Below are positions 1-64,000 of a stretch of DNA of 64,000 nucleotides, piece after piece. Source of the DNA: Patescibacteria group bacterium (GTDB taxonomy: Bacteria; Patescibacteriota; Dojkabacteria; GCA-002793355). Location of the stretch: contig BOKM01000001.1 in the NCBI GenBank assembly GCA_016860985.1, positions 220,185 through 284,184 on the forward strand. The letters are read 5' to 3'. Positions within the stretch are counted from its first letter, which is position 1, and each line of letters opens with the position of its first letter. Made by a program: the position numbers and the translations under genes. Under the pieces are notes generated by a model. It searched no databases, had not been told where the DNA came from, and was given only the letters and a program-made list of their open reading frames with translations.

Positions 1-336
1 TCCTACGGCGTAGGTGGAATGATTATGAATAATCGAGACGTATTCTCAGGAACAGATTTCTTACTCCTCACTTCCTATTTTCTCTTTCGTCAAGAAAAAG
101 GAAAGTATGATATCGACCTTCTAATCGTCGGCGCTCCCAAAATTGACCAGGTCTCAATCTTTTTACACAACATAGAAACAAGCTTGCAGCGCGAACTTCT
201 CTATACAATTATCACTCCTGGGGATTTTAAAAATCGTAAGCAAAAGCTAGACCCATTCACCTGGAATATTCTTGAAAAGCCTTCAGTCTTGCTTATTGGC
301 AAACAAGAGGACCTACTGAAAGGTGTTACAAGCTAA
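1..336 (+). CDS. hypothetical protein, 5'-truncated at window edge
   Basis: Frame 1 is open from base 1 and the first ATG is at 19, so the gene probably starts upstream of the window. No recognisable motif. Confidence 0.3.
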   Translation, partial: SYGVGGMIMNNRDVFSGTDFLLLTSYFLFRQEKGKYDIDLLIVGAPKIDQVSIFLHNIETSLQRELLYTIITPGDFKNRKQKLDPFTWNILEKPSVLLIGKQEDLLKGVTS

Positions 337-339
337 GGA

Positions 340-1470
340 TTAAAGAATAAGCATAGAATCTCCGTACGAAAAGAGCTTTGCTTCGTGTTGTATTGCAAAC
401 GTATAAATATCACGCCACGACAACTTTGAATGTTTATACTGCAAAAAGGCATCAACCAAAGTAATTAAAGAACTCTTTGGGAAATGGAAATTTGTTAGCA
501 AACCATCAATGATTTTGAATTGATAAGGTGGGTAAATAAACAGCTGGGTCTCTGAAACAATATCTTTTGCAGTGTCGTCGAACGCTAATAATTTTGGCGC
601 AATACTTTCCAACACGCGTGTTGTTGTTGTTCCCATAGCAACAATTCTTTGCATATTCACTTTTGATTGCTTAATATGCTCGATTGCTTCAGCTCGAACG
701 TAAAAAGGTTCAGCATGTAATACATTCTTTTCAATTTCCTCTTCACGTAGGGGCATAAACGTTCCTCTTCCAACATGCAGCGTAACCTCCTCTATTGCAA
801 CCTTTTTATTAGTAAGCTCGCGCTCAAGTTCCTTCGTAAAATTTAGTGACGCCGTTGGAGCAGCTACCGAACCGGTTTTCTGTGCAAAAATCGTTTGATA
901 GCGGTCTTCATCACTTGGATTTGTTTGGCGCTTGATATATGGAGGCAGGGGGACTTTTCCATATTTCTCGAACAACTCAAATAATTGCTCAACCGTTATT
1001 ACCCCATCAGTTCGATAAAAAAGACCGATAAAGGAATCCCCTTTCTCTTCTAAATCTCGCAAGGCAAAGCCATTACCAAACTCGATATGCGTTAACTGCG
1101 ACAACTTAATTTTTCTTTTTGCCGACAAAAATTCAAGAACAAATCCATTTCGCTTAGTATCAAAGTTTCGCAGGGCGTATTCCTCAAGTGATTGCGCATG
1201 GGGTTCAGATACAAAGACTTCGATTTCTGGAAGTTTTTCACCACTATTGGTAACGGGTATTCCATGCAGCCGCGCGTGGAATACTTTTGTAATATTCCGA
1301 ACTAACACGTCACCGCTCCCAAGATATTCTGAGAGCCGATTATACCTATCCTCAATGATTTCTCCCGTTTGTGTCAAAACTACAAACAATTTGCTTTCTC
1401 CTCGTACGGTTGGGGGGTGCAGGGCTATTGCGCTCTCCGGATATTCATAATCATATTCTGAAACATTCAT
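340..1470 (-). CDS. queA: S-adenosylmethionine:tRNA ribosyltransferase-isomerase
   Basis: 376 aa. N-terminal acidic Y/E run followed by conserved QueA-like blocks (VRGESKLFVV, GTTTTRVLES, FPKSSL). Typical size. Confidence 0.75.
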   Translation of the reverse strand: MNVSEYDYEYPESAIALHPPTVRGESKLFVVLTQTGEIIEDRYNRLSEYLGSGDVLVRNITKVFHARLHGIPVTNSGEKLPEIEVFVSEPHAQSLEEYALRNFDTKRNGFVLEFLSAKRKIKLSQLTHIEFGNGFALRDLEEKGDSFIGLFYRTDGVITVEQLFELFEKYGKVPLPPYIKRQTNPSDEDRYQTIFAQKTGSVAAPTASLNFTKELERELTNKKVAIEEVTLHVGRGTFMPLREEEIEKNVLHAEPFYVRAEAIEHIKQSKVNMQRIVAMGTTTTRVLESIAPKLLAFDDTAKDIVSETQLFIYPPYQFKIIDGLLTNFHFPKSSLITLVDAFLQYKHSKLSWRDIYTFAIQHEAKLFSYGDSMLIL

Positions 1471-1524
1471 TGCCTTTATAACTACTCCATTTATTGTACT
1501 TTTAATATCGCAACTGGAAGGTTA

Positions 1525-1762
1525 GAAAGAGCAGGTTGCACCGTAAGCCCGCTTCTGTTTTATGCAGGAATTTATCTAAGCGTTTACACTTGCTCGACGT
1601 CTGGGGTTATCTATAGCCAATTTGGCATTTCACCGCATTTCTGCGACTATTTCTGTGACCCTATCCGTAAGATTCCTCCTACCGAACTTTCGTTCGAGAC
1701 ATACTCGAGGCGAGACTTTCCTCCCATTTTCAATGAAAATGAGCTCCTGCTCATGCAACCTA
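1525..1762 (-). ncRNA. rnpB: candidate minimal RNase P RNA (bacterial-type P4 motifs)
   Basis: The minus strand contains GGGAGGAAAGTCUCGCC (compare universal GGAAAGUCCGGGC, P4 5' strand) and ACAGAAGCGGGCUUA (compare ACAGAANCCGGCUUA, P4 3' strand). These can form P4 with a bulged U. The terminal complementary pair GGTTGCA/TGCAACC is P1-like, two small hairpins sit between P1 and P4 (P2/P3-like), and an internal GGUGAAA motif is present. Only about 240 nt, far shorter than canonical type A. The ends are approximate. Confidence 0.45.
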
Positions 1763-1815
1763 CTCACGTGTATTTTATCATTTCTAAGTCACTTTTGGCG
1801 AATTACACTGTTTTT

Positions 1816-2592
1816 ATGATCTATACTACACTCCTTGAACCATACCGCTTGTCTACGGTTATTCCATTAGAAGTCACTGTCTTGCGCGGTGCAAGAAGAC
1901 TCCGGCTCTCCACCGCGCTTAGGAAAAAATATGCCGATTTTACACCAAGACTTTGGCATCTTTTGTCAAAACTTGGGTACCAAAAGTATTTACAAAAGAT
2001 TTACGTTCAAATTGATGTTGACTATCAATTAACATCACCCTTTTATCAACTCCCCATGCTTATAGCGATACTAGAAGCAGTAGGGCTCGTTGCATTTTCT
2101 CAACCTGTTCATGTTATCGGAAAATTCTCCGCTGATTATGGTCTCTATTTTCCTGAAGTTGACAGTTCAGAAACACCATTTCCAAGCCTAACATCGAGCC
2201 AAGGAGAGAATGGCGAAAAAATTACTTCTTACCTCAATAAACTCCACACAGCCAGAAATGCTTTTCATCAGTTCACTGGTAGCCATGACATGCTCTTTCC
2301 AGGCGTCGTTTTCCATCTAAACCAAATTGATATAGCCAAAACACCGCTTACGATACTTAAAAAGATTCCAAACGAAACGATTGAACAATCAAAGGTTTAT
2401 ATTTCATATCGAAAACATGCGATACAGAATGACCTGTTGTCATTTATACTTTCAAAACCGCGCCCTAAAGAGTGCTTTGTTGAATATAAGCCCTGCTTCT
2501 GCGAACAGAAAAAATGCACGTGTACAAGGCAAAATAGATTAATACACGATGAACAACTGTATAAAATCCGTACTTATTGGAATCTTTTTTAA
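1816..2592 (+). CDS. hypothetical protein; start uncertain
   Basis: The 840-nt open frame 1753..2592 is unlikely by chance in an AT-rich genome. Its 5' part overlaps the putative rnpB on the opposite strand, so a later Met (1816 or beyond) is assumed. No recognisable domain. Converges on rpsI with a 4-nt overlap. Confidence 0.3.
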   Translation: MIYTTLLEPYRLSTVIPLEVTVLRGARRLRLSTALRKKYADFTPRLWHLLSKLGYQKYLQKIYVQIDVDYQLTSPFYQLPMLIAILEAVGLVAFSQPVHVIGKFSADYGLYFPEVDSSETPFPSLTSSQGENGEKITSYLNKLHTARNAFHQFTGSHDMLFPGVVFHLNQIDIAKTPLTILKKIPNETIEQSKVYISYRKHAIQNDLLSFILSKPRPKECFVEYKPCFCEQKKCTCTRQNRLIHDEQLYKIRTYWNLF

Positions 2593-2993
2593 CGCTTCGA
2601 GAATCGTGGTGCTTTTCGAGCTTTCTTCAATCCAGCTTTCTTTCTTTCGACTGCACGTGGATCTCGAGTCATAAGCCCTTCATTTCTCAATCCGGACTTG
2701 AGTTTTGCATCAAATTCGACAAGTGCTCGTGCCAATCCCAAAGAGATAGCATCGGCCCAACCTGTAACACCACCACCAGTAGCACTCACAGACACGCTGA
2801 ATTTGCCAATCATTCCTGCGACAGCAAATGGTTTTAACACTTTTTCTTGTGCTAACGCGCTTGGGAAAACTTGGTCAAGTGTTTTTCCATTAATGACAAA
2901 AGTTTTGGCATCATCTTGTACGATTCTTACGCGAGCAGTTGCCTCTTTTCTTCTGCCGATTCCTTCATAATATTTAACTTTCACGGTTGCCAT
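2589..2993 (-). CDS. rpsI: 30S ribosomal protein S9
   Basis: 134 aa; ends with the ...RKAPRFSKR S9 signature. Confidence 0.9.
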   Translation of the reverse strand: MATVKVKYYEGIGRRKEATARVRIVQDDAKTFVINGKTLDQVFPSALAQEKVLKPFAVAGMIGKFSVSVSATGGGVTGWADAISLGLARALVEFDAKLKSGLRNEGLMTRDPRAVERKKAGLKKARKAPRFSKR

Positions 2994-2996
2994 TGT

Positions 2997-3464
2997 TTAT
3001 ACGGTAATCTTAGTTGGCTTTTGTGCTGCGTGCGGATGTGTTGCTTCAGCGTAAATATTCAATCTTGAAAGAAAGATATCCTTCATTTTGGTATCTGGAA
3101 GCATGCCTTTGATAGCAGTTCGGATAACCTTTGCTGGATTTTCTTTCATTAATAGATTCACTTTTTCTTTTTTCAAACCGCTTGGATAGCCGGTATAGTG
3201 CTGAATCTTGAGGTATTGCTCTTTTTGTCCGGTCAATTTTACTGCACCGGCATTAACAATGATCACAAAGTGCCCCATATCAATATTTGGAACATAAGAT
3301 GGAGTCGTTTTACCCATAAGGTATTTTGCAACTTTGCCTGCAAGTCTACCTAATGATATTCCAGTTGCATCAAATTCATACCAATCACGCTTCACATCTT
3401 TTGCGCTAACCCAAGTTGTTTTGTTGCTTGGTGTGACGCTTTTTTCGGTTCGCTTATTGTTCAT
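2997..3464 (-). CDS. rplM: 50S ribosomal protein L13
   Basis: 155 aa. The L13 core (WYEFDATGISLGRLA...HYTGYPSG) sits upstream of rpsI as in the canonical rplM-rpsI operon. Confidence 0.9.
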   Translation of the reverse strand: MNNKRTEKSVTPSNKTTWVSAKDVKRDWYEFDATGISLGRLAGKVAKYLMGKTTPSYVPNIDMGHFVIIVNAGAVKLTGQKEQYLKIQHYTGYPSGLKKEKVNLLMKENPAKVIRTAIKGMLPDTKMKDIFLSRLNIYAEATHPHAAQKPTKITV

Positions 3465-3843
3465 TGGTCTTCTGTGCTTCGAAATTTATTACTGTTACTT
3501 CGTACTGGGGAGCGCTATCGCCCTTTCGTGGCTGTGTTTGAACAACTGACACAGCGAAGTTTTTGCTTAACTGCTTAAGTTTTTCGGCAACACGCTTGCT
3601 GTACTTAACTGTAGAAACTTCGGCCTTTAACCATCTTTTCGAATCCAACGAAGTTCCTAGTTTATTGTAAGCTGATACCTTTGAAAGTGAATAAGCTTTT
3701 AGTGCCGCTGCACGTGGTTTTGTTGTGGTAACCTTTCCGTACATCATAAGCGAAGTAAACAAGTTCTTAATAAGAGACTTGTCGTGTTGCTTACTGCTTT
3801 GGTTAAGGTTAAGCCTTTTTACTCTTTTTCGCATTCTTTGCAA
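3454..3843 (-). CDS. rplQ: 50S ribosomal protein L17
   Basis: N-terminal L17-like MRKRVKRLNLNQSSKQH...LFTSLMMYGKVTTT, located downstream of rpoA. The start may be 9 nt internal to the called ORF. Confidence 0.85.
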   Translation of the reverse strand: MQRMRKRVKRLNLNQSSKQHDKSLIKNLFTSLMMYGKVTTTKPRAAALKAYSLSKVSAYNKLGTSLDSKRWLKAEVSTVKYSKRVAEKLKQLSKNFAVSVVQTQPRKGDSAPQYEVTVINFEAQKTNEQ

Positions 3844-4756
3844 AACCTAAGTTATACTGATCGAGTAACTCTGAAAGCTCTTTTACCTGCTTTGCAGTAA
3901 GTTTGAGATCCTTTGAATAGAACGTTTTTGGTTGAGCTGCAACTTCTGCAAGTGTTTCAATTTTTGCTGCTTCCAATTTTGTAATTGTTTTTGCATCAAC
4001 ACCGAGTTCAGAAACTTTCCAGTCTGTCATAGTTACAGCTTCTGTTGAGGTTTCTTCGTTTAGTTCACTTCCAAATACAACAGCTGCCTGGCCAAAGAAA
4101 GAACGGAGGATTGCACCTGATTGAGCGATTGCGTCTTCTGGAGATACTGTTCCATCGGTTGTGATTGTCATCATGACTTTGTCTAAGTCTGCCTGAGATC
4201 CTTTTCGTGCAGGAAGAACTGTGAATTCGACCAAACGAACAGGGCTGAAGATTGTGTCCACAGGGATTCGTCCAATTTCGTCTCGGAGTGATTCGTCTGC
4301 TCTCTTATAACCAACGCCTTTTTCGACGATTGCTTCAAGGTTTAATGAGGTTGAATCATCAGTGATTTCTGCAATAACATAATCTGCGTTGACGATTTCA
4401 ACTCCTTTTGCAACAACAAGATCTTTTGCTTTAATAACTCCCTTCCCTTTCTTATTAAGTGTCATGACTGATGAGGTTTCTTTGCCTTCCATCTTTACCC
4501 GAACATTTTTAAGACGTAGCACAATATCCAACACATTCTGCTTCACTCCTGGGATAGTTGTGTATTCGTGTGTAAGGTTATTAATTCTGACACTGGTAAT
4601 TGCAGCACCTTCAAGAGATGAAAGCATCACACGTCGCATTGCATTGCCAAGTGTGTTACCGTAACCTTTTGGTAAAGGCGAAATCTCGAAAGAAGCAATT
4701 GATCCAACTTCCTTTTCGGAAACTTTGGTAAGTGTGATTCCTGAAAAATCTACCAT
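3809..4756 (-). CDS. rpoA: DNA-directed RNA polymerase subunit alpha
   Basis: Alpha N-terminal domain blocks (PLPKGYGNTLGNAMRRVMLSSLEGAAITSV) plus a C-terminal domain. Start chosen at the MVDFSGIT Met. Confidence 0.9.
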   Translation of the reverse strand: MVDFSGITLTKVSEKEVGSIASFEISPLPKGYGNTLGNAMRRVMLSSLEGAAITSVRINNLTHEYTTIPGVKQNVLDIVLRLKNVRVKMEGKETSSVMTLNKKGKGVIKAKDLVVAKGVEIVNADYVIAEITDDSTSLNLEAIVEKGVGYKRADESLRDEIGRIPVDTIFSPVRLVEFTVLPARKGSQADLDKVMMTITTDGTVSPEDAIAQSGAILRSFFGQAAVVFGSELNEETSTEAVTMTDWKVSELGVDAKTITKLEAAKIETLAEVAAQPKTFYSKDLKLTAKQVKELSELLDQYNLGFAKNAKKSKKA

Positions 4757-4772
4757 ATTCCTATACATAAAG

Positions 4773-5396
4773 TTATCTCGAGTACAACTCGACAATTAAG
4801 TTTTCTCTGATTGAAGGATCAATCTGCTGCCTTGTTGGCAAGGACGCTACAGTGATCGTATTCTTAGCAACGTTCAACCATGCTGGAACCATTGGCCCCT
4901 TATAGTCGACTTTGCCATACTGATACATATCTTCCTTAAGTTCAATAACATCGTTCACTCTAACAACAAACGAAGGAATCGTTACTCGCTTTCCGTTCAC
5001 ATATACGTGTCCGTGAGATACGAATTGTCTTGACGCGTTTTTAGATTTGGCGAGCATTGCCACATAAATTACGTTATCCAAGCGCCTTTCAAGCATTTGT
5101 AACATAACGTAACCTTTATCTTGGTTTGAGTTCTTTGCGGTCTTAACGGCAAGCGCATAGAATCTTCTGAATTGCTTCTCTTTCATGCCATACAAGCGCT
5201 TAACCTTTTGTTTTTCACGCAACTGTCTTGCATATGAAGAGAGTTTTGAAGGCTGCACACCGTGCTGACCTGGTTTGGTTTGTCGTTTGCCCCAAGCTTC
5301 CTTTGCAGAAAAACTTCGTGCACCTTTAACAAAGAGGTTTGTTCCTTCTCTTCTGCTTAATCTTTCTTTTGGTCCAATCATATTCTTAGTAATCAA
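4773..5396 (-). CDS. rpsD: 30S ribosomal protein S4
   Basis: 207 aa with an S4 N-terminal (GPKERLSRREG) and an S4 RNA-binding domain. Confidence 0.9.
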   Translation of the reverse strand: MITKNMIGPKERLSRREGTNLFVKGARSFSAKEAWGKRQTKPGQHGVQPSKLSSYARQLREKQKVKRLYGMKEKQFRRFYALAVKTAKNSNQDKGYVMLQMLERRLDNVIYVAMLAKSKNASRQFVSHGHVYVNGKRVTIPSFVVRVNDVIELKEDMYQYGKVDYKGPMVPAWLNVAKNTITVASLPTRQQIDPSIRENLIVELYSR

Positions 5397-5401
5397 CTAA
5401 C

Positions 5402-5812
5402 CTACTTTCGTGGTTTACGCGGTGGACGACATCCATTGTGTGGAGTTCTCGTCATATCCGCAAGTAATGTAACAGACAATCCTGCTGACGCAAGACCTTT
5501 TACTGCTGCGTTTCTACCAACGCCTGCACCTTTTACAAATACTTTAACTTCTCGCAATCCATATTTATCAATTGCTTCAGTTGCTGCTGCAAAAGCTGCT
5601 TTAGTTGCCGCGTACGGTGTCTTTTTCTTTGAATTCTTAAAACCTACTCGAGCTGGGGTGTACTGAACGAGTGCATTTCCGGATTCGTCGGTAAGAGTCA
5701 CAACCGTATTGTTAAAGGTTGCCAAGATATGTGCTTCTCCAGCCAAGACCTTGACCTTTGCCTTCTTTGACTTTTTTACGACTGCTGCTTGTGTTTTCTT
5801 TGTTTCTGCCAT
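5402..5812 (-). CDS. rpsK: 30S ribosomal protein S11
   Basis: C-terminal S11 signature TRTPHNGCRPPRKPRK. Confidence 0.9.
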   Translation of the reverse strand: MAETKKTQAAVVKKSKKAKVKVLAGEAHILATFNNTVVTLTDESGNALVQYTPARVGFKNSKKKTPYAATKAAFAAATEAIDKYGLREVKVFVKGAGVGRNAAVKGLASAGLSVTLLADMTRTPHNGCRPPRKPRK

Positions 5813-5832
5813 ACTAAATCAAGGTAAGAAAA

Positions 5833-6216
5833 TTAAGTCTTTGTAATCTTTGGATTAAGACCACCTACTGCCATGTTTCTACCTCGGCGAGTATGTGCAT
5901 TGTGTCTCGTTCTCTGACCACGAACAGGCATATTAATAATATGTCTAACTCCGCGGTAGTTTCTAATATCTTTGAGTCTTCGAATGTGTTCACGAACTTC
6001 CTGTCGTAAGTAACCCTCAACGACATAGTTTTCTTCAATGAAGTTCTGGATTGCTTTTATTTCTGGATCTTTAAGCTCGTGAGCTCGTTTGTCTGGATCA
6101 ATCTTGCATACTGTACAGATTTTTTCTGCACGTGCAGGTCCGATTCCAAAAAGATAACGAAGTGAGATCCTCACTTTTTTGTCATCCGGGATTTGTATAC
6201 CTAATATTCGTGGCAT
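5833..6216 (-). CDS. rpsM: 30S ribosomal protein S13
   Basis: MPRILGIQIPDDKKV...YRGVRH S13 pattern. Confidence 0.9.
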   Translation of the reverse strand: MPRILGIQIPDDKKVRISLRYLFGIGPARAEKICTVCKIDPDKRAHELKDPEIKAIQNFIEENYVVEGYLRQEVREHIRRLKDIRNYRGVRHIINMPVRGQRTRHNAHTRRGRNMAVGGLNPKITKT

Positions 6217-6233
6217 ATGATGCTATCAATAAG

Positions 6234-6377
6234 TTATCCTTGCTTCTGCTTATGCCTGGGGTTGGCGCTGCAATATACATATACAACCTTTTTATGCGGT
6301 TTATGCGCGCCCTTTTTAGTGCGGATAACTACGTAGCACTTAGGGCATCGCTTGGTTACGCTTGCTTTAACCTTCAT
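6234..6377 (-). CDS. rpmJ: 50S ribosomal protein L36
   Basis: Below the ORF-track length cutoff, so translated by hand. The 47-aa product [47 protein letters not shown] has the C-x2-C...C zinc ribbon of L36. Its ATG overlaps the infA stop as ATGA. Confidence 0.75.
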
Positions 6378-6586
6378 CGATACCTATAAACAATTTTACC
6401 TTGGCCTGGATCGTACTCCGAGACCTCTATTTTGACCTTATCATTATCTGTGATAACAATATGGTTCATTCTTATTTTTCCGGAGACGTAACAGATAAAC
6501 TGTCGCTTCTTGCCGTTATGCTCAACTTCTACCTTATACTTCCCATCTGGGAGTGAAGAGAGAATTTTTCCGTCGAGCGATATCAT
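6374..6586 (-). CDS. infA: translation initiation factor IF-1
   Basis: S1-like IF-1 core ([45 protein letters not shown]...GKIVYRYR). Start trimmed to the MISLDGKI Met. Confidence 0.85.
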
Positions 6587-6729
6587 AAGACGCTTAATTA
6601 TATCAGAGGTTTTCTGACATAGCAACTAATTTATTCCGGAGAGCATTGTTACAATGCAAGTCGGAGGAATATATTCTGCGCAAAGGAACTTTGCATGCAA
6701 ATTCTTGCATCCCCTTAAGGGGGCGGAAT

Positions 6730-7347
6730 CTAACTTGACGGCATTCTACCTGTCACAGCACGCTTTGTCAACACAGGAGTCCCCAACTTCAGGACACCTT
6801 TCACTTTCTCCCCTTTCTGCCATACGCGACTTCCCACCCATTCCCATTTTGATTTCATTTGCACAAGTCCTTTTTTTCGGAAATCTTTAAGGTAATTACC
6901 TATAAATTGCGGTAGCTGCTGAAACGGTTCGGTACTTGATATTCCTTCTTCAAGTTTAATTTCAGCTGAAAAATCATTAAGCGCCGCAACAAGAATCGGC
7001 ATATCGCCACGGGTGACACTTGATATAGTGCCAATCTTGAAGTAGCCTCCTTCTGTTTCCAATCGAATATCGATTGGATGGATAGGTCTAGACTTCAGTT
7101 CTTTCAACTTCCACATAAATAAAGCGCCAAGATTTCCACTCGCCTCAGAAGAAGCGGTTACATAGTGAAGCGCATCCATTATTAGCTCCTGCTCTTCGTT
7201 CTTAGCAATTTTCATATACAACGCCTTATGGCGTGGATCATTAAGCTTTTGAGTCAAGAGCATCCCAAGTTCCTGAAATGGATACCGAATACGATTACGA
7301 CGAGCATTTATCTCCTCTACTATTTGTTGAAGATTGATAGTAAGCAT
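6730..7347 (-). CDS. hypothetical protein (B')
   Basis: The called ORF 6730..7515 reads as out-of-frame junk for its first ~55 codons, where it overlaps the upstream gene. The plausible start is the MLTINLQQ Met, giving about 206 aa. No recognisable domain. Confidence 0.35.
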   Translation of the reverse strand: MLTINLQQIVEEINARRNRIRYPFQELGMLLTQKLNDPRHKALYMKIAKNEEQELIMDALHYVTASSEASGNLGALFMWKLKELKSRPIHPIDIRLETEGGYFKIGTISSVTRGDMPILVAALNDFSAEIKLEEGISSTEPFQQLPQFIGNYLKDFRKKGLVQMKSKWEWVGSRVWQKGEKVKGVLKLGTPVLTKRAVTGRMPSS

Positions 7348-7354
7348 CTTCGCC

Positions 7355-7753
7355 TTATTGGATATTTCCGATATTATATGCCCCAAGTTCCTCTGCAGGC
7401 ACTCGCTCGCCACTATCAACAAATCTTGGGGCCAAGGTTCGTCTTCTTTGATCACCCTGTAAACGCAAATACTGAATCCTCGACTGTTCCGAATCGTCAT
7501 GAAGGTCCAAGTCAACTACTGCGACATATCGGAGTGTTGCCCTAATACGTTCACCTCCAGGAGAAACTAATGTTCCTCCTAATATGAGTTCTGGTGCGGA
7601 AACAACAAGTAGTCTATTCGCTCCGACGTGGGTTTTTGCTTGACTGTTGGGATTATCCGGGTTCGCATATGTTTGAAGCGCCTCGCGTTCGTCGACCTGT
7701 GGCAACGTTTGCAAAATCATACCGGGAAAAACTTCAGCTGGTTCTTCTCTCAT
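7355..7753 (-). CDS. hypothetical protein (A'), Arg/Glu/Pro-rich
   Basis: 132 aa. Its local GC and amino-acid composition (R, E, P, A, G) differ from the K/I/N-rich genes around it. Contains GGTLVSPGG...VAVVDLDLHDD, vaguely nucleotidyltransferase-like, but the spacing is atypical. Confidence 0.35.
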   Translation of the reverse strand: MREEPAEVFPGMILQTLPQVDEREALQTYANPDNPNSQAKTHVGANRLLVVSAPELILGGTLVSPGGERIRATLRYVAVVDLDLHDDSEQSRIQYLRLQGDQRRRTLAPRFVDSGERVPAEELGAYNIGNIQ

Positions 7754-7772
7754 AATGGAGATTATACAGTAA

Positions 7773-7905
7773 TGCCGCTACGGGGAATCGCCTACCTCGT
7801 AATATATTCATTGGCGCTACGCGTACTAAGGGATTACGTCCTCAGGCCCTCCCGCTTCGTCGAATGTACATTGTTACATTCTCCTTGGGGTTTCGATTCC
7901 TCCAT
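7773..7905 (-). repeat. conserved tRNA-Glu-associated element, copy A
   Basis: In minus orientation it ends GGCGATTCCCCGTAGCGGCA, the same as the last ~18 nt of tRNA-Glu, but without the 5' T-stem strand. The interior is homologous to copy B (45007..45137), and an internal hairpin shows compensatory changes (ATGTAACAATGTACAT versus ATGTGCCAACGCACAT). Confidence 0.5.
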
Positions 7906-7996
7906 TTTTATGATTTCACAAATTCATTTTAGTTAAGTGTTTGGAATAAATAAAAACAACTAGATGGTTGTTTCGCAAAACAAAAAATTTGTGAAA

Positions 7997-8068
7997 TGCC
8001 GCTACGGGGAATCGAACCCCGCCTCCTAGGATGAGAACCTAGTGTCCTAGCCGATAGACGATAGCGGC
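7997..8068 (-). tRNA. tRNA-Glu (anticodon CUC)
   Basis: Hand-folded cloverleaf GCCGCTA/TAGCGGC acceptor, TTCGATT T-loop and anticodon loop TTCTCAT. CCA is not encoded. Confidence 0.85.
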
Positions 8069-8106
8069 GAATGTGGAATTATAGCAAATTATTTTGTCAA
8101 AAGGTA

Positions 8107-8817
8107 CTAAAGAACACCTAATTCACTTGCAGTTGCAAGCATTTCTTTTACAGATGGATCTTTTAGCGCTTCAAGCACGTTCTTCCACAAAGCAAGGTTT
8201 GCGGTCGCCCATCCTAAATAACGTTCTTTGGCAACATCTGTGTAAAAGTAGATTCCTTGCTGCATTAGTGGTTCTTGTTCTCCAACGACCTTGTTACCTA
8301 ATTTTTCGATGTCATATTTATTCTGCGTAATAAAACGAGAAGCGAATAAAATAGGTGTGGTAGGGAGTGCTTTAAACAAGGTATCCGCATCTGCCAACGC
8401 TTTATCTTCCACGGACAACTCTCTTTCTCCTCTATATGCCAAATGTGCATTTTCGAGCATGACTTCGATTTTTTCCGCAAAATCTTTTGGATAGCCTGCG
8501 CTTGTCACATATTCAATAACTTGAATCTTTGCCGCTTCTGGTTCAAGTTTATCTGAGAATATATAGTTTAAATCGTGTACCAATGCAGCGACAGCAACTT
8601 GCTCAACATTAGCCTCAAGATGAGTCGCGAATTCTATTGCCTTATCCAACACAAATTTGATATGGTGCCATCCATGAAAGAGTAATTTACTCTGATTTTC
8701 AGGAAGATGGTACAAATTAAAAATTTCATCGTACAACTTTGAATAGTTCTCGGAAAAGTTCATTGTAATCATATGCAAATTAATCTTTAGTATGATTATA
8801 CACCCGCCTTGACACAC
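8107..8817 (-). CDS. HD-domain phosphohydrolase family protein
   Basis: H...HD-type motifs (HGWHHIKFV ... ALVHDL). The true start is probably an internal Met (MITMNFSENY). Confidence 0.5.
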   Translation of the reverse strand: MCQGGCIIILKINLHMITMNFSENYSKLYDEIFNLYHLPENQSKLLFHGWHHIKFVLDKAIEFATHLEANVEQVAVAALVHDLNYIFSDKLEPEAAKIQVIEYVTSAGYPKDFAEKIEVMLENAHLAYRGERELSVEDKALADADTLFKALPTTPILFASRFITQNKYDIEKLGNKVVGEQEPLMQQGIYFYTDVAKERYLGWATANLALWKNVLEALKDPSVKEMLATASELGVL

Positions 8818-8903
8818 ATTATTTCTCTGCTACACTAGGAATTGTAATAAAACATTGATTTATTATTGACTAAATAACCCCAACTAACATTAAACCGTAC
8901 AGC

Positions 8904-9365
8904 ATGGCTGATATCTTTTTGACCAAAGAAGGATTTACTTCACTTGAGAATGAATTAAAAGATCTTGTAAAAGTTACACTTCCAGCAATTAAAGTTCGAA
9001 TGGCTAATGCCAGAGAAGATGGAGATCTTAGCGAGAATAACGCCTGGATTACCGCAAAAGAAGAAATGGAAATTGCACGTATGCGCGTATCAGAAATCAA
9101 GGCAATGCTAAAAACTGCACAACTCGTTGACGACAAAGGCAGCAAAGGAAACACGGTAAAACTCGGAGACGAAGTCACCATCAAAATACAAGGCAAAGCA
9201 ATGAAGGTGAAACTCGTACCAACAATGGAAGCAGACCCTACTCAGGGGAAAGTATCAGCAGAATCACCTATTGGAAAAGCTGTAATCGGAAAACAGGTTG
9301 GAGATACCATTGAAATTATGACTCCAGCAGGAATGCAAAAAGGCGAAATTGCAGACAAGAGTTAA
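8904..9365 (+). CDS. greA: transcription elongation factor GreA
   Basis: 153 aa. GreA N-terminal coiled coil (REDGDLSENNAW) and C-terminal FKBP-like block (SPIGKAVIGKQVGDTIEI). Confidence 0.85.
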   Translation: MADIFLTKEGFTSLENELKDLVKVTLPAIKVRMANAREDGDLSENNAWITAKEEMEIARMRVSEIKAMLKTAQLVDDKGSKGNTVKLGDEVTIKIQGKAMKVKLVPTMEADPTQGKVSAESPIGKAVIGKQVGDTIEIMTPAGMQKGEIADKS

Positions 9366-10042
9366 AAGAATAAAACCAGTAATCCAGCACTGATTACAAG
9401 TAGACTCCATACTTTTGCAGGCTCAATATTCCAGGAGAAAACCTTTTCGGCATAGGTCGTGGTAGACATCCAATGCAGTACGTAGCCAACAAGCATACTG
9501 TATAGCAACAACAAAAGTATAGTCCATACCCCCCATATTGGCAGCGAAATCCACTTTATGGTTAGTAATACTAAATAAACACCGATAGACCACAGAGAAT
9601 ACGGCTGCCCTGCAATTTTCCACGAAATTAAGAAGTACAGCACAGGAATTACTGCCACGATACTCCTCAACCCCCAAAGAGGTATTGTTGATGCAATTCC
9701 CCAGTACCAGACAGAGCTTACAAGTGCCGTACCTGCAGCACTAACCGCAAGAACAAAGAGTTCTTGCAATAGATCCTCGATGTAATAATCGAGCCTACGA
9801 AGTAGGAAAAGCATGACACCAGCAACAAGAACGAATGCGCCCATCGACAATAATGTGACAGCATGTATCTCTTTTTGCGCAAGCCACTCAACACCGATTC
9901 CTATCGTTCCCAACCACAATAACACTTTTGCATAATCTCGTTTTATTCTTGCAACTGGCAAAGAGAATATCGGTACTATCCCAGCCCATACGATAGTTAA
10001 CCACAATACCGTTGTGATAATGAGCGTTACACTTACTGTCAT
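9362..10042 (-). CDS. polytopic membrane protein, unknown function
   Basis: 226 aa with at least 6 predicted TM helices and no Cys. It is not exosortase-like. Overlaps the upstream CAP-domain gene by 4 nt, so the two are likely co-transcribed. Confidence 0.45.
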   Translation of the reverse strand: MTVSVTLIITTVLWLTIVWAGIVPIFSLPVARIKRDYAKVLLWLGTIGIGVEWLAQKEIHAVTLLSMGAFVLVAGVMLFLLRRLDYYIEDLLQELFVLAVSAAGTALVSSVWYWGIASTIPLWGLRSIVAVIPVLYFLISWKIAGQPYSLWSIGVYLVLLTIKWISLPIWGVWTILLLLLYSMLVGYVLHWMSTTTYAEKVFSWNIEPAKVWSLLVISAGLLVLFF

Positions 10043-11328
10043 ACTCGAACGAAGCCAAAGTTAAAGGTAATAAGCAAAATTCCGAGAAAAAGTGTAAACG
10101 AAAGCAATTCGTACCGATGGAAGAGAATCTGCCTTCTGTATGCTAGTTGTAGTGTGTACAACACCAGTAGCAAAAATGTAAGTCCGAATAATCCAAAAAC
10201 AGTGTCTCGCAACGTAAACCTAGGAAGAATAAAGCCATTTCCGGTTGTGCCTGCTACAGTACTTATTTCTGTCGAACCTGATAATTCTGATAATTTTGTT
10301 GCAAATGCCGTAGAGGTGTTGTCGTTAAAGGTAATGGTAAGCACAACAGGTACGTCACCCTGCGGAAGGCTGGAAAGTGGAATGGATAACTCCCGTGCAT
10401 TTTTTCCATTTGTATACCTCACCCCGCCAATACTTGCGCTGAACGAAACGTTCTGCCGCTGACACGTGTAGAGTACTGCAATATCAACAACTGTTTTTTT
10501 GCTACTAATACAGGTCTCCTTTGTTATACCGTTTGCTTGATCTTTTCTGTTAACGACAGTTACGACTACAGAGTCTGTAAGGTATACATCTGCTGGAGCA
10601 ATCGCTTTTGCAACGATTGTTTGCTCACCCTGTGCTGAGGCTAGCGGAGAAGATAGTTTGAAAGAACCACCTTGTGACTGTACACTCCCCAACAAGTCCT
10701 TATTAACATACAAACTAACGGTAGGATCGTTCATATCGGAGGTTTCACCTCTAATATCGGTAATGCCATCTTCTAAAATATCTCCATCTTTTGGTGAGGT
10801 AATTTTGAGTTGTGGCTTATTCCCTGTTGTATTTTCTGCTGTGTACGTTGGGCTTCCAAACATTTGTACTACAAGAAAAATACTTGCGCCTTGCAGATTG
10901 CCCTTTACAATTGCTATACCAACATCTTGAAACTGTGAATCAAGAATATTGGCGCGATGAGTTGGGCTTGCCATCCACGCTTCGTGAACCGAATCAGAAT
11001 CACTAAAGCCCTTTGCGAGATTTTCTCCTGCATATGCGTAGGAATACCCTGATTGGATGATGAATTGCCAGGGACTCTCTTTATTTGGCCCATAATGAGC
11101 CCAATATTGTAGCTTCATCATATTTTCTGCCTTTAAAAAGGCAGCGCGTTCTAGCTTTTTGTTGTACTGAAGTGGAGCAACACCTTTTTTTTGCCGATCT
11201 TTGTTTGCAAGCTCAACAAGATACGTACTTGAAATTTCAGAAGCAAGAAGATCTGTAAAACCAAAGCGGGCAACAAGTACGACGGAGAATAATAGGAGGA
11301 TTGTTACGCGAAGGATGATTCGGAGCAT
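10039..11328 (-). CDS. CAP/SCP (PR-1-like) domain surface protein with N- and C-terminal TM segments
   Basis: CAP domain signature (HYGPNKESPWQ...GENLAKGF...HEAWMASPTHRANIL). Central Ser/Thr-rich beta-type region. Two C-terminal hydrophobic helices. Confidence 0.6.
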   Translation of the reverse strand: MLRIILRVTILLLFSVVLVARFGFTDLLASEISSTYLVELANKDRQKKGVAPLQYNKKLERAAFLKAENMMKLQYWAHYGPNKESPWQFIIQSGYSYAYAGENLAKGFSDSDSVHEAWMASPTHRANILDSQFQDVGIAIVKGNLQGASIFLVVQMFGSPTYTAENTTGNKPQLKITSPKDGDILEDGITDIRGETSDMNDPTVSLYVNKDLLGSVQSQGGSFKLSSPLASAQGEQTIVAKAIAPADVYLTDSVVVTVVNRKDQANGITKETCISSKKTVVDIAVLYTCQRQNVSFSASIGGVRYTNGKNARELSIPLSSLPQGDVPVVLTITFNDNTSTAFATKLSELSGSTEISTVAGTTGNGFILPRFTLRDTVFGLFGLTFLLLVLYTLQLAYRRQILFHRYELLSFTLFLGILLITFNFGFVRV

Positions 11329-11430
11329 AAAGGATTATAGACTAAAGATGTAAGGCTTTAAAGAAGAAATAGTAATACATACTTTAGGGGTAACATATTG
11401 AATGTGAAATAGAACCAAGGCAGCATCAAA

Positions 11431-11715
11431 TTAAGGGATAGCAATCCCCGTTCCTGTACCGTCCCAATTATAATTTCGCTCATTTTGCTGTAGGCGTAAA
11501 TCCCTATAATCACTCTTTAATTTGGTATAACCCAACATAACAATTACTGACAGAACCCCCAGAATTACTATAATTCTGAGGAAAGTCTTTCTCAGTTTCA
11601 CTTTTGCCTTTAACCCCGCATAGAGCCATCCCATTACAGCAAACAGAAACGCGAATAAGACAAACAGAACGAGCGAGTTTGCCATTCGCATTGGAAGTTC
11701 ATTTACATCACCCAT
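11431..11715 (-). CDS. small membrane protein, unknown function
   Basis: 94 aa with two predicted TM helices. Confidence 0.35.
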   Translation of the reverse strand: MGDVNELPMRMANSLVLFVLFAFLFAVMGWLYAGLKAKVKLRKTFLRIIVILGVLSVIVMLGYTKLKSDYRDLRLQQNERNYNWDGTGTGIAIP

Positions 11716-11867
11716 ATCTGATTATTAATGTAAACAGTATCGTTGTCAACCCAATAATAAAAAAGGAGAGCAGGTTTCCCCACTCTCCCTTTATTTGCAC
11801 GTGAAATATAGTCCCAATACGAACTATTGCTTTACCACCAAGTGGCAAGCTTTCGCGTTTGAGCGAA

Positions 11868-12140
11868 CTATTTCACTGCTTCACGAAGCTGTTTACCAGC
11901 TTTGAATCGTGGAACGTTTCGTGCAGGAACATTGACAACCTTGTCGGTCTTTGGAACGACTTGCTTTCGTGCCTTAAGATGTCCGACAGAGAATTTACCG
12001 AAGCCAGTGATGGTTACTGCTTCACCCTTTTTGAGTGACATAGTAACAACATCTACAAATCCTTCGACTGCTGCCTTTGCCTGCTTCTTTGACATGCCTG
12101 TTTTATCTGCAAGCATGCTGAAGAGTTGTGCTTTAGTCAT
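11868..12140 (-). CDS. hup: DNA-binding protein HU
   Basis: 90 aa with the HU/IHF fold signature (GFGKFSV...R.GRNP-like arm, VPRFKAGK). Confidence 0.85.
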   Translation of the reverse strand: MTKAQLFSMLADKTGMSKKQAKAAVEGFVDVVTMSLKKGEAVTITGFGKFSVGHLKARKQVVPKTDKVVNVPARNVPRFKAGKQLREAVK

Positions 12141-12208
12141 GATACATTTCCTCCTAAATATGTTTTTTCAGTTATAGTGCAGTTTCGGCACTTTGTCAAG
12201 CATATCTA

Positions 12209-13723
12209 TTAGGAATTGCCCGAACTTGCGTGCGCTCGTAACTCACGAACAACCACAACGTTCACAATTCCGGGGAAAGCGCCCGTTTCATCGATTCTTT
12301 TTGCAATATTCTGCGCAAGTACTACCGCTGCCTCATCACTGATTTGGCTTGGTTTTACCATTACACGAAGTTCTCTTCCTGCGCGAACCGCGAATACTTC
12401 TTCGGCTGCATCTCCTGCGACCTCATATGCTGTTTTTTCAAGGTTTTCGATTCTTTCGACATAATCCTCAACATTTTCCTTTCGTGCACCAGAACGGGCT
12501 CCTGAGGCAGAGTCGGCAATCTTCATAATGACCGCCTCAACACTCTTCGCCTCAATATCTTCATGATGCGCTTCAATTGCGTTAACGATAACAGGATCAA
12601 GTCCAAACTTTCTTGCAACATCACCACTAATATGATGGTGTGGCTTTTTAACTTTGGTTGTAAGTACTTTTCCAATATCGTGGAGTAAAGCTGCCTTAAG
12701 CACAATATTTACATCGGCATGAAGTTCGCGAGCAATATACTCACCTATCTCCATGACTTCAAGTGTATGCTCTACCATGTTCTGGCCTTTACTTCTTCGA
12801 TATTTCAGTCGGCCGATAATTGGTACCAATTCTGCTGGCACATCAAACCAGTTTGCTTTTTCTGCCATCATCTTTCCAGTTTTCTCAAGTTCTTGAATAA
12901 CATCTTTCTTTGCTTTTGCGTACTGCTCTTCGATGGTTACAGGATGAATTCGACCGTCTTTAATGAGTCGTTCTAATGCAATACGAGCAATTTCTCTGCG
13001 CACTCCATCATACGAAGACAATCCAATTGCGGTTGGTGATTCATCAATAATGACGTCAACACCTGTTACCTTCTCAAAGGCACGGATATTTCTTCCTTCT
13101 TTACCGATAATCTTCCCCTTAATTTCTTCACTTCCAATTTCGATTGTAGAGACTGTGATTTCGTCAACATATTCTGTAGCAACGCTCTGCATCGCATCTA
13201 CAATTAGTTCTTTTGCCTTATCTTCAGCAGTAAGCTTAATCTCTTTTTCTAAATCTGAAATTTTCTTGGCTTTATATGAAACGAGACTCGCTTCAAACTC
13301 TTTCATGTACACGGTCTGCGCTTCTTCTTTGCTCATCCCTGCAACTTTCTCAAGTTTGATGAGTAAATTCTTTCGTGTTTCTGCTACTTCTTCTTCCTTT
13401 TTTACTAAGGATACTTCTTGATCAGCAATCGATTTTCTTTGCTGCTCAAGTAACTTTTCTTTACTTTCCAGTACCTTTTGCTGTGACTGGAACTGACTTT
13501 TAATTCTGTCGTAAAATTGTTTTGCTTGATTTCTAAGCTGTTGGGCTTCTTCATCCGCTTCTTTAAGCTTGTTTTGCAAAAGCTGTTTTGCAATCTCTTT
13601 AACCTTGTCTTGCGATTGACCTTTAAAGGCTTCTCTTTCTTTCGCCAAGAGTTGCATAAAGTAAACAGCTGCACCTGCGCCTGCAATTGTGGCAAGCAAT
13701 AGTATGACGGTTAACAATGTCAT
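12209..13723 (-). CDS. rny: ribonuclease Y
   Basis: 504 aa. N-terminal TM, long coiled coil, KH domain (GKIIGKEGRNIRAFEKVTGVDVIID) and HD domain (HHISGDVARKFG). Confidence 0.85.
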   Translation of the reverse strand: MTLLTVILLLATIAGAGAAVYFMQLLAKEREAFKGQSQDKVKEIAKQLLQNKLKEADEEAQQLRNQAKQFYDRIKSQFQSQQKVLESKEKLLEQQRKSIADQEVSLVKKEEEVAETRKNLLIKLEKVAGMSKEEAQTVYMKEFEASLVSYKAKKISDLEKEIKLTAEDKAKELIVDAMQSVATEYVDEITVSTIEIGSEEIKGKIIGKEGRNIRAFEKVTGVDVIIDESPTAIGLSSYDGVRREIARIALERLIKDGRIHPVTIEEQYAKAKKDVIQELEKTGKMMAEKANWFDVPAELVPIIGRLKYRRSKGQNMVEHTLEVMEIGEYIARELHADVNIVLKAALLHDIGKVLTTKVKKPHHHISGDVARKFGLDPVIVNAIEAHHEDIEAKSVEAVIMKIADSASGARSGARKENVEDYVERIENLEKTAYEVAGDAAEEVFAVRAGRELRVMVKPSQISDEAAVVLAQNIAKRIDETGAFPGIVNVVVVRELRAHASSGNS

Positions 13724-13928
13724 ATGTAATTAAACAAATTTATCTTGGGATATAAGAGTGTGCAAATTGCGTACGACAACAACATCTTTGAATAATGCTG
13801 TATTTTTGTTTGTTCGGTTCAATCTTCAAGCAACGGCGGAATTTCGGTACTTTGCCGCGACAATCGAGGTTGACGCTTACGCTTCTGGATACTACAACAA
13901 TCTATCAATCCCTAACGTGAATTGTACG

Positions 13929-14681
13929 TTACTCTATGCTTCCCGTCAACAAAACGCCACCTTGTGAACCTACGTATATCGTATTTTCGTAGATTGCACA
14001 CACTTCACCGGTAATACTTGTAGTTTGCCATCCATCTTTCGATGTTTTAATCGCGGGATTTTTGTGTCTTATTGCGATTATTTCGACTGCAAGTGTTTGA
14101 AATTCTTTAATAACTGGTCCTGCATTTTTTCGACCATAACCAGGAACATCTGGAGCCATATGAAGTCGCTCACCTACCCCGTGTCCTACCATTTCGCGCA
14201 CTACGCTAAAGGGATTATTGATTTCTACAATTTCTTGAGATGCTGCTGAAAGATCTCCGATTTTATTACCGGTCTTTGCTTGTTTTACTGCAGCAAAATG
14301 TGCATTTCGAACTGCGTCAATAAATGGTTGATAACCGTGAACATCCTTACCAACAACGACAGTTCTTGCCATGTCAGTATAAAATCCTTTGTAAATCAAC
14401 CCCATATCTACAGAAATAATGTCACCCTCGTTCAATTTTCTTGACGATGGAAATCCATGGACAACCATATCGTTTATGCCTATGCAAAGATGATAGGGGT
14501 ATCCCTCAAAATCCTTAAATGCAGATTGAGCACCGATCCCTTTTATTGCTTTGTCATATATCTCTTCTAACTCCAACCCTGTGACTCCAGCCTGAATATG
14601 GTCAAGTACCTTATTCATAATCGAAGTAAGCAACTTCCCACCTTCTTTCATGTACTGAATTTTTTCAGGAAGTCTCTGCAT
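13929..14681 (-). CDS. map: methionine aminopeptidase type I
   Basis: Pita-bread fold metal ligands and the MetAP block VVHGFP...GDIISVDMG...YTDMARTVVVG. Confidence 0.9.
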   Translation of the reverse strand: MQRLPEKIQYMKEGGKLLTSIMNKVLDHIQAGVTGLELEEIYDKAIKGIGAQSAFKDFEGYPYHLCIGINDMVVHGFPSSRKLNEGDIISVDMGLIYKGFYTDMARTVVVGKDVHGYQPFIDAVRNAHFAAVKQAKTGNKIGDLSAASQEIVEINNPFSVVREMVGHGVGERLHMAPDVPGYGRKNAGPVIKEFQTLAVEIIAIRHKNPAIKTSKDGWQTTSITGEVCAIYENTIYVGSQGGVLLTGSIE

Positions 14682-14687
14682 ACTGCA

Positions 14688-16007
14688 TTAGAAGAAATTT
14701 TTGTTACTTTGATCCATTGATTTCATCGCTTGAACCTGGCGAATCATATCCATAACAACACCAGCCATAATCATCGCACCTGTTCCACTAATTACCTGCT
14801 GAGGGAGTCCGAATTGCTGCACAAGGATATTTGGAACCGCAACGATAACCGCAAGGAGTAACGCTCCAAAAAGGGTTGTTGTCCAAAGTGTTTTATTTAG
14901 GTATGCCTGAGTTTCTTTTCCTGGGCGGACACCTTCGATGAAGGCTCCCTGTTTGTTAATGTTCTCCGCTACTTCTTCTGGTCTAAACACAATGTACGCC
15001 GAGAAGAATGCAAAGAAGATTGTAATAATCATAAGCAGTCCATCGTAGTACAGTTGATTGGACAAAAAGTTTACAACATTCACAGAAATAGATTGAAAGG
15101 TTGGATTTGTAACCTGTGTGCTGAGATACTGAAAGAGGATTCTTGGAAGATCAAGAATAGAAATAGCAAAGATAACAGGCATAACCCCTGCTGTGTTAAT
15201 GCTTAATGGAATATAGTTCGAGTACCCACCAATACCGGTTGGTCTAACCCGTCGTGCGTAAATAAGTTTAATCTTTCTTACTGCAAGAGATATGATAATC
15301 GCAAGAATTAAAGATCCCAAAATAAGTCCAAGTAGCATTGCGAACTTTCCCATAGCCTGACTTGTTCCTTCAAGGGTGAACATTGGAAGAATACCCCCAA
15401 TCTTTGTGCTCCCGATTTTTACACCAACTGTTTCGATGTCTCGGACTAACTGAGTTGGAACATTCACTAAAATGCCTGCCAAAATAATAACGGATGTACC
15501 ACCCCCCATACCAAACTCTGTAATCAACTCACCCAACCACATTGCGAACACAGAACCAAAGGTAAGAAGAGTAATAATTGAAGCAACCTGTAATTGAGTT
15601 GGCGTGTCACCAAGCAACCCTAATCTGTTTAAAATCGTGTAAATTACCACAGACTGAATAATCGCGAGTGGAATAGAGAGAAGTCTTGTATACATGGTAA
15701 GCATTTTTCTTTCAACTGGCCCACCCTGATACAACTCTTTAATCTGAGGAATTGCAACACTTAAAATCTGAAAAATATAGGAAGCATTGATGTAAGGTCC
15801 TAAGCCAATAGTAAGAATACCGATACTCTGTAACATTCCACCAGACAATAAACCGATGACTTGAACAAAATTATTACCCGTCAAAAGGTCTTTCAAAGCA
15901 TTCTGAGGAATACCTGGAATCGGGATTGCTGCCACGAATCTGAAAATCGCTACTATGATAAGGGTAAAACCTATCTTACGTAATATTCCTTTATTCCAGA
16001 GCTTCAT
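14688..16007 (-). CDS. secY: preprotein translocase subunit SecY
   Basis: 439 aa with 10 TM helices and a SecY N-terminus (ILRKIGFTLIIVAIFRFVAAIPIPGI). Confidence 0.9.
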   Translation of the reverse strand: MKLWNKGILRKIGFTLIIVAIFRFVAAIPIPGIPQNALKDLLTGNNFVQVIGLLSGGMLQSIGILTIGLGPYINASYIFQILSVAIPQIKELYQGGPVERKMLTMYTRLLSIPLAIIQSVVIYTILNRLGLLGDTPTQLQVASIITLLTFGSVFAMWLGELITEFGMGGGTSVIILAGILVNVPTQLVRDIETVGVKIGSTKIGGILPMFTLEGTSQAMGKFAMLLGLILGSLILAIIISLAVRKIKLIYARRVRPTGIGGYSNYIPLSINTAGVMPVIFAISILDLPRILFQYLSTQVTNPTFQSISVNVVNFLSNQLYYDGLLMIITIFFAFFSAYIVFRPEEVAENINKQGAFIEGVRPGKETQAYLNKTLWTTTLFGALLLAVIVAVPNILVQQFGLPQQVISGTGAMIMAGVVMDMIRQVQAMKSMDQSNKNFF

Positions 16008-16105
16008 TTCTAGGCACCAATTAAATAAAATTCTCCTGACGCGTTATCTCGATAAAAACAACGCAGATACGTTTTACTTTTACACTGTAGTGAGAAAACG
16101 CATGC

Positions 16106-16540
16106 TTAGTCTATCACGACTCCACCTGCTGCTTCAATTGCTGCTTTTGCACCCGCGGTCATTGCAACCTTTTTGATGGTCAGTTTGTGAGCAACTTTGT
16201 CCTTACCAATAATTTTTGCAAAATCTTTTGGTTTAGCAATAATTCCTTTTGATACCAAGAATGCTGCGTCAACAACTTGACCCTCTTCTGTGTGTGCATT
16301 AAGCCATTGAATTCGAACGACTGCAGCTCTTGCATTCAAAGATTTGAATCCCTGTTGTGTTGGTAATTTTCGGAACAATGGAATCTGTCCACCAACATCA
16401 GTATTCTTGATTTTGTGTGCACCACGTGATCCCTGACCTTTTTGACCGTATCCAACAGTATGTCCACCGACACCTGAACCAATTCCTCGGCCTCGGCGCT
16501 TCTGTTTATTAAGCACTAACTTTTTGAGGTTTACTTCCAC
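16106..16540 (-). CDS. rplO: 50S ribosomal protein L15
   Basis: Gly-rich L15 N-terminus (RRGRGIGSGVGGHTVGYGQKGQGSRG). Confidence 0.85.
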   Translation of the reverse strand: MEVNLKKLVLNKQKRRGRGIGSGVGGHTVGYGQKGQGSRGAHKIKNTDVGGQIPLFRKLPTQQGFKSLNARAAVVRIQWLNAHTEEGQVVDAAFLVSKGIIAKPKDFAKIIGKDKVAHKLTIKKVAMTAGAKAAIEAAGGVVID

Positions 16541-17087
16541 GTTTTACTGTTTTCAACTTAGACAAAGCGAGAATCGTACAATAGGCATTGGTGAGTGAGT
16601 TTGATGCACCAAGTCTTTTTGCTACTACATTTTCTACACCTGCGATTTCGAGTACTTTTCGGATTGCACCACCAGCTACTACTCCAGTACCAACAGGTGC
16701 TGGTTTGATAAGTACGCTAGATGCTTTATAACGAGCTTCTACTCTGTGAGTAAGGGTCTTTTTCTCTTGGTCCAATTGCAAAGTAAAGAGCTTTGAGCTT
16801 GCTTTTTTCATTGCCTTTTGCATTGCTTCTTGTGGATCAGATCCTTTACCCATTGCAATACCGACCTTCCCTTTCTTATCTCCTGCTATAAGAACAACGC
16901 TAAAGCGCAATCTTTTTGCACCTGCAGTTGCCTTTGCAACACGTCTCAAAGCAATCAATTCGGAGAAGAGCTTTTCTTCTTGGTTATGACCATTGCGGTT
17001 GTTATTGTTACGGTTGTTGTTTCCGTGTTGTGGTCTTCGGTTGTTGTTTCGGTTATCCGGTCGGTTATTATTCTCCATGAACATCAC
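16509..17087 (-). CDS. rpsE: 30S ribosomal protein S5 with Asn/Arg-rich N-terminal extension
   Basis: S5 dsRBD and C-terminal domain (LIALRRVAKATAGAKRLRFSVVLIAGDKKGKVGIAMGKG). About 40 aa of low-complexity N/R-rich leader. Confidence 0.9.
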   Translation of the reverse strand: MMFMENNNRPDNRNNNRRPQHGNNNRNNNNRNGHNQEEKLFSELIALRRVAKATAGAKRLRFSVVLIAGDKKGKVGIAMGKGSDPQEAMQKAMKKASSKLFTLQLDQEKKTLTHRVEARYKASSVLIKPAPVGTGVVAGGAIRKVLEIAGVENVVAKRLGASNSLTNAYCTILALSKLKTVKRGSKPQKVSA

Positions 17088-17088
17088 G

Positions 17089-17436
17089 TTATAATGTTAA
17101 TCCTGATTTTCTCATACCTTCGGCAAAAGATTTTACTTTGCCATGGTAAATATATCCTGATCTATCGTAGGTTACTGCGGTAACTCCTGCGTCTTTGATC
17201 ATCTTTCCAAAGGCTTCACCCATTTTTTCTAGGCGTGCCATTGGCTTTTCTTTTTCTAATTTTGAAGTCTTAACAAATGACTTTTCGTGAATTGCTGTAA
17301 TTACTTTGCCATCGTTATGCGCATCAACTAGTTGTGCAAAGAAGTATCTATTTGACTTGTCGATAGAAACTCGAGGAAGCTTAGATACCATCTTCATTTT
17401 GAAGCGGGTTCGATTTCTTTTTTTGTTTAGTTCCAT
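17089..17436 (-). CDS. rplR: 50S ribosomal protein L18
   Basis: L18 pattern (RVSIDKSNRYFFAQLVD...AVTYDRSGYIYHGKVKSFAEGMR). Confidence 0.85.
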   Translation of the reverse strand: MELNKKRNRTRFKMKMVSKLPRVSIDKSNRYFFAQLVDAHNDGKVITAIHEKSFVKTSKLEKEKPMARLEKMGEAFGKMIKDAGVTAVTYDRSGYIYHGKVKSFAEGMRKSGLTL

Positions 17437-17452
17437 ACTTTCTTACTCAAAC

Positions 17453-18001
17453 TTATGCTGCTGCTGTCTTAACTTCTTTCTTTCGTACTACTTCACCAAC
17501 GTATCGAATACCTTTTCCTTTGTAGACTTCTGGTGGTTTGAGCGCTCTCACTTGAGAGGCAAACATTCCTACCTTTTGTTTATCGATTGCCCACATTTTG
17601 ATACTCGTTTGTGAAGGGACTTCTACTTTAATATCTGCTGGAATTGGGTACTTAACCAAGTGCTTATATCCAATAGCAAGTGATAGATTTGTTCCTTCTA
17701 AGGTAACACGATATCCAACACCTACTAATTCGAGTTCTACATTGAAGCCATCGGTTACACCTTTAATCATGTTTGCAATAAGTGCGCGGGTTGTACCGTG
17801 AAGCATTTTAACGTTTCTTGAGTCGTTTGCTCGTGCTACTGTAATTGTATCTCCATCAATCATTACAGTAATTTTTGCAGGTGTTTTTGCGGAGAGTTCT
17901 CCGTTCTTTCCCTTAACGACCACTGCATCACCTACTTGAGTTACTGTTACTCCTGCTGGAATTTTAATTGCTTTTAATCCTACTCGTGACATATTTACCA
18001 C
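17453..18001 (-). CDS. rplF: 50S ribosomal protein L6
   Basis: Two L6 alpha/beta repeats (SRVGLKAIKIPAGVTVT). Confidence 0.9.
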   Translation of the reverse strand: MVNMSRVGLKAIKIPAGVTVTQVGDAVVVKGKNGELSAKTPAKITVMIDGDTITVARANDSRNVKMLHGTTRALIANMIKGVTDGFNVELELVGVGYRVTLEGTNLSLAIGYKHLVKYPIPADIKVEVPSQTSIKMWAIDKQKVGMFASQVRALKPPEVYKGKGIRYVGEVVRKKEVKTAAA

Positions 18002-18378
18002 ACCTCACAGATAAGTTCACCACCAACGTTGAGTTTTCTTGCTTCAACGGTTGTCATTACACCTTGGGGTGTAGAGACTATTTGAATTCCAGTACCTGAT
18101 CGAACAGGTTGCATTTCTTCTGCTTTAATATACCAACGTCTTCCTGGTCTTGAAAAAAGTCGAACGTCTTGTAATGCTGAAAGTCCGTTCTCTGCATATT
18201 TCATCTTGACTTCAATGTTGTGACCTACGATATCATAGCCAACAATAAAGCCGCGCTTTGCAAGGACCTCTAACACTGCAATTGCATACTTAAACTTTGG
18301 AACCTCTACGACCTTCTTGCTGATCATTGCAGCATTCTTGAGTCTTATTAATACATCGCCAATACTATAGTTCGTCAT
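17995..18378 (-). CDS. rpsH: 30S ribosomal protein S8
   Basis: DVLIRLKNAAMISKKVVEVP S8 N-terminus. Confidence 0.9.
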   Translation of the reverse strand: MTNYSIGDVLIRLKNAAMISKKVVEVPKFKYAIAVLEVLAKRGFIVGYDIVGHNIEVKMKYAENGLSALQDVRLFSRPGRRWYIKAEEMQPVRSGTGIQIVSTPQGVMTTVEARKLNVGGELICEVW

Positions 18379-18381
18379 CTT

Positions 18382-18576
18382 TTACCAGCTCGATTTAGTT
18401 ACACCGGGAAGTAATCCTTGATGTGCAAGTTCGCGTAAACAAACTCGGCAAATGCCAAAGTCTCTAATATACGCAGAGCGTCTTCCACATCGCTGACACT
18501 GATTGTAAATCCGTGTCTTAAATGGAGCTCTTGCAACCAATCTCTTATGTTTTGCTTCGCGAATCCGTTTCGACAT
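18382..18576 (-). CDS. rpsN: 30S ribosomal protein S14, zinc-binding short form
   Basis: 64 aa with the C-x2-C...C-x2-C motif ([23 protein letters not shown]). Confidence 0.85.
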
Positions 18577-18582
18577 CTTTTA

Positions 18583-19122
18583 TTATGCTTTAAAAATAAA
18601 ACCTAATCTCTTCATTAAATCGCTTGTTAACTCTTTCGTTCCGTTTGAGAACGTCATAGTAATTGCGAATCCTTTTGACTTTACAACTTTCGTTGCATCA
18701 ATTTCTGGAAAGACAACGAGTTCAGTCACCCCCAACGTGTAGGTTCCTTTTGCATCGAATGCAGTTGCGGAAATCCCACGGAAGTCTTTAACTCTCGGTA
18801 AGACGATGTTAATGAGCTTATCAATAAAGTGCCACATTTTATCACGTCGAAGTGTTACTTTCAAGCCGATTACTGCACCTTTTTGTAAGCTGAAGTCTGC
18901 AATGCTCTTTTTTGCACGAGTTTGTACTGGCTTTTGACCGGCAATCGCTTCCAAATCTTTCAGATAGGTATCAATAACACCTTTATCTTTCAATGCTTCA
19001 CCTAACCCCATGTTGAGTACAACCTTTTGAGGAATTGGTGCTGCCATTACATTTGTAATTCCATGATCGGCCATGAACTTTGGCAAAATCTCTTTTTCAA
19101 ATCTCTCTTTAAGCGGCTTCAT
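18583..19122 (-). CDS. rplE: 50S ribosomal protein L5
   Basis: L5 signature blocks at the conserved spc-operon position. Confidence 0.9.
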   Translation of the reverse strand: MKPLKERFEKEILPKFMADHGITNVMAAPIPQKVVLNMGLGEALKDKGVIDTYLKDLEAIAGQKPVQTRAKKSIADFSLQKGAVIGLKVTLRRDKMWHFIDKLINIVLPRVKDFRGISATAFDAKGTYTLGVTELVVFPEIDATKVVKSKGFAITMTFSNGTKELTSDLMKRLGFIFKA

Positions 19123-19534
19123 CTTTCTTTGCCTTTGACTTAACTACTTTTTTCTTTACAACCTTTTTTGGTTTCTCTTCTGTTGTGTCTTCAGTTGCTT
19201 TGGCCTCTGACTCGATTGCTACAGCAACGATTACTTCTTGTGATTTTTTAGCAATTCGTAACTTCTTTCCATCTTTTATTTGGAATGATACTTTTGTTGG
19301 CTTTCCTGTTTTTGGATCAATGATTTGCACATTTGAAATTTGGAATGGTCGCTCAATTTCAACAACTGTACCATCTTGATTCTTGCCTAACGCATTCTTC
19401 TTTACGAATTTCTTCATTTTGTTGACACCTTCTACAATCACTCGGTTACCTGATACTGAAAGAACTTTGCCTTTCTTTCCTTTTTCGTCACCTGCAATGA
19501 CAATAACTGTGTCTCCTGATTTTATCTTTCTCAT
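19109..19534 (-). CDS. rplX: 50S ribosomal protein L24 with Lys-rich C-terminal extension
   Basis: KOW motif (IKSGDTVIVIAGDEKGKKGKVL) plus a roughly 40-aa K/E-rich tail. Confidence 0.85.
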   Translation of the reverse strand: MRKIKSGDTVIVIAGDEKGKKGKVLSVSGNRVIVEGVNKMKKFVKKNALGKNQDGTVVEIERPFQISNVQIIDPKTGKPTKVSFQIKDGKKLRIAKKSQEVIVAVAIESEAKATEDTTEEKPKKVVKKKVVKSKAKKDEAA

Positions 19535-19902
19535 AATGTTTCTGGAGCCAAGTAAGTTATCTTGTCGAATCCATGAGCTTTTAATTCACGAGCAACTGGT
19601 CCAAAAATACGTGAACCTTTTGGCTCATTGGTTGTACCATCTAGAAGGACAACTGCATTGTCATCGAAACGGATATAGGTTCCATCTTCTCGTCGGTGTT
19701 CTTTTTTCACTCGAACAACAACAGCTCGGTGTAATTCACCTTTCTTAACCGAACCACCTGGCCTTGCAGCTTTTACCGTTACTTTCACCACATCACTCAA
19801 ACGAATAATCTTTTTCTTTGTACCACCGTATGTACCGATGATAGTAACTGCGGTTGCGCCTGTGTTGTCAGCAACGTTACAGCTTGTTAAAAATTTAATC
19901 AT
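19531..19902 (-). CDS. rplN: 50S ribosomal protein L14
   Basis: MIKFLTSCNVADNTGA L14 N-terminus. Confidence 0.9.
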   Translation of the reverse strand: MIKFLTSCNVADNTGATAVTIIGTYGGTKKKIIRLSDVVKVTVKAARPGGSVKKGELHRAVVVRVKKEHRREDGTYIRFDDNAVVLLDGTTNEPKGSRIFGPVARELKAHGFDKITYLAPETL

Positions 19903-19903
19903 A

Positions 19904-20152
19904 CTATTTCTCGCTCACCTTAGAATCATTTACAAACACATAATGCTTGAGTTTCGAAATTCTCTTTGTTGCTGGAACAATTGAGACTTTCTCACCAATT
20001 GCATGTTCATTTTCGCTGTGCACTAAGAAGGATCTTCTGTAGGTCACAATCTTTCGGTACGTAGGGTGAACTTTTCGATAAGAAATGGTGACTCTGTACG
20101 TCTTTTTCCCACTTACTTTTGTAATTTCACCGGTCAATGCACTACGAGCCAT
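19904..20152 (-). CDS. rpsQ: 30S ribosomal protein S17
   Basis: OB-fold S17 (LTGEITKVSGKKTYRVTI...YRRSFLVHSENE). Start set at MARS, giving an 11-nt overlap with rpmC. Confidence 0.85.
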   Translation of the reverse strand: MARSALTGEITKVSGKKTYRVTISYRKVHPTYRKIVTYRRSFLVHSENEHAIGEKVSIVPATKRISKLKHYVFVNDSKVSEK

Positions 20153-20312
20153 GTTGCATTGCATTTAACTTAGTCAACATTGATGCGAGCTCTCTTTTTG
20201 TTTTTTGGAGGCTACTCGTATCTTTCAAGGTTCCTTTAATCAATTCTAGTTCTTTCTCAGAAACAGCTTTTCTAAGTTCCTGAACTTTTTTTACTAATTC
20301 TGCTTTTTCCAT
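20142..20312 (-). CDS. rpmC: 50S ribosomal protein L29
   Basis: Not in the ORF track (under 60 aa), so translated by hand: MEKAELVKKVQELRKAVSEKELELIKGTLKDTSSLQKTKRELASMLTKLNAMQHGS. Helical L29-like, between rplP and rpsQ as expected. Confidence 0.7.
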   Translation of the reverse strand: MEKAELVKKVQELRKAVSEKELELIKGTLKDTSSLQKTKRELASMLTKLNAMQHGS

Positions 20313-20313
20313 A

Positions 20314-20724
20314 TTACTGTTTCTTAACTACCTTAACTTTTACCGAAAGTTTGTGTGCAGCTCTTCTAAAGGCTTCTACTGCATCTTTCTCTTCTACACC
20401 ACCAAGCTCGAAGATGATTCGACCTTTTTTGACAACTGCTGCATATCGATCAATATCACCTTTACCGCTACCCATACGTGTTTCTGCAGGGTGCTTTGTA
20501 ATTGGTCGGTCAGGAAAGACCTTCATCCAAAGCTTTCCTTTTCTCTTTACGTACCCAACAATAGCGCGTCTGGCAGCATCAAGCTGATTCGCTTCTACGA
20601 GTGAGTTTTCTAAAGACATGATTCCAAAAGAGCCGAACGACAAGGAATCAACCACAGGCTTTTTATTGTCTGGAGTTGCGGTGTGTGGCTTTCTGAATTT
20701 TAGTTTTTTTGGCTGTTGCAACAT
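20314..20724 (-). CDS. rplP: 50S ribosomal protein L16
   Basis: MLQQPKKLKFRKPHT L16 N-terminus. Confidence 0.9.
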   Translation of the reverse strand: MLQQPKKLKFRKPHTATPDNKKPVVDSLSFGSFGIMSLENSLVEANQLDAARRAIVGYVKRKGKLWMKVFPDRPITKHPAETRMGSGKGDIDRYAAVVKKGRIIFELGGVEEKDAVEAFRRAAHKLSVKVKVVKKQ

Positions 20725-20744
20725 ACGCTATTTGTTTAATCTTA

Positions 20745-21380
20745 CTAATAGATCTCTCCTTTGTAGATCCAAACTTTAACACTCAAAATACCTGCATTCA
20801 TGCTCTTTGCTCGCACGTATGCATAATCAATATCTGCTCTTAATGTTTGCAACGGAACTCTTCCGGTTTGTTTTTTATACATGTTTGCATGTTCTCCACC
20901 GGTAAGTCGACCTGCTACCCAAATTTTAATACCTTGTACACCAGATCGCTGTGCTGATTCGATTGCTCTTTTAACGAGAGATTTAACGCTTCTTCTTCGT
21001 TCAATACCGTCTGCAATTTGCTGTGCAATAATTCTTGCTGAAAATTGTGGTTGCTGAACACCTTTAATTTGTAAATCTACTGCTTTTGCGGCTACGACTT
21101 TTTGCAAATCTTTTTTGGTTTTTTCGATGAGCTTACCTTCTCTACCAATCGCCATACCTGGTCTTCCGACATGAACAACGACTTCGATTGCACTGGGTGA
21201 GCGATTAATCTCGATATCTTGGATCTCTGCAGCTTTAAAGGCATCACTGATAAAATCACGAACCTTTAAATCTTCATGAAGATTCTTTGTATAATCCTCT
21301 TTCTTTCCACTAAACCAAGTAGAAAGCCAGTTTTTGATAACGCCAACGCGAAAACCGCTTGCGTTGATTTTATTTCCCAT
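20745..21380 (-). CDS. rpsC: 30S ribosomal protein S3
   Basis: KH domain and S3 C-terminal domain. Confidence 0.9.
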   Translation of the reverse strand: MGNKINASGFRVGVIKNWLSTWFSGKKEDYTKNLHEDLKVRDFISDAFKAAEIQDIEINRSPSAIEVVVHVGRPGMAIGREGKLIEKTKKDLQKVVAAKAVDLQIKGVQQPQFSARIIAQQIADGIERRRSVKSLVKRAIESAQRSGVQGIKIWVAGRLTGGEHANMYKKQTGRVPLQTLRADIDYAYVRAKSMNAGILSVKVWIYKGEIY

Positions 21381-21717
21381 AGGATAGCTCTACGTATAAG
21401 TTAGCTCGATATTTTCTGACAAAAGTAACACGCCCGCGTGATGCAAAGCGTACTTTTCGAAGTCTCTTCATTCCATCTGTTGACCAAATCTTTGTGACAA
21501 CAAGCTTAGAAGTATCTAGTTTAAAGTTGTGCTCGGCATTCGCAACAGCAGCAGAGATAACCTTGTGTGCATAGAAGGCTCCTTTTTTAGGAAGAAGTTT
21601 CAACTCGTCTAAGGCTCTCATTGCGTTGTGTCCTTTAACCACTTCAATCACTCTTGCGAGTTTTTTTGGTGACATCGGAATATTTATTTGGGTTGCGGTT
21701 ACAATCATGTTACTCAA
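21370..21717 (-). CDS. rplV: 50S ribosomal protein L22
   Basis: L22 pattern at the operon position. Confidence 0.9.
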   Translation of the reverse strand: MSNMIVTATQINIPMSPKKLARVIEVVKGHNAMRALDELKLLPKKGAFYAHKVISAAVANAEHNFKLDTSKLVVTKIWSTDGMKRLRKVRFASRGRVTFVRKYRANLYVELSYGK

Positions 21718-21725
21718 TATTCATA

Positions 21726-22040
21726 TTACTCTTGAAGGAATCTACCAGAGAATCCATACAACTTTGAAATCTTACCCTTCTTGGCGTGACCTTGGAACTT
21801 ACGTGTTATTGCAAACTCTCCGAGTCGATGCCCTACCATATCTTCTGAAATCAATACAGTAACAAAATCCTTTCCATTATGAACTGCAAATTTCATACCA
21901 ACCATGTCGGGGAAAATGGTACAGTCTCGTGCCCAAGTCTTTACAACAACATCAGTTGCTTTTCCAGATTGTCGCAAGGCCATAACCTTCTTCTCGAGGC
22001 TTGGTGTGACGTATATTCCTTTTTTTAGTGATCGTGACAT
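21726..22040 (-). CDS. rpsS: 30S ribosomal protein S19
   Basis: [11 protein letters not shown] ... [11 protein letters not shown]19 signature. Confidence 0.9.
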
Positions 22041-22052
22041 AGTTTCAATGTT

Positions 22053-22880
22053 TTATTTAGTTCTTCGCTTTAAGATAAACTTGTCAGTTCTCTTGTTATT
22101 TCTTGTTCGAATACCAATTCTGTGACCGAAGATATCTTTAGCTGGTCCACCGGTACCCGTCTTACCTTCACCACCACCGTGTGGGTGCTGTTGCGCATGC
22201 ATTGCAACACCTCGAACTGATGGGCGCTTTCCGAGTCTTCTGTTTGTTCCGGCGCTACCGATAACTTCGTGCAAGTGGTCTTCGTTTGAAACGGATCCAA
22301 CACTTGCCAAACAATCACCATGAAGCAATCGTGTTTCACCTGATGGCATCTTTACTTGAACGTATTTACCAACCTGACCTTGAACTTGGATTGAGTTACC
22401 TGCGGATCGACCAAGTTTTGCTCCTCTTCCTGGATACATTTCAACATTATGAACGTTAAATCCTGATGGAATATTCTTTAAGAGCGTTGCATTGCCTGGA
22501 TCAAGAACGACTTCTTTCTTACTTGAGACAACTGTCATTCCGACTTCTAGTCCTGCAGGAGCAAGAATAAAACGCTTATCTCCGTCTGGATAGACAATTA
22601 ACGCAATTGCTGCGGTACGATTTGGATCAAATTCCAATGAATGAACCTTTCCGACAATGTCGAATTTGTTTCTATTAAAATCAATAACACGATACAAGCG
22701 CTTTTGTCCGCCACCTCTGTGTCGAACGGTGATTCGCCCCTGATTATTTCTACCAGTTACCTTTTTAGCTGGTGCAAATAACTTCTTTGGTGCAGCACTA
22801 TCTTTGGCAAAAGAAGAGCGATCAATCATCACTCGTTGCCTTCGTGGATTAGTTGTAGCTTTATATCTCTTCAGCGCCAT
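22053..22880 (-). CDS. rplB: 50S ribosomal protein L2
   Basis: 275 aa with the L2 signature (MHAQQHPHGGGEGKTG). Confidence 0.9.
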   Translation of the reverse strand: MALKRYKATTNPRRQRVMIDRSSFAKDSAAPKKLFAPAKKVTGRNNQGRITVRHRGGGQKRLYRVIDFNRNKFDIVGKVHSLEFDPNRTAAIALIVYPDGDKRFILAPAGLEVGMTVVSSKKEVVLDPGNATLLKNIPSGFNVHNVEMYPGRGAKLGRSAGNSIQVQGQVGKYVQVKMPSGETRLLHGDCLASVGSVSNEDHLHEVIGSAGTNRRLGKRPSVRGVAMHAQQHPHGGGEGKTGTGGPAKDIFGHRIGIRTRNNKRTDKFILKRRTK

Positions 22881-22899
22881 AGCGCAATTCCGTAATTAT

Positions 22900-23193
22900 T
22901 TATTTAAAAAGATCTAGTGTCTGTCCTTTTTGTAGTTTGACGTACACTTTTTTATAATCTGGGGTTGTGTATGCTCTTCGTGTGAGAAGATTTCTCTTTT
23001 GCTTTCCTTTCCTTACCAGAGAGGTGCACTCTACGACGTCGACATTATACACTTCCTTAAGTGCCTTGATTATATCAGATTTCTCCATATCTTGCATAGT
23101 GGCAAAGGTATAAATACCTGCATTTGCAAGTTTGAAAGTTTTTTCTGTTTTTACTGGATAAATCTTAGGCGTCATGTTTTGTAATTCTTTCAA
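22900..23193 (-). CDS. rplW: 50S ribosomal protein L23
   Basis: 97 aa, L23 fold and operon position. Confidence 0.85.
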   Translation of the reverse strand: MKELQNMTPKIYPVKTEKTFKLANAGIYTFATMQDMEKSDIIKALKEVYNVDVVECTSLVRKGKQKRNLLTRRAYTTPDYKKVYVKLQKGQTLDLFK

Positions 23194-23803
23194 CTAAAGC
23201 ATTAAGTGCACCTTCTGCGAAAACATAGAGTGCTTTCTTACTCATATCTAATGGGCTTACCAGTGAGGAACGACGCAAGGTAACGTTCTTTAAATTTCTA
23301 AACATTGCAGCTGTTGTTTCGTCTTTTGTTTGAACGACAACGATAACTGGCATTTTGAACGCATTCATTTTTTGTACGAACTCTGCGGCTTGTTTGGTTT
23401 TTCTTGCTTCTGTCGCTTCACTAAATACAACCACTGAACCTTGTGCGATTTCTTGATCTAGGAAATAACGCATTGCCTTTCTTTTAAGAGAGGTTGGAAT
23501 TGCTAATCGAGTTGTGTTTGCTCGTGGACCAAAAGTAACACCACCACCAACCCAGATTGGTGAGTTTCGTGAACCGTGTCGTGCTCGACCTGTTCCCTTC
23601 TGTCTCCAAGGTTTTTTATCTGGATGTGACACCTCGCCTCGTGTTTTTGCTTGAGCGGTGCCTTGATGAGTATTTGCAGTATAGGCTCTCAGTACCTGCG
23701 CAATCATTGCATCAGATAGCTTTTCCGAAAATGGAGAGTATGAAAACTCTCCTACCTTTGCTGCTTCTAAATTGTAAACTGGAAGTGTTACTGACATTAC
23801 CAC
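23165..23803 (-). CDS. rplD: 50S ribosomal protein L4
   Basis: L4 signature (KPWRQKGTGRARHGS). Confidence 0.9.
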   Translation of the reverse strand: MVMSVTLPVYNLEAAKVGEFSYSPFSEKLSDAMIAQVLRAYTANTHQGTAQAKTRGEVSHPDKKPWRQKGTGRARHGSRNSPIWVGGGVTFGPRANTTRLAIPTSLKRKAMRYFLDQEIAQGSVVVFSEATEARKTKQAAEFVQKMNAFKMPVIVVVQTKDETTAAMFRNLKNVTLRRSSLVSPLDMSKKALYVFAEGALNALVERITKHDA

Positions 23804-24372
23804 GACAATTGAATTATGCTGCCGTTTGGCCCTGGGATTGCTCCTTTAAGAACCAAGAACGATTTACCTTCTTCTGAAAATACTTTTACTACTTTTAAGT
23901 TTCTTACTTTTACTGTATCCGAACCCATTCGACCTGCCATTCTGGCACCTTTAAAGATTCGACCCGGGGTTGTACCTGCACCAACAGATCCTGCTGCTCT
24001 TACACGATCAGACTGACCATGTGTCTCTTTTCCACCTTTGAATCCGTATCTTTTAACAACACCAGCAAATCCTTTACCTTTTGATGTTCCAACAGCGTGG
24101 ATTGTTGAAGGAAGTTCTGGTGAGAATTGACCGACTGATACACCTTCTTTTGACATATCTGATTCGGTTACAACTTCTGGTGCAAATCCCAAGTCTTTAT
24201 ACTGACCAAGTTGTGCTTTTGTTGGATGCTTTATTTTTCCAAAGCCAACCAATACAGTGTTGTCGGTTACTTTTGCGATAACGTTTTCTGTGATATCAAT
24301 AACGGTAACTGGGGCAACAAGATAACCATCTTCGATATGAGTCATTCCGATTTTTTTACCAAAGAGTACCAT
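23797..24372 (-). CDS. rplC: 50S ribosomal protein L3
   Basis: L3 signature (GKGFAGVVKRYGFKGG). Confidence 0.9.
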   Translation of the reverse strand: MVLFGKKIGMTHIEDGYLVAPVTVIDITENVIAKVTDNTVLVGFGKIKHPTKAQLGQYKDLGFAPEVVTESDMSKEGVSVGQFSPELPSTIHAVGTSKGKGFAGVVKRYGFKGGKETHGQSDRVRAAGSVGAGTTPGRIFKGARMAGRMGSDTVKVRNLKVVKVFSEEGKSFLVLKGAIPGPNGSIIQLSW

Positions 24373-24373
24373 G

Positions 24374-24694
24374 TTATTTCTGATTCAATTCAACTGAGAC
24401 ACCAGCAGGAACATTTACGCCCTGCAAGGCTTCGATCGTTTTTGGGTTCCAGTTCGAAATAAGAATCAACCTTTTATGAGTTCTCATCTCGAAATGCTCC
24501 ATTGATGACTTGTAGACATGTGGAGATTTGTTAACTGCCCATACCTTTCTTTCAACAGGAAGCATAACAGGCCCGACGACCTGTGCGCCTGTTTTAAGCA
24601 CGTTCGCTACGATATTCTTAACAGTAGTGTCAAGAAGTTTAATATCGTAGGCAGCGAGCTTTACTTTAATTTTGTATGCACTGTCATTTGCCAT
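24374..24694 (-). CDS. rpsJ: 30S ribosomal protein S10
   Basis: KIKVKLAAYDIKLLD ... S10 core. Start trimmed to MANDSAYK. Confidence 0.9.
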   Translation of the reverse strand: MANDSAYKIKVKLAAYDIKLLDTTVKNIVANVLKTGAQVVGPVMLPVERKVWAVNKSPHVYKSSMEHFEMRTHKRLILISNWNPKTIEALQGVNVPAGVSVELNQK

Positions 24695-24751
24695 AGTTCT
24701 GTTTCCTGTTATGTAAAAGAGCAAAGTGGGGGCACGTGGCCCCCACTAAAC

Positions 24752-25918
24752 TTATTTGATGATTTCGGTGACGACTCCTGCACCTACTGTTGTACCACCT
24801 TCTCGAACAGCGAATTTCATTCCCTTTTCGATAACGACTGGAACAATCAATTTAACATTGAGTGCTGCGTTGTCTCCCGGCATAATCATTTCTGTACCAG
24901 CTTCGAGTGTTACTTCACCCGTAATATCTGCAGTCTTGATGTAGAACTGTGGTCGGTAACCGCTAACGAATGCGGTGTGTCGTCCACCTTCCTCTTTCTT
25001 CAAAACGTAGACACTTGCTTTAAACTCTGTATGCATGGTAACTGAACCTGTTTTTGCCAAAACCATACCTCGTTCAACATCCTTTCTTTCGATTCCTCGA
25101 ACAAGAACGCCGACATTATCACCTGCCATTACTGAGTCAAGTGACTTTCGGAACATTTCGAGTCCTGTTGCTGTTGTCTTTACTGGTTTGTGACCAAGTC
25201 CAAGAAGTTCAACTTCTTCGTTTACCTTCAAAGTACCTCTTTCAACACGGCCTGTTACAACTGTACCACGACCTGTGATGGAGAAGACATCTTCAATACC
25301 CATTAAGAATGGCTTGTCCATTTCTCGTTCTGGCAATTCAAAGTATTCGTCAACGGTTGCCATCATTTCACGAGTCTTGGTTACCCACTCTTCGTTTCCT
25401 TCTGCTGCATTGAATGCATCGATAATGAATACTGGAGCATCTTTGTCGTAACCATTCTTTGCAAGAAGATCACGGACGTCTTCAGTAATAAGCTGTAAAA
25501 TCTCTTCATCAACTGCACCAAACTTGTTAATAACGACTGCGAGTTTTGGAACGCCGACTTGTCGAGCAAGAAGTACGTGTTCTCGTGTTTGAGGCATTGC
25601 ACCATCTGAAGAAGATACAACCAAAAGTGCGCCGTCTAACTGTGCTGCACCGGTGATCATGTTCTTGATATAGTCTTTGTGCCCTGGACAGTCAATCCAA
25701 GCATAGTGTCGGTTTGGAGTTTCGAATTCAACGTGTGCAATAGAAATAGTAATACCACGCTGTCGTGACTCTGGTGCCTTATCGATCTTATCTGCAGTTG
25801 CCTGCCATTGTGGATCAAATGCACGAAGAACTGCACGTGAAAGTGTTGACTTTCCGTGGTCGACGTGACCAAGAGTGCCGATGTTAAAGTGTGGCTTTGT
25901 GCGGTCAAATACTGCCAT
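24752..25918 (-). CDS. tuf: elongation factor Tu
   Basis: [11 protein letters not shown]-loop, DCPGH, NKFD and the EF-Tu domain 2/3 blocks. Confidence 0.95.
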
Positions 25919-26060
25919 GTTTCTGTACTTTTTAAATTAATATAATTTTTGTTTCTAAAAAGCTCCTTAATGATATCAAATGTTTTTGCGGAATGCAATA
26001 CCTTTTCGAGGTTTTTTGCATTTTTAGCAAGTAATTTGATTACTTGAAACTATTCTAGAA

Positions 26061-28154
26061 CTATTTTGCGTTCTGTACCAATTGCGCGACGAGTGAATTC
26101 GGTACTCTGTCGTAGTGAGAGAACTCCATATATGAAGATCCTCGACCTGACGTTGAAGCACGAAGTCGTGTCGTGAAATCGAAAGTCTCAGAAAGAGGGA
26201 TGTCTGCAATAATTACTTGCAATCCTGCTCTCTCGTTTGCACCTTGAATCTGCGCGCGCTTACTGTTTAGTAAGCCGGTTACTTCACCAAGGTACTGGTC
26301 GGGGACCATGACTTCGATTTTCATAATTGGTTCAAGCAAATATGGTTGTGCTGCCTTTTGTCCATCCTTAAACGCTTGTGCACCTGCGACTTTAAAGGCT
26401 GCTTCCGAAGAGTCAACATCGTGATACGAACCATCATAGACTGCTACTTTGACATCAACTACTGGATATCCTGCAATAACTCCTGCTTGGAGTGCTTCTT
26501 CTACACCCTTTCGAACTGCAGGGATATATTCTCGTGGAATTGCACCACCCTTTACCTCGTCTACGAATTCAAATCCTACACCACGCTCTTGTGGTTCAAG
26601 TCTCAACCAGCAGTGACCATACTGACCCTTACCACCAGACTGTCGGACAAATTTACCTTCCATTTTCACCGAAGTTCCAATAGATTCGCGGTACGCGACC
26701 TTTGGTTCTCCAAGTCTTGTCTGAAGGCCCATGGCACTTGCCATACGTTCGGTCCAAATCTGAAGGTGGAATTGTCCCATACCCATGATAATTGTTTCTG
26801 CCGTTTCTGGATCAACTTTTACCTTGATAGTTGGATCTTCTACCTGTACCTTTGCAAGTACATCTGCCATCTTTTCAGAATCTTGTTTGGTGACTGGGAA
26901 GATTGAAGCAGAAACGACAGGCTCTGCGAATTGGATGTTTTCGAGAATAGCTGGGTTTGCTTGATCTGACAAAGTATCACCAGTGACACTCTTCTTCATA
27001 CCTACCAAACCACCAATTTCTCCTGCTCGCAACTCGTCTACTTCTTCTCTATGCGCTGCATGAATCAAGAGTACTCGACCAACGCGTTCCATTTCATTCT
27101 TTGTTGAGTTCCATACATAGGTCCCTGGTTTTAATACTCCAGAATACACACGGACGTACGAAAGAGTTCCAACGTGCTCATCTGATACTACTTTGAATAC
27201 CAAAGCCGCCAATGGCTCTTTTTCGTCTGGCCTGCGTACGACTGTTTCTTTTGTCTTTGGATTGGTACCCTCGACCGGAGGAACATCAAACGGTGAAGGG
27301 AGATATTCAACAACTGTATCCAAAAGTTTTCGAGTAATTGGACCACGTGAATCGCCACCAAGTACTGGGAAAATTCCACTAATAACTGTTGCCTTTCGCA
27401 ATGTCTTCTTAAGCTCAGCTACTGGGATTTCTTTGCCTTCCAAGTAAAGTTCCATCAATTTGTCATCAAATTCCACAATCTTCTCGATAAGAATATTGCG
27501 ATACTCATGGACCTTAAGTTTCATGTCTTCGGGGATTGGTCCTTCTTCTAATTCGAACTGGTTAATATCTTTATAGAAGTATGCTTTTTCATCGAGTAAG
27601 TCAACAAGACCGTGGAGTTGATCTTCTAAGCCGATTGGTAATGCAAGAGCAACTGCGTTTCTAGAAAGTCTCTCTTGAATTGATTTTAAGCTTGCGTAAA
27701 AGTCACCACCGATAATATTGAGTTTGTTAACAAAGCAGATACGAGGAACGTTATATTTATCTGCCTGTCTCCATACTGTTTCGGTTTGTGCTTGAACACC
27801 GGTTTTACCGTCAAAGATAACACATGCACCGTCAAGAATACGAAGTGATCGTTCAACTTCTGCTGTAAAATCTACGTGCCCCGGGGTATCGATAAGGTTC
27901 AATCGATATTTTTCGTTGTCTTTTGTCCAAAAACAGGTTGTTGCGGCAGAAACAATAGTGACTCCTCTTGCTTTTTCTTCTGCAAGATAGTCCATGGTTG
28001 CTGCGCCTTCGTGAACTTCTCCGACTTTGTGAGTTTTTCCTGTAAAATACAACATTCGTTCTGAGGTCGTTGTTTTACCTGCGTCAATGTGGGCAATGGT
28101 CCCAAAGTTACGGACCAAATGCAGGTCAATCTTTACATTTTCGGCTTTTGCCAT
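26061..28154 (-). CDS. fusA: elongation factor G
   Basis: AHIDAGKTTTSE P-loop and five EF-G domains. Start set at MAKAENVKID. Confidence 0.95.
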   Translation of the reverse strand: MAKAENVKIDLHLVRNFGTIAHIDAGKTTTSERMLYFTGKTHKVGEVHEGAATMDYLAEEKARGVTIVSAATTCFWTKDNEKYRLNLIDTPGHVDFTAEVERSLRILDGACVIFDGKTGVQAQTETVWRQADKYNVPRICFVNKLNIIGGDFYASLKSIQERLSRNAVALALPIGLEDQLHGLVDLLDEKAYFYKDINQFELEEGPIPEDMKLKVHEYRNILIEKIVEFDDKLMELYLEGKEIPVAELKKTLRKATVISGIFPVLGGDSRGPITRKLLDTVVEYLPSPFDVPPVEGTNPKTKETVVRRPDEKEPLAALVFKVVSDEHVGTLSYVRVYSGVLKPGTYVWNSTKNEMERVGRVLLIHAAHREEVDELRAGEIGGLVGMKKSVTGDTLSDQANPAILENIQFAEPVVSASIFPVTKQDSEKMADVLAKVQVEDPTIKVKVDPETAETIIMGMGQFHLQIWTERMASAMGLQTRLGEPKVAYRESIGTSVKMEGKFVRQSGGKGQYGHCWLRLEPQERGVGFEFVDEVKGGAIPREYIPAVRKGVEEALQAGVIAGYPVVDVKVAVYDGSYHDVDSSEAAFKVAGAQAFKDGQKAAQPYLLEPIMKIEVMVPDQYLGEVTGLLNSKRAQIQGANERAGLQVIIADIPLSETFDFTTRLRASTSGRGSSYMEFSHYDRVPNSLVAQLVQNAK

Positions 28155-28232
28155 ACAAATCAGTGTTATCTTAAACAATTATGGAATCGTGGGATTATAC
28201 TACAATTTTGTGACAACACCAAGAGCCCTTTA

Positions 28233-29012
28233 TTACATATTTTCTATAAACGGTTTAAGAGAGTTCCAGTCCCAATAGTTTATTACTACATCTGCTACTT
28301 CAAGCAACGCATTCTTATCTCGAAATGCAATCCGTAAGCCCCGATCACCGTTCTTTACTAATGGAATATCACCAGAACTGTGTCCAATAGTCATAATGTT
28401 ACATGACGATTTTGCCTTCCGAATATATCGAGCGACCTGACCTTTATCCTTGTCTGTAACCACAAATGGCGTTCCAGTTACTTTGTCATTCGTAAAGGAT
28501 AAGTAACTCGCGATAATTAATGGTTTGCGCTGAAGTTCCTGTTGCTTCTGAGCAATCGCCTCATATATTCCTGAACTAACCCAGATAAATTGAACCTCGC
28601 GTTTACGCGCGCCAGAGGTCAAAAATGCCTCAACTCCATTTCTCCATGCTATTCTTTGACAACATTGCGCAATCACTTTATCGATTGAGTTTCGAGTGAT
28701 TCCAGTAAAAACCGACGAAAGCAGATATAGAGATTTGCGTGAATTATCATTTTTTGCTGCCTCAATTTCAGGTTTCTTTTCTAATTCTCTCTGACACGCC
28801 TCGGTTATTATTCTGGATAAATGACCAGCAACTGCGCACTCATCAAAATCCATCATGACAATATTTGTACAGTTGGCAGGTATCTTTGAGAGAATGTGTT
28901 CATTAATATATGTTTTTAATGATTCTTCCATGATGTAATCATAAATCGTATGCTCAACGTAACAAGTGAAGACCTCTTCGGTAAATTGCGTTACAATACT
29001 AAATGGAAACAA
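28233..29012 (-). CDS. HAD-superfamily hydrolase-like protein
   Basis: D-x-D motif I (MMDFDEC) and GHSSGDIP motif IV-like. The motif I threonine is replaced by Cys. Weak call. Confidence 0.4.
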   Translation of the reverse strand: MFPFSIVTQFTEEVFTCYVEHTIYDYIMEESLKTYINEHILSKIPANCTNIVMMDFDECAVAGHLSRIITEACQRELEKKPEIEAAKNDNSRKSLYLLSSVFTGITRNSIDKVIAQCCQRIAWRNGVEAFLTSGARKREVQFIWVSSGIYEAIAQKQQELQRKPLIIASYLSFTNDKVTGTPFVVTDKDKGQVARYIRKAKSSCNIMTIGHSSGDIPLVKNGDRGLRIAFRDKNALLEVADVVINYWDWNSLKPFIENM

Positions 29013-29707
29013 TTCTCCACGATATTCAAAGACGAATTCTTACGGAGCTTATGCATCACGAGACCGAACAACGGTATTCTGATTTACAGCTTCCTGATAT
29101 TGAAAATGATCTCTACAATTATCATCTTCAAAATCTTGTTAAGCGAAAGTTAATATCCAAAGCAGGATCGCATTACACACTTACTCAAGAAGGGAAACAG
29201 TTAATCTCTAAGTTCAATTCCTTGGGAGATGTGCAGCAATTCTTTAAGGTTTCTGTCGCGTTAGCGGTGTTTCGCAACGACTATACCGAAATCCTTGTAC
29301 AAAAACGACTTAGGAACCCGTTCTATGGTGATATTACAAGTGTTGCAGGAAAAATACTATATGGGGAAAAGATAATTGACGCAGCAAGGCGGAAGTTACT
29401 GGAAGAGACAAATCTTGCTGCACAGTTTAGTTTTATTGGTGTTATTCGAAAGATTAAACGAAGCAAGGATAATACTATTCTAGAAGATACGTTTTATCAC
29501 TATTGTATTGCAACAGACCCAGTTGGCGTATTAATCGAAAAGAATTCGTTTGGGGAAAATTTCTGGTCACCAATGTCAAATTTCATGCAATGGGAGAAAG
29601 AAAACAACGATACAGGCGAGTACGACATTGCAATCTGGAATCGTTTTATGAAAAAAGATTTCTCTTCTTTTTACTTTGAACAAGATGTTCAAATCAAACA
29701 ATACTAA
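29003..29707 (+). CDS. winged-helix + Nudix hydrolase fusion protein
   Basis: N-terminal wHTH-like region (ILHDIQRRILTELM...LVKRKLISK). Nudix box GKILYGEKIIDAARRKLLEETNL fits G-x5-E-x7-R-E-U-x-E-E-x-G-U. Confidence 0.5.
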   Translation: METILHDIQRRILTELMHHETEQRYSDLQLPDIENDLYNYHLQNLVKRKLISKAGSHYTLTQEGKQLISKFNSLGDVQQFFKVSVALAVFRNDYTEILVQKRLRNPFYGDITSVAGKILYGEKIIDAARRKLLEETNLAAQFSFIGVIRKIKRSKDNTILEDTFYHYCIATDPVGVLIEKNSFGENFWSPMSNFMQWEKENNDTGEYDIAIWNRFMKKDFSSFYFEQDVQIKQY

Positions 29708-30552
29708 TCGATGATATATATCGTTACCCAACGACGACTCCAGTTTCCATACCTAATGTCATCGTAGGCAAGATCTATTCTCTCGCCCTTAATCTTTCCT
29801 CCTGTATCCTCTGCCTTTCCAAAGCCGTATCCAGGAATATACATCTGTGTATGCATAGGAATAACTTTGGGATCAACTGCAACAATACCTTTCTTTAGTT
29901 TTGCTCCCGTAGCGGTAATATCGTTACAACCATAACAGGTTTTGTCGTACGAAGTTGCAAGCACTTTTAAAGTTTTCCAATAAGAAATTTTTTTCCCTTC
30001 AATTTCTGTTGTTTTTAAATCATATTGTGTCCCAACACGTGCATATTCAGTACGAGGTTCATGTTCGATCCATTTTGAAACAATGGTGGTTTTCTTTTTT
30101 CCATCACTGTAGGTTACTATTTCTTTGATAATACCTCGCCTCCCAGTTGCGCCACGTTTATCTATTACCTTCTTGCGATGGGGCAAGTCTTTTGTATAGG
30201 TAATATCAGTCTGAAAGGGAATTTTTTCCCACTCTAGAATACGCTCTCGACGAACATAAATCGCAACAATATGGCGAACATTATCAATAAAACCGTCAAA
30301 TATCAGTTCTACTTTGTCGCGCGAAGCACCAGCCTCTTCAAGTATTTCCATACTATCTTCTCGGCAGGTAATGAGTGTTTTTGTTTGGTCAGGAACAGAA
30401 ATAATAACCGGTCGATACTGAAAACAGTGCGTATAATGCTCTTTTTCCGCATATCTCCACATCGGATCGATACCAGAGAAGGCACTCACAACCGAAAACC
30501 GTAAGATAGCCAACACTGCGATGAGAGAAAGAAAGAGGATACGCTTTACCAC
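29704..30552 (-). CDS. G5/3D-domain cell-wall-binding protein (YabE/Rpf-like)
   Basis: C-terminal 3D domain (ATGAKLKKGIVAVDPKVIPMHTQMYIPGYGFGKAEDTGGKIKGERIDLAYDD). Signal peptide/TM at the N-terminus. Confidence 0.55.
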   Translation of the reverse strand: MVKRILFLSLIAVLAILRFSVVSAFSGIDPMWRYAEKEHYTHCFQYRPVIISVPDQTKTLITCREDSMEILEEAGASRDKVELIFDGFIDNVRHIVAIYVRRERILEWEKIPFQTDITYTKDLPHRKKVIDKRGATGRRGIIKEIVTYSDGKKKTTIVSKWIEHEPRTEYARVGTQYDLKTTEIEGKKISYWKTLKVLATSYDKTCYGCNDITATGAKLKKGIVAVDPKVIPMHTQMYIPGYGFGKAEDTGGKIKGERIDLAYDDIRYGNWSRRWVTIYIID

Positions 30553-32562
30553 TTACACTTCAACCTTCAGTTTATCTGGGATATCCGCAATGTACTGAGA
30601 CGGAACAGTCTCGATCATTAAGCTCCCTAATTGGCGTTTTCTTGAGCTCGAAAGGTACAGGTGCTCCTTTGCCCGAGTTATCGCTACGTAAAACAAACGG
30701 CGCTCTTCTTGCATCTGAATAGGATTTTCGAGTGAACGATTGTGGGGGAAAATACCCTCTTCTAGCCCAGCCAAGAACACCGTTCCGAACTCAAGACCTT
30801 TCGCTGCATGAATTGACATAAGACTAACCTTTCCTCTTACCGGGCCTTGGACCTCATCTGTCACTTCTTTGGCTTCTTCTACTAGGGCAATATCTTCAAG
30901 AAACTTCATAAGCCCATCACGCCCAACATATTTATTCTTTTCAGCAACCGCTGCAAGTTCTTGTACATTAGCATATCGAGAAATAATCTCTTCTTTGGTA
31001 CTAGCCATCTTTTCTATCCAAGATTTATACCCAACAGTCTCAACAACACTCATTACAAAGCTCGAAATATCAATACCTGGATCGAACGACATTTTAATTG
31101 CCTTTCCAAGCTGCTCAAACAATTGCGGATATTTTTTGAATATATCAACCCCTGCCTCTTGGATACCGAGTAAGAACTCATCACTAACCATTACCATGGC
31201 AAATTCTGGGTCGTGAGCTACTAGGGAGCCATACCACACGAATTCAGCTAAATGAAGTTTTGCCTTTGTAGCAAGTTCACGAAAATGCTTAATAGCGCCA
31301 TCGCCAATTTTTCGACTCGGGGTGTTTATAATTCTGAGCAAACTTACCTCGTCTTTTGGATTACTAATAAACTTGATGTATGCAAGAATATCTTTTACTT
31401 CCATACGATGATAAAAGCCCACCCCGCCGACTAGTTTGTATGGAACACCAAACTTCACAAAAACTTCTTCAAAACTTCTAGAAAGAGAGTTAACTCGGTA
31501 TAACACAGCAACTTCATCCAAATTAGATTGATATCGCTGCAGCTCTCGTAGTACTTGCATCGCCTCTGAAAATGGGTCATCAAGCCTTGAAACAACAATT
31601 GGATACTCTTTTACTTTGTCGGTCCATAAGGCTTTCGGTATACGATTTGGATTCTTAGAGATTATATGGTTCGCAGCATCAAGAATCACTTTTGTAGAAC
31701 GATAGTTTTGCTCTAACTTCACAATCGTATGGTCAGGAAAGTCCTTTTGAAAAAAACGTATGTTATCAACTGTTGCCCCGCGCCAGGAATATATAGATTG
31801 ATCTTCGTCACCAACAACGCACAAATGCCGATGATTTTTCGCTAATGCACGGACGATACGATATTGCTCCATATTTGTATCTTGGTATTCATCTACCAAA
31901 ATATATTTGAATTGTTCTTGGTATTTTGCAAGGATTTCTGGGTTCTTTTCAAAGAGCTTTACTACTAAAGAAAGAAGGTCATCAAAATCTACCGCATTTT
32001 GTGCCTGCAAACGCTTTACATATTCCTTATAGACTTTTGATACTGTTTCATCGAAATCATCACCATAACTATTTTCAAAATATTCTGAAGCAGCAATTCC
32101 TTTGTTTTTTGCATCAGAGATTTTTTCATGTATTAAGTTTGGCTTGAAATTCTGGCTTAGTTCAAAATCTTTACAAATCGATTTAACCACAGACAACTGA
32201 TCATCTTGGTCATAGATGGTAAAGGACCTATCCAGTCCAATATCTTGCGCGTGGCGACGGAGTAAGAAGGCGCCAAACGAATGGAATGTTCCAACAAACG
32301 GCTTTCTTCCTTGGTGCTCAGCGGGGAGTAACTGAGCAATTCTCTCTTGCATTTCGTTTGCTGCTTTCTTAGTGAAAGTAACGGCCAATATACTTTCTGG
32401 TCTATACTGGAGCTCCGTAATCAGATGGGCAATTTTGACCGTTAGTACTCGAGTTTTACCTGACCCTGCGCCTGCCAAAATGAGTAAAGGTCCTTCACAT
32501 GCAAGGACTGCGTTTTTTTGTGCGGTATTTAACCCTTCGATTAGTGCCATATTTCGTAACAA
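30553..32562 (-). CDS. uvrD: ATP-dependent DNA helicase UvrD/PcrA family
   Basis: Walker A AGAGSGKTRVLT and superfamily 1 helicase motifs throughout (VDEYQDTN, QNYRST, MSIHAAKGLEF). Confidence 0.85.
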   Translation of the reverse strand: MLRNMALIEGLNTAQKNAVLACEGPLLILAGAGSGKTRVLTVKIAHLITELQYRPESILAVTFTKKAANEMQERIAQLLPAEHQGRKPFVGTFHSFGAFLLRRHAQDIGLDRSFTIYDQDDQLSVVKSICKDFELSQNFKPNLIHEKISDAKNKGIAASEYFENSYGDDFDETVSKVYKEYVKRLQAQNAVDFDDLLSLVVKLFEKNPEILAKYQEQFKYILVDEYQDTNMEQYRIVRALAKNHRHLCVVGDEDQSIYSWRGATVDNIRFFQKDFPDHTIVKLEQNYRSTKVILDAANHIISKNPNRIPKALWTDKVKEYPIVVSRLDDPFSEAMQVLRELQRYQSNLDEVAVLYRVNSLSRSFEEVFVKFGVPYKLVGGVGFYHRMEVKDILAYIKFISNPKDEVSLLRIINTPSRKIGDGAIKHFRELATKAKLHLAEFVWYGSLVAHDPEFAMVMVSDEFLLGIQEAGVDIFKKYPQLFEQLGKAIKMSFDPGIDISSFVMSVVETVGYKSWIEKMASTKEEIISRYANVQELAAVAEKNKYVGRDGLMKFLEDIALVEEAKEVTDEVQGPVRGKVSLMSIHAAKGLEFGTVFLAGLEEGIFPHNRSLENPIQMQEERRLFYVAITRAKEHLYLSSSRKRQLGSLMIETVPSQYIADIPDKLKVEV

Positions 32563-32734
32563 TAAACCTTATCTATACGTGACCGAACGTGCAATTAATA
32601 CGTTCCGAAATATATTCCCACATGTTAACGCATCTGCAACTTCGTTGCATCACCGCATACATGGTGCGTGGTTATATATTCGTTCACAACACCTTCCAGA
32701 TGTACACTTTCTGACTTTACGGTCAGAGTATACA

Positions 32735-33865
32735 CTACCGAATAAATGGCTTGTACACCCATCCTACTCGCCCTTCTTTCGTTTCAATTTTAACCCATGC
32801 ATCTTGGTATCCCTTAACGATAACATAGGTGCCCACGTCAATCCTTCCAACAATCGAGCCTTTTAAGCTTGGAGTTCCTCTAAGATTAGCAAAGGCTGAT
32901 CCGTCTTTTGATATTATTCTTCCGAGTTTGTAGTTGTCATTTTCTACAACAAAATTAAGTGCCATTGGCTTTCCTACTTGGGAGTTTCCAGATTTAAGTA
33001 CTAATGACTCCGAGTATTTACCTGGTAATAGCGGTGCGCCTAATGTAACCGATATCGCACTTTCCTCACCGGGTAAGAGCATGCCTGGTAAACGCGCAAT
33101 CAAATTTGGGGCAATCCAAGAAGAGTGATACAGCTGAGAGACCCCTTTTGATAGCGGTGCAAGCGCGAGAGCCTCTTGCCCAGAAGGGTAAATTGGAAAC
33201 TCTCCTTCATTTTTTATCTTGATAATAAAAGACACCAGTTCTTTTTGCCTCACACTCTTTGAGTATTCTGGCTCTTGTAAAGATAGATTTAACGCCCTTT
33301 TCGTGACATCCTCTTTACTTGGGGTAATGCCTTTGCATGCAATATCGCACTTCTCAGTGTTTGCGAGTGCTATTGTCGTATTTTTTTCGTCTGCTACTAA
33401 AACTAAGTCGCCTCTTAATAATATGGTCATTTTATAAGAATTAATCAGTTCTTGAACCTTTGTAATTGGCATGCTTCCATATACGCCAAGCACAAAATAC
33501 CCTGTGTCGCTTGCAGTAACAACATTTGCAAGATAATCAGGGTAAGGGCACGAAAGAAATGCAATTTCGCCATTTGCAGCAACTGCATTCAAAGGCGCGA
33601 CGTTATTTCCCCGAACATATGCCAAATCAAAATACAAAGATGTTGCAATTTGTTGAGCAGTTGCCCCTGGTTGTACCACAAGGTCTTCCGTTAGGGGAAC
33701 CACCACAAGTGTTGTCATTGGTTTGTAATTTCCTTTGGTTCTTTCGCATGATAGCGGGAGATACTCTACAACTTTGTTTTCGGCAGATACTGGATGAATA
33801 TTATTAACAAACAATACCGACATAATTGCGACCAAAAAGAATACAAACAGAGACTCTCGTTTCAT
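32735..33865 (-). CDS. secreted protein with C-terminal bacterial SH3 (SH3b) domain
   Basis: N-terminal signal peptide. The C-terminal ~60 aa fit the SH3b pattern (ANLRGTPSLKGSIVGRIDVGTYVIVKGYQDAWVKIETKEGRVGWVYKPFI). Confidence 0.5.
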   Translation of the reverse strand: MKRESLFVFFLVAIMSVLFVNNIHPVSAENKVVEYLPLSCERTKGNYKPMTTLVVVPLTEDLVVQPGATAQQIATSLYFDLAYVRGNNVAPLNAVAANGEIAFLSCPYPDYLANVVTASDTGYFVLGVYGSMPITKVQELINSYKMTILLRGDLVLVADEKNTTIALANTEKCDIACKGITPSKEDVTKRALNLSLQEPEYSKSVRQKELVSFIIKIKNEGEFPIYPSGQEALALAPLSKGVSQLYHSSWIAPNLIARLPGMLLPGEESAISVTLGAPLLPGKYSESLVLKSGNSQVGKPMALNFVVENDNYKLGRIISKDGSAFANLRGTPSLKGSIVGRIDVGTYVIVKGYQDAWVKIETKEGRVGWVYKPFIR

Positions 33866-33907
33866 ACATCATTATACCTGGGAATAGTGATTGAGCAAGT
33901 CTACTAC

Positions 33908-36850
33908 TTATTTACAAGCAAGTGGTGGCGATAGATTACACATCACAGAGTAAGCGGCATCTGGATGAGGGTCAAGTGAACCTCCCTCCCATACTTCCAT
34001 ATGGACGTGTGAGCCAGAAGAACATAAACTTGGTCCAATAATCATAGCTCCAATGACAGTACCTTTTGTTACGCTTGAACCATCTGGAATAGAATCTTTT
34101 TTGACGACATGATAAAAGACATAGGTCGTACCAGAGACACCTTCAAATTTCACACCAATGACGGTTCCGCCTTTACAGCTAATTCCTCTGAAATATACTT
34201 TTCCATCCTCTGGCGCGACAACCTGTGTTGCGCGATCACCAGGTGCTAAATCAATTGCATAGTTACAGGGATTTCCGCTTGGGCAGGTAGTACCGTGGTG
34301 CGAATATGTCCCGTTTGGACCTTGTGAACAATAGGTTACACTCGCCCCATCTGTCGTTTGTACTGGGCATGCGTTATCTGAAAAATCATCATAATCTGTC
34401 CAGTCTATAGGAGGCAATGGTGGAGGATTCGTGCCTGGGGGCAACACATTACCGTATGGATCTCCAACTGCGACCACAGGATTATATCCCGGGTCTGGAG
34501 CAAATAGCCCCCCGTTTCCAACATTTTGCGCAAGGTACTGAGGTCCGCCAACTTCGGCAAGATTTTGAAAGCCTAAGATGGTCAGTGCAACAATCCCAAT
34601 AGTTAAACCAACAACAAGCTGAAATGTGATTCGGAGTAGTGCTCCGGTAATTTTGTCGAGAGCACCAAAAGTAACGAAATTACCAATCATGTAGGCATAG
34701 CGGAGGAATTCCGAGACGCCAGCAGTAATGTAAGCAGCAGCAGCAACAAGTGCTTTTCCAATTGCAGTTTTTGCGAGTTGAGCGGCAACTTTTTGCGCAG
34801 CGAGCTTAGCAGCAGCACGCATTCTTGCTTGAAAAACTTGTATCGCAGCGTTAGTTAAGTTTGCGGGGGCATTAATCAAAAAACCGACTCGACGAGAAAC
34901 CCTAGCAATTGCTTGGTACCCGCTGCTGTTCAATCGGTTATAAGCGAATTTACCTAATCTAGAGAAACCACTCGTATCTAATACTTTCGAATACCCCTTG
35001 CCATCAGCATTCCTGACATATTTCCACTTAATATTCTTTCCAAATCCACTTCCAATCCATGCCATCCTTTGGAAAGTATCACCGTTTAAAAGTCCTCCGA
35101 AAAAAGCTCCGGGACTGAATGCATACATGAAATACGCTGTTTTTTGGAAGGGATTTGCTTTATGAGAAATAACATCGACCATTTTCCAACCAGTCATACC
35201 CTTTGTAGCAGCTCCGAGTGAAGGAGGACCAGTCTTGGTATAAGCGTCATAGTTGTCTTTCTTTCCCTTATATCGTGCTAACTGATCTTCCATTTTCTTA
35301 AGACGTGCTTGGTCGGCAATCACTCTTTTGTCGGTTGCTCCAAATTTTGCCAAATTTGTTGCGACTTGTGACTTGAAAAGTTCAGTTTTATTGGTCATTT
35401 TCGTAAGCTTATCAGCCATTCCAGACGACTGAAGCCCACGTATTTCGAACTTATCCGCGACTACTGCCTTTCCAGCCATCGGGCCACTTAACCCCCCAGC
35501 CCACGTTGCCATCTGAAGCCAGCTAGTTCCCGTAAGCAATCCCAATGGAGTGAAAATCTTATTGAGCGTTGGCATGGTATTCCATCTGTAATAGATATAA
35601 CCTGCTTGCCTTGCCAATGTTTGAGGAGTATTGTCAAATCTTTTGTTTAAACTCTCCTCCATTCGGGCGTATTTTGCGTCACGCTTTTTGTCTAATCCTC
35701 CCCAATCTGTTTTGAGTGCCTGAACACCCGTACTCACGAGGTACTTAATGTCATTCTTCTTCGGATCAATCCCTTTCGACATTCCTGTGATTAAGGCCCC
35801 GAATCGATGTTGATTTTGGGAGACATCGTAAAAATTCTGCAGATTTTTTTGTAATGTTGGTGAAAGGGAAGGATCAACTGCGTGACGAGCTAATACATTT
35901 CCATATGCTCGTTGAATATTATCGCCAACCGCTTTTCCCCCTAAAGCAGGGTCAAATAATGATAAAGGATCCCTTTCTGATATCTTAACTCCTAAATTAT
36001 TTTCATCAAAAATATCTGTGAAGTTTTTTATCTGATTGTTTGTTGAGCCTGCGACCGCAAGATTATATTCATCGGCAATATCCTTTTTCAGTTTCGAATT
36101 GTAGTATTTTACAAATTCGTCTCGTTCGGCTTGATTGTCAATACCAACATTCATAGCAACCGCGACATCTACTGCACTCAGGACCTTATCCTTATCTGGT
36201 GCTTTACCATATTCCAAATCACCTTTCTGGATTCCCTTGTAGTCTTTTCTCACGGCTCCTTCATTTGCAATCGAGATGGTGGATGCAATATCCGCGTCAA
36301 TCCCATTCTTTCTATCTACGATATAGTTTGCCGCGACCTTTTGAACCGGCTCACCAAAAAAATCTGAAATCATATCGACTTGCCGGGCGAGAAGTAGGTT
36401 TTGCCAATACGAATCGGCAAGCTTATTCGCAAACCCAGCAGGATCCAACAATGCACTTGTGGTATTTCCTGGAGTTATTGCGACGCCTCCTGGCCCGACT
36501 TCCTGGTAACCATAACTCTCTCCCTCAACAGTAAAGGTCTGACTACCTGCCGGATTACCCGCGAGTGTTGGATGTGCTAATTCAATAGTCGGTCCAACTC
36601 CCTGCCCAAACGCCTTAAACATGGGTTTCGTAATTTGATTATCAACAATACCACCAACTGCATTACTCCCCGTCATACTTGCAGCAACGGCAACAATACC
36701 ATCTGCAATCTGATCATTTACCTGATAAGGCACCACATCCGGGACCCCTGCATCGCCGTATACTTTCTGTTGTTTTTCGGCTAACTCGTAAAGCGCATCA
36801 TAAAAAGAACCTAACGCACTCATTGATGTTCCGCCACCCTTGTCAGCCAT
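33908..36850 (-). CDS. 980-aa bitopic protein: large N-terminal soluble region, internal TM block, Pro-rich linker, C-terminal M23 (LytM) peptidase-like domain
   Basis: C-terminus has ...YAIDLAPGDRATQVVAPEDGKVYF ... GSHVHMEVW (M23 HxH motif). The first M23 His motif is not clearly intact. Hydrophobic block around aa 700-770. PPGTNPPPLPP linker and a Cys-rich segment. No P-loop found. Confidence 0.55.
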   Translation of the reverse strand: MADKGGGTSMSALGSFYDALYELAEKQQKVYGDAGVPDVVPYQVNDQIADGIVAVAASMTGSNAVGGIVDNQITKPMFKAFGQGVGPTIELAHPTLAGNPAGSQTFTVEGESYGYQEVGPGGVAITPGNTTSALLDPAGFANKLADSYWQNLLLARQVDMISDFFGEPVQKVAANYIVDRKNGIDADIASTISIANEGAVRKDYKGIQKGDLEYGKAPDKDKVLSAVDVAVAMNVGIDNQAERDEFVKYYNSKLKKDIADEYNLAVAGSTNNQIKNFTDIFDENNLGVKISERDPLSLFDPALGGKAVGDNIQRAYGNVLARHAVDPSLSPTLQKNLQNFYDVSQNQHRFGALITGMSKGIDPKKNDIKYLVSTGVQALKTDWGGLDKKRDAKYARMEESLNKRFDNTPQTLARQAGYIYYRWNTMPTLNKIFTPLGLLTGTSWLQMATWAGGLSGPMAGKAVVADKFEIRGLQSSGMADKLTKMTNKTELFKSQVATNLAKFGATDKRVIADQARLKKMEDQLARYKGKKDNYDAYTKTGPPSLGAATKGMTGWKMVDVISHKANPFQKTAYFMYAFSPGAFFGGLLNGDTFQRMAWIGSGFGKNIKWKYVRNADGKGYSKVLDTSGFSRLGKFAYNRLNSSGYQAIARVSRRVGFLINAPANLTNAAIQVFQARMRAAAKLAAQKVAAQLAKTAIGKALVAAAAYITAGVSEFLRYAYMIGNFVTFGALDKITGALLRITFQLVVGLTIGIVALTILGFQNLAEVGGPQYLAQNVGNGGLFAPDPGYNPVVAVGDPYGNVLPPGTNPPPLPPIDWTDYDDFSDNACPVQTTDGASVTYCSQGPNGTYSHHGTTCPSGNPCNYAIDLAPGDRATQVVAPEDGKVYFRGISCKGGTVIGVKFEGVSGTTYVFYHVVKKDSIPDGSSVTKGTVIGAMIIGPSLCSSGSHVHMEVWEGGSLDPHPDAAYSVMCNLSPPLACK

Positions 36851-36874
36851 TTCGGTTTATAACAAAATCAATTA

Positions 36875-38404
36875 TTATTGCACCAAGCCACCGATAACTG
36901 GCATTGTTTGCAAGCTCTTCTTCGCTCCTTCCCATGCTTTGCTAAAGTCACCACCACCCTTTGGAGCTGGGAACATTGATTCTACCATTGCAGGAACCGA
37001 AGGAACCATATTAAGGACCACAAGTGCAATCACTGCTGCAGGTCCAACGGTTAAGAGCAACCAATCCGAAGTTGCAGTCGTACCTGCGGGGATAAGTCCA
37101 CCGGTTACACAGGTAAGAATACTTTTATCTGCACCGGCACAGCCAGCACTCGATGCGGCTACGGCATAAGCCATGTATGCTCCAACATTAACAAAGGTGA
37201 ACATTATTGGAATTGCGACTGCATTCTTAAACATTCTTGATAACCATGTAGAAAATCCTGATTGCTTACCTGGAAGTGAAGAAATCATAAGTAACAACGG
37301 TGCGAGTGCGATATCGATAATCATCTTGATATAAGTTGAAAGCACTGTCCAGAAGATTCTGATTGTTGTAATAAGCATTGCAGCTCCAATAACGATTCTT
37401 GCGATTAGTGAAAGAACCGTATATGTAATTGCTTGTGCATAGGCGTTTGCACCCGTTGTAATTACCTCCCAAAGTCTTGCGAGGCCGGTCGAATCAGATT
37501 CCTGCAATGGTCCAAAAATTCCTGGAGCTACAGCTGAAAACCAGTTATTTGCTTCTGATTGGTAGGTACCCCACACGGTAGTCATAAAGAAATCTTTAAA
37601 CAGATTCCATGGACCGTTGATATAAATAACATTTAACCCATATTCGTCAAACATACCTTGGAACAATACTGCGATTGCCTGCACCAGATACTTGGATAGG
37701 TTTAAGAAAAAGACGCCAAGCGCATAGCTTGCGAGTGCCAATAAGGCACCTATAACCGCATTCTGCAACGCCATAGAAACAGTAACCACTACTTGGCCAC
37801 CTGCTTTACTTCGAAACATAATCATAAAGCCTGCGATAATAAGGATAACCACAAGGATAGACATTGCCAGTGTAAAGGATATTCCCCACAGCTTGTTCAA
37901 GCCAAGTGCACCATTTCCCAAATACTGCGAGGCTGATCCTGATTCTGGTGGCTGACCTCCTGACTGTGCGTACGCACTCCCTGCTGATTGTTCGAGCAAT
38001 TCTTTTGGCAAAAACATCTGAGCATAATGCCCTGGTATATTTCCGTTAGGTGGAGTAAGAAACGCATTAGTCATCATTATTGCCGAGTTTTGGACCAAAC
38101 CGTAACGTAGATACGGCTTTTCTGCGAGTAATTTCTGTTTTCTTTCGCTTGATTCTGGAATTATTGCAGTACCGTTTAATGTCTTTTCGGTATCAACAAT
38201 TATAGAAACTCTTCCCAACGAGGTCTGTTTATAGTTATCTGCAGTTTCGGAATCTGTAAACGTTTGGGTAACTTCTTCGTTGTCTTCGTAAATTTTAATA
38301 ATTGGATTTTCGTCCGCCTGCGCTTTTGATGGAAGAAACAGTGAAATACCGAATGCAACCATTGTAAGAAAAGTAAGTAGTGAGACTAATTTTTTCATGC
38401 CCAA
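36875..38404 (-). CDS. polytopic membrane protein with N-terminal secreted domain (VirB6/TrbL-like architecture)
   Basis: Signal peptide (SKAQA/DE), a roughly 170-aa extracytoplasmic domain, then at least 6 Gly/Ala-rich TM helices. The resemblance is by architecture only, not by a sequence signature. Confidence 0.4.
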   Translation of the reverse strand: MGMKKLVSLLTFLTMVAFGISLFLPSKAQADENPIIKIYEDNEEVTQTFTDSETADNYKQTSLGRVSIIVDTEKTLNGTAIIPESSERKQKLLAEKPYLRYGLVQNSAIMMTNAFLTPPNGNIPGHYAQMFLPKELLEQSAGSAYAQSGGQPPESGSASQYLGNGALGLNKLWGISFTLAMSILVVILIIAGFMIMFRSKAGGQVVVTVSMALQNAVIGALLALASYALGVFFLNLSKYLVQAIAVLFQGMFDEYGLNVIYINGPWNLFKDFFMTTVWGTYQSEANNWFSAVAPGIFGPLQESDSTGLARLWEVITTGANAYAQAITYTVLSLIARIVIGAAMLITTIRIFWTVLSTYIKMIIDIALAPLLLMISSLPGKQSGFSTWLSRMFKNAVAIPIMFTFVNVGAYMAYAVAASSAGCAGADKSILTCVTGGLIPAGTTATSDWLLLTVGPAAVIALVVLNMVPSVPAMVESMFPAPKGGGDFSKAWEGAKKSLQTMPVIGGLVQ

Positions 38405-38406
38405 TT

Positions 38407-38670
38407 CTACTTAGTTTTCCTTCTCTTTGTCAACAACGGAGAGATGAAAGAAAAGATAGTCTGAAGAATACTCATATACATCTTGCCTGGACCTTCTATG
38501 AAGTCAACGACGACCACCTTAAATTTCTCATAATATGTAATCATTTCGATGACTGAATCGAGCTTTTTGCCGAAGCGGCCAAGCATATATAACACGTACC
38601 CCAGCACTGCAATAAGCAGCATTAAAGCAATAATTCCTAAGATCTGGAGGGTAATTTGAAGTTCAACCAT
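38407..38670 (-). CDS. small membrane protein
   Basis: 87 aa with one N-terminal TM helix. The 2-nt spacing to the downstream gene implies co-transcription. Confidence 0.4.
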   Translation of the reverse strand: MVELQITLQILGIIALMLLIAVLGYVLYMLGRFGKKLDSVIEMITYYEKFKVVVVDFIEGPGKMYMSILQTIFSFISPLLTKRRKTK

Positions 38671-38688
38671 TGGGGCAATGATAAAAAA

Positions 38689-38904
38689 TTATTTTCCTTC
38701 GAGCTTTTGCACTTCGCGGGTGACGTTATAAACGAATTCACCAACAATAGGCACAGCCTGAACTCTTGCAGCAATAAATCCTAGCACTGAAACTAACAGG
38801 ACCGCACCAATAATGGTTCCAATCCCCCAGCCAATGCCACCAATAAGGTTATCAAAAAAAAGTCTCCCTTTTGATTTTTCAATATAGATTTTTTCTGCTC
38901 TCAC
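38689..38904 (-). CDS. small membrane protein
   Basis: 71 aa with a Gly-rich TM helix (GGIGWGIGTIIGAVLLVSVLGFIAA). Confidence 0.4.
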   Translation of the reverse strand: MRAEKIYIEKSKGRLFFDNLIGGIGWGIGTIIGAVLLVSVLGFIAARVQAVPIVGEFVYNVTREVQKLEGK

Positions 38905-38944
38905 GCTTCAGTATAGCAGAAGGTAAGCCAACGCTCTACTGCTT

Positions 38945-39226
38945 TTACTTCTCTAGCTTTGCGAGTACTTCGTTGATTGCGACAAGCATATACTTAGTGC
39001 CGTCTACATCGACTTCTGTTCCAGCATATTTTGAGTAGATTACCCAATCACCAACCTTTACGCCACGTTTTGCAATTTTCTTTGAGGTACCGACAGCTAC
39101 GACTTCTGCCATATTTGGCATTTTGTCGTCTTTTGCGGTTTCTGGAATAAAAAGCCCTGATTTTGTTTTTACTTCTGGTTCAACATTCTTAAGAACAAGG
39201 TACTTTGAGAGTGGTTTTATCTGCAT
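38945..39226 (-). CDS. groES: co-chaperonin GroES
   Basis: 93 aa. IKPL...VLVK...EKTKSGLFIPETAK...GEVVAVG...KVGDWVIYSKYAGTEV GroES pattern. No groEL follows. Confidence 0.85.
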   Translation of the reverse strand: MQIKPLSKYLVLKNVEPEVKTKSGLFIPETAKDDKMPNMAEVVAVGTSKKIAKRGVKVGDWVIYSKYAGTEVDVDGTKYMLVAINEVLAKLEK

Positions 39227-39269
39227 TTTACATTCGGTTCATTTTATATAGTAATGCCTAAGTATAATA

Positions 39270-39296
39270 TTGGCAGTCTAGCGAGTCAAGTGCTAA
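39270..39296 (-). promoter_or_regulatory. CIRCE-like inverted repeat upstream of groES
   Basis: Minus strand reads TTAGCACTT-N9-GACTGCCAA against the CIRCE consensus TTAGCACTC-N9-GAGTGCTAA. The right arm is degenerate (7/9). hrcA is present elsewhere in the window. Confidence 0.35.
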
Positions 39297-39350
39297 TTCA
39301 CAATTCAGACTATGGCAGAAAATCTAATTTCAGGTATAATTCCAAAGATT

Positions 39351-39438
39351 GGAGAGGTGTCTGAGTGGTCGAAAGAGCTCCCCTGGAAAGGGAGTATACC
39401 CATTACGGGTATCGAGGGTTCGAATCCCTCCTTCTCCG
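39351..39438 (+). tRNA. tRNA-Ser (anticodon GGA)
   Basis: 88 nt with a long variable arm. Anticodon loop CTGGAAA, T-arm GAGGGTTCGAATCCCTC, acceptor GGAGAGG/CTTCTCC. Confidence 0.85.
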
Positions 39439-39439
39439 A

Positions 39440-39545
39440 ATTTCAAATTTTTCCCATTTCGCTCGAAGAATATCTTCATATTCTTCTTGTCGATCATGGC
39501 TCAAAATTCGAAATTCGGGAAATGGTAAAAGTTTGAAATTAGAAA
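39440..39545 (+). repeat. long imperfect inverted repeat (about 24 bp arms) with nested palindrome, immediately 3' of tRNA-Ser
   Basis: Arms AATTTCAAATTTTTCCCATTTCG and CGAAATTCGGGAAATGGTAAAAGTTTGAAATT. The inner palindrome is AGAATATCTTCATATTCT. Confidence 0.4.
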
Positions 39546-39803
39546 CAGTATGGGATGAAGAAACCCAAGGAGAACAAACAGTTTTGTTCGACGCAGGGCG
39601 GGGTTGCGCGCAAGGTCCGCTAATATTTATAACGTAGTATTTCAGAGCTGAGGCATGGAGCCTGAAATACAAGGGTAGCCGAATCCCAATTGCGAATAAG
39701 GTTGGGGAACTACCTCTTTGTAGAACAAAACTTCCGCGAGGTGACCGAATCCCTTATTGCACCAACCTACGTGAAAAAAATACCGCTTTAACTGCTTCTA
39801 ATT

Positions 39804-40496
39804 CTACTTATCTGCATAACCATAAAAGACCTCAAAAAGAGGTCCGATTCCGAAAGCCATACTCGCATGGAAGAAATATTCTTCTAATAATACTCCCGCA
39901 AAATATTTGCCTGATACGTTTTCAATATTCCAAAAGGTTTGATACATATCAGGAAACAATAAACGGGTACTCGCCTGCCAGATAAAAACAACAACCAGCA
40001 TTAACGCAAAATTAAGCAGCGCTGGCCTAAGTAAATCTTTGCGAAAATACAAAATCACTAAGCCAGCAGCTACAATCCCCCACCCTGACGAGAAAATAAT
40101 TCCAGCTTTTAGGAAATATTCCATAAATAGCACGGTAATCACACCTACAAAAACTGCCAACAACGAAACCACTTTTCGTTCGAACTTATTGTACCGATTA
40201 TCTTTAACCAAATGCTTTTTTAACGCAAATTCGTATAGCCCTGCTGCTATGCCACCGTAAAAGAAGCAAAGTAAGAAATCCTCAACACCAGCGTTTACAT
40301 AAGGAATCTTTAAAATCCACTGTGGTGTCCAGTACGCGCCATAGTACCAAAAATGTTCAGTTATCCCAAAAATAGTTACAAAAGTACTCATCCTTAAGAT
40401 TTGAACGCGTAAATCCTTTCTTGAAAGAAAGATGATCAACCAAACAATTCCGAGAATTAATGTTCCAATTATGTAATAGTATTGGTTAGGCAGCAT
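39804..40496 (-). CDS. membrane protein with two lycopene-cyclase-domain-like repeats (CrtYcd-like)
   Basis: Internal duplication, with each half carrying a motif like GVEDFLLCFFYGG / GVLLEEYFFHAS (compare the PxEExxFF motif of heterodimeric lycopene cyclases). About 6 TM helices. Confidence 0.4.
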   Translation of the reverse strand: MLPNQYYYIIGTLILGIVWLIIFLSRKDLRVQILRMSTFVTIFGITEHFWYYGAYWTPQWILKIPYVNAGVEDFLLCFFYGGIAAGLYEFALKKHLVKDNRYNKFERKVVSLLAVFVGVITVLFMEYFLKAGIIFSSGWGIVAAGLVILYFRKDLLRPALLNFALMLVVVFIWQASTRLLFPDMYQTFWNIENVSGKYFAGVLLEEYFFHASMAFGIGPLFEVFYGYADK

Positions 40497-40567
40497 TTAA
40501 TGAATCATACCATACAAACATGCTTATCCTCGACCTGAAACACCGTAGGTTTGAATCCAAATATTCG

Positions 40568-41161
40568 CTATTGTTTTTCCCCAACCGTCACCGTTACCGA
40601 TGTTCCTTTGTTTTCCTCTGATTTTGCAACAATAATCAATGCGCTCTGATCACCTTGGGTAAACGAAAGCATTTCTTCTGAAAAACTCATTTGTTCAGTC
40701 CAACCTTTTGTAACCATCTCTGCTTTGTAGTAGTCATACACTTCTTTATTTGTTTTGGACGTTGTATACACAACCATTGCAGAACCATTTGCGGTTTTTG
40801 AGGTTACAGACAAAATATTAGCATCAGAAAGAATTGGAACATTCTTGGGGAAGTCACTCGGTAAGGAAAGTCCTTCGCCATATTGTACTTCGCCTTCGTC
40901 TGTTTTGATGGTGCCCGAGTTCTTATCTCCATCAAATTTTAATTCGCCCTCGTCTGTCTTAATACTAAAATCACCTTTTTTTTCATCTAGCGAAATTCCA
41001 TTTGATTGTAAAACACCTTTAAATACCCCGCCGATAATCCGAGGAATAATGAGCCCACAGGCAGCGAGCAACACAACAAGAACTACGACTACTATCAGAA
41101 GTACGTTGCTTTTCTTTTTTGCTGGTGCTTGCACAGTTTCAGTTTGTTTTGTTTCTTCCAT
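40568..41161 (-). CDS. membrane-anchored hypothetical protein
   Basis: N-terminal TM helix followed by an extracytoplasmic domain. Confidence 0.4.
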   Translation of the reverse strand: MEETKQTETVQAPAKKKSNVLLIVVVVLVVLLAACGLIIPRIIGGVFKGVLQSNGISLDEKKGDFSIKTDEGELKFDGDKNSGTIKTDEGEVQYGEGLSLPSDFPKNVPILSDANILSVTSKTANGSAMVVYTTSKTNKEVYDYYKAEMVTKGWTEQMSFSEEMLSFTQGDQSALIIVAKSEENKGTSVTVTVGEKQ

Positions 41162-41181
41162 ATTTGTATTAAAAATCTTAA

Positions 41182-41511
41182 CTAAATACCAGACCTAATA
41201 TTGTTTTTCCTAAAAACAGGATTATCTCTTCCATCGAGGTGTGTTCCAGGCATATCCTCTGGATGATCTGCAAACGCTTTTTCGAGTGGAGTCTTATCAA
41301 ACGCCTTAATTGCTCCTAGAACCATTGAAGCGAGACCTGTATACGTTGCAACTGCATTTTCTCCACTTAATGCGATTCCCACTCCACCCATTACAATGGC
41401 TATTGCACCGGTTGCTTTTGGATGCTCAACCATAAAATCGAGCACTGCGTCCTTCATTTCGCTGACGAGTGATTTTTTCTCTGCTTGTGGCTCACCATTA
41501 GGGCTATTCAT
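41182..41511 (-). CDS. hypothetical protein with glycine-zipper hydrophobic core
   Basis: 109 aa; GAIAIVMGGVGIALSG segment. Confidence 0.35.
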   Translation of the reverse strand: MNSPNGEPQAEKKSLVSEMKDAVLDFMVEHPKATGAIAIVMGGVGIALSGENAVATYTGLASMVLGAIKAFDKTPLEKAFADHPEDMPGTHLDGRDNPVFRKNNIRSGI

Positions 41512-41842
41512 TTTTTGCCGTCGCTAATTTATTACAGGCTTCTTCTATATACGTTTTATATTCTTTCTCAAGTTCTGCCCGCGCTTCTGGTGATAATTCA
41601 GAGATTCGCTTTGCAAGAATTTCGGTATATTTTACAACCAACGAATGATCGCTACTGGAAAGCTTAAAGGCGTCTACCGCGAGGCGTTTTTCTTCGTCTG
41701 AAGTAAAGATTTTGTCGATAATGGCAACAAAGGCAGACACAGAGATCTCTATGACTTGCTTCATTCGTTCATCGGCTGAAAGATGAGGTGCTCTTTCTTG
41801 CAAGAGTTTCTCAATCGATTGGGGCGTAATTGCTTGTAACAT
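41504..41842 (-). CDS. hypothetical helical protein
   Basis: 112 aa; overlaps the downstream gene by 8 nt. Confidence 0.35.
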   Translation of the reverse strand: MLQAITPQSIEKLLQERAPHLSADERMKQVIEISVSAFVAIIDKIFTSDEEKRLAVDAFKLSSSDHSLVVKYTEILAKRISELSPEARAELEKEYKTYIEEACNKLATAKNE

Positions 41843-41861
41843 ATGTCATATTATCACTCTT

Positions 41862-42617
41862 TCAACCAATCTGAAAAGGAGTAACCGAGATATAGCCATT
41901 CCAAAGGGCTCCTACATCAACAGAATTACCACAATCAGGTTTTCCTTGAAATGCGTATACTTGTTCATCGTAGGAATATTGGCTATCACTTATGAGAACA
42001 GGGTATTTATAATACAACGATAAATCCTGAACAAATGTGGTCAACTGATATTCTTTGGTCGGTAGAATTGGGAAGTTAACATTAACGAATGGTCGTTGCC
42101 AAAATTCATTTTCAAACGCCTGTTGTAAAATGAATGCAGCACTTTCTCCCGGGTACGAAGTAAAAGATTCAACTGATTGCTGCGAAGTGTCATTCGTCCA
42201 CGTTGTATCTTGCGTTCCGAGTAATAAGCTCATTATAACTGCGTGCGGAGCAAGGTTAACTGCCAATGCTCGAATTGCTGCTCCACCTGTACCTGAGGCG
42301 GTAATGGTACTTAAGCCAATATTTTCGCCCCAGTTTATTCCAGACACAACACAGTCAAATTTATTCGGAAATAATCCTTGCGCAAATTCCATTGCGTCGG
42401 CAGGGTTCCCATCAACCCAATATGCGTCAACATTCTCAATTTTTTCTTTACCCCACGTCTTCGTTCCATATGCCTTCGTTCCCCCACCAACGCCACTTCT
42501 CTGCTCCTTTGTGGCAACAATCGTTACCTCATATTCTGGCACCAATATTTTGGCTAAGAGACGAACACCTATCGATTTGTATCCATCATCACCCGTTATC
42601 AGTATTCGCTTTTTCAT
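41862..42617 (-). CDS. surE: 5'/3'-nucleotidase SurE
   Basis: N-terminal ILITGDDGY, GINWGEN and TASGTGGAA SurE blocks. Confidence 0.75.
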   Translation of the reverse strand: MKKRILITGDDGYKSIGVRLLAKILVPEYEVTIVATKEQRSGVGGGTKAYGTKTWGKEKIENVDAYWVDGNPADAMEFAQGLFPNKFDCVVSGINWGENIGLSTITASGTGGAAIRALAVNLAPHAVIMSLLLGTQDTTWTNDTSQQSVESFTSYPGESAAFILQQAFENEFWQRPFVNVNFPILPTKEYQLTTFVQDLSLYYKYPVLISDSQYSYDEQVYAFQGKPDCGNSVDVGALWNGYISVTPFQIG

Positions 42618-43044
42618 GTTCCTCCTTTATTCCGCTATTGCGGCTATCGTGTGGCAAATCGAGCCAAAGCCCCCAGAGCCCCGCAAATAAAATAAGATTC
42701 TTCATTATATACTGCCCTTCTGTACTTAAAACACCAACTGAAAGCCAGGTGTGCTGGGGCAACAATACTATCGGCAACATTGTTGCGCACAAATGAAAAA
42801 AGGTAACGATGTAGGTTAGTTTCAAATAACGCGAAATAAAAAATCCAAAACCAATGAGCACCTCTAACACGCCAAACAAAAAGAGAAACTGCTGAGGAGG
42901 GAAAAAAGGAAGTGTTTTATTCAACAAATCAAGAACGAGTGAAGTGGCAGGACTACTATCAAACATTTTTGTCACACCAAACCAAATAAATACAACACTA
43001 AATGCGATTCGTAATGCCCAATTTTGCGCAATCTTTGCAGTCAT
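42589..43044 (-). CDS. DoxX-like membrane protein
   Basis: 151 aa with 4 TM helices. Confidence 0.4.
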   Translation of the reverse strand: MTAKIAQNWALRIAFSVVFIWFGVTKMFDSSPATSLVLDLLNKTLPFFPPQQFLFLFGVLEVLIGFGFFISRYLKLTYIVTFFHLCATMLPIVLLPQHTWLSVGVLSTEGQYIMKNLILFAGLWGLWLDLPHDSRNSGIKEEHEKANTDNG

Positions 43045-43068
43045 CGGTAATTGTACTATAATTTTTGT

Positions 43069-43491
43069 ATGGCAGAAAATAAAAAACCAACACTATTACA
43101 GGAATTTCAAACTTTTATTGCGAGAGGGAATGTGATTGATCTTGCAGTAGGTATCATTATCGGTTCCGCTTTTACTGGAATTGTGAACTCATTAGTGAAA
43201 GACGTATTACTTCCACCAGTCGGCATAATAATGGGAAAAGTAAATTTTGCCGATCTCAAAATTGTACTTCAAGCAAAATCTGATACTCTTCCAGAGGTTG
43301 CAATTTTATACGGCAACCTTCTTCAGAATGCACTCAACTTTTTACTTGTCGCATTGGTGGTCTTTTCACTCGTTAAAGCAATTAATACGTTAAAGAAAAA
43401 AGAGGAGACCAAGGAAACAAAAAAGAAAGAAACAGAACTCTCCGTTCTCACTGATATTCGTGCGTTATTGAAAAAGCGAACGACTAAATAA
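43069..43491 (+). CDS. mscL: large-conductance mechanosensitive channel
   Basis: FQTFIARGNVIDLAVGIIIGSAF ... LLPPVGII MscL signature. Start trimmed to MAENKK. Confidence 0.85.
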   Translation: MAENKKPTLLQEFQTFIARGNVIDLAVGIIIGSAFTGIVNSLVKDVLLPPVGIIMGKVNFADLKIVLQAKSDTLPEVAILYGNLLQNALNFLLVALVVFSLVKAINTLKKKEETKETKKKETELSVLTDIRALLKKRTTK

Positions 43492-44299
43492 TCACTCTAA
43501 TCTTTTCGAGGATTTCTTTTAGATCTTCCTTACTCTTAAAGGATAAAATCAAACGTCCACCTCGAAGGAGAGGTTGAATATACACTTTTGTTCCGAGCAT
43601 ATCACCTACTTGCTTTGCGATTAAGTCATACTCTACCGTAAGTTTGGTTGCAGATTGCTTAAAGCGCTTGCCTCTGCCGAGTAATCTTCTGACAAGTTCT
43701 TCTGCTTCACGTACCGAGAGACTATCACGTTTAATAATTTCAAATGCATTAACGATAAGATCATCACGCTTCAAAGAAAGAAGCGCACGGACATGCCCTT
43801 CGCTAACCTCGTTGTTAACAAGACCAGACATAACTTCGTAAGGGAGCACGAAAAGTCGAATTCTATTGGTAACAACCGTTCGACTTAATTTAAACCGAAG
43901 TGCCAACTGTGCATGAGATACTTTTTTCGCCTTGCTTAAGAAGTGGAGCAACATTACTTGTTCAGCCAGTGACATAAATCCACCTTCAAGATACCCAAGA
44001 ATTATCAGGTGGAGGATTTCCATAGGAACATCATCGATGTAAACAATAACCGCTTGTTCGACCGAAGCGAGCTTGAGGATACGAAGATATAGCTCTCCTA
44101 AAACGACCTCAGGGCCACTGGGTGTTTTAAAACATACTAAAGGTAACCTTTGCCCATCTTTTCTTACGTCTTCGGCGAAGGCAAGCATACTGCTCACAGG
44201 CATATTCATAACAGGAACCTTTGGATATACCTTTATTGAATCAACAGGGAGCGTCTGGGTTAAGGATTTGTCTAGTGTTTGTACTAAAGATATTCTCAC
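43484..44299 (-). CDS. ParB/Spo0J-like protein
   Basis: 271 aa with a ParB-type HTH region (LSRTVVTNRIRL). The N-terminal ParB box is not clearly conserved. Confidence 0.45.
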   Translation of the reverse strand: MRISLVQTLDKSLTQTLPVDSIKVYPKVPVMNMPVSSMLAFAEDVRKDGQRLPLVCFKTPSGPEVVLGELYLRILKLASVEQAVIVYIDDVPMEILHLIILGYLEGGFMSLAEQVMLLHFLSKAKKVSHAQLALRFKLSRTVVTNRIRLFVLPYEVMSGLVNNEVSEGHVRALLSLKRDDLIVNAFEIIKRDSLSVREAEELVRRLLGRGKRFKQSATKLTVEYDLIAKQVGDMLGTKVYIQPLLRGGRLILSFKSKEDLKEILEKIRVII

Positions 44300-44301
44300 G
44301 T

Positions 44302-44886
44302 TTATTTTGTAGTCAGATTATCTCCGTAGTCGAGTCTTTTAATAAGCTTTGCACTCTCTGGAGGGAACCATACTACCACTGCACGCCCCTCTATATATTC
44401 TTTTGGCACTGCACCAAACTCTCTAGAGTCGGTTGAATACGGACGATTGTCGCCCATTAAGACGTATTGGTTTTCTGGCACTTTGTAAGGAACCCCCTCT
44501 CGAATTGTGGCTTCTGGTTGAGTTTTAACAGTTGAATCTAGGTAGGATTCGTACAATTCTTTTCCATCGACATATACTCGACCGTTTTGAATTGTAACGG
44601 TTTCTCCTGGTAAACCAATAACACGCTTAATATAATCTTGGGTTTCTGAATGTTTAAACACAACGACATCACCACGTTGTGGATTCTTTGAAAGGTACTG
44701 GAGTTTGTAAACTAAAATGAAGTCATTATTCTGCAAATACGGCACCATTGATACTCCATCAATCGCACGGGGACTAAGTACAAAATACCATATGATTATA
44801 AAGAAAACACCGGCAAAGATATAGAATTCGAGTGAATCGAGAATTTTTTTGAGCAAGTCCATCATACTAGAATCATGGTATAGCAA
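44302..44886 (-). CDS. lepB: signal peptidase I
   Basis: S26 catalytic Ser box (DGVSMVP), KRVIGLPGE and the GDNR box (LMGDNRPYSTDSR). Confidence 0.8.
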   Translation of the reverse strand: MLYHDSSMMDLLKKILDSLEFYIFAGVFFIIIWYFVLSPRAIDGVSMVPYLQNNDFILVYKLQYLSKNPQRGDVVVFKHSETQDYIKRVIGLPGETVTIQNGRVYVDGKELYESYLDSTVKTQPEATIREGVPYKVPENQYVLMGDNRPYSTDSREFGAVPKEYIEGRAVVVWFPPESAKLIKRLDYGDNLTTK

Positions 44887-45006
44887 AATGTGGTACTTGT
44901 AAAGTGGAGACGCTACGTTTCACGGTGACGAACATTTAGCAAAAACAACGTACCGTTCAGCTGGAAATTGATATTGACTGCCAGGGAAATATGAGAAAGT
45001 TGAGTG

Positions 45007-45137
45007 TACCGCTACGGGGAGTCGCTCACCTCGTAACCCTCCTACTTTCGCTACGCGTTCTAATGCGTTACTTCCTTGAGCCCACCCACTTCGTCAAATG
45101 TGCGTTGGCACATTTTTCTTGGGGTTTCTCCTCCCTC
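45007..45137 (-). repeat. conserved tRNA-Glu-associated element, copy B
   Basis: Homologous to copy A. In minus orientation it ends GAGCGACTCCCCGTAGCGGTA, mimicking the 3' end of the adjacent tRNA-Glu(UUC). Confidence 0.5.
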
Positions 45138-45140
45138 GAA

Positions 45141-45186
45141 CATCATAAAAAAAGGGTTTAGGATTCTTCGAATCGCAAACCCCTTT
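45141..45186 (-). terminator. intrinsic terminator-like hairpin immediately 3' of tRNA-Glu(UUC)
   Basis: Minus strand AAAAGGGTTT-N17-AAACCCTTTTTTT, a stem followed by a U-run. Confidence 0.45.
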
Positions 45187-45259
45187 TTGCCGCTACGGGG
45201 AGTCGAACCCCGCCTAGAGGATTGAAAATCCTCTGTCCTAACCGATAGACGATAGCGGC
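45187..45259 (-). tRNA. tRNA-Glu (anticodon UUC)
   Basis: Hand-folded. Anticodon stem-loop GAGGA-TTTTCAA-TCCTC, T-loop TTCGACT, acceptor GCCGCTA/TAGCGGC. Confidence 0.85.
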
Positions 45260-45324
45260 ATGGGTGAATTATACAAAATCTTACAAATATAATCAACTCG
45301 CGTGCAGTGTTATAATGTGACCTT

Positions 45325-46419
45325 ATGGAATCTTTTGGTACTTATGCGAAAGCAAAGCTAGGGGAAAGGCAAAAGGAGATCAACTCAGCACTTGAACGTT
45401 ATCTCGAATCTCAGTTTGGGAACGATGCCTATTCATACCATGATTCAACGGCAAAGGCTGTCGACGTATTTAAGGACATTGTTACCCGCTCAGCAAAGCG
45501 ATTGCGAGGAAGTTTTGTCATAGAAGCCTACAATATGTTCAAAACTGATGGCCACAATGATGTAATTAATGCAGCAGTTGCAATCGAACTAATACACGCC
45601 TACCTTCTTGTAATTGATGATTTTAACGACAAATCAGACACTCGCAGAGGTGATCCTACGGCCCACAAACTTCACGAATCGTACCATGCCAAACAACATC
45701 TGCACGGAGATTCACTTCATTACGGCTACTCTGTCGCAACGCTATCGGGGCTCTTTGGTATGCATCATGCAAGTAATTTATTACTCGAGCTCAATTTTCC
45801 CGCCGTAATACTTATCAAAGCGATACGAGGAGTAAACGATGCCATAAATGTTACTGCGTATGGACAGGTACGAGACATCTACAACCAGCAAATCCCCAAC
45901 GCTACTGAGCACGATGTAATGGAAGTTCACAGACTAAAAACCGCTCACTACACTTACTTTAACCCAATCCAACTTGGAGCGACCTTAGCTGGACAAGCTG
46001 ATGAGACAATCCAAAAATTTAAAGAATACACAGAGAAGGCAGGGACCGCGTTCCAGATTCAAGATGATATTCTGGGGGTATTTGGCGATCCAAAAGACAC
46101 AGGCAAATCTAACATGGACGATATTATGGAAGGCAAAGCAACTTTACTCACGGTATATGCGAGAAAGAAAGCTACAGCCGCTCAGAACGAAATTCTCGAC
46201 AAAGCAATTGGAAACCGAACACTTTCACCAGAGCTTTTCGAAAAGGTTCAGACAATTCTTTCCGAAACTGGTTCCTTAGACTATTCAAAGAAGGTCGCTC
46301 ACCAACTCGTGCTTGAAGCAAAAGAAAGCATGTATCAACATTTCCCCGACTTTACCGACAACGGAGGCTTCAAGTTTATCACAGGTATCGCAGACTACAT
46401 GATTGAACGAAAGCTCTAA
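45325..46419 (+). CDS. trans-polyprenyl diphosphate synthase (head-to-tail isoprenyl diphosphate synthase family)
   Basis: First Asp-rich motif LLVIDDFNDKSD and second Asp-rich motif FQIQDDILGVFGD. 364 aa. Confidence 0.8.
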   Translation: MESFGTYAKAKLGERQKEINSALERYLESQFGNDAYSYHDSTAKAVDVFKDIVTRSAKRLRGSFVIEAYNMFKTDGHNDVINAAVAIELIHAYLLVIDDFNDKSDTRRGDPTAHKLHESYHAKQHLHGDSLHYGYSVATLSGLFGMHHASNLLLELNFPAVILIKAIRGVNDAINVTAYGQVRDIYNQQIPNATEHDVMEVHRLKTAHYTYFNPIQLGATLAGQADETIQKFKEYTEKAGTAFQIQDDILGVFGDPKDTGKSNMDDIMEGKATLLTVYARKKATAAQNEILDKAIGNRTLSPELFEKVQTILSETGSLDYSKKVAHQLVLEAKESMYQHFPDFTDNGGFKFITGIADYMIERKL

Positions 46420-47315
46420 GCGTTAACAAACCGACGGAACTTTTCGGCTACAAGTGTTTCTTGACCTAAAAAGCAATGTCCTCCAGACGGGGGGACCACA
46501 AGTTCAACACCCGTAATATGCTTTTTCATGCATTCATAAGCTTGATTTTTTGCGTAAAACTGTGGGTAATCAAGCGATTCATCATCTGCACTGGTAATTA
46601 TTTGTACTGGTAACGATACTTTTTTCCATAGCGGAAAGTCGTACGTATCCATTCGATAAAAATCCCACATTTCATTAAAATCACTCGGTCTATACCAAGA
46701 GTAAAAAGTTTGGTACGTCATTGGAAAGTCATCATATGTTGGAGGAATTATCTCCTGCCCTTTACCTTCTTCAGTCATTTTTAATGCGTGACTAACATGC
46801 TCGTGCCATTTTTCTCCACTTTTTTGCTCAACATATGCATTTTTATCAAAAGGGCCGAGAAGACTAATCTTTTTTACCAGTTGTGTATATGTACCTTCGA
46901 ACAAATATCTTGTGACCTTAAGTGTTCCAAGAGAATGCCCCGCAAGCACAATCTCTGTGATACCTTGGGATTGTAGCCATAAAATCCATGCATCGATATC
47001 AAGATAGGCTTCTTCTAATATTTCATAATAAGAACCGATGTATTTTGAAATTGTGCGCGTGCTATCAATAAGCTCTGTGTAAAGCCCCGTACCTCTGGTT
47101 TGTATTGCTAAAAACACGCCACCTTCCGAGGCAATAGCTTTGCCCATTTCACTTACAAAAGGCCAAGAATAAAAATCACTCGTAAATCCATGTACATAAA
47201 TAACAGCTCGCTGATTCTGACCTTGAATCTCGCCGTACCGCAAGGCGCTTAACTGCAATCCATCGGACGTAAATGTTTGTTGTAACGTGACTGGCACCAT
47301 AAACGATTGTACCAA
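46416..47315 (-). CDS. alpha/beta-fold hydrolase
   Basis: Nucleophile elbow AGHSLGT and an oxyanion-hole-like IYVHGF. Confidence 0.6.
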   Translation of the reverse strand: MVQSFMVPVTLQQTFTSDGLQLSALRYGEIQGQNQRAVIYVHGFTSDFYSWPFVSEMGKAIASEGGVFLAIQTRGTGLYTELIDSTRTISKYIGSYYEILEEAYLDIDAWILWLQSQGITEIVLAGHSLGTLKVTRYLFEGTYTQLVKKISLLGPFDKNAYVEQKSGEKWHEHVSHALKMTEEGKGQEIIPPTYDDFPMTYQTFYSWYRPSDFNEMWDFYRMDTYDFPLWKKVSLPVQIITSADDESLDYPQFYAKNQAYECMKKHITGVELVVPPSGGHCFLGQETLVAEKFRRFVNA

Positions 47316-47324
47316 AATTTACGA

Positions 47325-48473
47325 TTAGGCGACTGCCTCTTTTAAGGCAGCAACAATCTCTTCAACATGACCGCCTTCAACCGTATTGAATCGTTTTAAA
47401 TATCCTACCCCTAATTCGATATTTGGCAGGGCAAAATCTCGCAAGAACTTTTTTCCAACGCCAATGGCATTCCAGTTTATAGAGCCATCTTCTTTTAGCC
47501 AACCGAATAATTTTGCCGCCTGGGGCCTAAACTGATGGAATTCGTACGCGAGTGCAACTGAGCCCACATTAGACAAGACGCCACCAACAGGGCTATCATC
47601 TGTAAATATAAGAGCCCTTCGATAGTAGTTTGGGTTAAATATTTGCATAAAGTCAGCAGCTCGTGCAGTTTTTCCTAAAAGAGTAAAGAACATTTCATGA
47701 ACTTCTTTATCGCTACCTAGCCACTCAAAAGTTGGCTTACTCACAGTATTCGAAAAAAACGAATCTTGCAACGGGGTTCCATTAACTACGTTCTCAACAC
47801 TCTGGGCTAAAGGCGTGGCAAACGTGTCTAGTGTGAGTAAATAGTTAAATTCCTCTGGCGTGATGCCTAACTCCCGACAAGATGCCAACACATGTACTCG
47901 AGCTTGTTGTTGGGATAATTCCCACACTTTGTCGATTGGGCGTTTTTGCTGATCTTCTATTGACCTTCTATTCCACCAGTCATCCTGCTCATGCCTCGTT
48001 AGAATAAAGAGCGCAATTTCCGTGAGTTGCTGCAATTTACCTGGGTTATTGTCCGCAAAAGATTTAGAATTTTGGTTACTTTCATAGAGTTCACTTAATC
48101 CACCAAGAAACAATTTTGTACCTTGGGCAGCAGTTAAGGAAACATGCGTTTCATTATGGTAACCCGGACGCAAACGCTGTGAGCGATATATCATTGCAAA
48201 GTCATTTGAAGAATTGCTACTCTCTTTTTTCAACCTTCCTAGGATTTTTTGAGAATCAAGCCCCAATTCTTTATGGTGAGTCGTAAAATGTTCTACCTGC
48301 GGTGCAAAACGGAAAGCAGACATTACAGTCTCTGACTTCCAATTAAAGTAACGCCCAATAGTATCCGGAGTTCCGTTTACAGGAGGAAGTTCTTTTCTAG
48401 TAGATGAATCGCGTGGATTAACAACAGCTTCTAAGTCAACAATGTCGTTCGATTGAAAATCCCTAAGTGTCAT
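47325..48473 (-). CDS. hypothetical protein
   Basis: 382 aa, soluble, no recognisable motif. Co-directional with and tightly spaced to the alpha/beta hydrolase. Confidence 0.4.
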   Translation of the reverse strand: MTLRDFQSNDIVDLEAVVNPRDSSTRKELPPVNGTPDTIGRYFNWKSETVMSAFRFAPQVEHFTTHHKELGLDSQKILGRLKKESSNSSNDFAMIYRSQRLRPGYHNETHVSLTAAQGTKLFLGGLSELYESNQNSKSFADNNPGKLQQLTEIALFILTRHEQDDWWNRRSIEDQQKRPIDKVWELSQQQARVHVLASCRELGITPEEFNYLLTLDTFATPLAQSVENVVNGTPLQDSFFSNTVSKPTFEWLGSDKEVHEMFFTLLGKTARAADFMQIFNPNYYRRALIFTDDSPVGGVLSNVGSVALAYEFHQFRPQAAKLFGWLKEDGSINWNAIGVGKKFLRDFALPNIELGVGYLKRFNTVEGGHVEEIVAALKEAVA

Positions 48474-48495
48474 GAACTAGTATACTGCAGGGGCG

Positions 48496-49326
48496 CTACT
48501 TTACAATCGACACGCTTTGGATTCCCATTGATCCAACAACTTGACAAGCATCGATTGTCGAACCAGCAGGTAATAGCCCATATTCAAATTCAATATAGCT
48601 TGAACTTCCGACAACTGGAACGTAACAGGTTACATTAACGCCATCATTCACCCAATTTTTCTTATCGTTTGGATCAGAAACTTTTCCTTCACCTGAAACA
48701 AACACATGATACGACTCTTTTCGTAGTTCTTTCCAGGGCAGAATATTTGCAGCAGTATTGTAATATACGACTTGCGGTGTATATACATCGATAGATCTTG
48801 TTCCAATATCGGGTGGAGAATCTTTTGTTTCCGTACGTTGTTTAGTTTTATTCTCAACAGCATCGGCAGATAACAGGCTAATAGTCATATAACTGCTTGG
48901 TTCAAGTACAAAGTATTTAAGACCTTGGTTGTAGTAAATTAATTTACCAAACTCACGCATTTCTGATCCTTCACCATATATCTCTGACAATGAGGAATCA
49001 GAGAGAATTGTTTCTTGAGAAAGCTGCTTCCACCATGTATCTGTTATGTTTCCAGACAATAAGCGTGTTATATTTATCTTTGAATCTCCAAAAGGCAATT
49101 CCCATGAATCAGTGCTTTCTGAGTTGGCTTCCAAAGTAGGTGTTGGTGTGGGGGTTGGTGCTGGTTGCGCTCTATTCGTAGAATTAGCGAACCACACAAT
49201 TCCCAATATTGACACTACAAGAACGAGTGCCCCAATTACGAAAACACGAGGAGACACCGTTTTTCGTGGAGGTTCCGCGACCGCAGGACTTGTGACAAGT
49301 ACTTGGTCATTCACATTTACTTCCAT
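48496..49326 (-). CDS. membrane-anchored hypothetical protein with Pro-Thr linker
   Basis: N-terminal TM helix, a PAPTPTPTPT linker and an extracytoplasmic domain. Confidence 0.4.
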   Translation of the reverse strand: MEVNVNDQVLVTSPAVAEPPRKTVSPRVFVIGALVLVVSILGIVWFANSTNRAQPAPTPTPTPTLEANSESTDSWELPFGDSKINITRLLSGNITDTWWKQLSQETILSDSSLSEIYGEGSEMREFGKLIYYNQGLKYFVLEPSSYMTISLLSADAVENKTKQRTETKDSPPDIGTRSIDVYTPQVVYYNTAANILPWKELRKESYHVFVSGEGKVSDPNDKKNWVNDGVNVTCYVPVVGSSSYIEFEYGLLPAGSTIDACQVVGSMGIQSVSIVK

Positions 49327-49347
49327 AGAAAAAAAGTAAATTTATAC

Positions 49348-49430
49348 TGCCGAGAAGAGGACTCGAACCTCCACACCCTTACGGGCATCAGCTCCTAAGG
49401 CTGACGTGTCTGCCATTTCACCACCTCGGC
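49348..49430 (-). tRNA. tRNA-Leu (anticodon UAG)
   Basis: 83 nt with a long variable arm. Anticodon loop CTTAGGA, T-arm GGAGGTTCGAGTCCTC. Confidence 0.85.
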
Positions 49431-49444
49431 GTATTGGTATTTTA

Positions 49445-50170
49445 TCACTTTGGCTCGTTGAATGTAACCGATGGCGAGTTTGATGTAAGGTAGCCCCGCA
49501 CCATTTTTCCACCAACAAAGTGAGAAACCAGCGTTGCCATTCCATCGATGGCCTTTTCTAGTATGTCATATTCTTCTTTAGAAGTTGCTTCAACCACAAG
49601 TACCGCGTTTTTTGTGCCTTTCGATAAGATAGTTCGAGCTGCTTCGCGCCAGTTCCAACAACGGCAAATGACTCCTGCTTCATCTTTATAAAGGATCTCC
49701 CCTTTAAACGGACGTTCTGAGTTGTTGTCCCCGAGTAGCTCTGTTATCGGTTCTTCTCCTGTCGCGATTGAGAGTTCAAGATTACCCTGCATTTTATCGA
49801 CATCTTCGCCACCAATTGGCAGTTTATACTTAAGCGAGATGTAGTTATAAATATCCACCAAGGTATTGATATGCGACAAATCTCTCCCTTTCAAAATCAT
49901 TCTGGTTAGATTTTCTATAGAAGATCGATAGTCCGAGGGTTTAGCACCAAATTCTTTATAAATTGCTCTCCATCTGCTTACATACGGAAGTGCAGATACA
50001 GTGTCAATTGATAGTTCCTTTCTTATTTTTTGGGATTCTTCAGTAATCCTTTTTATTAGGTTGTTATTTTCCGGCTGAGAATTATCAATTCCCGTCACAA
50101 AAATATACCCAATACGAACGTCTGGAAATTTCTCAAAAATACGGGAATCAACCTTAAAGGTCATACTCAC
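49445..50170 (-). CDS. B3/B4 tRNA-binding-domain protein
   Basis: 241 aa resembling the PheT B3/B4 editing-domain fold (RIGYIFV...CRCWNWREA). Weak call. Confidence 0.45.
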   Translation of the reverse strand: MSMTFKVDSRIFEKFPDVRIGYIFVTGIDNSQPENNNLIKRITEESQKIRKELSIDTVSALPYVSRWRAIYKEFGAKPSDYRSSIENLTRMILKGRDLSHINTLVDIYNYISLKYKLPIGGEDVDKMQGNLELSIATGEEPITELLGDNNSERPFKGEILYKDEAGVICRCWNWREAARTILSKGTKNAVLVVEATSKEEYDILEKAIDGMATLVSHFVGGKMVRGYLTSNSPSVTFNEPK

Positions 50171-50173
50171 GAA

Positions 50174-50533
50174 TTACTCAGCTTTTGCAACCTTTTTTAC
50201 AGTTTTTTTTGGTGCTGCAACTTTCTTTGCTGGTTTTTCGGCAACTTTTACTTCTGCGACTTTCTCAGTTTTTGGCCAAACATTTACAACTGTTCGAACG
50301 CCGTTTGGTCTGCGAAGATATGAAAACTGCACGATACCTGCGACTCGAGATACAACGGAGCTATCACGGCTCAATTTTGTGTTCATTCCTGCTTTATAAA
50401 CAATACCTGTTTGTCGAACAAGAATTTGACCACCTTGAACAAATTGCCCTTGGTTTACTTTAAGACCACGTCGCTTACCTGCAACGTTTGCCTTCTGATG
50501 TGCATTTGATGAACCGGCTTTTACGTGCGCCAT
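50174..50533 (-). CDS. rpmA: 50S ribosomal protein L27 with Lys/Ala-rich C-terminal extension
   Basis: MAHVKAGSS...GQILVRQTGIVYKAG L27 core plus KKVA-repeat tail. Confidence 0.85.
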   Translation of the reverse strand: MAHVKAGSSNAHQKANVAGKRRGLKVNQGQFVQGGQILVRQTGIVYKAGMNTKLSRDSSVVSRVAGIVQFSYLRRPNGVRTVVNVWPKTEKVAEVKVAEKPAKKVAAPKKTVKKVAKAE

Positions 50534-50554
50534 ACTGCTTTCGCTATAGTTTAA

Positions 50555-51694
50555 CTATCTCTTTTCGAGAATAATAATTTCTCTACCGACTACGTTATCG
50601 CGCTGAACCCACAGAAGAGAGCCAAGATCTTTAAGAAGTTCCGGTACTTTCCATGCTTCAGAGGAAGCCGATAGTGGTGGATTATACCATCTGCCCCCAT
50701 TGTTCGCAAGAAACGCAAATACAGGTTTTACAAACACCAGTCTTTGCCCTTTTCTTAAGCTTCGACTCGCAATCTGAAGAAGTGTTCCATACAAACGATT
50801 AATTATTTGCCACTCTTTTTTCGCAAGAAATTCGCTTGAGAAAGGCTTAAAGTGAGGCTTTCCTAAAAATGGTTCCGTTACAATTCCTGTAATATCATAA
50901 TCTGGTTTTGCTTTTTCGATTGACTCTGGATAGAGCCAGTGTTTTGCTTGAGATACGAGCCCTTTTTTGACTAACCATGACATATTTTGTTTTGCTTTTT
51001 CGATACTGTCTCTCGCTTTATCGGTACCTAAAACGGGGATACCAAGAATTGCTCCTTGCATTGCAATGGTTGCTTGCCCAACAAACGGATCCCAAATTTT
51101 TCCTTCTACTGTAACACCAGAGAGATTGATCATCATTCTCGCAAGTTTTGCAGGCAACATTCCGATTTTCATGTCTCGCGAAGGTCGCTCTGCATCGACA
51201 ATTGACCAAAACTGTGCGTCCTGAACTTGTTCTGTTTTAATAAGGTAAACCTTTTTATCGTGGGCTATTGCCGAAAATTCGTGCCCGCCTCGTTTTAACA
51301 CGTGTGCACTTACTGCAGGTGAATGTTGTGCCTCTTCGAATTTTCCATCATATTTGACTCCGGAGAGTTGCAGTTTTAGGTCATGATGAAATTGTCTTTT
51401 GTTTACGTGCACTCCAAAAAGGGAGAGAATATACTCTTTTCTTTTTTCGGATAAAAGAGAAGCTTTCAATTGTTCGAGTAACTCACTCTCAATACCATTC
51501 TTATCGTCCAACTCTGCAATAACCGTGCCGTAACGGGGAGTACCACCGAGCGCAAAAAATTGTTTGGAAACTTCTTCCTTTTCAATATCAAACAAAGCAA
51601 TTCCAAGCCATCGCTTTAACTCCTTCTTATTAAAAACAAGCCGAAGTTCCGCAAGCGAGAGTTCAGGATGTGAACCTAGAAAAAATGCAATCAT
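50555..51694 (-). CDS. putative RNA methyltransferase (THUMP/Trm14-RlmL-like)
   Basis: SAM motif I-like DPFVGQATI and motif IV-like YNPPLS. The N-terminal region is compatible with THUMP. Lies between rplU and rpmA. Confidence 0.4.
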   Translation of the reverse strand: MIAFFLGSHPELSLAELRLVFNKKELKRWLGIALFDIEKEEVSKQFFALGGTPRYGTVIAELDDKNGIESELLEQLKASLLSEKRKEYILSLFGVHVNKRQFHHDLKLQLSGVKYDGKFEEAQHSPAVSAHVLKRGGHEFSAIAHDKKVYLIKTEQVQDAQFWSIVDAERPSRDMKIGMLPAKLARMMINLSGVTVEGKIWDPFVGQATIAMQGAILGIPVLGTDKARDSIEKAKQNMSWLVKKGLVSQAKHWLYPESIEKAKPDYDITGIVTEPFLGKPHFKPFSSEFLAKKEWQIINRLYGTLLQIASRSLRKGQRLVFVKPVFAFLANNGGRWYNPPLSASSEAWKVPELLKDLGSLLWVQRDNVVGREIIILEKR

Positions 51695-51728
51695 ACGACA
51701 TTATACAGGAAAAACACAGATATGAGGA

Positions 51729-52049
51729 TTATTTTGTGACAATTTCGTCCACTCGAAGTCTGGTCAACTCTTCACGGTAACCCCATTGTTTTCGGTATCG
51801 TGATTTTGCTTTAAACTTTCCTGCTTCAAATTTCTCACCGCGGAATTGCTTAAGAATTGTACAAACTACTTTTGCTCCTTCTACAACAGGTTGACCAATT
51901 TTTGTGTCTTCACCAACTTGTGTTAGAAGTACTTCAGAAAATTCGATTTTAGAATCAACTTCACCTTCGATACGGGGCATGTCAAGATACTCACCCTTCT
52001 TCATGGAATATTGGTGCAGTCCTTTTCTAATAATTGCAAAATCAGTCAT
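51729..52049 (-). CDS. rplU: 50S ribosomal protein L21
   Basis: 106 aa with the L21 pattern (FAIIRKGLHQY...KSRYRKQWGYRE). Confidence 0.8.
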   Translation of the reverse strand: MTDFAIIRKGLHQYSMKKGEYLDMPRIEGEVDSKIEFSEVLLTQVGEDTKIGQPVVEGAKVVCTILKQFRGEKFEAGKFKAKSRYRKQWGYREELTRLRVDEIVTK

Positions 52050-52128
52050 GGTGGGATTGTACTAAACTGAGGAGATGGTGTCAATAATACTCCAAGGTAA
52101 GGGTATCTACTGCTCGAAAAGAATCAAC

Positions 52129-52929
52129 TTATTGAAGATACACTTTTTTAGGATTGTTCCAGATATTTCGCACGACCAATTCTTCCATCATGCGCTTTCG
52201 TTGGGATAATTCATGTTGCAACACTTGAACATCATCTGAAAAATTTTTCAGAGTGGCAAAACATAACAACCCTAATCTATGCGGATTAATTAATTTCTTC
52301 ACATCAAAACCTTTTTGCTGCAATATTGTATATTGATCCCTTGCAAGTGCATTCAGCTGAGAGCTATTTTCAAACACAGATTCCATGAGTATTGCCCTCG
52401 TTTCGTTAAGCAGATACTTATACGACTCCCTATAGGCAACACTTCCTTTTTCACAGGAAGCTAATTTATTATATACAGACTCGTGGTACTCGTTAATAAA
52501 AAGCCCCGATTCAATACACTGTGCTAGAAAGACATAGGTTTTTTCTCTCAATATATCCCTTGCCTCAACACTTTTGTAACCTGAAACATCGCCTCCATAT
52601 AAGTCGGTAAAATGTGCAGCTTCATGAACCAAAGTAGGAATAAGATCTGGTGTACTCAGCTGTAAAGTTTCATAGATACGAAGAATACCTGAGGTAGGTA
52701 CAACATCTGCGAACGTTAACAAACGGGTATTCATTCTCCCATCATGCTTTTTTAAGACAATTCCCGACATAGCAGAAACTGGCATGGCGCTGAGGGCAAG
52801 TAGCTCGTCAACAACAGTTAAGTACCGAACATCTTTAGGATATACTGCCTTACTTTGTGAATCGTCGAGTTTTAATTTACTCATTCTTGCTCCCGTATAG
52901 CTTCCGACGAGAGTTACAGCTTCGAACAT
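52129..52929 (-). CDS. hypothetical HExxH-motif protein (putative metallopeptidase-like)
   Basis: TLVHEAAHF zinc-binding motif. No other recognisable feature. Confidence 0.35.
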   Translation of the reverse strand: MFEAVTLVGSYTGARMSKLKLDDSQSKAVYPKDVRYLTVVDELLALSAMPVSAMSGIVLKKHDGRMNTRLLTFADVVPTSGILRIYETLQLSTPDLIPTLVHEAAHFTDLYGGDVSGYKSVEARDILREKTYVFLAQCIESGLFINEYHESVYNKLASCEKGSVAYRESYKYLLNETRAILMESVFENSSQLNALARDQYTILQQKGFDVKKLINPHRLGLLCFATLKNFSDDVQVLQHELSQRKRMMEELVVRNIWNNPKKVYLQ

Positions 52930-52978
52930 GCATTATTATAGGACACTTCAATTCTTTTTACAACCGTATTTTGGCGCT

Positions 52979-53806
52979 TTAATGATTCCCTGCACTTAAG
53001 CGTTCAAGCGAGATCAGCATTCCAACTGTTCCCAATCGAGAAGCGATATCAGTTGCAAGTGCCCGAATATAGGTTCCTTTTGGCACTAACACTTGAATAT
53101 CAAGAAACAGATATCGTTGATTAGGTACTTTTTCGACTTCGAGCTTTGAGAGTTCAAGCGATTTTCTCCATTTTTCGAGCATAAAACTATATTTCTGCGC
53201 AGGATATCCAATCTCCTTACCCACGACATAAAAGCTTTCAAAACTTGCAATAAGTCGTTTTTCGGTTGCGGCAAGACTTGCAGCAAGCTCTGAAGCGCTA
53301 ATCTCCATCTGGTGCAAGATTACCCAATCAAGTAGCCTTGTTTCAACCACTCGCTGCTCTACCTCCTTACCCTCTCTCACGAGTTGATAGGCGGTTTTTC
53401 CCTTATGTTTTGCTGCATTAAGTGTTGGCAGTACCTGAGAATACTGGTGCGATAACTCCTTAAATATCTCAACCACTCTATTTTCACTGAACGAAGCCTG
53501 CAACTCAGGAATTCGGACAGGTAATTCTAAATCTCCTGATTCACTTGTTACTCCAAGAAGTATCCCTGAACGATATCGTTTTTCGCTTTCTAAATATTTC
53601 GTGAGTAACTTTGTTCCTTTGCCAATACCTAAAAGCATCATGCCTTGTGCCATTGGGTCTAACGTACCACCATGGCCGACTTTTAAGCCCGTTGCCTTTT
53701 TGTACATTTCTGTAAGTGCAGTACTGGGGATACCGTAAGGTTTAAATACGTTAATCAATCCATCAACAATAACTTTCTCTTGCACCCAAGTTTGAAGAAC
53801 CTCCAT
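52979..53806 (-). CDS. truB: tRNA pseudouridine(55) synthase
   Basis: Catalytic motif GHGGTLDPMAQG and a PUA-less TruB layout. Confidence 0.85.
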   Translation of the reverse strand: MEVLQTWVQEKVIVDGLINVFKPYGIPSTALTEMYKKATGLKVGHGGTLDPMAQGMMLLGIGKGTKLLTKYLESEKRYRSGILLGVTSESGDLELPVRIPELQASFSENRVVEIFKELSHQYSQVLPTLNAAKHKGKTAYQLVREGKEVEQRVVETRLLDWVILHQMEISASELAASLAATEKRLIASFESFYVVGKEIGYPAQKYSFMLEKWRKSLELSKLEVEKVPNQRYLFLDIQVLVPKGTYIRALATDIASRLGTVGMLISLERLSAGNH

Positions 53807-53811
53807 AAAAA

Positions 53812-54567
53812 CTACCAGCCTCGTAGGATATTGTTTAGGATATTTGCCATTGATTTCAACCCTGGAACAACCGCTCGGTAATTAAGGTTAACGTAACCAA
53901 TAGTGCCAACATAGCCAATTGGTTGACCTTCAAAAAGGCGAAACGGAGTAAAGACAGCTATAAAATTTTCTAAATCTTTCCAGCCAAGTTCTGCACCAGA
54001 GAAGATACCAATACCCCCAGTCTGAAACTCATATCGCTGCCGAAAGAACGACGTCAAAAGCTCTGGGTCTTCAATAACATCCCAGAACTTCATGAGCCCA
54101 GATAGGTAGTCAGATTGAATTTTTTTTGGAAAATGTTCATATTCTTTTAATAATCGAGATATTCTATAAAACTGAATCACATCGTTATAAAGAATAAACG
54201 AGGGCTCGCCCGTCCATTTGTGAAGCGTCTTCATTGCATCACGCAAGAGAGATTGTACTTCGAATCGAGAGTTAAACAGTGTCTGGCCTTCTTTTACCAC
54301 ATCTACAAAATCTATCGTATCCTCTTGCATGAGGTTGTTAACATAGAAATACAACCCTTTGATAGTTGGAATTCGGCCCGAGGCGAAATGGCTTTTGGTC
54401 AAATATCCACTCTGAGAAAGTTCAAGAAATTCATTACGGAGGGTTGCTGAGCTCACTTCAAAATCGCCGGTCCTTAACAGCTCAAAAGAACTGATATCGT
54501 GCCCACTTTCAATAAATGATTCTACAAGTGCCTTTAAGATGAGCTTTTGTCTCTCAGTCATGCCCAA
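53812..54567 (-). CDS. hrcA: heat-inducible transcription repressor HrcA (short form)
   Basis: LTERQKLILKALVESFIESG...VSSATLRNEF..LSQSGYLTKSHFASGRIPTIKGLYFYVNNL matches the HrcA N-terminal wHTH and linker. The C-terminus is shorter than usual. Confidence 0.6.
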   Translation of the reverse strand: MGMTERQKLILKALVESFIESGHDISSFELLRTGDFEVSSATLRNEFLELSQSGYLTKSHFASGRIPTIKGLYFYVNNLMQEDTIDFVDVVKEGQTLFNSRFEVQSLLRDAMKTLHKWTGEPSFILYNDVIQFYRISRLLKEYEHFPKKIQSDYLSGLMKFWDVIEDPELLTSFFRQRYEFQTGGIGIFSGAELGWKDLENFIAVFTPFRLFEGQPIGYVGTIGYVNLNYRAVVPGLKSMANILNNILRGW

Positions 54568-54584
54568 TTGTAGTATGAAAGCTT

Positions 54585-55175
54585 TTATTTAGCAATCGCA
54601 GGGCTAACTGCTGAAACGGTCAGGTAGCCAACTCCGAGCCCAAAGAGTAACCCCGTGGCAAACCGCCGTGGATTGGTACTCTCGTAAAAACCTCGTTCAG
54701 GTGCGAGTATATAAGCAAAGGTTTGCACTGAACCATCTAGAATGAGTGGTATGAGAAAAAGAATTGGAATAAATCTTGGTATTTTAATTCGCATTAAATA
54801 TTCGGCGACAATCACACCAAGTAGCAAACCTAAATACATTCCCGTACACCGCGAGCAAACACCAAATTTACAACCGAACTCGGAGTTGCACGTAAAGCGT
54901 TCTTTAAAGTCGAGTGTGAATATCTGACTGCTCGGTAGTTCATTCCAAACTCTCTCTTTGGAATACTGCAAAGCTTCTCCAAAAAGGTAAAAGCTTCTGT
55001 CTGCACGTTGGTGACAAAGAAATCCAAGTACACGATATAACAGATCTGCAACTTTGTTCACCCCTTGCTCTGCAAGGATTGGTGGCAAAAGAATCAACAT
55101 ATTAACACCTGTAAGCGCGAGCTTTAGCCAAGAAAGCGGATTATTTTTTTGTACAGTTAAAGAGGGTTGTTCCAT
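54585..55175 (-). CDS. DUF2085-like membrane protein
   Basis: CHQRADRSF motif with a CxxC zinc-ribbon-like segment. 4 TM helices. Confidence 0.45.
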   Translation of the reverse strand: MEQPSLTVQKNNPLSWLKLALTGVNMLILLPPILAEQGVNKVADLLYRVLGFLCHQRADRSFYLFGEALQYSKERVWNELPSSQIFTLDFKERFTCNSEFGCKFGVCSRCTGMYLGLLLGVIVAEYLMRIKIPRFIPILFLIPLILDGSVQTFAYILAPERGFYESTNPRRFATGLLFGLGVGYLTVSAVSPAIAK

Positions 55176-57273
55176 TTTGCTCCCATTCTATTTTGCAAAG
55201 ATTTCGATATATATCTGTATTTAGAGTCTTATTCTTATCTGTTGCCCACACCTGTTCTTGGTCGCCAAACACCACGTAGGTGATTTCGTACTTCTCAAGT
55301 AGCAATTTCACTTCGTCGGTATCAGTCGATGTGTACAATTTCTCAACATCGGTTATACGCTGAGCTACACCCATGGGGACCAATTCTCGAGTCTTGGATT
55401 GTATGCCCTTTCCATCATAACCGTTATACCACTGCACGTTATGCAAAGGCCACCCAGTTACGGCACTTAAGCCAGTATACGCAGATACTCGTGCGTAGTA
55501 AGAATACGAATCATAGGTCACAACTTCTAATACAGTTGAGTGTGGTTTTGTCAAAAGGTATGAGACTAGTGAATAATCTTCACCATGCCCAGTGCTCATA
55601 AAGGCATAGCCATTACTCCAGCGGGGATCAACCACTCGCTTGATTGTAATTTTTTCAAAGTTTGGAACGATGTACTGGTCAATCGCAATAACAGGATAGG
55701 AGAGCATTATCGCAACAATTGCAAAGAACAAACCATACAAGGGGAACAATACTTGTGGTTTTTTTAACTTTTCGAACCCTTCCTTAAAAGCCGTAAGGAA
55801 TAATGACGCCGCACCTAGCGAGAAGAATGCCCACGCATGAAAATATATTTTGAAAACAGTATTAGTACGGGCATATGGAGGGTTAAGAACAGTGAAGACA
55901 TCTTTGGCGTATACGAACTCGACAGCAAATACGAGTACAACTCCTACTGCAATCAATAGCACCTGCGACATCACAGCAGGCGAAAACAGGAAGGTGTCGA
56001 AATGCTTTTTTAGCACAAATTTCTTAAGCAATAGGAGAATTGCCACTGCTCCAAGTACAGTTAGCAAAAACTGCCCAAAGAGCATAAAGAGGTCAAAAGG
56101 ATTACTAAACGTCGTATTTAAGCCAACGCCACCAACAGGCGGGAGATAATAGGAACGGGAAGAAAGAAACTGTGGAATGCTTGCCAAGGCTACGGGCAAT
56201 CCGACGAACAAAGCAAGTTTTTTTATCCACTCAACAATCGGCTTCCAATCCAATTTCTTATAGATTCTCATATACAGCACAATTGCTCCTGCAAATATCC
56301 CCCCCTGTGCAGCCAATGCAAACACGTCCCAACTATTTGTAAGGTACAGATGTCCTAACAAAATTCCTAAAAAGACACTCTTGGGAAGCGTTAATTCCTC
56401 GCTTTCTGTAGCTCCTTCTGTTGCTTGTTGTTTTCCAAAAAAGATATCAATCAGTACGAAAATACCAACTAAAAAGAAAGGATAGGAAAGGTAATGACCG
56501 TGCAAGTCACCCAAAATAACAGAATACCCAGGGAACTCATTAATAGTATAAGGAATAACACGCGTTGCAGAAGCAAACCACTGAGTTCCTTGTGAATGCA
56601 TTATTGCCTGGATTATCAAGTAAAAATTACCGCCAAATGTCATGACAAAAGAAACAAGAAAGGCAACCATATCTGTGAGCCGAAGGGAGCGCGCGACCAA
56701 ATAACCTGCTTGTAGAATCCAAACTCCAAACAGAGAGATGGCAAGGTTATACCCAACAGCAGTTGGAATTTGGAGCATATATTGGAATAGACCAAGTATA
56801 AAATGCCCAAAATAATAGTAGTTCATATAAAAACCTGATAACCAAGGGTTCTCTATCGGAATGTGATTTTGCTTCATGATGGTGTTAATAAGCGCAACGT
56901 CCATCAATTTTTCAGTTCCAAGAATATCGGGTTTAAAGGTTCGAATATACACAAGAAAGAGATAAATAACATACGACAGCAATTCAACACCTAAAAATAC
57001 GAGGAGTTCTTTTTTTGAGGGGAAACGTAAGCGATTCCGTCCAAAATAGGTTGCAAGTCCAATAAAGGCGAGGTAAATTGCACATGCCCAAGGAATCAAC
57101 GTAGTCCACCCTTTACCAGTAAATAAAGCCATATACCACAGTAAAAGGGAGAAAATCGTAATACCTAAAAACTTATAAAAAACCAAAGGATATCGTTTTG
57201 GAAAGAGCGATGACCCCAGTAGGTATCCCGCAACCGCAAAGGCTTCTGTTGCTAGAAAGTAAGTATGTATCAT
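55141..57273 (-). CDS. large polytopic membrane protein, GT-C/YfhO/DUF2298-like architecture
   Basis: 710 aa with at least 13 TM helices followed by a roughly 200-aa C-terminal soluble domain. Called by architecture only. Confidence 0.4.
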   Translation of the reverse strand: MIHTYFLATEAFAVAGYLLGSSLFPKRYPLVFYKFLGITIFSLLLWYMALFTGKGWTTLIPWACAIYLAFIGLATYFGRNRLRFPSKKELLVFLGVELLSYVIYLFLVYIRTFKPDILGTEKLMDVALINTIMKQNHIPIENPWLSGFYMNYYYFGHFILGLFQYMLQIPTAVGYNLAISLFGVWILQAGYLVARSLRLTDMVAFLVSFVMTFGGNFYLIIQAIMHSQGTQWFASATRVIPYTINEFPGYSVILGDLHGHYLSYPFFLVGIFVLIDIFFGKQQATEGATESEELTLPKSVFLGILLGHLYLTNSWDVFALAAQGGIFAGAIVLYMRIYKKLDWKPIVEWIKKLALFVGLPVALASIPQFLSSRSYYLPPVGGVGLNTTFSNPFDLFMLFGQFLLTVLGAVAILLLLKKFVLKKHFDTFLFSPAVMSQVLLIAVGVVLVFAVEFVYAKDVFTVLNPPYARTNTVFKIYFHAWAFFSLGAASLFLTAFKEGFEKLKKPQVLFPLYGLFFAIVAIMLSYPVIAIDQYIVPNFEKITIKRVVDPRWSNGYAFMSTGHGEDYSLVSYLLTKPHSTVLEVVTYDSYSYYARVSAYTGLSAVTGWPLHNVQWYNGYDGKGIQSKTRELVPMGVAQRITDVEKLYTSTDTDEVKLLLEKYEITYVVFGDQEQVWATDKNKTLNTDIYRNLCKIEWEQNGTTLFNCTKK

Positions 57274-57377
57274 GCTACTATGATGAAATAGAATTCCCCA
57301 AGGCTAACGCCCTCAAGGACTTCGTCCTTGGCAGAACTCCGTTCCGCCGGGTATTATATTACTAACTCAGTAATAGA

Positions 57378-58760
57378 ATGAGTAATTATATACTAGATTC
57401 ACAAGGGATACTGCTACGGCTTGCGTTATCACTCTTTATAGGTTTTCTTGTTGGTATCGACCGAGATGACAGTTGGCAAAAAGCAAATGCTTCTTTACGT
57501 TCACGTTTTTCGTTTGTTAGACCAGGTAAACCAGCAGTTGGACTTGGAGGAGTAAGAACCTATGCGATACTCGCCATACTTGGAAGCATGCTTGGCACGC
57601 TTTATTATATAGATGCACGCACCTTGCCATTAATGCTAATCGTATTTTTTGGAATTGTGTCATACATCAGCATTGCGTATTTCCTTAATTTTTTTGACCG
57701 ACACACACTAGGGCTCACTACTGAACTTGGAATGCTTCTACTTTTCGCTGTAACGTTTGCTCTTGGGGCACACTTACTTGATTACCGCATTGCACTTGGC
57801 ATTGCCGTTTTAGTATCGCTTATTTCAAACTTAAAAGTTGAATTCAGAAATCTTATCGGCTCCTTTACAAAAAAGGAGATTTTAGAATCAATAGAGTTTG
57901 TCGCAATTTCTGCCGTTATCCTACCGTGGCTTCCAAATGTTACTATTACACTCAATCAGGTACTCTCTTTTATAGGTCTTAATGCCGGAAATTTTGGTAG
58001 TATTGCCATTCTCAACCCCTTTCAGTTCTGGATGGTTGTAGTATTTATCAGTGCGCTCAATTTTGCTGGATATTTTCTTGCTAAAACACTTCAATCTTCC
58101 TCTAGCATTTTGGTCACCGCTTTTCTTGGAGGGTTAGTATCTAGCACTTCGGTTACTCAATTCTTGGCAAGCAAAAGTAATGCAGCAAAAACTTCAGCCA
58201 CAAGTAAGCTTCTTGTGGCTGCGGTTCTATTAGCAAATATGACCAGTTTCATTCGTATACCGCTTATTGTGCTTGCCTTAAACCCTTCATTATTTACATC
58301 GGTTGTTCCTCCCCTATTTTTGCTTACACTCGTCACCCTAGTTATTGTTTTTCTTCTACGAAAAAATGGGGCAACAAAAGAGAGTGCGGTAACTATTTTT
58401 GCGTCGCCTTTGGCACTAAGGCCAGCACTTATGTTTGGGTTTCTGTTTTTGATTGTTTCGATTGCATCAAATATAGGAATTGCTGTGCTTGGAAAAGCAG
58501 GTTTTATCGCCACAGCACTTATTGCCTCTTTATCAGGGCTTGATGCAGTCACCTTGGTTACGGCAAGAGCTGTACCCGAAACTATTCCGATGCTCGTAGG
58601 AACAGGCGTACTTCTTGGTGCTACCGTCACAAACCTTCTGTTCAAGCTTGGTGTTATCGGCGTGTATGGAGAAAAACGATTTAAGAAGCTCTCTTTTCTT
58701 TGGCTTGGGGGTATTACCTTGCTCGGAGCGCTTCTTTTATTCGGTATAATTCTCCTATGA
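57378..58760 (+). CDS. MgtC/SapB-family membrane protein with DUF4010-like C-terminal region
   Basis: N-terminal MgtC signature (LLRLALSLFIGFLVGIDRD ... LGGVRTYAILAILGSMLG). Long hydrophobic C-terminal half. Confidence 0.5.
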   Translation: MSNYILDSQGILLRLALSLFIGFLVGIDRDDSWQKANASLRSRFSFVRPGKPAVGLGGVRTYAILAILGSMLGTLYYIDARTLPLMLIVFFGIVSYISIAYFLNFFDRHTLGLTTELGMLLLFAVTFALGAHLLDYRIALGIAVLVSLISNLKVEFRNLIGSFTKKEILESIEFVAISAVILPWLPNVTITLNQVLSFIGLNAGNFGSIAILNPFQFWMVVVFISALNFAGYFLAKTLQSSSSILVTAFLGGLVSSTSVTQFLASKSNAAKTSATSKLLVAAVLLANMTSFIRIPLIVLALNPSLFTSVVPPLFLLTLVTLVIVFLLRKNGATKESAVTIFASPLALRPALMFGFLFLIVSIASNIGIAVLGKAGFIATALIASLSGLDAVTLVTARAVPETIPMLVGTGVLLGATVTNLLFKLGVIGVYGEKRFKKLSFLWLGGITLLGALLLFGIILL

Positions 58761-59608
58761 TAGATTCGCATTGTCATTTAAACGCTTCGTACCCTAGTAA
58801 AGCAGCTGCTGCACCCACAATCGAGTCTTTTATATCAAAAGGCGGAAAACGAATTGTTGACGTGGCAACAAATATTGAAGAAATTACCATTAGCCAATCA
58901 CTTGCCCGTGCGTACCCTACGGCCATTTATTGCAATGTTGGATTGCACCCAGAAACACCAGACGGCAAAACTGATTCCTGGATAAAAATTCAAGATAGTC
59001 TTACAACACTTAGGTCAACAATAAACACCTTAATCAATCTCGTTGGGATTGGCGAAACAGGATTAGATTATAGTTACAAAGAAACACAGGGTGAATACTT
59101 CACCAAGGTAATTGAACAGCAAAGAGAACTTTTTGTTTCGCATATCGAATTAGCAAAAAAGAATGAACTGCCGCTAATTATTCATGCAAGAGGTGAGCAC
59201 CAACAAGATTATTCCGTGTATCAAGACGTTCTTGGCATACTCACCGAAGAGAAGTTTTCAGGAAGGGTGTATTTTCATAGTTTTGGCGGAACCAAAGAAC
59301 TCGCAGAAAAAATAGTAGACCAAGGTTATTTAATAGGCGTAAATGGCATTGTTACCTATTCCGGAGCACAAATTGTTGCAGAATGCATTCAATATGCACC
59401 ATTGTCTGCCCTTTTGCTTGAAACCGACGCACCTTTTCTGATACCAAGCAATCTTGATAGAAAAGAACTCCAAATTCCAAAGGTAAATGAGCCAATCGGT
59501 ATTTTTGCAACTGCTGCGCGGGTAGCAAAGCTTAAGAATACAGATGTTGCAGACGTTCTACACGCTGGTGAGCAGAATGCGCACGCCATTTTTGAAAGAA
59601 TGTTGTAA
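58757..59608 (+). CDS. tatD: TatD-family metal-dependent DNase/hydrolase
   Basis: MIDSHCHL N-terminus, GIGETGLDY, and His/Asp/Glu ligands of the TIM-barrel hydrolase. Start overlaps the upstream gene as ATGA. Confidence 0.8.
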   Translation: MIDSHCHLNASYPSKAAAAPTIESFISKGGKRIVDVATNIEEITISQSLARAYPTAIYCNVGLHPETPDGKTDSWIKIQDSLTTLRSTINTLINLVGIGETGLDYSYKETQGEYFTKVIEQQRELFVSHIELAKKNELPLIIHARGEHQQDYSVYQDVLGILTEEKFSGRVYFHSFGGTKELAEKIVDQGYLIGVNGIVTYSGAQIVAECIQYAPLSALLLETDAPFLIPSNLDRKELQIPKVNEPIGIFATAARVAKLKNTDVADVLHAGEQNAHAIFERML

Positions 59609-59631
59609 GAATCTCCCTATACAATTATGTC

Positions 59632-60336
59632 ATGGAAACACTTAATAATGGCGTTTGTTTGGGTAATTCACCGTATCTTACCTCAATACTTATGCCGCAA
59701 CTAAAGTTGCGGCATATCAACCTGCAGCGATTACAATCGATAGAAGAAATGCTGCAAGAGAAGTCCCCGTTTTGCATTATAGAAGGGGACCATCTGCTTC
59801 AGCAACCTGCAATAGTTCAACAAAAGCTTAGACCCTATTTTCTCGAAAAGAAGTTCTCACTTGCACTTCACTATTCAAAAGACTACAAGCAAAAACTCAA
59901 TCTACTCGAATTTGGTGTTCAAGTTTGCATTGATCTCCCCTGTTCTACCGAAGTTGTACTCAAAACCATAGAAAACAATATAGTTGCACTTACGCCAGCA
60001 AAGCCATCGCAAGCTCACCTTGAGCCAGAAGCTCCAACAACGTTTACTTACCTACACGATGGCATCGGTCGATATTTTCTTACAAACAAAACGAAGAGCA
60101 TCTACATGAATATCATTGAACAACGATTGCTTGAATATCTAAAGCGAAGAAAGGGATTTGTGAGTAAAAATGAACTTTCGTACGCTGGCTGGAAACATTT
60201 TGAAATGAAGCCAAATACGGTCACTGTCACAATTAAAAAGATGCGCGCAAAATTGCGTGCTATAAAACTCCCTTACCGAATTCGCTCACTCTATGGATAC
60301 GGGTATATGCTCGAACCAACAGAAACAATGAACTAA
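59632..60336 (+). CDS. OmpR/PhoB-type winged-helix DNA-binding protein with non-canonical N-terminal domain
   Basis: C-terminal trans_reg_C pattern (IEQRLLEYLKRRKGFVSKNELSYAGW...VTVTIKKMRAKL...YGYGYML). The N-terminus lacks receiver D-D...D...K residues. Confidence 0.5.
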   Translation: METLNNGVCLGNSPYLTSILMPQLKLRHINLQRLQSIEEMLQEKSPFCIIEGDHLLQQPAIVQQKLRPYFLEKKFSLALHYSKDYKQKLNLLEFGVQVCIDLPCSTEVVLKTIENNIVALTPAKPSQAHLEPEAPTTFTYLHDGIGRYFLTNKTKSIYMNIIEQRLLEYLKRRKGFVSKNELSYAGWKHFEMKPNTVTVTIKKMRAKLRAIKLPYRIRSLYGYGYMLEPTETMN

Positions 60337-61889
60337 AGCTCTGCCTTTTGTCCGTCTCTAACCTTTGGAGTAACCATAAAGGTCATTGATTTGCCTAACA
60401 TCATCTCGATTTGTGCTTGCAAGTAGGGAAAGAAGCCAAGAGTTAACGAGAATACGACTAACAACAACTGTTCAAAATAGTGCCAGATAAAGAATAGGAC
60501 TCCCCTGCTTTTTGGTGGCTGCCCGTACATTGCCTCAAGAATCGAACGTGAAGGAAATAACCCAAGCAAAGAGAAGGTCAAAAGAGTACTGACAATTTTT
60601 GGTAACACATGAGCAGAACTCGAAAGGCCGAAATCGGGGTTCAAAAGCGTGATCAATGGAATGGAAAAACTTAAAAGAAACGTAAGTGTCGAATAGAGAT
60701 TATAGACTCTAAATAGTTCAACTACACTGCCAATTTTTTTGCCTACACTAATGTTCTTATTGTTCTTTATTCCCTGAATAGTCATTGGGTACACGATGGC
60801 GCCCCACCCCCATCGACGTAATTGTTTATACATAACTACGTGCGACTTTACGTACGTGTCAGCTTGGACTGCGTCGTTATAACATGGAGCATAAAACTCT
60901 TCTCCGCGAAAATTGCCATCAAGTGCAAGAAAAGCTCTCCAGTAAAAACCGGTGTCATCAACTCCAATTTTTGGATCAAAATAATCAATCTGATGAAGAA
61001 GTTGTAAGTTGAATCCGTAACATGAAAACGATTGCTTCTTCTTTTTTGATACAACCCACTCACTCATCAGTGCCAACGTAAGCACTCCAGAGAAAACGCG
61101 CATTAAAACAGGTACATCCCAGTAATTGTTGGAATACAACATAATTGCAGGGGAGAAAAAGGCATAATATCGATTTGGGGTGGTAAGGTATGTATGAACA
61201 TAATTTGAAATGAACTTCGGGTGAATAAGCATATCGCTGTCATACTTAATAACCTGATAATTTCGTAAATCCTCACCTTTTTCGATTAACTCTTTCGCAT
61301 ACTCTCTAGATGCCCAGTTTAGGTTTGCACCTGCAATTCCTACCGCTTCGCCAGGAATATCTTTTGGATGGAGGTAAAACTTGAATTCAGCAAAAACACC
61401 TTGATATTCCTCCTGCAGCTTTTTCATTTGCTCTTTGAACTGCGGACCAGCACTAACTTCTAACCCAACGACAACAGATATTTTTTTTATATCAAATGTC
61501 GAGTTTTTTATGGAATCAAACGTTGCTTTTAATACAGCATACGGCTCTTTATAAACAGGGACCAATACCACTACTTTTAACTCATCAAAGGAAGCTGGGA
61601 GCTGCTCTTTGTTAGGAAGTTCTTCCCATACGAGTTTTTTAATCATCTCATCCCAATCGAGAGCTAACGCTCTTTTATATCGTCTAAAGGCAACAAGATT
61701 ACCGATGTTCGTTACAATCGTTTTATAGAACCAATACACAGACAAAAAGGCAACATAGTACAAAACGATTTCTGGTTTGCCGAGCAGCGTTGCCCAAATA
61801 GGAGCAAGCAGCAACAAGATAGTTACAAAACCAGGAATAATACGTACTACCTTAAAAAAGAGGGAGTCAAAATCATATATGTGTTTCAT
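60333..61889 (-). CDS. processive family-2 glycosyltransferase (cellulose/chitin/hyaluronan-synthase-like)
   Basis: DxD (VIKYDSDM) and QxxRW (YKQLRRWGWG) motifs. N- and C-terminal TM helices. Confidence 0.7.
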   Translation of the reverse strand: MKHIYDFDSLFFKVVRIIPGFVTILLLLAPIWATLLGKPEIVLYYVAFLSVYWFYKTIVTNIGNLVAFRRYKRALALDWDEMIKKLVWEELPNKEQLPASFDELKVVVLVPVYKEPYAVLKATFDSIKNSTFDIKKISVVVGLEVSAGPQFKEQMKKLQEEYQGVFAEFKFYLHPKDIPGEAVGIAGANLNWASREYAKELIEKGEDLRNYQVIKYDSDMLIHPKFISNYVHTYLTTPNRYYAFFSPAIMLYSNNYWDVPVLMRVFSGVLTLALMSEWVVSKKKKQSFSCYGFNLQLLHQIDYFDPKIGVDDTGFYWRAFLALDGNFRGEEFYAPCYNDAVQADTYVKSHVVMYKQLRRWGWGAIVYPMTIQGIKNNKNISVGKKIGSVVELFRVYNLYSTLTFLLSFSIPLITLLNPDFGLSSSAHVLPKIVSTLLTFSLLGLFPSRSILEAMYGQPPKSRGVLFFIWHYFEQLLLVVFSLTLGFFPYLQAQIEMMLGKSMTFMVTPKVRDGQKAEL

Positions 61890-61961
61890 GCGATTTTTGC
61901 AAAGTTTTTTGTATTATACCTCATTGACAATACTGCGTGAATATCGTACCCTGAAACGTAT

Positions 61962-64000
61962 ATGACACAGCCCCTTTCATACAAAGATTTACTGCATACA
62001 CCGACGCAATTAACCGAAAAAGACCTCGGCCGAAAAGGCATGAGCCTTGCGTCACTTGTATCTCAATCAATTCCTGTTCCACCGTTTTTTATCTTGCCAC
62101 CGGAGCTTTTTAAATCAATTATCGTAGATATCTTTAAAGATAAATCGGTTGCCTCACTTTCAGAGTTTAGAAAAAGAATTGCCAGCGATTCACTTTCTAC
62201 AGATACCGTTGCGCAGATAGAATCAGAATATGCCAAACTTTCGGGCTTTGGTAAAACGTGGGTTGCCGTACGATCTTCAATCGTTGCGCCAGAGCATCCA
62301 CAAGTTTCCTTTAGTGGGTTGCTTTCTTCAAAACTGAATGTTCGTGGTACTAAAGAAATTGACGAAGGTATTAAAGAGATATTCATGTCACTTTTTTCGG
62401 ATAGATCCTATGACTATTTAAAGCGTAACTCGATTTCCTACGGTGATGTGAGTACTGCAATAGTCGTCCAAAAAATGATTCAAGCCGAAGTATCTGGCAT
62501 CATGTACACTTACGACCCAATAACTACGAACGCTAGCCATGTTTCAATCGAAGCAGTATTTGGCCTTGGTGATGTACTTGCCGACGGAAATATCAATCCA
62601 GACATCTACACTGTATCTAAAGACACTCTTGATATCGTCGAAAAGAAGATTGTTCCCCAAGAATGGATGAAAGTCAGAAAAATGGGTGACACTCAATCCT
62701 TAGAGCATCTTCAAAAGATTACCATTTCCAAAATGTGGCAATACTCTCAAAAACTAGACGATGCCTTAATTCGAGAGCTCACAAAGCTTGCCGAAACTGT
62801 AGAAAACGCACTAGGTGGACCTCAAGTAATCGAATGGGCAATGGAGAGGGGTAATCTCTATGTTCTGCAAGCAAAACCAATCGCAACGGCAGTTAACACT
62901 GAACTCAAGCATTTGCACGAAACAAAGCGGAAAATCACTTCTGCCCAGGATTTAGACACATTCTCTACCTTGTCTGACACGGTATCAGTAAGCATTCATA
63001 CTCCTCCTCCAGAAGAAAAGCCAGTGGTTCTCCCACAAGAAACATTACTCTTTACAGGTACGCCTGCCTGCCCTGGAACAGTGTATGGAGAAGTACTTTT
63101 GTTGCCAAGCGCAGCAAGCCTTACAGAAGAATCGCTCGCAACATTAAAAACTACAATTACAAAAAAACACATTTTGGTAACCGACGAATTTACCGCTACT
63201 CTAGAACCTCTTTTCTTTCTTGCGGGAGCAGTTGTAACCAACTTCGGTGGAGCAAATAGTGATGTTGCCATTGTGGCAAGAGAAGCACAAATCCCGGCCA
63301 TTGTAGGTACAAGAATTGCTACCACATATCTACAAACAAGTACACTGCTTAAAGTCGACGGCGCAGCTGGAGCAATTTATCGAGTAGACTTCCTACCAGA
63401 AGTGTCCCAAGCACAAGATAGCCCAACAGCCGTTGAGCCAAAAACAAAAAAGAAGAAGTTAAAAAAACTTAAAAAGAAGAAATCACTTATTGTCGAAACC
63501 ACTCCTATCGAGGTAAAAGTTGAGCCAAAGTTGTTACAAAAACAGGAAGAATTACCCGTTAAAATCTACTTGCCCGAAACAGTTCAAAGCCCTTATCTCT
63601 ACCAATCAACAATCTCAAATTCGGCACTTCCAAGTATTATTCACTCAATTGTGCTACCGGTACAGAATGCACATAAAGAAACTGTACTACATATCAAAAA
63701 GTTAAAGAAATCACAGGCAGGGCATATTTATTTACTCCTTCCTGACTCGCCTTCCTTGGAAGAAATGCTCCAAACCAAAAGAGATTTAGCAGCAATGGGT
63801 ATTAGACGCTCCAAAAAAGTTAGTGTCATAGCGCGCGTGCAATCAATGTATGGGATCCTCAATACAAGAGTGTTTAACGATATCGGCGTTGATGGATTGG
63901 TCTTTGATATTCCAGCAATTGCGACAGCATATAAGCCAGGGAGCACCTCGATTGACAGCGAGCTTTTTGCATTAGTCGAAAAGGCAATTGACACGATTAA
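61962..64000 (+). CDS. PEP-utilising enzyme family protein (pyruvate,water dikinase / rifampicin-phosphotransferase-like), 3'-truncated at window edge
   Basis: Not in the ORF track because there is no stop before the window end. N-terminal PEP/pyruvate-binding ATP-grasp block (GRKGMSLASLVSQSIPVPPFFIL). Mobile domain GGANSDVAIVAREAQIPAIVG, where the usual phospho-His is Asp. Confidence 0.7.
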   Translation, partial: MTQPLSYKDLLHTPTQLTEKDLGRKGMSLASLVSQSIPVPPFFILPPELFKSIIVDIFKDKSVASLSEFRKRIASDSLSTDTVAQIESEYAKLSGFGKTWVAVRSSIVAPEHPQVSFSGLLSSKLNVRGTKEIDEGIKEIFMSLFSDRSYDYLKRNSISYGDVSTAIVVQKMIQAEVSGIMYTYDPITTNASHVSIEAVFGLGDVLADGNINPDIYTVSKDTLDIVEKKIVPQEWMKVRKMGDTQSLEHLQKITISKMWQYSQKLDDALIRELTKLAETVENALGGPQVIEWAMERGNLYVLQAKPIATAVNTELKHLHETKRKITSAQDLDTFSTLSDTVSVSIHTPPPEEKPVVLPQETLLFTGTPACPGTVYGEVLLLPSAASLTEESLATLKTTITKKHILVTDEFTATLEPLFFLAGAVVTNFGGANSDVAIVAREAQIPAIVGTRIATTYLQTSTLLKVDGAAGAIYRVDFLPEVSQAQDSPTAVEPKTKKKKLKKLKKKKSLIVETTPIEVKVEPKLLQKQEELPVKIYLPETVQSPYLYQSTISNSALPSIIHSIVLPVQNAHKETVLHIKKLKKSQAGHIYLLLPDSPSLEEMLQTKRDLAAMGIRRSKKVSVIARVQSMYGILNTRVFNDIGVDGLVFDIPAIATAYKPGSTSIDSELFALVEKAIDTI

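Follow-up and report, generated by a model that had tools for sequence, protein, structure and literature searches.

We describe here three copies (A, B and C) of what we believe, on balance, to be an undescribed family of small, non-coding and non-autonomous insertion elements that Dojkabacteria carry at the 3′ ends of their tRNA genes. The units are protein-less; they have a direct repeat of the tRNA that starts at C56, a fold under selection that is read on the tRNA strand and a 5′ segment that complements the T-arm. Usually, a unit is composed of a hairpin (H0) abutting the tRNA, a short A/T-rich linker, a scaffold of ~110 nt (helices P1 to P5) and the repeat, and measures ~125-225 bp. It is likely that these are mobile non-coding elements whose fold is under selection. 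No description of such an element was found in the literature that we searched, the coverage of which is incomplete.

The window, i.e. the whole 64-kb stretch of DNA that was analysed, is core chromosome, with a ribosomal-protein operon, rpoA, infA, tuf/fus-like genes, lepB and parB. Upstream of tRNA-Glu(CTC) is encoded an HD-domain protein whose homologues are found in Candidatus Dojkabacteria (candidate phyla radiation). ARAGORN and Rfam agree with the earlier note, made from the sequence alone, that both tRNA-Glu genes lie on the minus strand. The two genes and their promoters are near-identical except for the anticodon arm, as seen from the alignment of the loci. With the covariance model described below, no scaffold copy was detected behind the tRNA-Leu(TAG) gene of the window. 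The features of the two tRNA-Glu loci are the following:

7997..8068, minus strand: tRNA-Glu(CTC), target gene of copy A (ARAGORN; Rfam tRNA model, 56.4 bits)
7995..8014, minus strand: direct repeat 1 of copy A, CGATTCCCCGTAGCGGCATT, corresponding to tRNA C56 to A73 plus 2 nt (exact 20-mer found twice)
7914..7996, minus strand: hairpin H0 of copy A (fold −15 kcal/mol, z-score −2.4)
7791..7903, minus strand: scaffold of copy A (covariance-model match 7770-7905, 152 bits)
7895-7902, minus strand: P1 5′ strand of copy A, antisense to the T-arm
7887-7890 with 7851-7855, minus strand: P2 of copy A
7862-7881, minus strand: P3 hairpin of copy A
7843-7847 with 7790-7794, minus strand: P4 of copy A
7833-7837 with 7799-7803, minus strand: P5 of copy A
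7771..7790, minus strand: direct repeat 2 of copy A, the “tRNA 3′ end mimic” (exact 20-mer)
7771..7994, minus strand: 224 bp present in the window and missing from the empty site of relatives (alignment with L027, L028, L030 and L001)
45188..45259, minus strand: tRNA-Glu(TTC), target gene of copy B (ARAGORN; Rfam)
45188-45205, minus strand: direct repeat 1 of copy B, the last 18 nt of tRNA-Glu(TTC)
45150..45187, minus strand: hairpin H0 of copy B, from +1 after the tRNA and then seven U (fold −16.8 kcal/mol, z-score −3.4)
45025..45137, minus strand: scaffold of copy B (covariance-model match 45004-45139, 150 bits; aligned with copy A)
45007..45024, minus strand: direct repeat 2 of copy B, 17/18 bases identical to the tRNA 3′ end

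The regions downstream of the two tRNA-Glu genes align. A homologous element of ~130 nt had been proposed behind both genes: the homology is borne out by the alignment, in which the conserved block measures ~115 nt. While the scaffold is conserved, the hairpin and the linker that separate it from the tRNA are unrelated in A and B. Likewise, the spacer of 90-100 nt that had been given for both loci is correct for locus A (91 nt), but locus B has a 48-nt gap that is almost all one hairpin. Within the window, the 16-nt interior motif GACGAAGNGGGNGGGC is confined to the two tRNA-Glu elements, and the scaffold displays a conserved loop, ACGCGUAGCG, which is invariant, as is a GACGAAG segment. A coding element was considered and rejected: the frame of the short ORFs is not the same in A as in B, and a stop breaks the ORF in A.

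The motif CGAYTCCCCGTAGCGG is found four times in the window, once in each tRNA-Glu and once at the end of each element, where ~0.19 chance matches are expected; its variable base Y agrees with the adjacent tRNA at both loci. That the last ~18 nt of the element reproduce the tRNA 3′ end is true of both loci, with a length that is 20 nt and exact in A and 17/18 bases in B. The first 7-8 nt of repeat 2 of copy A are also the 3′ strand of P1. In every repeat that is still recognisable, the first base of identity to the tRNA is exactly T-loop position C56, with no identical base leftward. Exact runs reach 20 nt in copy A, 18 nt in L015 and 14 nt in L020 (tRNA-Thr), and 16 nt followed by a mismatch in copy B (L numbers are our handles for the loci of relatives). 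The repeat of L035 is 29 nt long with one mismatch and covers 11 nt of locus-specific trailer, a value that 0/3000 shuffles reach. Since the start at C56 is constant and the length is 18, 20 or 29 nt, the left edge of the repeat is fixed and its right edge variable. In the old copies (L007, L026 and copy C), the T-loop and T-stem part of the repeat alone is left, CGAAUCCC. A long repeat at the tRNA-Leu mini copy of L035 was discarded as not significant, 483/3000 shuffles reaching it.

Relatives of the window were gathered through contigs encoding a Dojkabacteria-specific protein of 205 aa that adjoins locus A. In L027 (GCA_049325555.1) and L028, this neighbour is 95% identical to that of the window, and the promoter and the tRNA are the same. 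Both have a precise empty site at tRNA-Glu(CTC): the tRNA is directly followed by TTACTGTATAATCTCCATTATGAGAG..., which in the window stands directly after repeat 2 (the tRNA mimic) of copy A. The repeats of the tRNA 3′ end thus bound a discrete insertion, as had been suggested. Apart from the repeat, this insert comprises 204 bp, and no ORF in it is conserved; the register of the 224 bp (7771..7994) is ambiguous owing to the 20-nt repeat, and one register is given here. The tRNA-Glu(CTC) locus is also without the element in L001, L030, L031 and L032, and is occupied in the more distant L015 (MAG SJ560). In L037, which shares its MAG with L015, and in L034-36 (from the complete genome CP129470.1), locus B is occupied; it is empty in L033 and L038. 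The difference at locus A is an insertion/deletion polymorphism, with which a gain in the window and a loss in the relatives both fit. Empty sites could equally come from deletion between the repeats, with alleles spread by homologous recombination, and active transposition is therefore unproven.

A third copy lies on the opposite strand of the window, behind tRNA-Ser(GGA):

39351..39438, plus strand: tRNA-Ser(GGA), target gene of copy C (ARAGORN; Rfam)
39439..39540, plus strand: hairpin H0 of copy C, ~100 nt, next to the tRNA end (fold −31.4 kcal/mol, z-score −4.9)
39548..39700, plus strand: copy C, degenerate scaffold (covariance-model match 33.9 bits, E ~2e-7)
39701..39753, plus strand: remnant of a further copy, of which the scaffold 3′ part (..CGCGAGGTGAC) alone is left (read from the sequence)

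The repeat of copy C is reduced to its T-loop part, CGAATCCC, at 39680-39687. The remnant that follows is 5′-truncated and ends in a second CGAATCCC (39746-39753). This degenerate copy behind tRNA-Ser(GGA) was missed in the earlier note.

Species-representative genomes and JGI metagenomes were searched by pattern scans, and then with a covariance model built from four compact copies. Chance matches made up 9/11 of the pattern-scan matches in genomes and 3/9 of those in metagenomes, and a metagenome pattern derived from the 3′ half of the scaffold gave no matches. With the covariance model, 13 copies were identified, other Dojkabacteria included, behind tRNA-Glu(CTC), Glu(TTC), Thr(GGT), Lys(CTT), Ser(GGA) and Leu(TAG). 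All have the orientation of the tRNA and lie within its transcription unit or immediately after it. Tandem copies occur twice, as two copies at a contig end in L026 and as copy C with its remnant in the window. The architecture of the scaffold is variable: L026 and L018 have an extra domain of ~100 nt inside P5, and a mini copy in L035 lacks both P4 and P5.

Scaffold identity tracks the genome and not the tRNA. Indeed, the copies of L015 (Glu-CTC) and L037 (Glu-TTC), which belong to one MAG, are 93% identical, hairpin included, and the Glu and Leu copies of CP129470.1 (L035) are 82% identical. The Thr copy, with 79% identity, is as close to copy A as any Glu copy, and copies A and B are about 71-77% identical with unrelated hairpins. 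This kinship by genome rather than by tRNA indicates that the element has moved between tRNA species within lineages. Co-duplication with tRNA-Glu, one of the two explanations first offered for the element, is at odds with the presence of the scaffold behind Thr, Lys, Ser and Leu tRNAs, with its absence from orthologous tRNA-Glu loci and with its clustering by genome.

Applied to copies A and B alone, RNAalifold gives five helices with compensatory changes in six pairs, and the same helices are recovered from the alignment of the 13 copies. Among these 13 copies, which represent about seven lineages, 94% of the cells are standard pairs, versus 38-49% with slid partners, and both-sided changes are seen in 19/30 pairs; 0/500 shuffles reach the observed values, which were counted on an alignment fitted to the covariance model, a procedure that favours structure. 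The hairpin with compensatory substitutions and the selection on interior base pairing that had been read from two copies are thereby confirmed. In L026-1 and in copy C, the sequence of the P3 hairpin is wholly different and its pairing is kept. Moreover, the fold and P1 are kept even where the repeat tail has decayed (L007, L026 and copy C). At its base, P4 keeps a G-U pair in 10/13 copies; this pair would be a C-A mismatch on the other strand, which indicates that the folded strand is the tRNA strand. By generic criteria, the scaffold behaves as a structured RNA, with compensatory changes beyond controls and a strand-specific G-U pair.

The scaffold opens with 13-14 nt that are antisense to the T-arm of the tRNA (positions ~50-63). 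In copy A, the scaffold start GGAAUCGAAACCCC is the reverse complement of the T-arm GGGGUUCGAUUCC plus one extra base. Over 13 nt, copy A, L020 and L007 match the reverse complement of their own T-arm near-perfectly (≤4/2000 shuffles; 4/2000 for copy A itself); copy B, L015 and copy C match less well. Within the folded scaffold, this antisense stretch forms P1 with the duplicated T-loop segment and P2 with an internal G-run. Opposite tRNA nucleotide 59, P1 has an A-U, G-C or U-A pair, in four copies each, following the tRNA. Similarly, the tRNA-Leu copy of L035 has a GAGGAG segment that complements the CUCCUC of that tRNA. The idea that the extra base of the segment is fixed at 55/56 was abandoned, its placement being possible anywhere in 53-56.

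A terminator-like hairpin had been noted behind each tRNA-Glu. The hairpin is supported by folding, from the first base after the tRNA, and is not called as a terminator by a simple scan. In the H0 of copy A, a smaller hairpin with a U tail lies within a long outer stem that starts from this base. One long hairpin takes up the interval from tRNA +1 to ~10 nt short of the scaffold in seven copies, with z-scores of −2.4 to −7.5. Among 26 tRNA loci, a strong hairpin at +1 is found essentially only at the Dojkabacteria loci that bear the scaffold, and L015, L037, L020 and L007 have a common hairpin foot, AAUGG...CCAUU; these two observations indicate that hairpin and scaffold travel together. The CP129470.1 subfamily lacks the hairpin, and units exist with or without H0. 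H0 resembles a terminator that would stop read-through from the tRNA.

How might such units spread? We propose that they are moved in trans by an enzyme encoded elsewhere. The target would be duplicated on insertion, with one break fixed at 55/56 in the T-loop and a second, less precise break at the tRNA end or up to 11 nt beyond. Such a duplication would leave the tRNA intact and each copy would gain a repeat matching its own tRNA. As read on the tRNA strand, the folded scaffold may serve as a cis-acting recognition or guide module, in which the antisense 5′ segment would select the T-arm. An insertion that creates the repeat is favoured because the tRNA is intact at unrelated targets, because one repeat includes locus-specific trailer and because one edge of the repeat is fixed while the other varies. 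We thus lean towards a duplicative rather than a conservative insertion. Pfam searches of 28 window ORFs and 10 flank ORFs detected no integrase, transposase, Cas1, HUH enzyme or reverse transcriptase, and only housekeeping proteins; neither were PolB, TnpA and TnpB found among these ORFs.

An RNA intermediate in this movement is a tentative proposal, which we find somewhat more likely than a DNA intermediate. The scaffold would be transcribed with or behind the tRNA and then copied back, SINE-like, in a target-primed reaction. Such an intermediate is consistent with a 3′ end that is constant, a 5′ end that is variable or truncated, ends without terminal inverted repeats, a G-U pair specific to one strand and a location within the transcription unit of the tRNA. 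SINEs and non-autonomous retroposons are eukaryotic, with R2-like co-transcription with a host RNA gene. Like them, the units are short, non-coding and structured, lie within the transcription unit of a host RNA gene, have a duplication of variable length, one constant end and one variable or truncated end, and must be moved in trans. As in retroposons, we found a repeat of 18-29 nt with a fixed C56 edge, H0 present or absent, and a 5′-truncated remnant (39701-39753). The elements differ from SINE-like retroposons by the absence of a reverse transcriptase partner in the window and flanks, by the absence of an A-rich tail, and by a scaffold that has no recognisable tRNA origin (no Rfam tRNA match). 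To our knowledge, bacteria have neither a SINE-like system nor target-primed reverse transcription of a non-intron RNA.

More doubtful still is a stand-alone guide-RNA element, the scaffold transcript of which would find tRNA genes by pairing with the T-arm before being copied back into DNA. Copying could be target-primed from a nick at 55/56, or carried out by an RNA-guided integrase encoded elsewhere, and retargeting would take a change of the guide alone. The IS110 bridge RNA (PMC11208160), the TnpB omega RNA and the group I/II intron guides are also structured RNAs of ~100-180 nt with a target-complementary segment and, as for omega RNA, the target sequence lies directly 3′ of the scaffold. 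In contrast to these mobile-element RNAs, the Dojkabacteria units have no recombinase or nuclease gene and no Rfam match, and their occupied site keeps the target intact; moreover, guide-bearing systems themselves make no duplication of 18-29 nt. The bridge RNA of IS110 has an adjacent DEDD recombinase and two internal loops, which pair with target and donor on both strands, whereas here there is no adjacent ORF and complementarity was found to one T-arm strand only. IS200/IS605 elements with omega RNA differ from our units, which have a hairpin at one end only, a duplication, and no TnpA or TnpB; in addition, IS605-related and HEARO motifs gave no Rfam match.

The main rival to a repeat-creating insertion, which we hold to be unlikely, is a miniature integrative element or an integrase scar, with a tyrosine or other conservative recombinase acting in trans at a T-loop core. 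The element would then bring a new tRNA 3′ end and a terminator (attL), the displaced original end downstream would be attR, and the scaffold would be the P arm or a small RNA gene spanning attP. A repeat running from the T-loop to or past the tRNA end is the classic tyrosine-integrase signature of tRNA-borne islands (PMC4383910). Just as in the islands found by Islander, the target is a tRNA 3′ end, the tRNA is intact and a displaced 3′ copy starting in the T-loop lies at the far end; a regenerated tRNA and such a displaced fragment are how these islands are delimited (PMC4383910). The tandem arrays behind one tRNA (L026, copy C) also occur in islands and are typical of repeated integration, and we infer that a circular form would join scaffold, core and H0 into an RNA gene with its own terminator. 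Nevertheless, the units are 125-225 bp long, and not kilobases, which is very small for the excision of a circle, and they have no cargo. No integrase was detected in the 64-kb window or among the flanks that were examined. Viral contigs, in two pattern scans, and phage and plasmid records, by blastn, gave no match, so that a phage or plasmid origin was set aside, and no free (attP) form was found in these three sources. Related scaffolds are found at five or six tRNA species, including Glu and Leu in one genome, and conservative recombination at a non-cognate tRNA would give a chimeric, inactive tRNA. Unlike in islands, there is one repeat with a locus-specific trailer, the 29 nt of L035, which argues against an identity block pre-existing in a free attP since an incoming attP should not carry such a trailer. 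Finally, the conserved part of the units is a covarying fold with a 5′ end antisense to the target, and compensatory changes are unexpected for protein-binding arm sites. Of the att-site scar proposed in the earlier note, the repeats bounding a discrete insertion are therefore retained, and a plain integrase scar is doubtful in view of the missing integrase, the size of ~125-225 bp, the trailer in one repeat and the conserved part, which resembles a folded strand rather than arm sites bound by a protein.

It is improbable that the scaffold is instead a host-beneficial, non-selfish small RNA derived from the 3′ trailer of the tRNA, such as a regulator or a sponge that pairs with the T-arm, with ordinary recombination accounting for its gain, loss and copying among tRNA loci. 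The constant tRNA strand, the position in or just behind the tRNA transcription unit and the survival of the fold and P1 in old copies with a decayed repeat (L007, L026, copy C) would all suit such an RNA, as would L035, where no hairpin separates tRNA and scaffold and co-transcription is likely. 3′ETS-leuZ of E. coli is a tRNA 3′ external-transcribed-spacer RNA and a fixed part of one operon; it is likewise a functional RNA in a tRNA gene trailer. Unlike the units, 3′ETS RNAs are not mobile, are not found at many tRNAs and have no flanking copy of the tRNA end. The element is also dispensable, since several relatives lack it at the same loci; comparison of the loci revealed no conserved neighbour gene, and simple scans called no promoter or terminator of its own, conserved or not. 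Ordinary recombination leaves the cognate repeats starting at C56 at unrelated tRNAs unexplained.

Slightly less probable again is a DNA transposon that would use a staggered-cut integrase of the casposase/Cas1 type or a single-strand HUH transposase, with H0 and the folded scaffold as single-stranded-DNA recognition structures. The casposase of Aciduliprofundum boonei provides a precedent: it inserts beside tRNA-Pro with a 15-bp duplication overlapping the tRNA 3′ end, and requires a T-loop segment as “leader” (PMC5137440). Casposons thus share with the units the insertion at a tRNA end, the long duplication overlapping the 3′ end and the T-loop in the recognised target (PMC5137440). Similarly, long near-perfect hairpins at one end and a guide pairing with the cleavage site recall the ends of IS200/IS605, and the growth of arrays at the tRNA-proximal repeat resembles spacer insertion. 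But casposons are large, with Cas1, PolB, terminal inverted repeats and a fixed duplication of 14-15 bp, none of which is seen here, and IS200/IS605 elements produce no duplication. Neither Cas1, PolB, TnpA nor TnpB was detected nearby. The 224-bp insert has no terminal inverted repeats at its ends and the length of the repeat (18, 20 or 29 nt) is not fixed, which also sets the units apart from MITEs. In DNA, moreover, the conserved G-U would be a weak G-T pair. As for a functionless, recent segmental duplication of the tRNA-Glu locus, with the similarity reflecting shared ancestry, the near-identity of the two genes and promoters outside the anticodon arm is what it predicts. It is refuted by the unrelated hairpins and linkers of A and B next to a conserved scaffold, by family members behind further tRNAs and in further genomes, by the site left empty in close relatives and by the strong covariation.

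If the family is confirmed, the small genomes of the candidate phyla radiation, poor in classical transposons, bear a mobile element without a protein, aimed at the tRNA T-arm, the most conserved hairpin of the cell. It would account for displaced tRNA 3′ fragments that have no island, and which island-finding software would call decayed prophage scars. The antisense segment changes with the tRNA, suggesting that the choice of target is written in nucleic acid, and nucleic-acid-coded targeting is what made bridge RNAs and omega RNAs useful. The family would also be a test case for bacterial RNA-mediated copy-and-paste outside group II introns and, if the guide-RNA reading holds, the first transposon of a SINE-like or stand-alone guide-RNA kind to be described in bacteria.

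With Rfam, at gathering thresholds and at E values up to 10, tRNAs alone score, and the known ribozymes, riboswitches and group I/II introns gave no match. The 5′ end of the element bears a likeness to the 5′ region of E. coli ssrA; a tmRNA-like fragment was dismissed, no tmRNA model scoring even at E up to 10. By eye, −10-like boxes can be seen upstream of the scaffold, but they are too close to it: the RNA would start inside P1.

Tandem arrangement of the scaffold, the conserved fold of about 110 nt with helices P1-P5, was found in L026, and some copies of the family contain an additional domain in P5.

L026 6713-7300 (-): at least two tandem scaffolds, at the contig end
L018 1-260 and L007 326-472: copies at the orthologous tRNA-Lys locus
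L026 6740-6880 (-) and L018 35-165: extra domain of about 100 nt in P5

In L026, the spacers of the tandem copies have a repeated motif in common (AAGTAAAAGCGAACAAA), and the contig break probably falls within a longer scaffold array. At the tRNA-Lys locus, L018 presents a complete large scaffold with a second 3' domain behind it. The copy of L007, an old one with a decayed repeat, is hybrid: its 5' domain is joined directly to the counterpart of that second 3' domain. This hybrid looks like the product of a deletion or of recombination between tandem copies. The extra P5 domain, for which no Rfam match was found in L026 or L018, harbours conserved hairpins of its own (GUGAUCA.CCAUCAC and AAGGAUUCAA..UUCCUU).

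The complete genome CP129470.1 offers a further pairing possibility.

L035 2355-2380 (CP129470.1): 11-nt trailer of tRNA-Glu(TTC) and scaffold start

Because this trailer, GATCATTCCTT, located behind tRNA-Glu(TTC), is complementary to the scaffold 5' strand GGGAATCG, trailer and scaffold start can form a local hairpin, which is present in the computed fold.

The two tRNA-Glu genes of the window (7997-8068(-), CTC; 45188-45259(-), TTC) differ, apart from the anticodon arm, solely at nucleotide 59; the -10 regions upstream of them also resemble each other. Together, this resemblance suggests that the CTC gene is recently derived from the TTC gene, or that both have undergone concerted evolution.

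8069-8100, 45260-45300 and 39312-39340: tRNA upstream regions with a TATAAT box

The box lies 7-10 nt before the tRNA gene starts and is preceded by TG (TTTGCTATAAT, TTTTGTATAAT). As the -35 box is weak or absent at these tRNA genes, the organism's promoters seem to belong to the extended -10 class.

On one side of copy A, the element behind tRNA-Glu(CTC), lie two genes.

7355-7753 (-): 132-aa ORF, between copy A and a conserved 205-aa gene
6733-7347 (-): 205-aa protein gene, just upstream of infA

The 132-aa ORF has no Pfam match. The same slot is occupied in L001 and L030 by an unrelated 148-aa ORF (BLASTP E = 27) and, in L015, contains no gene; it is a small hypervariable gene slot adjoining the tRNA. 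The 205-aa gene stands at the head of the ribosomal-protein genes that follow downstream (rpsM, rpsK, rpsD, rpoA). Its product, in which no Pfam domain was found, is specific to the clade and conserved in position, with only 25 homologues among 5.8 billion proteins, the named ones all belonging to Dojkabacteria or unclassified Patescibacteria.
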